A stretch of DNA of 29,023 bases, taken from Candidatus Hermodarchaeum yapensis. GTDB lineage: Archaea > Asgardarchaeota > Hermodarchaeia > Hermodarchaeales > Hermodarchaeaceae. The position numbers and the translations under genes were made by a program. The notes beneath the pieces were generated by a model. It was not told the origin of the DNA. It did no database searches and saw only the letters and a program-made list of their open reading frames with translations. Positions 1-29,023 of the stretch are shown here, one piece after another. The stretch lies in NCBI GenBank assembly GCA_016840405.1, contig JAEOSK010000031.1, positions 1-29,023 of the forward strand. The letters are read 5' to 3'. The first letter of the stretch is position 1. Each line of letters opens with the position of its first letter.

Positions 1-310
1 GCCAAACTGCCCACCTGCTGGTGTCATGCGCCGTTTGGTGCATTAAGAGCTGCAAACACTGAAGGCTGGTGTTCCATTGGCGACTCCACCACCCCCGCAA
101 GGGTGGCTTCGACGTCTCCCAGCTACGCTCTGCATCAATGCCCGTAACTCAACAACAGGCTGCAGTAAAACTCCACAGGGTCTTCTCTTCCCTTTGGGTG
201 TCCCTGGACTGTTCGCCAGGAGGTAGGTTCACCGGGTAGTAGGCGGGGACAGTGGGGACCTCATTGATCCATTCATGCGCGTCGGTACTTATCCGACAAG
301 GCATTTGGCT

Positions 311-632
311 CAGTTCTGTTACTTTCTTGAAAGAAGATTAGCAGTATCTTCGTTTCAATACTGACCTCGTTGCGAGGCGGGTGCACATTTCTGCACACCT
401 CCAATAGTCGCCTATTGGCTCGGACTATATCTTACCTCATGCACTATACATGAAGTTCTGGCGTATAGTCTCTGAGGATATCTCTCCAAGTGTGTTGGAG
501 AAGATCTTTCCTGCTGATTGTCTCCACTTGTGTATTTTCAGGGGTCATTTCTCTGTCACCAGAGAAGTATCCTAACACAAGATACGCGAGAGTTTCCAGC
601 ATATAGCCAGATTTTACTAAGGCAATCTGTTC
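311..632 (-). ncRNA. Group I intron (IB-like core) in 23S rRNA at E. coli-equivalent L1931, no homing endonuclease ORF
   Basis: Interrupts TAAGGT^AGCCAAA; exon ends in U, intron ends in G; P1 AAGGU/GCCUU with U-G pair; P ATGCTGGAAAC, Q AATCAGCAGG, R TCAGAGACTATA, S AAGATATAGTCC; P3 CTGGC/GCCAG; P7 GACTAT/ATAGTC. Confidence 0.95.
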
Positions 633-860
633 ACCTTAAGAGAGTCATAGTTACTCCCGTCGTTTAACGGTGCTTAAACCCGTTGAACCGAGTCTTAACA
701 TACCGTCACTGGACAGGATTCACCGACTGTACACAGGTTTTCACCCTTGCAGTCGGCTATGTTTGTATTGAACAGATGGGCCCCCCTAGTCACTGCGACC
801 TCCAGTCCCCTGCAAGCAGAAGACCTGAGGCACCTCATCTTCCAAGGGTACGAGGCTAAT

Positions 861-899
861 TTCGACTAGTGACAGAAGGTATAGGTATTCTGAAACTAT
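861..899 (-). other. 39-nt BHB-type (EndA-spliced) intron in 23S rRNA, about E. coli 1677
   Basis: CGGC-AAA-TAGT...ACTA-GTCG-AAA; cutting after the 2nd nt of each bulge restores conserved GAACTCGGCAAATTAGCC. Confidence 0.88.
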
Positions 900-1963
900 T
901 TGCCGAGTTCCCTCGCCTACTGTAACCCGAAACGCCTGAGCCTACTCAGCTAGGGGCACCTGTGTCGGTTCTGGGTACGATCACGGGGGCTCCTTCCCGA
1001 TTACTTTTTCAGTGGATCCAGGACTTTGCGATACCCACCTTATACGGTAGGCCATTCCTGAGTTTGCCTGCTTCTCACCGTTACGGTACTCCACAGGTGT
1101 ATACAGTTAGATAGGGCGAAAACCCTACATCACATATCCCAAACCGTCAGTAATCGGGCTTGCGTTGCCGCATGTACCTCCGTGGCACAGGAATAAGAAC
1201 CTGTTTCCCTTTCGATCGACGCATCTTAAGCTAGACCTTAGGATCGGCTGACTCTCGGCTGACGACGCATTGCCGAGAAACCCTTGCCCCTTCGGCGACC
1301 AGGATTCTCACCTGGCTTTGCTGTTACTACTACCGGGATCTGCAATACTAATCGGTCCACTGGACCTCACGGCCCAGCTTCCGTCCAATCAGTACGCCTC
1401 CCTACCAGTAACACCTTACGATGTTCTCCGGGGTATCGGTAGCTGGCTTGAGCCCCGTCCATTTTCAGGGCCCACAACCTCGGCAAGTGAGCTGTTACGC
1501 TTTCCTTGGAAGATGGCTGCTTCTAAGCCTACCTCCTTGCTGTTTTTGGCTGCGGACGCCTTTCAGTTTAACACTTAGCCAGCATTTAGGGACCTTAACC
1601 TCGGTTAGGGTTGTTCCCCTTTCGGCCGTGTGGCTTAACCACACGCGCCCGTCTCTGATCGTCTACGACGTCGGCAGGTTCGGAGTTTGAGAACTAAGCG
1701 AGGGCTTCCGCCCCCATACTTACTAGTCAGTGCTCTACCCCACCGACAATCTCGGATCAGGCTAGGCTGCGACCTACTTCGGGAGGAACCAGCTATCACC
1801 CCGCTAGATTGGTCTTTTGCCCCTAACCCCAGGTCATGCAAGCGAATTGCATATCAGAACTGCTACAGGCCTCCACCACGGTTTCCCGTGGCTTCACCTT
1901 GCCCAGGGCTAGATCGCGGGGTTTCTGGTGTTATACGGGTGACTACAGGCCGATTAAGACCTC

Positions 1964-2082
1964 GTCCCTGCCAAAGTCCCTTACTCGGTACTTGTGGCCC
2001 GACTGACCCGAAGGTCTGAACTACCCGCCGAAGCAGGTAGCCTCGAACGCACTTTCGCGAGCAGGTGCTCTCCGTTGTGGAC
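1964..2082 (-). other. Enlarged LSU expansion segment (ES9 / helix 31 region), ~120 nt
   Basis: Extra GC-rich multi-hairpin sequence between conserved flanks; two cUUCGg tetraloop hairpins (2005-2016, 2021-2040); no BHB ends seen. Confidence 0.75.
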
Positions 2083-2156
2083 TGTTGGTTTCCCTTCGCC
2101 TCCGACGTTCGATCGCGTCTTAGGCTTGCCACACGCATAAACTCCCCGGCCCGTGT

Positions 2157-2189
2157 TTCTCGTCAACGAGGAAGAATTCCTCGATTGAT
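2157..2189 (-). other. 33-nt BHB-type intron in 23S rRNA, about E. coli 572
   Basis: CTCG-AAA-TCAA...TTGA-CGAG-AAA; removal restores conserved CCGTCTCGAAACACGG. Confidence 0.9.
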
Positions 2190-3019
2190 TTCGAGACGGA
2201 TGACATGACGCTGGTCCCCTCCACTCCTACTACCCGATTGCTCGGGGTTCGTTTGCGGAGGATCCATCCTTTGACGCCATGTCCAACTGTAACCACTTGG
2301 TTTCAGGCGCTTTGCACCTCCCTTCCGGGGTGCTTTTCAACTTTCCCTCACGGTACTAGTGCACTATCGGTCTTGGGACGTATTTAGGGTTGGGAATCGA
2401 TGCTTCCCAGCTTCCTACGGGATTTCCAACCCGCAGTACTCAGGGACTCCAGCCCAATGCCTTCTGCGTTGTGCCTACGGGGCTATCACCCTCTGTGGCA
2501 AAACTTTCCAGGATCTTTTGGCTTCCGCAGTGAGACAGCGGCTGGGCCCTACAACACCACATCTCCACGTGGTTATCCCACGCGGATTCAGTTTGCCCTT
2601 TTCCCTTTTCGCTCGCCGTTACTCAGGGAATCTCATTTGATTTCTTTTCCTACCCCTAGTAAGATGTTTCAGTTCGGGGTGTTCCCGCTCCTACGAAAGG
2701 AGCGACGCACATTATTAGCGTACGCCAGGAAGTCCTATTCAGCGATCTGTGGATAAAGCTACTTGCGCCACCCCACAGCTTATCGCAGCTTGTCACGGCC
2801 TTCTTCGGCGCCCAAGCCAAGTCATCCACCAAGTGGCGTAGTTATGTTGACACTACTTGGAACCCACACTGATTCTGACTGGCGTTATCCAGGGTATGCG
2901 ACCTTTGCATGGCCATCATCGTGAAGACCTAACGAGAAGAAAGTCCTCCTAGGCCCGACACCCATATGCACGACATACGGGCTGAAATTGTTGGTAAAAA
3001 GGAGGGACGCACATTGAGC

Positions 3020-3102
3020 TACTTAAGGCTTTCGCAGTCTTTGGTAGCTCTTCACGGCTCCAATCTTCGGTTTGGGACAACCGCCTTAAATTAAGCTTTC
3101 GG
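3020..3102 (-). promoter_or_regulatory. Two tandem BRE-TATA promoters for the 23S gene
   Basis: Minus strand CGAAAGCCTTAAGTA (3034-3020) and CCGAAAGCTTAATTTAAG (3102-3085). Confidence 0.65.
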
Positions 3103-3233
3103 TTTTCTGTTGGTTGAATGGAAAAATGGCAACTACTTGTTTGCGGTTAGCTCCTTCTCAGTGGATGGAAAATGCTTTTCTGACCAGCTTCACACCGTAA
3201 AAGTGCTTATCAGGAGTAGTACCTGCTCTAATA

Positions 3234-4220
3234 GTGAATGGAGATCTCTTCTTGCCACAGAGTGCTACGGACCAGATTGGTTTAGTATTAAACATTCAGC
3301 GTTTCTCCACTGAAGACGGGCCAGGAATTCGAACCACTGTATTTCTGATGGGCTGTGCCCTTCGCTGTCAATGGTGCCAAAACCCTGAAACCTGGTCTTT
3401 AACCCCACAAGTCGTATGGTACAAAGATCGGTGTATTGGTGCTCAGCATTGTATAACCGCCTGTCCTCAGAACGCACTAACACTGACACAAGAAGGACTT
3501 CGTATAAATCGTGAACGTTGTAACAGTTGTGGTAAGTGTGCACCGGTTTGTCCTTCTAAGGCAATTGAACTCTTAGGAACAGAGCGATCAGTTGATGATG
3601 TTGTAAATGAAGTGCTTCGTGATCGCCCCTTTTACGAAGAGTCGGGTGGAGGAGTCACTCTCAGCGGCGGTGACCCATTATTCCAACTCCAGTTTGCTTA
3701 CGCTCTTCTACAACGATTTAACAAAGAAGGATTACATACTGTCTTAGATACCGCCGGATTCGCCAGTAGACAGGATTTTGAAAAAATGGTTCAGCAAACG
3801 GATTTGGTTTTATTTGATTTAAAGCTCATGGACCCGAATCAGCATCAAGAATACACAGGTGTGAAACTGGAACCTATCCTTGAAAACGCCAAGTGGTTAG
3901 GTGGACAAGATCAACCCGTGTGGATTCGTACACCCATAATTCCTGGTTTTACTAACCAATCGCAGAACATTGCCGCTATTGCCGCATTTATTCGTTTATA
4001 CATGCCTAACGTCGAACGATGGGACCTACTAGGATTTAACAAACTTTGTAAAGCTAAATGGGAACGCTTGGACAAACCCTTCCCTTGTGCTGATACCGCA
4101 TTAGTTAGCGAGAAGCAAATGACTCAATTAATAGAAATCGCAAGTGATTCGCAAATCGAACACATCACTTGGTCTGGCGTCACCCAAGAATCGACAAAAC
4201 GAACCTCCAAGTCCGAATAG
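3234..4220 (+). CDS. Glycyl-radical enzyme activating protein (radical SAM with ferredoxin insert)
   Basis: DGPGIRTTVF, CxxxCxxC (CALRCQWC), NPE, ferredoxin-like Cys clusters, GGVTLSGGDP. Confidence 0.92.
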   Translation: MNGDLFLPQSATDQIGLVLNIQRFSTEDGPGIRTTVFLMGCALRCQWCQNPETWSLTPQVVWYKDRCIGAQHCITACPQNALTLTQEGLRINRERCNSCGKCAPVCPSKAIELLGTERSVDDVVNEVLRDRPFYEESGGGVTLSGGDPLFQLQFAYALLQRFNKEGLHTVLDTAGFASRQDFEKMVQQTDLVLFDLKLMDPNQHQEYTGVKLEPILENAKWLGGQDQPVWIRTPIIPGFTNQSQNIAAIAAFIRLYMPNVERWDLLGFNKLCKAKWERLDKPFPCADTALVSEKQMTQLIEIASDSQIEHITWSGVTQESTKRTSKSE

Positions 4221-4236
4221 GGAGTGAAGTTTCAAA

Positions 4237-5328
4237 ATGGAACCCCAACAACGGAAACGTGCACGGGAGCTGGGATTGAATATCGGTGATTTCCCTCCTG
4301 GACCATCCAATGCAATATCAGATGTACCGGGAGTGTTAGTTGGACACACAACCCTCATTCATGGAAAAGGACAACTCATCCCCGGAAAAGGACCTGTACG
4401 CACAGGGGCTACAGCAATCTTACCCCATAATGAAAATCTCTTCACCGAACCGGTGGTTGGTTCAGTTCACATAATCAATGGTTTTGGGAAAGCTGCAGGA
4501 CTTGCTCAACTTCAGGAACTAGGACGGATTGAAACACCAATTCTCCTGACAAGTACCCTGAATGTGGGATTAGTTGAGGACGCTGTAACTCAATATGTGA
4601 TCGAACAAAACCCAGAAGCAGGAGTTTCTAAACCTACACCTAACCCGATAGTAGCAGAGTGTCATGACGGATACCTCAATGATGCCCAAGGTCGGCATGT
4701 TCACAAAGAACATATCTTTCAGGCAATTCGCAGTGCAACAACCAAAGTTGAAGAAGGGTGTGTTGGTGCAGGCACAGGTATGATGGCGTTTGGATACAAG
4801 AGCGGAATTGGTACCGCCTCCAGAGAGCTTCCAGACAAACATGGCGGGTTTACCATCGGTGGTTTAGTTGTTCCCAATTGTGGTCGTAAAGGAGATTTAA
4901 TCATTAAAGGAATTCCAATTACTCAGATACTAGACGAGTCACAACAACCCATCACAACTCCCCCGCCAACACCTGAGGGCGGATCAATAATTGTGATCCT
5001 CGCCACTAATGCCCCACTTACCTCTCGACAACTCACACGGATTGCACGCCGCGCAGTCATTGGTATAGGTCGAACAGGTAGCGTAGTCTCCCATGGAAGT
5101 GGAGATTTTGTAATAGCGTTTAGCACTGCATACCGTGACCAGGCCAATAAACAAGACTTAGTTGTACGACGACCACAACTATTGGATAGAAAGCTCACAC
5201 CACTTTTTGGTGCAGCCATAGAGGTAACCGAGGAAGCAATTCTAAATGCAATATGTATGGCCACTCGTATGGTCGGAAGAGACAATCATATTGCAGAAGG
5301 ACTTCCCCTTGATAGTATTAAAAAATAA
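4237..5328 (+). CDS. dmpA: DmpA / peptidase S58 (P1) family aminopeptidase
   Basis: NAISDVPGVLVGHTT, VRTGATAI, ECHDGYLND, EEGCVGAGTGM, autoprocessing GSIIVILATNAP, GSGDFVIAFST. Confidence 0.92.
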   Translation: MEPQQRKRARELGLNIGDFPPGPSNAISDVPGVLVGHTTLIHGKGQLIPGKGPVRTGATAILPHNENLFTEPVVGSVHIINGFGKAAGLAQLQELGRIETPILLTSTLNVGLVEDAVTQYVIEQNPEAGVSKPTPNPIVAECHDGYLNDAQGRHVHKEHIFQAIRSATTKVEEGCVGAGTGMMAFGYKSGIGTASRELPDKHGGFTIGGLVVPNCGRKGDLIIKGIPITQILDESQQPITTPPPTPEGGSIIVILATNAPLTSRQLTRIARRAVIGIGRTGSVVSHGSGDFVIAFSTAYRDQANKQDLVVRRPQLLDRKLTPLFGAAIEVTEEAILNAICMATRMVGRDNHIAEGLPLDSIKK

Positions 5329-5467
5329 AAAGATATAGTCTGAAGTCGATTCACAATTTTTGTTAGCGAGTGATTGTGCTCTACGCTTCATATATAAATT
5401 ATCTTGGTAATCTATATATAGAGCAGATTTTACGCACTCGTGAACGAAGTTCATAGGTGAGGTAACT

Positions 5468-6484
5468 ATGTCAACAGAAACGCGGAAAGTACAGTTAACC
5501 GGCGGTGCTACATACATCGTTTCCCTTCCAAAGCAGTGGGCTGAGAAGGCAGGGTTGAAGCCGGGTAGCGAGCTGCAGCTAGTCCCCCAAGATCGGTATT
5601 CGTTGCACCTTTACACTGCATCCTCCCCAGAAGCAGCATCGCTGTCGAAGAGCACAGTAGATATTTTACCTGATTTACCAACCGAGGATATCGTACGGAA
5701 TTTCATCACCCAATATTTGGCAGGATTTGATATCATTCAATTAGATTTACAGCACATGAATGCTGATCAACGGGTGACAGTGAAAGATACGATCCGTCGA
5801 TTGATGATAGGAGCAGAGATTATCTCAGAGACCACCAATAAGCTCGTGGTGCAATGTTTTTTAGGGCAGGCGAACTTGCCGTTGTTAAATGCACTGGAAC
5901 GAATGGAGGCATTAGTACGCTCTATGCAGCATGATGCCGTGAAGGCACTATTAGAGGGAGATACGCCTTTAGCAGAAGAAGTAGTGCAACGCGATCCAGA
6001 AGTTGATAGGTTTTACTTCTATATTGTCCGACAATTAACTGCAGCTGTAGGACGGACTGATCGGATTCGACAAATTGGCTTATCAAGCCCACAAGCCTGT
6101 TTGGGTTATCGGCTTGTTGTGAAAAGCATTGAACGAGCAGGAGATCATGCAGCACGGCTTGCTTCTATTGCTGCGTCAACAAAGCTTCCTGATGGTTCAC
6201 CATTGGGAAACACGTTCATGAAGATGCATCAAATATCGGACAAGGTTTTCCAAGACTCTTTGATTACCCTTCGAAATTTGGATGTTCCATTAGCTCATGA
6301 AACCATTCGTCGCGTTGAAAGTGTTGTGCAACAAGAAGACAAAGGAATCAGAGCTCTGCTTGGTGGAAAGTTTCCAGTAGAAGCGGTATTGAATCTTCGG
6401 TTAGGTTTGGAGAGTCTTAGGCGAATAGCAGAATATGGTTCTGACATCGCAGAAACGTCAATTAACTTATCTGTCGAAAGATAA
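5468..6484 (+). CDS. AbrB-domain / PhoU-family phosphate uptake regulator
   Basis: N-terminal RKVQLTGGATYIVSLPKQW, PhoU repeats with EVDR, IERAGDHA, LRRIAEYGSDIAE; SD GGTGAGG. Confidence 0.9.
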   Translation: MSTETRKVQLTGGATYIVSLPKQWAEKAGLKPGSELQLVPQDRYSLHLYTASSPEAASLSKSTVDILPDLPTEDIVRNFITQYLAGFDIIQLDLQHMNADQRVTVKDTIRRLMIGAEIISETTNKLVVQCFLGQANLPLLNALERMEALVRSMQHDAVKALLEGDTPLAEEVVQRDPEVDRFYFYIVRQLTAAVGRTDRIRQIGLSSPQACLGYRLVVKSIERAGDHAARLASIAASTKLPDGSPLGNTFMKMHQISDKVFQDSLITLRNLDVPLAHETIRRVESVVQQEDKGIRALLGGKFPVEAVLNLRLGLESLRRIAEYGSDIAETSINLSVER

Positions 6485-6498
6485 CCTCTGATATGACA

Positions 6499-7032
6499 TT
6501 AAATGTCAAATTGAATGCCACAATACGCACAAAATCGGGCATCCTCGTCGTTTTCCGTTTGACATCTTGGGCAGAGTATAGAGGGAGCTGTTTCATCTGT
6601 GTCATCGAATATCTCTTGCATTGGTGATGTTTCTGTAAGATGGATTTCATTGATGGCTTTAGCAGAGGTATAAATTGGGCTCCAAAGGATTCGTTTATTG
6701 TCTTTTGTTCCATGAGTTGGGCAGTCTAATAAGACAACGGTGAAATGACCTTTGATGCCCGCTTTTTTTGGTTGAGCTGGGTTCCCACAGGTATTACACC
6801 GGAAGAGACGATTTCCGGCTGCCCCAATCCATTCTGTAAGGCGACTGTAGGGTAAAAAAAGCCGGCGAACCCTTCGATGAACAGGGCAGCGGACATAGGC
6901 GGCCAACGGTTGAAGCTCTTTGTTTTTTGAGACTTGGACCTCGTCGACCTTGAGAAGAATATATGGGCGCCCACAGGGACAAGTTAAAGCCCCTTCCCAA
7001 GCGACATCGCCTTCAGATTCCGGGATAGTTAT
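6499..7032 (-). CDS. Multi-zinc-binding protein (two Cxx(C)...CPxH modules plus C-terminal zinc ribbon); probable ATA start
   Basis: Frame open 42 codons upstream of the called TTG (6906), adding CPCG that pairs with CPVH; second module CNTC...CPTH; CPRC..CAYC ribbon; GGAGG 8 nt before ATA. Confidence 0.75.
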   Translation of the reverse strand: MTIPESEGDVAWEGALTCPCGRPYILLKVDEVQVSKNKELQPLAAYVRCPVHRRVRRLFLPYSRLTEWIGAAGNRLFRCNTCGNPAQPKKAGIKGHFTVVLLDCPTHGTKDNKRILWSPIYTSAKAINEIHLTETSPMQEIFDDTDETAPSILCPRCQTENDEDARFCAYCGIQFDI

Positions 7033-7066
7033 TGTGGGTTCCTCCTTGCTAGTTCATGAGTTGAGA

Positions 7067-7080
7067 TACTTAAGGTTTGG
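7067..7080 (-). promoter_or_regulatory. BRE-TATA promoter of the zinc protein gene
   Basis: Minus strand CCAAACCTTAAGTA, same CCTTAAGTA box as the 23S promoter. Confidence 0.6.
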
Positions 7081-7087
7081 TGACTCA

Positions 7088-7891
7088 TCAGGGGGGTTTT
7101 CGAAATATGAGAATATATTCATGGATTTTGTTTACGCGAAATGTGGTTGGATAGCCGAGGGGGCGGAGGTTATGATACTCTTTCCTTCGATCCCAGATGA
7201 TGATGTCTTCGAGTTGGAATCCTTCAGTGGTCCATTGGTCAACGCAATCAATGTGGAAAGGATAGAATTTATTTTTCTTTCGAAGATCCATGACAATGAG
7301 ACCACACCAGTGACCTGGTTTGAGTGCAACCAGGAGCTGTTTTGCCACAGTGCCCAGTGCTTTTAGAAATTCGGAATAAACTGAGATGTTCCCCATATCA
7401 TTCGGAGAAGTAGTATAGGGTCGTGGTGTTTTTCCGTCTGCTGTTCGCCGTTGTTGATGAACATCCCAATAGGGAGGTGATGTCACTACGAGATCTATAC
7501 TATTATCGGAGATAACCTTAGAGAGTTCACGTGCGTCTTCACAGAAAATTTGGGATTTTTCACGGTTTGGTGCTACTGCGGATAATCGTTTTTGAGCTAT
7601 ATCGATATATTGTGGAGAAATTTCCAGACCAATACCTTGTCGTCCCAATTCCTTAGCGGCAACTAATGTGCTTCCTGTGCCCATGAATGGATCAAGAACG
7701 ACATCTCCAGGTTTAGTATAAATCTCTAATAATCGTGTTACAAGTTGTTTAGGAAATAGCGCTGGATGTCGTAGACGTGACTCCTCAGAACCTTTCTTGA
7801 CATCCCATATGCTAATCGAATAGCGCGTCCAAGTTTTCCCATCCAAGGCATTGAGCCGGTTTATCTGGGATTTGCCTTTTTTCTTAGGCGT
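7088..7891 (-). CDS. Orphan amino (N4C-type) DNA methyltransferase; probable ACG start
   Basis: HPALFP, DPFMGTGS (motif I) before TSPPY (motif IV), HEYILIFRK; frame extends 15 codons above the called TTG to ACG, 7 nt after GGGGTG. Confidence 0.85.
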   Translation of the reverse strand, partial: TPKKKGKSQINRLNALDGKTWTRYSISIWDVKKGSEESRLRHPALFPKQLVTRLLEIYTKPGDVVLDPFMGTGSTLVAAKELGRQGIGLEISPQYIDIAQKRLSAVAPNREKSQIFCEDARELSKVISDNSIDLVVTSPPYWDVHQQRRTADGKTPRPYTTSPNDMGNISVYSEFLKALGTVAKQLLVALKPGHWCGLIVMDLRKKNKFYPFHIDCVDQWTTEGFQLEDIIIWDRRKEYHNLRPLGYPTTFRVNKIHEYILIFRKPP

Positions 7892-7964
7892 TGCTGTACA
7901 CCCCAGTTTATGGCATAGCAGCTAGTTTGTTATTAAATTGTGTATTGCCAATTAACATTGAGAC

Positions 7965-8528
7965 TTAAACAGAGAAGCTGGTTTCCTTCTTAGAAGAAGT
8001 AAGTACTTTGCTGAGTACTAATCGGGCTAGACTAGTGAATGCCTTTTCTACGTTTTTTCCAGATAACGCAGATGTTTCAAAGAAATAGGCTTTAAGGCGA
8101 CGGGCGACGCGATCGCCTGAGTTAGTACTTACGACGCGTTTGTCCTCAAGGTCGGCTTTTGTTCCCCAAATTGCCGGTACGTAGTCTTCTAATACTTCAC
8201 CTACTTCGTGTACCCATCGTTTCTCAATATTTCGATAGGATTCAGGTCGTGTGATATCATAGACAAAGATGACTCCTTGTGCTCCTTGATAGTATCGTTT
8301 GCGAAGGGCGCTAAAACGTTCTTGGCCGGATGTGTCCCAAAGAGCTAGACTTACATTGAATCCATCAACGAAAATATCTTTGTTTGTGACATCCATAGCA
8401 ATTGTTGTAAGATAATCATTCGTGAAGGTATTTGTGGCGTATCGGCGAACAAGAGATGTTTTTCCAACGGCCCAGTCGCCACACACAATGATTTTGAAGA
8501 TAAACTTTTGGTCATTATTAGAAGCCAA
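7965..8528 (-). CDS. Rab-like small GTPase (Ras superfamily)
   Basis: G1 GDWAVGKT, G3 WDTSGQERF, G4 TKAD, G5 ETSAL; RabF-like YYQGA and FVYDIT. Confidence 0.93.
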   Translation of the reverse strand: MASNNDQKFIFKIIVCGDWAVGKTSLVRRYATNTFTNDYLTTIAMDVTNKDIFVDGFNVSLALWDTSGQERFSALRKRYYQGAQGVIFVYDITRPESYRNIEKRWVHEVGEVLEDYVPAIWGTKADLEDKRVVSTNSGDRVARRLKAYFFETSALSGKNVEKAFTSLARLVLSKVLTSSKKETSFSV

Positions 8529-8612
8529 TCTGAAACCCCGTCTAATCGCTAGTTTCCTAATATTGGCTTTAAAGCTGTCGTCAAAAACGGAATGGTCTTC
8601 ATATGTTTGAAT

Positions 8613-9269
8613 TTAAGTTACAGAAATATTGGCTATTGCATAGGGACAGAGAGTATTCAACGGACAAGTCCTGCATTTGGGGTTCCGTGCAGTGCATAGT
8701 GTTCGCCCATGTGATATGAATAGACGATTCACTCGTCCCCACAGATTACGGGGTAATACTTCCATCAAATCCTTTTCAACTTGAGTAGGATTTTGACCTT
8801 CACTGAGACCCAGTCGTCGTGAAATTCGGAAAACGTGGGTATCTACTGCGATTCCTTCCACAATGCCAAAGGCACGATTGAGCACGATATTAGCAGTCTT
8901 TCGCCCCACACCAGGAAGCCGAATAAGTTCTTCCATGGTTTGCGGGACTTTCCCATTGAATTCGTCGATGAGCATTTGACATGTAGCTTGAAGGTGTTTG
9001 GTTTTTTGTCGATAGTATCCAACTTCAAAAATATCTTGCTGAAGTTGTAGGGGATCAGCAGATGCATAGTCTTCTGGAGTCCGATATTTCTTGAATAACT
9101 CAGTAGTGACCTTATTGACTTGCACATCGGTTGATTGCGCAGATAACATCGTAGCTACCAAATATTGGAACGGGGTTCTGGCTTTGAGCATCAACGGTTC
9201 CAGAGGATATTGGACTTCGAGTACTTCGATCATATGAAGCATACGCGTTTTATCATTCGTTGTTTTCAC
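8613..9269 (-). CDS. nth: Endonuclease III (HhH-GPD glycosylase, 4Fe-4S)
   Basis: LSAQSTD, LPGVGRKTA, VDTHV, C-x6-C-x2-C-x5-C. Confidence 0.96.
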   Translation of the reverse strand: MKTTNDKTRMLHMIEVLEVQYPLEPLMLKARTPFQYLVATMLSAQSTDVQVNKVTTELFKKYRTPEDYASADPLQLQQDIFEVGYYRQKTKHLQATCQMLIDEFNGKVPQTMEELIRLPGVGRKTANIVLNRAFGIVEGIAVDTHVFRISRRLGLSEGQNPTQVEKDLMEVLPRNLWGRVNRLFISHGRTLCTARNPKCRTCPLNTLCPYAIANISVT

Positions 9270-9390
9270 GATGAACCCCCACAGCGATAAACACAGGATT
9301 GTTACTAAAATGAAGTTTCCCCACTTGCCAATATAATACTAACATCCTCCGACTTTTTATTTATCAGAGAACCTCTGATAGACACATAAT

Positions 9391-9633
9391 TGCGTCCAAT
9401 CCCTCATTGAATGGTTGGACACATGGGATTAGCCAATTCAACAAGTCATCTTAAAATTGAACAAAACACGTCATCCAAGACCAAAAAGATGACTTGGATG
9501 ATGAGGGGCAGGGAAAGGACCCTGAAATTAGAACAAATAAGACCAGTTCAAGTGGACTCCTGTGCCTAGCTCAGGAGATAGTATTTCACAGTGCACGAAC
9601 TGGCATGCTCTAAGCAAAGCAAAATGCACTTTT
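9391..9633 (+). ncRNA. Candidate unknown structured ncRNA (~240 nt)
   Basis: Nine mutually compatible nested helices found by eye, G-U pairs favouring + strand, TATA-like TTTTTATTTA at 9354-9363, TTTT at 9630-9633. Confidence 0.5.
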
Positions 9634-9697
9634 CATCCTCCTATAGGCAAAACACCAAAAAGGAAACATATATGACTCGCGATTGATTTTCCAAAAT

Positions 9698-10098
9698 TGT
9701 GGTTCAGAGATAAAGGACGGCTGCCGGTAGTTCCTGAAGAGGAAATGCTGAGGAAGCTCCGTTCTCCCTTAGGCAACGGTACGGCGAAAGCTGTAAGGCG
9801 AGAGCCTTGCTCTGGGAACAGAAACGACACGCCCAGCGTCGATATGACGATGATGCAGTAGAGGGCCAACTATCAGTTGTGTCCAAGCGTCGTGTTGGTA
9901 ACAATACGATGGTTAACCTGTTGAGGATGGCGTTGGAACCGTTGAAACGGTCCATCACCGTGGGAGCAAGCCCAAATAGGCCGCCAATGAGGAGCCTACT
10001 GAGGTGGCGGGTAGGGTGCTTAGCTAGATGCCGTCAAGCGATTCAAGGCAACTTGAATGGCTGAACAAAAGATGGGCTATTCTTATTACTGAACCACA
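9698..10098 (+). ncRNA. rnpB: RNase P RNA, archaeal type A
   Basis: P1 TGTGGTTCAG/CTGAACCACA; CR-I GAGGAAGCTCC; AACAGAAACG and TTGAAACGG S-domain motifs; GGAGCAAG; GCTTAGCTAGATG; CR-V AACAAAAGATGGGCTA; upstream GAAACATATA box. Confidence 0.95.
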
Positions 10099-10125
10099 CC
10101 TTTTCTCTTTACACGGAGGAATAGA

Positions 10126-10653
10126 ATGGAAAGACCACGAATACTTGTTTTACGGATTCCTGGCTGCGATCCGAAGAAATGTAGTGCTCTAAAGCTATCA
10201 CGTCACGGACTAGTTCGTCTAATTCATAGTCCTCGACAAATTCGGGGTCGTCCAATCGTATTGAATCCGTTTGCTTCGAAAGCATTTTCACCTGCAGATC
10301 GGGCGCAAGCAGAGAATTCAGGTGTGTTGGTCTTAGACTGTTCCTGGAAAGAAGCCCAACAGATGTTTCAAAAGGGTATTCGTGGAGAGCCTCGTTGCCT
10401 TCCATATTTGGTAGCTGTGAATCCTGTGAATTATGGGAAAGTTGGGAAACTAAGCTCTGCCGAAGCTGCGGCTAGTGCTTTATTCATCCTAGGATTTCCG
10501 AGAAGAGCAGAAGCAATTCTAGGCCTCTTTAAATGGGGTCCACACTTTTTTGAGCTCAATGCAGAGCCGCTTTCTGATTACCAAAGTGCAGTAGATAGTA
10601 GTGAAGTTGTTGCACGGCAACGAGAATATTTGACGTTTGAAACAGATGACTAA
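10126..10653 (+). CDS. tsr3: 16S rRNA aminocarboxypropyltransferase Tsr3
   Basis: CDPKKCS, LSPAD-like FSPAD, DCSW, LPYLVAVNPVNYGK, LSSAEA, FKWGPHF. Confidence 0.95.
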   Translation: MERPRILVLRIPGCDPKKCSALKLSRHGLVRLIHSPRQIRGRPIVLNPFASKAFSPADRAQAENSGVLVLDCSWKEAQQMFQKGIRGEPRCLPYLVAVNPVNYGKVGKLSSAEAAASALFILGFPRRAEAILGLFKWGPHFFELNAEPLSDYQSAVDSSEVVARQREYLTFETDD

Positions 10654-10666
10654 TCCTGGGTTCGAG

Positions 10667-12208
10667 CTATTCGTTAATCGGTATTCGGAAGGTATAGGCT
10701 ATTGGACTAGCCATGGGATCGGCTAATACTCTGGGTATGTATTCACCTAAGTCAAATGCGATAGCTCCTGGTCCTTTCTCCCGATATGCCATAAGACCAG
10801 CAGCCCCATTTACGAAAGCTCCGGCACAGGCACTAAGAAAAGAATTGATACCCTGGGCTCGGAACCCGGCAACTAGACCCGCAAGAACATCACCTGTACC
10901 ACCCACACTCATGGTTGGGTGTCCTGTCCAGTTTAATCGGGTTTCTGTTGGTGTTGAGGTAATATCTACAGGACCTTTCAGTAGTACTATGCATTTGAGC
11001 GTTTTCGCTAGATCGCGAACTTGCTGAGCCCTTTGGAGTAAGGGTTTGGCTACATTAATTCCTCTTATTCGCCTGAATTCTCCTGCGTGTGGAGTGATTA
11101 TAGTGTTTGAACCTATTTTCATGACTCGTGAAACTACTCGAAGAGCATCAGCATCGATAACGATTGGTTTTTTCATTCGATTCGCGATGGAGAGTAGTTT
11201 TCCTACTGTATCAAGAGTCTCATGGTGATCCCCGATTCCAGGTCCAATCAGGACCGCCTGAACATTTGATAGTGCCTCTTCGATAGGTGAAAGATCATCA
11301 TTAACTAATTTATCCGATTGTAGAGTTACGGGAATAAGGTCTGGCGAATGGCTAGTTGCTGCTGTAATTACTTGCGGAGGAGCCGCTAAGTAAACAAGAT
11401 CTACACCACTCCGAAGGGCGCCCATTGAAGCCAGAATGGGTGCCCCGATGTACTGTGAACTCCCTCCGATTATTAGCAATCGACCAAAGTCACCTTTTTT
11501 TGTAAAAATTGGACGAGGTTGTGTTGCACGTATCACATCACCAGGTCCCACGTACAACTCTGCTTCTGGAGGTATCCCTATATCCGCAACTATTAGTTTC
11601 CCAACCCGTTCCTTATTCTTTCTTAACCCAAGTTTTGGTCTGTGAAAAGTCACTGTTAAATCAGGACGAAAAGCTTCCTTCGTGGTTGGTTCACCGGTAT
11701 TAGGATGAATTCCCGTGGGAATATCAATAGCCACCTTGAACCCCTCCATTTTATTCATCAATTGAAGGGTTTTGATAATTGGGGCGCGCGGTTTTCCAGT
11801 GACCCCAGTCCCCAAGAGCGCATCAACCACCACGGTTGCTTCGATTTTAGGTAATTCAGAAGAATCCCGAATGATATGGAGATTAATCGAATGACGCATT
11901 TTTGTCATTATTTCCCAATTTTGAAAAGCGGGAGCATTGAGGCTCGTTGAAGGATCACCTAGCGTTATTACATGTACTATACGGCACCGGGGGGCAAGGT
12001 GACGAGCGGTAACAAATCCGTCTCCACCGTTTCCTCCTAGCCCTGCAAAGATAGCAACACTAGGTAGCTGTTTAAAGCGCCGGAGGATTTCATGGGCTAC
12101 GGCGCGTCCAGCATTTTCCATCATGAGAAACCGGGTTACCCCAAGAAATTCAGCGTTCCATTCAATTGCAGCCATTTCCTCGGCAAGTAATGCCCGTGTG
12201 GAAGACAT
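10667..12208 (-). CDS. nnr: Bifunctional NAD(P)H-hydrate epimerase/dehydratase (YjeF_N + carbohydrate-kinase fold)
   Basis: MENAGRAVA, GGNGGDG, DALLGTG, DIPTG; KGDFG, IGPGIG, IDADAL, TPHAGEF, GGTGDVLAG. Confidence 0.95.
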   Translation of the reverse strand: MSSTRALLAEEMAAIEWNAEFLGVTRFLMMENAGRAVAHEILRRFKQLPSVAIFAGLGGNGGDGFVTARHLAPRCRIVHVITLGDPSTSLNAPAFQNWEIMTKMRHSINLHIIRDSSELPKIEATVVVDALLGTGVTGKPRAPIIKTLQLMNKMEGFKVAIDIPTGIHPNTGEPTTKEAFRPDLTVTFHRPKLGLRKNKERVGKLIVADIGIPPEAELYVGPGDVIRATQPRPIFTKKGDFGRLLIIGGSSQYIGAPILASMGALRSGVDLVYLAAPPQVITAATSHSPDLIPVTLQSDKLVNDDLSPIEEALSNVQAVLIGPGIGDHHETLDTVGKLLSIANRMKKPIVIDADALRVVSRVMKIGSNTIITPHAGEFRRIRGINVAKPLLQRAQQVRDLAKTLKCIVLLKGPVDITSTPTETRLNWTGHPTMSVGGTGDVLAGLVAGFRAQGINSFLSACAGAFVNGAAGLMAYREKGPGAIAFDLGEYIPRVLADPMASPIAYTFRIPINE

Positions 12209-12260
12209 ATCAATTTCACCTTATAATCTATTGAAGGCTTGTATCAAAAGCCTTACCGTA

Positions 12261-13480
12261 CCGTTGTCCGAAACTTACCCCTCTAGGACCTAGGTCTTAG
12301 TGGTGTTCGGTTCCTGTGTCATAGACAGGCACTGATCCAAACTGGATCTGTAACCTCCTGTCTCAAGGCAGGCGTTTATAGTCTCCGCCCAACAGGCGGC
12401 GACCAAGTTTTTTGCAGCATTCTCATCCCGATCTAACTGTAATCCACACTCATCACAATTGAAAACACGTTCAGATAAGGAGAGCTCATCTTTAGTGTGT
12501 CCACACCGTGAACAACGTTTGGAGGAGGGAAAGAATTGGGAGACTATGATTACTTCCGACCCATACCATTTGGTTTTATATTCAAGCTGTCGACGAAACT
12601 CATTGAACCCTACATCAGCAATCGCGCGACTAAGTCGCTTATTCTTCATCAAGCCTTTTACACATAGATTTTCGATGACTATTTGGCTGTGGTTTTTAGC
12701 CAAATATGTCGTCAATTTGTGTATTACATCCATGCGGATATTGCTGATGCGCCAATACAATCGTGCTAACCTGATAATGGCTTTTCTCCGATTGTGTGAG
12801 CCTTTCTTCTTTCGAGACACCTGTTGAGAAAGACGCTTTAGTTTTTGTAACTTTTTTACTAATGCTTGGGGATTTTCAATTTTTGTTCCATCGGAGAAAA
12901 ATGCCAATGATTTGATTCCAAGATCTACACCAATCCTTGGACCAGTAACATGACTTGGAGCTGGTATTTTTCTTTCAACGCAAACACTCACAAACCAGCG
13001 ATCGGCTTTTCGTGATACAGTTGCTGAGATTATTCTACCCTGAAGTTTGGGTTTTTCTTTCAAACGTAGTCGGCCTAGTCTTGGAAGTTGAACAGCTTTT
13101 TCAAAGAGTCTAATAGTTCCATATAATCTGAAGCTATCGTGACGTCCTTTTTTCTTGAACTTTGGAAACCCAACTTTGAATCCTTTCTTTCTTCCACGCC
13201 AAAAGTTTGTAAAAGCTTTATCGAGGTCGCGGAGTGCCTACTGTGGGGCACACTTGGATACCTCATACAACCAAATGAATTGAGTTCTTTTCAACTGTAT
13301 TAATTCTCGATATTGTTGGATAGCGTTGGTGAAACGGGTTCTCTTACGATAGAAGAGTTTAATCTGTTGTTCCAGTCCCCAGTTGTAGGCAAATCTTGCG
13401 CATCCGGCATGTTTGGATAGCAGAGTCCGTTGACGATTATTGGGATCTAATTCGTACCTGTATCCTCGATGAATTCTCAC
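12261..13480 (-). mobile_element. Non-autonomous IS607/IS200-605 superfamily element (tnpB only); right end ...GTAAGTTTCGGACAACGG; left end not located
   Basis: tnpB with overlapping 3' hairpins (AGACAGG/CCTGTCT, GATCC/GGATC) ending in AACGG; no tnpA nearby. Confidence 0.75.
12290..13480 (-). pseudogene. tnpB: TnpB RNA-guided nuclease, 396 codons, with one in-frame TAG at 13238-13240
   Basis: ORFs 13238-13480 and 12290-13063 are in the same frame, joined by 58 sense codons (ALRDLDKAFTNFW...GFPKFKKK...QLPRLGRLR); RuvC GVDLG, VIENL, DRDENAA and CSRC/CDEC intact. Confidence 0.9.
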
Positions 13481-13607
13481 CGTTGCAAATTCCCCATTGT
13501 TGATTACATTATATCAGAAACCCACGCAATCTAATCCTGGTTTTTATCAATGAATATAATAACCCCAACAAACAATAGCTGTATTTGATTAATTTGGGGC
13601 GAGCAAT

Positions 13608-13844
13608 ATGCCAAAAGCGTACGTACTGATTATTGCAAAAAAAGGTGTTCAAAAAGAGGACCTTCTTGAACCCATAATGGACATCGAAGAGGTTCGAGAA
13701 ACGTATCAAGTTCTTTGGAATTTCGATGTCGTCGCAAAAATCGTTGTTAAAGACATTCGGCAACTGAAACATACAATTATCTCGAAGATCCGTCAATTGC
13801 CAGAAGTAGAAAAAACCGTTACTCTCATTGCCGCAGAACAATAA
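13608..13844 (+). CDS. Stand-alone Lrp/AsnC ligand-binding (RAM) domain protein
   Basis: 78 aa; KAYVLI, FDVVAKI, IRQLPEVEKTVTLI pattern; no HTH. Confidence 0.85.
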   Translation: MPKAYVLIIAKKGVQKEDLLEPIMDIEEVRETYQVLWNFDVVAKIVVKDIRQLKHTIISKIRQLPEVEKTVTLIAAEQ

Positions 13845-13861
13845 CAGGGATGAGGGAAGAA

Positions 13862-14152
13862 TTAGCGCTTGGCAGGGCCAAGGAGATATTTCAATTCATC
13901 GAGTTCTAAATTTCTTGGTGGTAACACTGCATCTGCGGGATAGGGATAGTTAGATACTTTCTTTCCAAATTGATCAATCCACTCGAATAAACTAACATAC
14001 ATTTGCATGGCATGTTCAATTGATCCCCAACGTGCTTCTTCAAAGAGATGATCCCACCGTTCTATGAGCTCTTGAAGTATCTCATCTTTATTCGTATCAT
14101 CTATCAGTAAATAGCCTTCATCCGTGATGCGAATCACTAGCACTAATTCCAT
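13862..14152 (-). CDS. Hypothetical protein (acidic, 96 aa)
   Basis: ATG preceded by GGAG, fills the gap between Lrp gene and tRNA; no recognised motif. Confidence 0.6.
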   Translation of the reverse strand: MELVLVIRITDEGYLLIDDTNKDEILQELIERWDHLFEEARWGSIEHAMQMYVSLFEWIDQFGKKVSNYPYPADAVLPPRNLELDELKYLLGPAKR

Positions 14153-14254
14153 AACTCCGTCAGATATCCTTGGTACTCTTACACCCCATCTCTACTCAAA
14201 AGTTTTATAGCTCGGTGTAAGTGACTGAACACCTAAGCTAATGTGAATGTATTG

Positions 14255-14395
14255 GGGCTCGTAGCTTAGCCAGTCACGTCTGGATGACCAACGTGGGTAA
14301 GGTTAGAGCATCGGGCTTTTAAAGAAGGAAGCGTGAAAACATTTTCTTCTAAAGACACCCGAGGGTCGCGGGTTCAAGTCCCGCCGAGCCCGCCA
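14255..14395 (+). tRNA. tRNA-Lys(TTT) with two introns (D-loop 14274-14301; canonical 37/38 14322-14356), CCA encoded
   Basis: Acceptor GGGCTCG/CGAGCCC, anticodon stem TCGGG/CCCGA, T-loop TTCAAGT; BHB CTTT-TAA..AAAG-ACA; relaxed BHB in the D-loop. Confidence 0.93.
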
Positions 14396-14443
14396 TTCTT
14401 TTTCGATGAAGACTGTTTTTCATATTGTCGTTTTTGAGAAAAA

Positions 14444-14576
14444 TGGTGCGGGGGCTGGGATTTGAACCCAGGAACGCCTACACGACAGGGTTCTGAGCCC
14501 TGCGCCTTTAGCCCTTCATGAGGCCCCGTGTGTTTTTAGAAGTCAAAGAAGGTTGGCCAAGCTTGGCTACCCCCGC
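14444..14576 (-). tRNA. tRNA-Leu(CAG) with 45-nt D-loop intron (14508-14552), CCA encoded
   Basis: Acceptor GCGGGGG/CCCCCGC, CAGGG-CTCAGAA-CCCTG, long variable arm; BHB GGCC-AAC..GGCT-AAA restores TTGGCCAAAGGCG. Confidence 0.93.
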
Positions 14577-14648
14577 ACTTCTTTTAGGGGCAAAACACCT
14601 TTTCAGTAAGAGAAGGAGATAAACCTTTTCTCTGCTATTAAATTACGA

Positions 14649-15494
14649 TTGGTTGTGTCATCCTTGTTATCGGGCGGAAATCAGCGTTTTTGGTATCGAA
14701 GTCTGCGAAATGCTGCTACTTTAGCTAGGCTTCGAGTTCTATCGTGTCTTAAGACTGGTTCTTGTCAGGATGAAATCGGAACCGGGGCGGGAGGTGATGT
14801 AACTAAGAAGTTTGATCTCGTCGCTGAACAAACTATGATTGAATATCTGATGAACTTTACGTCATTTACTCTAGTGAGTGAAGAAGCCGGGATGCAGAAG
14901 GTTGGAGCCAATCCAAAGGGTTTCCTCATAATGGACCCTATTGATGGAAGTACTAATGTCAGCCATGGTATTCCGTTTGCGTGTATTGCAGTCGCATATG
15001 CATCGGAGTTGGAATTTGATTCAATTGAGGCAGCCGTTGTTCTTGACTTTTTTTCGGGTACTTGTTATCATGCAAGCCGGGGGAAGGGTTCCTTCCGTGA
15101 TACCCATAAGATTCTCCCAGCAGAACCCAATCCTTTGGAGACCAGTCTCGTTGGAGTCGATAGTGGCTTTCCTGCAAACCCGGAGGAATTTCAAAATTCA
15201 GATGCGACACAAATTCGGTATACCAGACATTTGGGTGCAAACGCGCTGGAATTATGTTATGTTGCTGACGGAACACTGGATGGTTTCATAGATCTTCGGG
15301 GCATTTTCCGAGGAACTGACCTAGCAGCAGCTGCTTTGATTCTAAGAGAAGCCGGGGCAGTGCTAATTGATCGATATGGTAAGAACATTGTTGGAAAATG
15401 CACCAATGATGAACACTATGACTATATTGCAGCTCGTGACGTAGACTTAGCTCAAACTCTCTTAAAACTTGCTTCAGGAGCTAATACAGACTAA
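14649..15494 (+). CDS. Inositol monophosphatase / FBPase family protein
   Basis: GAGGDVTKKFD, SEEAG, DPIDGSTN, RHLGANALELCYVADG, DLAAA; exact start uncertain. Confidence 0.92.
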   Translation: MVVSSLLSGGNQRFWYRSLRNAATLARLRVLSCLKTGSCQDEIGTGAGGDVTKKFDLVAEQTMIEYLMNFTSFTLVSEEAGMQKVGANPKGFLIMDPIDGSTNVSHGIPFACIAVAYASELEFDSIEAAVVLDFFSGTCYHASRGKGSFRDTHKILPAEPNPLETSLVGVDSGFPANPEEFQNSDATQIRYTRHLGANALELCYVADGTLDGFIDLRGIFRGTDLAAAALILREAGAVLIDRYGKNIVGKCTNDEHYDYIAARDVDLAQTLLKLASGANTD

Positions 15495-15502
15495 CCTGGC
15501 AT

Positions 15503-15793
15503 TTAATCGTTAATTGTTTCAAGAATAGAAACCGCGTTCCAAATGCCTGTTCGAGCATGACTTGGACAATTTGGATCGAGTGTGGCATCCCCCAGTCGAG
15601 AAATTGCGTTTGATGCACGTACGGCTGCAGAACCGAGTTCGCCATGAAGTAATTCGATTGCCTCGTTGGCTGCACGACGGATGTTACGGGGAACTGTACT
15701 GTCTTCGCCAATCTGGGATAATATCATCGTTGCTTGATCAATTTTCTGCATAGTTTCTTCTGAAACTTCTGGATTCTTATTATGTTCAGCCAC
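15503..15793 (-). CDS. UPF0147 family protein
   Basis: [30 protein letters not shown]; GTG at 15793 follows GAGGGG (alternative ATG 15814). Confidence 0.88.
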
Positions 15794-15884
15794 AGTTTTT
15801 CCCCTCGGCGTCATGCTAGTAGGGAGTTGGATTTTGAGGTACCAAGATTACTTAAAAGCTTTTTTCACTGATAGTAAGGATTGT

Positions 15885-16241
15885 ATGTCAGATGAAAAGG
15901 TAACAAAACGAATGGGTCAAATGCTTCGAAAAGGTGCCGCTCTTCTTAATGTCGCCTGCCCTAAATGCAATACGCCTCTACTCCGATTACAAGATGGTTC
16001 AATGTATTGTGTAAAGTGTGACAAAGAAGTTGTTGAAAAAGAACCACCGGCTTCGAGTAAGGAACTAGATGTTTCGTTCAGCGAGGTTTTGAACCAACTC
16101 GCAACCAAGGTGCTGATAAATATCGAGAGATTAACCCAATCGCTTCCAGAGAACCCACACCCCGAGGAGCTCCGTTCCTTTGCAGAAATTATCAAGGATA
16201 TGATATTGATATTGAGAGGAATAAGAGAATTGCAGAGTTAG
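15885..16241 (+). CDS. UPF0148 / autoantigen p27 zinc-finger protein
   Basis: MGQMLRKGAALL..CPKCNTPL..YCVKC; start taken at ATG 15885. Confidence 0.88.
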   Translation: MSDEKVTKRMGQMLRKGAALLNVACPKCNTPLLRLQDGSMYCVKCDKEVVEKEPPASSKELDVSFSEVLNQLATKVLINIERLTQSLPENPHPEELRSFAEIIKDMILILRGIRELQS

Positions 16242-16247
16242 TATAGT

Positions 16248-18539
16248 TTACTCTTCAGGTTCGTAGGTAGTGTCGAGAGCTTCTCGGATTTTTTGGGCTT
16301 TGGCTTTTCCGATGCCATGAACTTCTGCTAATTCCTCTGCACTGGCCTGAATTAATGCGCTAATATTTCCAAATTGGGTTAGAAGGCGCTTTGATAAGGT
16401 GGTATTAACTCCAGGGAGGCTTGCCACGATGTATTCTTGGAGAGCTGCCATACTCAGAACCGGTTTTTTACCACGGAGCCCTATGGGTCGTTTATATTCA
16501 GTTTGTTCGCGTCGAGCAATCGTAAAAAGGAGAGCCGCCGCCTCCTTAGGATCCTTAACATTTACAACAGGAACGTTGAAATCTACGATAGATGAGGAGA
16601 GCGCGCCTCGTACTGCAGCGGGATTAATGGCGCTAGATCCGTAAAGGCTAGCTCCAGTAATCAGAAGAAGTGGTATTGCGAAATTTTCTTTCAAAGTGCT
16701 TAATTGTGTGAATAAGCGTCGATCGATAATGGATTGGGCAAAGTCATCTGAGGTTTTCGCTTCTACTGCCACACGGTCAGAAAGAATATAGTCGCCTACT
16801 TCAAGTGTTTCGACCTCAAGTTGAACTTCCAATTCCTTAAGAGCCTTAGTAATCGAGGAACGAAGCTCGCGATTATCGACAACGATTTTTACCTGATTTT
16901 CAGTTTTTGCCGGTTTCTCAGGCGTTTTCGGTTCCATGAATTCTTTCAAACTGGATTGTTTTCGTTCTTTTTCAATATCGCGAGACATCTTGTTCATCTC
17001 TTTTAGTAATTCTTTCATTTTTGTTTCTCGGTGTATGGCAGCCCAATAGTATCCTTGATCTCGAGTACCTAATGCCACAAGCACAATTACTCGACCAGGA
17101 TGGGTCCGGCCTGTTCGTCCTCGTCTTTGTATGAGCCGGATTGCACTGGGTACTGCCTCATAGAAGACGACTAAGTCGCATTCTTGAATGTCCAGCCCCT
17201 CCTCCCCAACACTTGTAGCGACAAGGACATTGTAAGTTCCATTTCGAAACCGTTGAAGAATTTCGCCTTGTTCCTTTTGAGTTAAGCCACGATCATCTCC
17301 TTTACTAGCCTGCCCCACAAAGCGAATAGGTTTTGAACTCGTTGAGGTTGCGAGCGTTTTTTCCAGTAGTTTTGCCATGTCACGAAAGCGTGTAAAAATC
17401 ATAATTCTTGAGGAGGGCACTGATGCTAATTGCTGTTCAACGATTTCTACTATGGTAGCAAGTTTTGGGTGTTCAATTCCCGCGGAAATTAATTCATCGA
17501 TTAACTGTTCCGCTTCCTGTAGATTCGAATCTTGTGCAAGTCGTTGAATTGCTTTAGAGGCCCTACTACGACGAGCGTCTTTTTGAAGTCCTTGTAAATA
17601 TCGACTAAGTGCTGTTACTCCTTGCGTTTCTAATAATTCTACACAGTGATATAATCGGAGCAGACCTGCACAATAAGAAACCAGCTGGAATAAATGGCTA
17701 GGTGGAGATGTATTAGTCGCTATTTGATGCTGGATTTCTCGTTGTATTTGGAGAATTTGTCGAACAGAAACACGCCGAGGATCACTTGTGTTTATGAAGT
17801 CAGCTTCCTTTATTGGGACAAGTCGAGTTTTTATGGCTCTTCGAAGCGTCTGACCCACATAATGGAATTTTTCTGGAAGTTGGATCTCCTGCCACTCAAA
17901 ATTAACAGGTGGAAGATAGGGAGCAACATCTGGGCTATCACGAGTTCGAAGTTCAATATTTTCAATGCCCAAGTTGTTTACAATTTCACGAATCTTATCA
18001 ATTTCTGAGCTAGGAGAGGCTGTAAGGGCTAGTAATAATGTTGGCTTTGCAGTTTTGAGATATTGGCTAGCGATAAACACGTAGGCATATTCACCTACGG
18101 CACGATGAGCCTCATCTACCACAAGCAGTGAGAGGTTCTCCATTCCGTAACGGCTTGTTAGAAGATCATTTTGTAAGACCTGGGGGGTCATAAAAGCAAT
18201 TTGGCTTTGGTTCCAAAGTTCTTCACGTTTCGTGGGATTCACTTCACCAGTAATTATTTTCATTTTTTCTGAGGGGACTTGCATAAAATCTTGGAAAGTT
18301 TGATGGTGTTGGAGTACAAGCGGTTTGGTGGGAGCAAGAATAACGCATTTTGAGTTGGGATATTTCCGTAATTGATAGGCTGCGGCAAGAATTGCAATTA
18401 CAGTCTTGCCAACACCCGTAGGAAGCACAGTTAGGGTGTTCCATTTGACGGCGCTTCCAATGATAGTCTCTTGATATAACCGCTTAGTAATTGAGTTGGG
18501 TTTGATGAGCGGATGTTGGACAAATTCCGTCTTTGACAT
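16248..18539 (-). CDS. hef: Hef (FANCM-like SF2 helicase + ERCC4 nuclease + HhH)
   Basis: PTGVGKT, DEAH, LTASP, EEGLDI, QRRGRTGR, VDNRE, GDY..VEAK, two HhH motifs. Confidence 0.96.
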   Translation of the reverse strand: MSKTEFVQHPLIKPNSITKRLYQETIIGSAVKWNTLTVLPTGVGKTVIAILAAAYQLRKYPNSKCVILAPTKPLVLQHHQTFQDFMQVPSEKMKIITGEVNPTKREELWNQSQIAFMTPQVLQNDLLTSRYGMENLSLLVVDEAHRAVGEYAYVFIASQYLKTAKPTLLLALTASPSSEIDKIREIVNNLGIENIELRTRDSPDVAPYLPPVNFEWQEIQLPEKFHYVGQTLRRAIKTRLVPIKEADFINTSDPRRVSVRQILQIQREIQHQIATNTSPPSHLFQLVSYCAGLLRLYHCVELLETQGVTALSRYLQGLQKDARRSRASKAIQRLAQDSNLQEAEQLIDELISAGIEHPKLATIVEIVEQQLASVPSSRIMIFTRFRDMAKLLEKTLATSTSSKPIRFVGQASKGDDRGLTQKEQGEILQRFRNGTYNVLVATSVGEEGLDIQECDLVVFYEAVPSAIRLIQRRGRTGRTHPGRVIVLVALGTRDQGYYWAAIHRETKMKELLKEMNKMSRDIEKERKQSSLKEFMEPKTPEKPAKTENQVKIVVDNRELRSSITKALKELEVQLEVETLEVGDYILSDRVAVEAKTSDDFAQSIIDRRLFTQLSTLKENFAIPLLLITGASLYGSSAINPAAVRGALSSSIVDFNVPVVNVKDPKEAAALLFTIARREQTEYKRPIGLRGKKPVLSMAALQEYIVASLPGVNTTLSKRLLTQFGNISALIQASAEELAEVHGIGKAKAQKIREALDTTYEPEE

Positions 18540-18653
18540 TCCAATCGCAGCACATTTTTAGTTTATTGATGTAAATTCTTGTTTGAAATCACTTTATTAC
18601 CCGCATTTATATTCTAATATTCCACGTCTTATTGGATTTGGAGTGTGTCATTT

Positions 18654-18986
18654 ATGTCCAAGGCGAGTGTACCTTCAATGGCTGAAGCAGAGGTTTACGA
18701 ATTAACCATGCCAGGTAACATCATTGGAAAGGAAGTTATTGATGGCAGCGCGCGACGTATTGGTATTGTCCGAAGCCTCCGTATTACCCTTCCCCCTGGT
18801 AAAGTTGAATTGCAAGTGAAAGGCTTGGGTGTCGAATTACCTGTCGACGTGACCAACATAACTGCAGTGGGCAATGTGATTCAATTATCAAATACGGTCA
18901 AAGAGGCTGAAGAAATTTCCATTGCTGATGTACAGCGTCTTCGAGAAGAGACCTGGAAAGAGGTTCAAGGTCTAATTATGCGATAA
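18654..18986 (+). CDS. PRC-barrel domain protein
   Basis: IIGKEVIDGSARRIGIV..I.AVGNVIQL pattern; ATG 18654 follows GGAGTG. Confidence 0.8.
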   Translation: MSKASVPSMAEAEVYELTMPGNIIGKEVIDGSARRIGIVRSLRITLPPGKVELQVKGLGVELPVDVTNITAVGNVIQLSNTVKEAEEISIADVQRLREETWKEVQGLIMR

Positions 18987-19054
18987 TTGCAGCTGATATT
19001 GTAAGACAAGAGTTTTTATTTTCCCCACAGAAATTCCTTGATTGGCAGAATACG

Positions 19055-20998
19055 ATGAAAAAGAAGAAAAAGAAGCCGTATTTAGGACCCCTTTTACTTG
19101 CATGGTGTGATTATTGTAACGTCCCAATAGCTAAAGGAAAAAAATGTGGGCGTTGTGAAAGGCAAACAAGATCCGTCAAAGTAACGCCGCCAGGTGACGC
19201 ACGTCCGGCATTTCAATATGACCGCAATCAAATAATCGATACAATCTCAAAGCAATACGAACGAAGTGTCGCTCAACAACTTCTACCAGATGAGAAAATT
19301 GTCCTCCTAAACGCGATTCCGGACCTAGATTGTTGTGAAGAAGTGATAATAGATGGTCAGGTTATCGGGCTCCATCGGTTCCAAATCGACACTTTATCTT
19401 GGGAATTCATTCCGAAGTTGGAAGGAGCTCGGCGATTAGTACAACTAACCAATGACAAACAAGTAGTGATTGAAGACACAGCAGTAGAATTCATTGTTCG
19501 TGGAGCCAACCTTCTACGACCAGGAATTAAATCCGCTGATCCTTCAATCCAACCAGGTGAGATTGTAATTGGCGTCACAGAACAAGGCTTAGCAGTCCTT
19601 GTCGGAAATGCCATGATGTCAGGTAAAGAAATGCAATCCAAAGGTCGGGGGATAGCCGTTAAAAAACGCTACAAATCTGAACCCCGTGAAGCAGAAATTT
19701 TGCCAGGAGGACAAACCCGAGAACAGATGCTAGAAGCAAACACTCATTTGCTCCACAACATCGAAAAAGAAGCGATTGCGTTCATACAGCATACAAGCCG
19801 AAGTTATAACCTCCCAAATGTTGTGGCTTTTTCAGGTGGCAAGGATAGCCTGGCTGTTCTTCTCCTGGTTAGAAAAGCGCTCCTTGACCAGTCGTTTCAT
19901 GTTATGTTTATCAATACCGGAATCGAATTCCCAGAAACGTCAGAAAACGTAACTAGTGTGATTTCAAAACTAGGATTGGACAACCAACTGTTAGTCAAGC
20001 ATGTTGATGAAGAACAATTTTTCCGAGTGCTTGATCTTTTTGGTTTTGTAGCTCGTGATTATCGAGTTTGCTGTAAATCCGTTAAGCTTGGCCCAACAAG
20101 CCAACTTATTGATGAACATTTCCCGCGGGGATGCTTAAGCTTCATTGGTCAACGACGCTATGAATCCCATAGACGTGCTGCCAGTAGGCGTGTTTGGAAG
20201 AACCCTTGGGTACCAAATCAGATTGGGGCTAGCCCTATTCACAATTGGACAGCATTGATGATTTGGCTTTATATATTTCAAGAAGAGGCCCCCTACAATC
20301 CACTCTATCAAGAAGGATTCGAAAGGATTGGCTGCATGTTTTGCCCAGCATCAACAATGAGCGAGTTTGAAATAATTGCCTCTCGGTTTCCTGCAGAATG
20401 GAGCCGATGGACATCGAAGGCTGAAAAGATTGCTCAAAAAGAGGGGCTCAGTAAAAAATGGTTAACGCATGGATTTTGGCGCTGGAAGACCCCTCCAAAA
20501 ATGATCAGAGAGCTCGCGGACAAAATGGGGGTTGAATTACCCTCCTATGAATTGGTTCAACCAAAAGGGTTGATGACCTACAACCTTTCATTAACAACTG
20601 ATGAAAACACCGAAGAAGCAATCATTAATGGTCAATTCACAGCTCCGATTGACCTTACTATCGCTGCAGCGTTTCTTCCTGCCATCGGAGATGTTATCCT
20701 CGATTTGAACCGCATGATACTGGAACTCACGATGAGGGATAAGAAAAAACCCATCAAAGCGTTCTTCTTCAGGAGTGGATTGTTTACAATTAAAGGTAAT
20801 ATCACTGAGAAGGAAGCGGAGCATGTAGTAAAAACCGTGCTTCGAGGTTTACTCTGCACCGCCTGTGGAACTTGTCAATCACTCTGTTCACATGATGCAA
20901 TCTCGCTTGATTCAGGCCGCGCTACCATTATCAGAGAGAAGTGTTCACGCTGTGGTGAATGCCTTCGTGGTAAATGTCCAACTTTGTATGCTGGATAA
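19055..20998 (+). CDS. PAPS-reductase-like PP-loop protein with zinc, PUA and 4Fe-4S domains
   Basis: CDYC/CGRC, PUA (GANLLRPGI), SGGKDS, RVCC, GQRRYES, RIGCMFCP, C-terminal ferredoxin motifs. Confidence 0.9.
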   Translation: MKKKKKKPYLGPLLLAWCDYCNVPIAKGKKCGRCERQTRSVKVTPPGDARPAFQYDRNQIIDTISKQYERSVAQQLLPDEKIVLLNAIPDLDCCEEVIIDGQVIGLHRFQIDTLSWEFIPKLEGARRLVQLTNDKQVVIEDTAVEFIVRGANLLRPGIKSADPSIQPGEIVIGVTEQGLAVLVGNAMMSGKEMQSKGRGIAVKKRYKSEPREAEILPGGQTREQMLEANTHLLHNIEKEAIAFIQHTSRSYNLPNVVAFSGGKDSLAVLLLVRKALLDQSFHVMFINTGIEFPETSENVTSVISKLGLDNQLLVKHVDEEQFFRVLDLFGFVARDYRVCCKSVKLGPTSQLIDEHFPRGCLSFIGQRRYESHRRAASRRVWKNPWVPNQIGASPIHNWTALMIWLYIFQEEAPYNPLYQEGFERIGCMFCPASTMSEFEIIASRFPAEWSRWTSKAEKIAQKEGLSKKWLTHGFWRWKTPPKMIRELADKMGVELPSYELVQPKGLMTYNLSLTTDENTEEAIINGQFTAPIDLTIAAAFLPAIGDVILDLNRMILELTMRDKKKPIKAFFFRSGLFTIKGNITEKEAEHVVKTVLRGLLCTACGTCQSLCSHDAISLDSGRATIIREKCSRCGECLRGKCPTLYAG

Positions 20999-21115
20999 AA
21001 GAAGCCGATTCAAATTCTCGTTTGCATCCGAATATCCTAGAGATGCAATAAAACTTTTCAAAGAATAGTACACCAAGGATAATCCCTTTGAAGATTAATC
21101 GCCGAGCGACGCACC

Positions 21116-23014
21116 ATGAGTGAGGATGTAAGAAGCACAATCACTTTGTACAAACGACTCTTCAGTCTTCCAGAAGATCGCACTCTAGTAGTCATCATGG
21201 TATTAGGATCACTTCTTATTGGTGGAATTACTGAGATTCTACGAAACATCGGACACCCCGTTATCGTGTATGTTTTTCTTACTGGTGCCCTTCGAGGATT
21301 GTTAATCACACTCCCTACTGCGACAATTGCAATACTAACACTTTGGGCGAGTACACGAAAAGGAGGAATACTCAACTGGCATCGCCTTCTTGGAGTTATA
21401 ACTACTGCAATAGCTGTACTACTGATCGTCTGGTTTCTGTCAACCCTTGTCGGCTGGGCAATTGAACTCCTGTTAAAATGGAACTATGGTCCTTCGGCAG
21501 GTGGCGGACTTACTACAATGTTTTACCTTCGAAATCTAATTTTAGCCGCTGCATTCACATCGGCCATATTTCTCCTTATCGTGTTGAGTACAAGTAGAGT
21601 TGGCGTCATAAGGGGAATCCTTCTTTCTCTTATTTTTCCAACAACGTGTATCTTGATGTATATTGGGACAGAACCCGCATTGATTATTTCATCTTCTTGG
21701 TGGACATTTTTTATTATCTATTTTCTCTGTGCCTTAACCTTCATATGCGCCACAAGTATCCTACTCGCAGCAGTAGGGCGTCCATTAAAGAAATCCTTCA
21801 ATGTCGATGGAATTCAACTCTTTCGCGGTTTCCTTGAGGTTTGGATGGAAGGTAAGGCAGATCTCATGGAACAAATTCTAACAGAAATTGGACAAGAAAA
21901 AGTACTTCCGTTTTCAGTGTTGAAATTTTCAACAGCAAATAAGAAACCATACTTAGTGAAGGTCATACCGGGTGTGCATCCAGGACCCTTCAAAAACACA
22001 GGGAGTAGCAACCTTTCTGGGAGAATCGGTGAGTGGGGGCGAGAAATTCTAAAGGCAACTGCATGCGCCCCCCATGGTACAGCCACACATGATTTGAACC
22101 TGGTTTCGAAAGACGAAGTTACACAATTTTTGGATATGGTCCAAGAAGCCTATGACCAAACATCACCTGTTAAAGATGTAACTCAGTTCATAAGTGCAGC
22201 TTCGGGTACAATAAAGGCAGGTTGTCAAATTTTTGGTGACACAGCAGTCCTTCTTTTGACTCGATCGCCTATTGAAATGGATGACATTAGTTTGACAGTG
22301 GGGACACGAATAACCACAGAAGTTACGAAACATGTGAAGAGATGTATTCTCATTGATACACATAATTGTATGAGTGAGCTCAAAGAATCAGTGCATGAAG
22401 ATTCCGAATTAGTTTCAGATATGATTAAAGCTGCTGTATCTGCAACTCGTGAAGCCTTGAAAAGGAGTCGTGATCAACCTAATATCGGTTTGGCAATAAA
22501 AAGGGAAACTGGGTTTACGGAAGCGCAGGGAATGGGACCGGAAGGCGTTACTGTATTCATTGTTGAGGTTGCTGGACAAAAGATGGCATATGTCCTTATT
22601 GATGGAAATAATATGGTCGTCGGGTTACGTGAAAAAATTGTTCATGCACTGGTTCCACGTTTTGTTGATGCAGCCGAGGTAATGACGACTGATACGCACC
22701 AAACTGCTGTGGTATCTTCCCAAAATGGATATAGCCCCATTGGAGAGCAAATTCCGCATTCTGATTTAATCTCAATAATTACAGAACTCGCCGAGAAAGC
22801 AAGCTCCCACCTTGAACCAGGAACGGTCGAAATTTTTCAAGGCGAAACTCAACCACTGAGGATTATGGGAGAAGGAACTGTAGAAAAACTCACTAGTCTT
22901 ATTCCAGTTTCAGCAAATGTTGCAAAAAGAGTAGGAGTTGGGATTTATACGATTGCCTTTCTCATCTCCCTTGTCCTGCTCCTCTTCGTTCTTCCAATAC
23001 CACTTTTTCCCTAG
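21116..23014 (+). CDS. DUF2070 family membrane protein
   Basis: Several N-terminal TM segments, HPGPF..GSS, HDLN, IDTHNC, DGNNM, TTDTH, C-terminal TM. Confidence 0.88.
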   Translation: MSEDVRSTITLYKRLFSLPEDRTLVVIMVLGSLLIGGITEILRNIGHPVIVYVFLTGALRGLLITLPTATIAILTLWASTRKGGILNWHRLLGVITTAIAVLLIVWFLSTLVGWAIELLLKWNYGPSAGGGLTTMFYLRNLILAAAFTSAIFLLIVLSTSRVGVIRGILLSLIFPTTCILMYIGTEPALIISSSWWTFFIIYFLCALTFICATSILLAAVGRPLKKSFNVDGIQLFRGFLEVWMEGKADLMEQILTEIGQEKVLPFSVLKFSTANKKPYLVKVIPGVHPGPFKNTGSSNLSGRIGEWGREILKATACAPHGTATHDLNLVSKDEVTQFLDMVQEAYDQTSPVKDVTQFISAASGTIKAGCQIFGDTAVLLLTRSPIEMDDISLTVGTRITTEVTKHVKRCILIDTHNCMSELKESVHEDSELVSDMIKAAVSATREALKRSRDQPNIGLAIKRETGFTEAQGMGPEGVTVFIVEVAGQKMAYVLIDGNNMVVGLREKIVHALVPRFVDAAEVMTTDTHQTAVVSSQNGYSPIGEQIPHSDLISIITELAEKASSHLEPGTVEIFQGETQPLRIMGEGTVEKLTSLIPVSANVAKRVGVGIYTIAFLISLVLLLFVLPIPLFP

Positions 23015-23045
23015 CCGTTCATAATCCTTTTAGGAAGTATGCTTT

Positions 23046-23098
23046 AACCAGCCCGAAACCCATTAGAAATGATGAAAATATCATAAACCAGCCCGAAA
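23046..23098. repeat. 13-bp direct repeat AACCAGCCCGAAA x2, 40-bp period
   Basis: Copies at 23046-23058 and 23086-23098. Confidence 0.85.
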
Positions 23099-23108
23099 AC
23101 TAGCGTTA

Positions 23109-23300
23109 ATGATACATGCTAGAAGAAAACAGAAAAGGAGATCAGCACCTCAAAAAGTCGCAAATCAAATGAAAATTCTGCGTGATCAAGGAGAGTCATT
23201 TAGAGAAATCGCTGAAATCATTTTTGATCACCATGGTCTTTCTCACACAGTAGATAAGGTGATTAAAACTATTAAGAAAATAAGAATTGCTAGTACATGA
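23109..23300 (+). CDS. Small basic protein, possible HTH
   Basis: LRDQGESFREIAEII resembles an HTH start; fills the gap before the oxidoreductase operon. Confidence 0.5.
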   Translation: MIHARRKQKRRSAPQKVANQMKILRDQGESFREIAEIIFDHHGLSHTVDKVIKTIKKIRIAST

Positions 23301-23337
23301 AAAACATAATAAACCAAAACTCTTGATGATGTGAAGT

Positions 23338-23907
23338 ATGCCTTCACTTTTTGAGATTCGTTTTCACGGTCGTGGTGGTCAAGGTGCTGTCACCGGTGCC
23401 AAAATTTTAGGTGATGCCACTCGAATGGAAAACAAACACTTTCAAGCTTTTGCACATTATGGTGCTGAAAGAAGAGGAGCCCCCGTCATGGCTTTCACAC
23501 GAATTGCAGATGAAGCCATCCGAATCCACAGTTATATCTACGAACCAGAAACCATAGTAATTCTTGATGAAACACTCCTTGAGATTCCTAGCGTTCAGGA
23601 AGGGATGAACGAAGACACCTTTGTCGTCATAAACACTACTCAATCCCCTAAAGACATCAAGATCAAGGGTAAAATTTCTACTGTGGACGCGACGAAAATT
23701 GCTCTTGAGGTGGGGATTTTGGTTGCGGGTATTGCTGTGGTTAACACAATTATGTTAGGGGCGGTAGCACGAGCCACGAATATTGTTGCAATTGAAAGTG
23801 TGAAGGATGCCATTCGTAAAGGTTTAGCAGGTCTTCCAGAGAAGGTAATCGAGACGAACGTTGAATCCGCTCAACGTGCATACGATGAACTCCAAATGGG
23901 GTATTAG
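23338..23907 (+). CDS. porG: Pyruvate/2-ketoisovalerate:ferredoxin oxidoreductase gamma subunit
   Basis: EIRFHGRGGQGAVT, YGAERRGAPV, NTIMLGA. Confidence 0.93.
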   Translation: MPSLFEIRFHGRGGQGAVTGAKILGDATRMENKHFQAFAHYGAERRGAPVMAFTRIADEAIRIHSYIYEPETIVILDETLLEIPSVQEGMNEDTFVVINTTQSPKDIKIKGKISTVDATKIALEVGILVAGIAVVNTIMLGAVARATNIVAIESVKDAIRKGLAGLPEKVIETNVESAQRAYDELQMGY

Positions 23908-23909
23908 TT

Positions 23910-24215
23910 ATGACGCCACTTAAACGAGAACCACCCAATAAACGGTTTACCTGTATTACCTATCCTGAAGCAGGAGCAATGGGCCTGACTGGTGATTGGC
24001 GAATATTTCGTCCAGTTGTAGACAAGGAAAAATGTACTGGCTGTCAAATCTGTTGGATGTATTGTCCGGATGCCGCAATTACGATGGACGAAGATAACAT
24101 ACCCGTCTTTAACCTCGAATACTGTAAGGGATGCATGATTTGTGAAACTAATTGCCCTGTGAAAGCCATAAGCCGTGTGCGCGAAACTGAGGCCGAAGCC
24201 GCCGTGGAGAAATAA
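23910..24215 (+). CDS. porD: Oxidoreductase delta subunit (2x4Fe-4S)
   Basis: TGDWRIFRPV, CTGCQICWMYCP, YCKGCMICETNCP. Confidence 0.93.
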   Translation: MTPLKREPPNKRFTCITYPEAGAMGLTGDWRIFRPVVDKEKCTGCQICWMYCPDAAITMDEDNIPVFNLEYCKGCMICETNCPVKAISRVRETEAEAAVEK

Positions 24216-24229
24216 TCAAGGTTAGAAAA

Positions 24230-25408
24230 ATGTCTAAAATCGTATCAGTTACAGGTAATCATTCTGCTTCGTGGGCAGCGCGAACAGCGATTCCCGCAGT
24301 AATTGCAGCTTATCCGATTACACCGCAAACTACTATTGTTGAGAAGATCGCAGAATTTGTGGAAAATGGTGACCTAAAATCCGAATATGTGCGTGTCGAA
24401 TCCGAACATAGCGCCATGGCTGCTTGTATTGGAGCCTCCGCTTTAGGGCTTCGAACCTTCACAGCCACATCGTCCCATGGGTTAGCTTTAATGCATGAGA
24501 TGCTTCATTGGGCAGGTCGCGCACGACTGCCCGTAGTCATGCCAGTAGTCAACCGATCACTAGGACCTCCCTGGAATATCTGGGTTGACCATACAGATAC
24601 TATGTCACAGCGTGACACGGGATGGATTCAATTCTACGCCTCCAATAATCAAGAAGTCTATGATACGGTCCTCATGCTATTCCGTTTATGTGAAGACCCT
24701 AAGGTCCTACTTCCAGGAATGGTGGCGTTGGATGCGTATATCCTTAGTCATACCTTCACTTCTATTGAAGTCTACGATTATGAAGAAATCATCGATTTTC
24801 TCCCCACCTATGAAGCAGGACATTGGAAGCTCAATCCAAAAGATCCTATGGCAATAGGAAATATTGCTGGACCTGAATATTACTACGAACTAAGTTACGC
24901 TGTTCATGAAGGCTTTGAAGCTGCCCGAAAAATGATTCCCAAAGTTGAAGCTGACTTCAAGAAGCATTTTGGACGAGCACATGGCGGTTTCATCGACACC
25001 TATCAGTGTGACGATGCTGAAGTCATCTTCATCGCCTTAGGAACAATGGGAGAAGAAGCCCAGCTAGCTGTTGAGGAACTTCGAAATGAAGGAATTCGTG
25101 CTGGATCTGCGCGGATTCGTGTATTCCGTCCCTTTCCTGCTGAACAAATACAAACCCTTGCACAGAAGGCTAAAGCCTTTGTTGTGGTTGATCGGAGTCT
25201 TTCCTATGGACACCTTGGTGGTGTCGTCACAGAAATCCGTTCTGCCCTCTATCGTAGTGGTCAAACTATACCTGTTCAAGGAGTCATTGCTGGGCTTGGT
25301 GGTCGCGACGTTCGTCACACAGACATTAAGAAACTGATTCAACTCGGTTTTGATGTCGCTGATAAGGGTGAAGCAATGCCCGATATCTTCTATGGATTAA
25401 AAAGGTGA
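24230..25408 (+). CDS. porA: Oxidoreductase alpha subunit
   Basis: AYPITPQT, VESEHSAM, TATSSHGL, GLGGRDV; POR versus VOR specificity not resolvable by eye. Confidence 0.92.
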   Translation: MSKIVSVTGNHSASWAARTAIPAVIAAYPITPQTTIVEKIAEFVENGDLKSEYVRVESEHSAMAACIGASALGLRTFTATSSHGLALMHEMLHWAGRARLPVVMPVVNRSLGPPWNIWVDHTDTMSQRDTGWIQFYASNNQEVYDTVLMLFRLCEDPKVLLPGMVALDAYILSHTFTSIEVYDYEEIIDFLPTYEAGHWKLNPKDPMAIGNIAGPEYYYELSYAVHEGFEAARKMIPKVEADFKKHFGRAHGGFIDTYQCDDAEVIFIALGTMGEEAQLAVEELRNEGIRAGSARIRVFRPFPAEQIQTLAQKAKAFVVVDRSLSYGHLGGVVTEIRSALYRSGQTIPVQGVIAGLGGRDVRHTDIKKLIQLGFDVADKGEAMPDIFYGLKR

Positions 25409-25413
25409 AGAAA

Positions 25414-26322
25414 ATGGTAGCAATCAAAGAACTGCCCCGGGATGAATACATCGAACTTGGACATGCGGCTTGTGCAGGCTGTGGTGCAACTATCGCAATT
25501 CGTCATGCACTAAAAGCGCTCGGAGGCAACACAATTCTCACTGTTCCTGCCTGCTGTATGTCCGTTATTCAAGGTCTTTTCCCCAAAAACGCCCTACACC
25601 TACCCGTCTTGAACACCGCCTTCGAAACTGCAGGAGCAGCTGCCTCCGGTATTGCTGCGGGTCTTAAATTCATGGGCAAAGATAAAGACATCAACGTTAT
25701 GGCTTGGGCAGGTGACGGGGGAACCTATGACATAGGCATCCAGGCTCTCAGCGGTGCTGCTGAACGCAAGACTAATTTCATCTATACATGCTACAACAAC
25801 GAAAGCTATGGCAACACTGGCCAACAACGATCTGGTGCTACTCCTTATGGCGCGTTTAGCACAACAACGCCAATTATTGGAAAACAGGAGCACCGTAAAC
25901 CAATGGCACGGATTATGGCGGAACACGGGATTCCGTATACCGCGTCAATTTCAGCAGCATACCCCCGATTGGTGTTTGAAACCTATTCCAAAGCAAAGGA
26001 CATTGTGGGAACACGTTTCATCGAAATTCATGCGATGTGCCCAACGGGATGGCGGTGTGCGACGTGGGATAGTGTCAAGTTTGGTAAATTAGCAGTTGAA
26101 ACTGGTGTATGGATTATGTGGGAGAAGGAAGGAGAGGAATGGCGGTTTTTGGGTAGGAGTAAACAGATTGCAGAAGGAAAGGTGCAGCGAAAGCCCGTGA
26201 TGGATTATTTGAAGCCGCAAGGACGATTCCGAACGCTCATTAAGGATTCTAAGAAGGTGAAAGAGTTTGAGCGCGGAATTGAACGCGAATGGGACATATT
26301 AAAGCAGAAGGTCTCCTGCTGA
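25414..26322 (+). CDS. porB: Oxidoreductase beta subunit (TPP-binding)
   Basis: GHAACAGCG, GDGGTYDIG..NN, NTGQQRS, CPTGW; ATG 25414 follows AGGTGA. Confidence 0.93.
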   Translation: MVAIKELPRDEYIELGHAACAGCGATIAIRHALKALGGNTILTVPACCMSVIQGLFPKNALHLPVLNTAFETAGAAASGIAAGLKFMGKDKDINVMAWAGDGGTYDIGIQALSGAAERKTNFIYTCYNNESYGNTGQQRSGATPYGAFSTTTPIIGKQEHRKPMARIMAEHGIPYTASISAAYPRLVFETYSKAKDIVGTRFIEIHAMCPTGWRCATWDSVKFGKLAVETGVWIMWEKEGEEWRFLGRSKQIAEGKVQRKPVMDYLKPQGRFRTLIKDSKKVKEFERGIEREWDILKQKVSC

Positions 26323-26400
26323 AACGTGTGTTATTGAAAAATCATGATGAGAAGGAGTGAGATTCTCCTTTGAGATTACTTTAGGCTAGAGGCGTAAAAA

Positions 26401-26775
26401 ATGTCGTTAGAATTTATGGAAGAACTTGTGGATCTGGGTGAGTTCCAGATTAAGGTAGCAGTTAGTCGGTTGGCGAATGGGACTTTGATGTTGTTTAGTG
26501 ATGGAGAGCATAAGTTTGGTACGGTAGCTGTAGGTGTTCCGACACCGTTTGGAGAACTTTCTCCGACTGCAACATCGGTCATGATTGGGACGCGGTTTCA
26601 AGCAGAGGTGCGTGCAATTGCAGATATTGCGGCCCAGAAGTTAGGTGGAATTGTAGTGGTGAATCTCTTTTTGTCAAAAGAGCATGAGGCAGAGATTTCT
26701 GGGATTTTAGCTGCTGTACGACAGATTATTCTGAAATTAGAGCAAGAAGACGAGAAAGGACCTGTTTTAGGCTGA
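26401..26775 (+). CDS. Hypothetical protein resembling proteasome assembly chaperone 4 (PAC4/POC4) family
   Basis: Pattern FGTVAVGVP...TSVMIG...RAIADIAAQKLGGIVVVNL recalled by eye. Confidence 0.6.
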   Translation: MSLEFMEELVDLGEFQIKVAVSRLANGTLMLFSDGEHKFGTVAVGVPTPFGELSPTATSVMIGTRFQAEVRAIADIAAQKLGGIVVVNLFLSKEHEAEISGILAAVRQIILKLEQEDEKGPVLG

Positions 26776-26848
26776 TTCGGAGTGGTTATAAGCAGGAAAC
26801 TTATCTGTTATTAGAGTAGATTGTTCAATTAGCTCGGAGGTTAAGTAA

Positions 26849-28111
26849 TTGGTGTCAGAAAGGTGGGGGTTCATTAAAGACCCCTTGTATGGCTACGTGG
26901 CGATAACCCCAATCGAAAAGGATATTATTGATACGCGAGTCGTCCAGCGGTTACGCCGTTTACGGCAGTTAGCTGGTGCGGAATTTGTGTACCCGGGAGC
27001 TAATCATACGCGATTTGAACACAGTCTAGGGGCAATGCATCTGGCGGGATTATTAGCAGAAAGTATCACAGAAGATGAAATGGAGATTCAGTCATTACGC
27101 TTAGCTGCGCTTTTACATGATGTGGGTCATGGACCATTCAGCCATATTTTCGAGGAAATCTTAGCTAAACAGGATCGGAACCATGAAGACATTAGTACAT
27201 GGCTCATTCAGGAATCAGAGCTTGCTGACGTTTTAAAGGATGGAGGACTCGACCCTAAGAGTCTAAGCCGACTTGCTATCGGAAAATTAGAAGAAAAAAG
27301 TAAATTATATCAAAATCAGGTTATTCGCAGCTCTGTAGATGTAGATAAACTCGATTACATCGTGCGTGATTCCTTTCATACAGGCGCCGAATATGGTAGT
27401 GTCGATGTTTTTCGGCTAATTTATACAACTGAGCCCTTCCAAGGAAATTTAGCGGTCAACACAACAGCACTCACAACACTCGAAGCATTTTTGATTGCCC
27501 GGGTATTGAGTTTTCGAAGCATCTATTATCATCGCGTGTGTCGTGGTGTTCAGCGAATGTTAGCTGATGCCCTCGAATTAGCAGATGAAGAACTTGGATT
27601 CTCAACATTTACAGAGCCTGGTGAGTACTTGGATATGGACGACTATTCAACGTGGACACACCTTAAACAGTGTAAGGCATCTCGGTCAATAATGGAACGA
27701 CTTGAACGACGAGAACTACTCAAATGTGCTTACACTGTTGAATCAATTGTTCAAGACTACCCCACCATTGATTTATTAGATAAAGAAAGTGTTCGAAAAC
27801 AAATCGAAGCAGAAATCGCCAAAAAAGCCAAAGTCGATGTTGAAAAAGTGCAACTGGATTCGCCGCTTCTTCCATCAGTACCCTATCGCCATTCCTCGAA
27901 ATTGGACCCCATGGAGATACCAGGATTTGCCTATGTTGGTAAAAAGAAGATTGCCGTGGACCTTATTGAGCTATCAAGGGTAATTTCATCTCTTAAGGGC
28001 TATCTCGACATTGTTCGTGTTTATACAACAGCACCCCTCAGAAAGCGGGTAGGAAAAGCATCACAAGAAGTATTGGGAGGCACCCCTTACGTTTCAGGAA
28101 TTTCAATGTGA
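26849..28111 (+). CDS. HD-domain phosphohydrolase (SAMHD1/YdhJ-like)
   Basis: IKDPLYG, QRLRRLRQL, HTRFEHSLG, LHDVGHGPFSH, DVDKLDY..RD, YYH. Confidence 0.93.
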   Translation: MVSERWGFIKDPLYGYVAITPIEKDIIDTRVVQRLRRLRQLAGAEFVYPGANHTRFEHSLGAMHLAGLLAESITEDEMEIQSLRLAALLHDVGHGPFSHIFEEILAKQDRNHEDISTWLIQESELADVLKDGGLDPKSLSRLAIGKLEEKSKLYQNQVIRSSVDVDKLDYIVRDSFHTGAEYGSVDVFRLIYTTEPFQGNLAVNTTALTTLEAFLIARVLSFRSIYYHRVCRGVQRMLADALELADEELGFSTFTEPGEYLDMDDYSTWTHLKQCKASRSIMERLERRELLKCAYTVESIVQDYPTIDLLDKESVRKQIEAEIAKKAKVDVEKVQLDSPLLPSVPYRHSSKLDPMEIPGFAYVGKKKIAVDLIELSRVISSLKGYLDIVRVYTTAPLRKRVGKASQEVLGGTPYVSGISM

Positions 28112-28119
28112 GTGAAGGA

Positions 28120-29022
28120 TTAAAGAAAATCCGAGAGCTCCAATTGTCGACGCCGTTGGGGGATAATTTGTTTCACGTTTAATTTCTCAAGAACTGCTCC
28201 AAATGTAACGGTATCACCACAAGTTAGATAGACAGAACGTGGTTTTGCTATTTCGATATATTGTACTAATTGCTGAAAATCAGCATGCGCAGATAAAATG
28301 AAAGCCTTGTCAACTTTTTTCATTGGAAAAAGTTTTGCCCAGCCTGTTGTCACTGCACGACTAAATTGGTGGCCAGAAAGTGATCTTGGTTGATTCATAC
28401 GTTTAGATGAAAGGTAAACATAACCTCCTTGTCTCATCACTTCACGCCCTTCATCTGTTCGCTCATCAAAAAACTCGAGTGGTATGCCGTGCTGTTGGTA
28501 CACTTTGCTGACCTTTGCGATTGTTGGGTCCACGACGACCGGTGTGGTTAAAAACGTATTAACAATACGGATTACTTCCTGGGCTTTACCAGTAGCATAG
28601 ACTTGAAATGCGGGTATCTTTTGAGCTTTCAACTCGTGACTCGTCCATTCGGCAATTTCCGAATAGACCTGTTCCCGTGGAGGAAACACTGCATCAGGTC
28701 GTCCATATGTTGCTTCCATTAGTAGAACGTCGCAGGGGAGTGGACTTGCGCCTTTAGCAGTCATTGAAGAACGGAGGTTGAAGTCCCCAGTGTAAACGAG
28801 GCGAGCGCCATTTCTTTCTATTACAAATTGTGCTGCACCAAGCATATGACCTGCCGGGTGAATCTGTATTGAACCCTCTCCCGTGAGTGGGAGGCTTTGG
28901 CCAGGTACGATTGGTTGAACTTTTCGTGGTGTTGCTGCAAGAGCTTTGTAGAGTTCTAGGGTTTCCGGAGTTACGATTTTTTGGATGGAACTTCGAAATC
29001 CTGCGATGTGATCAGCATGGGC
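28120..29022 (-). CDS. Metallo-beta-lactamase / beta-CASP-like nuclease, 5'-truncated by window edge
   Basis: Frame continues to the edge with AHADH; AGHMLGA, YTGDF, EATYG, GKAQE, SAHAD. Confidence 0.9.
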   Translation of the reverse strand, partial: AHADHIAGFRSSIQKIVTPETLELYKALAATPRKVQPIVPGQSLPLTGEGSIQIHPAGHMLGAAQFVIERNGARLVYTGDFNLRSSMTAKGASPLPCDVLLMEATYGRPDAVFPPREQVYSEIAEWTSHELKAQKIPAFQVYATGKAQEVIRIVNTFLTTPVVVDPTIAKVSKVYQQHGIPLEFFDERTDEGREVMRQGGYVYLSSKRMNQPRSLSGHQFSRAVTTGWAKLFPMKKVDKAFILSAHADFQQLVQYIEIAKPRSVYLTCGDTVTFGAVLEKLNVKQIIPQRRRQLELSDFL

Positions 29023-29023
29023 A

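Follow-up and report, generated by a model that had tools for sequence, protein, structure and literature searches.

An endonuclease-less group I intron of the L1931 family in the 23S rRNA gene of a Hermod-type Asgard archaeon

Group I introns of archaea were catalogued by Nawrocki et al. (2018), who reported 39 of them, 27 being of the IB4 type; LSU/1931 is the commonest archaeal IB4 site, LSU/1923 is the other main site, and some of these introns share their gene with bulge-helix-bulge (BHB) introns (PMC6125680). None of the tabulated archaeal hosts is an Asgard archaeon, and one contig binned as Lokiarchaeota was rejected as bacterial (PMC6125680). Outside the archaea, Haugen et al. (2007) described the L1931 introns of Thermotoga, Simkania, Synechococcus, and organelles as lacking P2, having a complex P5, and carrying LAGLIDADG genes (PMC1995217). 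In contrast, group I introns of nuclear rRNA genes belong mainly to subgroups IC1 and IE, their endonucleases are all of the His-Cys type, and each site is occupied by its own lineage (PMC3679873). In the literature that we searched, no published description of group I introns in Asgard archaea was found.

Here, we analyzed a contig of 29,023 nucleotides assigned to Candidatus Hermodarchaeum yapensis (JAEOSK010000031.1, assembly GCA_016840405.1; the whole stretch is called the window below), whose minus strand carries a 322-nt insert in a 23S rRNA gene. Its closest described counterparts are the ORF-less Woesearchaeota introns IB4.2 to IB4.5, which likewise occupy LSU/1931 of archaeal 23S rRNA and measure about 280-400 nt, although the hosts of the described archaeal IB4 introns at LSU/1931 belong to phyla other than Asgard (PMC6125680). 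The bacterial and organellar L1931 introns, including those of green-algal organelles and Acanthamoeba mitochondria, reach 650-700 nt and hold a single-motif LAGLIDADG gene, which the window intron lacks, whereas its missing P2 and branched P5 are consistent with the description by Haugen et al. (PMC1995217). The Tetrahymena intron Tth.L1925 and the nuclear IC1/IE introns would be expected to use a like chemistry, with a G-C pair by a bulged A in P7, and Tth.L1925 lies 6 nt away; however, Tth.L1925 and the nuclear IC1 introns have P2/P2.1, a His-Cys endonuclease, and another site, and the window intron differs from them in all of these features (PMC3679873). A specific sequence relationship between the window intron and Tth.L1925 or the nuclear IC1/IE introns was not seen. 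As argued below, 311-632 (-) is highly likely to represent a functional group I intron without an endonuclease gene, which belongs to the cross-domain L1931 family and interrupts the 23S rRNA of a Hermod-type archaeon.

Site, fold, and covariation of the insert

The minus strand of positions 1-2853 corresponds to model positions 1-2340 of the archaeal 23S rRNA, with the contig end cutting the gene (Table 1). Aligned to the LSU model, this region showed a single large insert, which separates ...CUCUUAAGGU from AGCCAAAUGCC, and a second LSU-model scan, covering 1-760, again returned one large insert (CUCUUA[325]G--AGCCAAAU). On the strand itself, the letters at the junctions are ...GGGAGUAACUAUGACUCUCUUAAGGU followed by GAACAGAUUGCC at the 5' splice site and ...AACAGAACUG followed by AGCCAAAUGCCUUG at the 3' splice site. 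The 5' exon ends in a U (633), the intron runs from its first nucleotide at 632 to a terminal guanosine at 311, and the 3' exon opens directly afterwards with an A (310), reading AGCCAAAU. Since the U of UAAGGU corresponds to nucleotide 1931 of rrlH in E. coli K-12, the insert lies between U1931 and A1932. The boundaries 311-632 and the site L1931, both proposed by an earlier sequence-only reading of the window, are thus exact, with the LSU alignment and direct reading of the strand giving the same 322 nt.

The upstream part of the 23S rRNA holds two small inserts besides the L1931 intron. The first, of about 39 nt at 861-899 (-), had been called a BHB micro-intron in the sequence-only reading; contigs without it, in which loose ends connect about 862 with 902, were seen in RNA run X17 as well as in DNA run X3, and the latter indicates that insert-free alleles or relatives exist as DNA. 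The second, at about 2155-2188 (-) in domain II of the 23S rRNA, adds 34 nt to the archaeal LSU model and is probably another small intron.

Identification as a group I intron came from a match to the Rfam family RF00028 (Intron_gpI) at 401-663 (-), which spans the full model (1-253) with 70.0 bits (E value, 4.6e-16), above the gathering score of 50 bits. The match stops after P9, the other 90 nt (311-400) being taken up by the hairpins P9.1 to P9.3 and the tail. The intron strand folds with a minimum free energy of -103.5 kcal/mol (z = -5.5 against shuffled sequences), and the full set of helices from P1 to P9.3, including the P3/P7 pseudoknot and the P4-P6 scaffold, could be placed on it (Table 1). 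The P5 region is branched (P5, P5a, P5a', and P5b), P2 is absent, as in the L1931 family, with a 6-nt joiner leading from P1 to P3, and P10 is weak, with 2-3 bp. The G-C pair by the bulged A of P7 is presumably the guanosine-binding site and agrees with the P7 G-C pair reported in PMC3679873. Every structural element that the sequence-only reading had named was recovered: group I identity (by the covariance model), a complete core (P3, P4, P5/5a/5b, P6, P7, P8, and P9), the U-G pair in P1 at the splice site, the terminal G, and a P9 region of several hairpins.

Table 1. Coordinates of the 23S rRNA exons and of the elements of the intron in the window
Feature	Position	Strand	Evidence or remark
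23S rRNA, 5' part	633..2853	(-)	RF02540 LSU_rRNA_archaea, 1975.9 bits, model 1-2340
Group I intron, 322 nt, after U1931	311..632	(-)	LSU-alignment insert, RF00028, covariation, E. coli numbering
23S rRNA 3' exon from A1932, to contig end	1..310	(-)	LSU alignment to model 2340
P1 exon strand UAAGGU, U1931 in U.G pair	633..638	(-)	Exon and guide covary in two bacterial relatives
P1 internal guide sequence GCCUUA	618..623	(-)	Placed on sequence, 10-sequence alignment
P3 5' strand UCUGGC, partner 457-462 GCCAGA	606..611	(-)	100% paired in 10 sequences
P4-P5-P5a-P5b scaffold arm	512..601	(-)	Folding, placement, alignment
P4	596-601/512-517	(-)	UGCUGG/UCAGCA
P5	588-591/521-524	(-)	Placed on sequence
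P5a	575-581/527-533	(-)	Placed on sequence
P5b hairpin, GUGA loop	549-566	(-)	Compensatory U-A to C-G relative to G007
P6/P6a/P6b hairpin, 5-nt loop	476..511	(-)	LAGLIDADG gene of relatives sits at this loop
P7 5' strand G-A(bulge)-GACUA, partner 422-427 UAGUCC	466..472	(-)	Invariant in 10 sequences
P3 3' strand GCCAGA	457..462	(-)	10-intron alignment
P8 hairpin	435..455	(-)	7/7 pairs differ on both sides, 93.8% paired
J8/7 (UAAGAUA) and P7 3' strand UAGUCC	422..434	(-)	Placement, alignment
P9 hairpin, GCGA tetraloop	401..418	(-)	100% paired, 6/7 pairs covary
P9.1 (380-399, GAAA loop), P9.2 (365-377), P9.3 (327-358)	327..399	(-)	Folding, placement, alignment
3' tail GAAAGUAACAGAACUG, terminal G at 311	311..326	(-)	Motif GUAACA(N3-5)G common to most L1931 relatives

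The fold was further examined in an alignment of ten ORF-less L1931 introns (two from Asgard, two from DPANN, and six from bacterial genomes; MAFFT with a hand-projected structure). In this alignment, 85.8% of the cells were paired, compared to 69.8 ± 1.0% in shuffled controls and 37-46% with the partner slid by 1-3 columns, and 54 of the 98 pairs changed on both sides; none of 500 shuffles reached any of the five measures. These controls somewhat overstate the contrast, because the aligned introns are related and the window sequence itself supplied the structure, but the gap to the slid controls is still large; misalignment of some P5, P6a, and P9.x columns lowers the paired percentages rather than raising them. 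Covariation is strong in P3 (three of six pairs differ on both sides), P8, and P9. P1 is 93% paired and follows the exon variants of two bacterial relatives (CUAUGGU/GCCAUA and CUACGGU/GCCGUA). P4, P6, and P7 are invariant across the ten introns and therefore add no covariation support.

Two further features of the sequence stood out. The tail AGUAACA(N3-5)G and a start RAACA are conserved in most L1931 introns of both domains (besides 311-326 (-), examples are the introns at loci L003, L023, L027, L057, L064, and L071), and the tail motif may represent a P9.0/P10-like or a tertiary contact. In addition, the internal loop UUAGG/CCUGAA, within 539-574 (-), looks by eye like an 11-nt GAAA-tetraloop receptor; the corresponding strand reads CCUAAA in the orthologous intron of genome G007 (see below) and in the Woesearchaeota intron, and the loop of P9.1 is a conserved GAAA, so that the two might possibly form a tertiary clamp.

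Relatives and history of the intron

The core of the window intron, CAGAGACUAUACGC...GAUAUAGUC, is common to many introns of bacterial metagenome-assembled genomes (MAGs). As an exact two-part pattern, it was matched in more than 119 GTDB species genomes, which span numerous phyla of bacteria and archaea; hosts among the matches listed include CPR and many other bacterial phyla, DPANN, Bathyarchaeia, Nitrososphaerota, Methanosarcinales, and Jordarchaeia. Together with the rank of LSU/1931 as the commonest site among the 27 archaeal IB4-type introns (PMC6125680), this speaks against the earlier description of such introns as uncommon in archaea. We extracted 22 L1931 introns (that of the window and 21 relatives), leaving out L020, L040, L069, and L113 as wrongly extracted. 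Over about 270 shared columns, identity to the window intron was 90% for genome G007, 74% for Woesearchaeota, 64% for Methanosarcinales, and 52-62% for the rest, so that homology to 20 bacterial and archaeal L1931 introns, at 52-74%, can be aligned across the whole ribozyme. The Woesearchaeota intron (L003; 267 shared columns) has matching helices, including P9.1 to P9.3. Homology to introns that Nawrocki et al. found with IB4 would place the window intron in this subgroup. In a quick tree from this sample, which is biased by the search pattern, the window intron grouped with the G007, Woesearchaeota, and Methanosarcinales copies, and these archaeal copies were nested among bacterial and DPANN L1931 introns.

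The nearest relative, in G007 (Promethearchaeota archaeon DZ2M.271; JBHLMI010000021.1), shares site, flanks, and architecture with the window intron and is its ortholog (86% identical; RF00028, 61.6 bits). It is shorter, with 300 nt compared to 322 nt, and has shorter P6b, P8, and P9.3 elements. The changes between the two copies are located in loops or keep the pairing, as in the U-A to C-G exchange in P5b and the rebuilt P6a/b; P8 is shortened to a hairpin with a GCAA loop, and P9.1 is still paired despite four changed positions.

Relatives of 660-980 nt hold a single-motif LAGLIDADG ORF, the bulk of which lies in the loop of P6, after intron nucleotide 138, where the Hermodarchaeum intron has a loop of 5 nt. 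The longest ORF within the window intron encodes 52 amino acids without a family signal, in line with the earlier claim that an endonuclease ORF is lacking. We rejected this ORF (intron nucleotides 31-189) as a gene: its start lies in the invariant AUGCUGG of J3/4-P4, and although it is also open in G007, all four of the differences in its first 33 codons are nonsynonymous. Because the P6 loop is the place of the LAGLIDADG gene in relatives, the Hermodarchaeum copy would be an "all-ribozyme" form, which may represent a later stage in a cycle of invasion, loss of the homing endonuclease gene (HEG), and intron loss, or may have been acquired without the HEG.

How long the intron has been resident can be judged from the host family, in which 3 of 19 genomes contain this region of the 23S rRNA (G017, G007, and the bin of the window). 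G017, from the sister genus, has no intron from L1923 to L1931. The same bin as the window contains a second 23S fragment (contig C60, locus L002; model positions 1587-2987), which is 88-98% identical to the window 23S rRNA in the overlap and carries a different group I intron (701 nt; coordinates 457-1149) after U1923, 8 nt upstream of L1931. The ribozyme core of this intron is visibly related to that of the window intron, and its ORF (576-1052) encodes a single-motif LAGLIDADG protein of 158 amino acids (Pfam, 1e-18) with I-CeuI among its PDB relatives. Downstream, the flank of C60 matches contig C40 of G007 and not the 23S-bearing contig C20 of that genome; the two 23S sequences of the bin may represent two rrn loci or co-binned strains. 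In combination, the intronless sister genus, the L1923 intron of C60, and the relatives outside Asgard archaea argue for an optional, mobile element. Judged from these sequence comparisons, the L1931 intron is an optional, horizontally circulating, HEG-less element and not an old resident, which the sequence-only reading had considered possible.

Of 151 Asgard genomes searched with RF00028, seven gave matches, which exceeded the threshold in five. Two further Asgard 23S introns of group I lie at other sites, one near E. coli position ~1780 (114.9 bits) and one near ~2552 (114.2 bits), on contigs G147:C242 (L131; 1501-1787) and G060:C46 (L132; 1501-1831). In addition, a Jordarchaeia MAG (JAHAWU010000004.1, L112) contains an L1923-type group I intron at about 6430-7240.

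It is tempting to read the same observations as traces of an intron that Asgard archaea have inherited vertically since ancient times and that is relevant to how nuclear rRNA group I introns arose, given that a copy without a HEG does not home by itself, that the intron is present in two species of one genus, and that the 23S rRNA of other Asgard families contains group I introns too. However, those introns occupy other sites, the sister genus lacks an intron at this one, the bin itself offers a different intron 8 nt upstream, and the nearest outside relatives are found in Woesearchaeota and Methanosarcinales, nested among bacterial and DPANN copies. Moreover, nuclear introns form their own family at each site, with subgroups IC1/IE and His-Cys endonucleases (PMC3679873), whereas the window intron has no P2 and the ORFs of its bacterial, organellar, and archaeal family are of the LAGLIDADG type. 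We consider such an ancient origin very unlikely. Since the L1931 intron belongs to a LAGLIDADG-associated family of prokaryotes and organelles and is optional among close relatives, it has no bearing on the origin of nuclear introns, and the relevance that the sequence-only reading had seen there is not supported.

Transcripts, host, and assembly

Intron and exons have similar depths in DNA, but not in RNA. In the independent DNA run X3, the intron unitig has a depth of 34, compared to 26-36 for exon unitigs identical to the window. In the metatranscriptome runs X7 and X8, which come from another study, the window-identical exon unitig 648-715 reaches 3155 and 2742, compared to 18.3 and 18.6 for the intron unitig, a ~150-170-fold excess, with these RNA data being short assembled contigs and the depths coarse per-contig means. 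Both runs lack RNA coverage in bins 1-44 and 1101-1144. One RNA contig stops at 310 and continues with ACCUUAAGA (plus strand), which is the sequence of ligated exons. As a hint, these depths fit an efficient removal of the intron with a trace of precursor, while DNA carry-over could explain the intron-containing contigs. Since relatives have almost the same flanking exons, the exon excess and the 9-nt ligated-exon end are not specific to Hermodarchaeum. The "skip" joints 307>633 and 310>639 of run X17 were rejected as splicing events, since they have other letters at the junction and sides shorter than 30 nt, and were attributed to other organisms.

The far greater depth of exon over intron unitigs in RNA, at about equal depths in DNA, argues against decay of the intron into a relic that no longer splices, in a 23S copy that is dead or redundant. 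Such a relic might be suspected from the contig end that cuts the 23S rRNA, the second 23S fragment in the bin, and the loss of any HEG, but all core elements are intact and agree with the family consensus, the differences in G007 preserve pairing, and the exons match their counterparts in relatives at 97% identity. A relic is slightly less probable again than an ancient Asgard intron.

The host of the intron-bearing 23S rRNA is a Hermod-type Asgard archaeon, as the sequence-only reading had proposed for the Asgard level. The 23S rRNA scores best with the archaeal model, and the contig continues into 26 kb with an archaeal RNase P RNA and typical archaeal genes, among them a Hef helicase-nuclease that is 94-96% identical to proteins of MAGs labeled Odinarchaeota or Promethearchaeota, compared to 64-77% for Hermodarchaeota MAGs. 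The RNase P RNA, at 9705-10091 (+), scores 166 bits and measures 387 nt compared to the 288 positions of the model, with several inserts of 10-44 nt. Contig C67 of the sister-genus genome G017 is syntenic, with the 23S rRNA followed by the same flanking genes.

The intron could also stem from an assembly chimera or from a misbinned bacterial or DPANN rRNA fragment, as with the Lokiarchaeota-binned contig rejected by Nawrocki et al. (PMC6125680), and the contig of the window ends 310 nt past the intron in a bin with 4.4% contamination. Breaks recur in this region: four contigs from three related MAGs break inside the 23S rRNA near 1923-1931 (position 1 of the window, the end of G007:C20, 37 nt upstream of the intron, the start of C60, and the start of G017:C67), which suggests that these 23S assemblies are fragmented by differences in intron content within the populations. 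Farther downstream, the 23S rRNA of G007 has an insert of ~600 nt where C60 has 82 nt. Nonetheless, contigs without a single difference span both exon-intron junctions in several independent runs (DNA run X3, 281-622; RNA runs X7 and X8, 281-662), so that the concern about a chimera that had been raised for the window was checked against both DNA and RNA assemblies, and the G007 ortholog, together with its 3' exon, is found at one end of a contig of 46.9 kb. These contigs, the contiguous Asgard genes, the synteny with G017:C67, and the G007 ortholog make a chimera or misbinning very unlikely. As to a BHB intron cut by the archaeal splicing endonuclease, for which one might cite the small inserts in the same 23S rRNA, its probability is close to negligible, given that the splice sites show no bulge-4 bp-bulge motif, that the junction duplex (-12.5 kcal/mol) is unexceptional next to shuffled sequences (-10.3 ± 3.2 kcal/mol; 48 of 200 as good), and that the group I fold has all its parts and shows covariation.

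Expected splicing and meaning for Asgard rRNA genes

As a member of the L1931 family, the intron would be expected to catalyze its own removal. In the pre-rRNA, the guide GCCUUA would pair with the exon end UAAGGU to form P1 with its U1931.G pair, and a free guanosine, held at the G-C pair of P7, would attack after U1931. The terminal G (311) would then occupy the guanosine site, and the freed 3'-OH of U1931 would attack before A1932, joining the exons (CUUAAGGU-AGCCAAAU), which would make the H69-H71 region of the ribosome whole again. The core is likely braced by the P4-P6 arm with its branched P5 and by four P9 hairpins with GNRA loops. The intron is optional within the host family and inherited within at least one genus.

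In short, the intron is a typical and well-preserved representative of a known family, without a HEG, and the observation is well above chance. What is new is the host group only, as the L1931 family is already catalogued in other archaea and in bacteria; its host range is now widened to Asgard archaea, which were absent from the 2018 catalogue (PMC6125680). Nothing ties the Hermodarchaeum L1931 intron to the origin of nuclear introns.

The wider picture is one to which we give slightly better than even chances: that the window intron, the L1923 intron of C60, and the introns in three other Asgard families are the first documented group I introns of Asgard archaea, that they belong to a mobile-ribozyme pool shared with DPANN and CPR, and that one pre-23S rRNA needs both ribozyme and BHB splicing. 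If true, Asgard rRNA genes would draw on a cross-domain pool of mobile ribozymes that also serves DPANN archaea and CPR bacteria, and a single Asgard pre-23S rRNA would depend on both a ribozyme and an endonuclease for its splicing. As a practical warning, assemblies of Asgard rRNA genes are fragmented near the intron hotspot at 1923-1931. For the lineage itself, ribozyme- and protein-spliced introns in one rRNA gene would add to the picture of an unusually intron-rich group.
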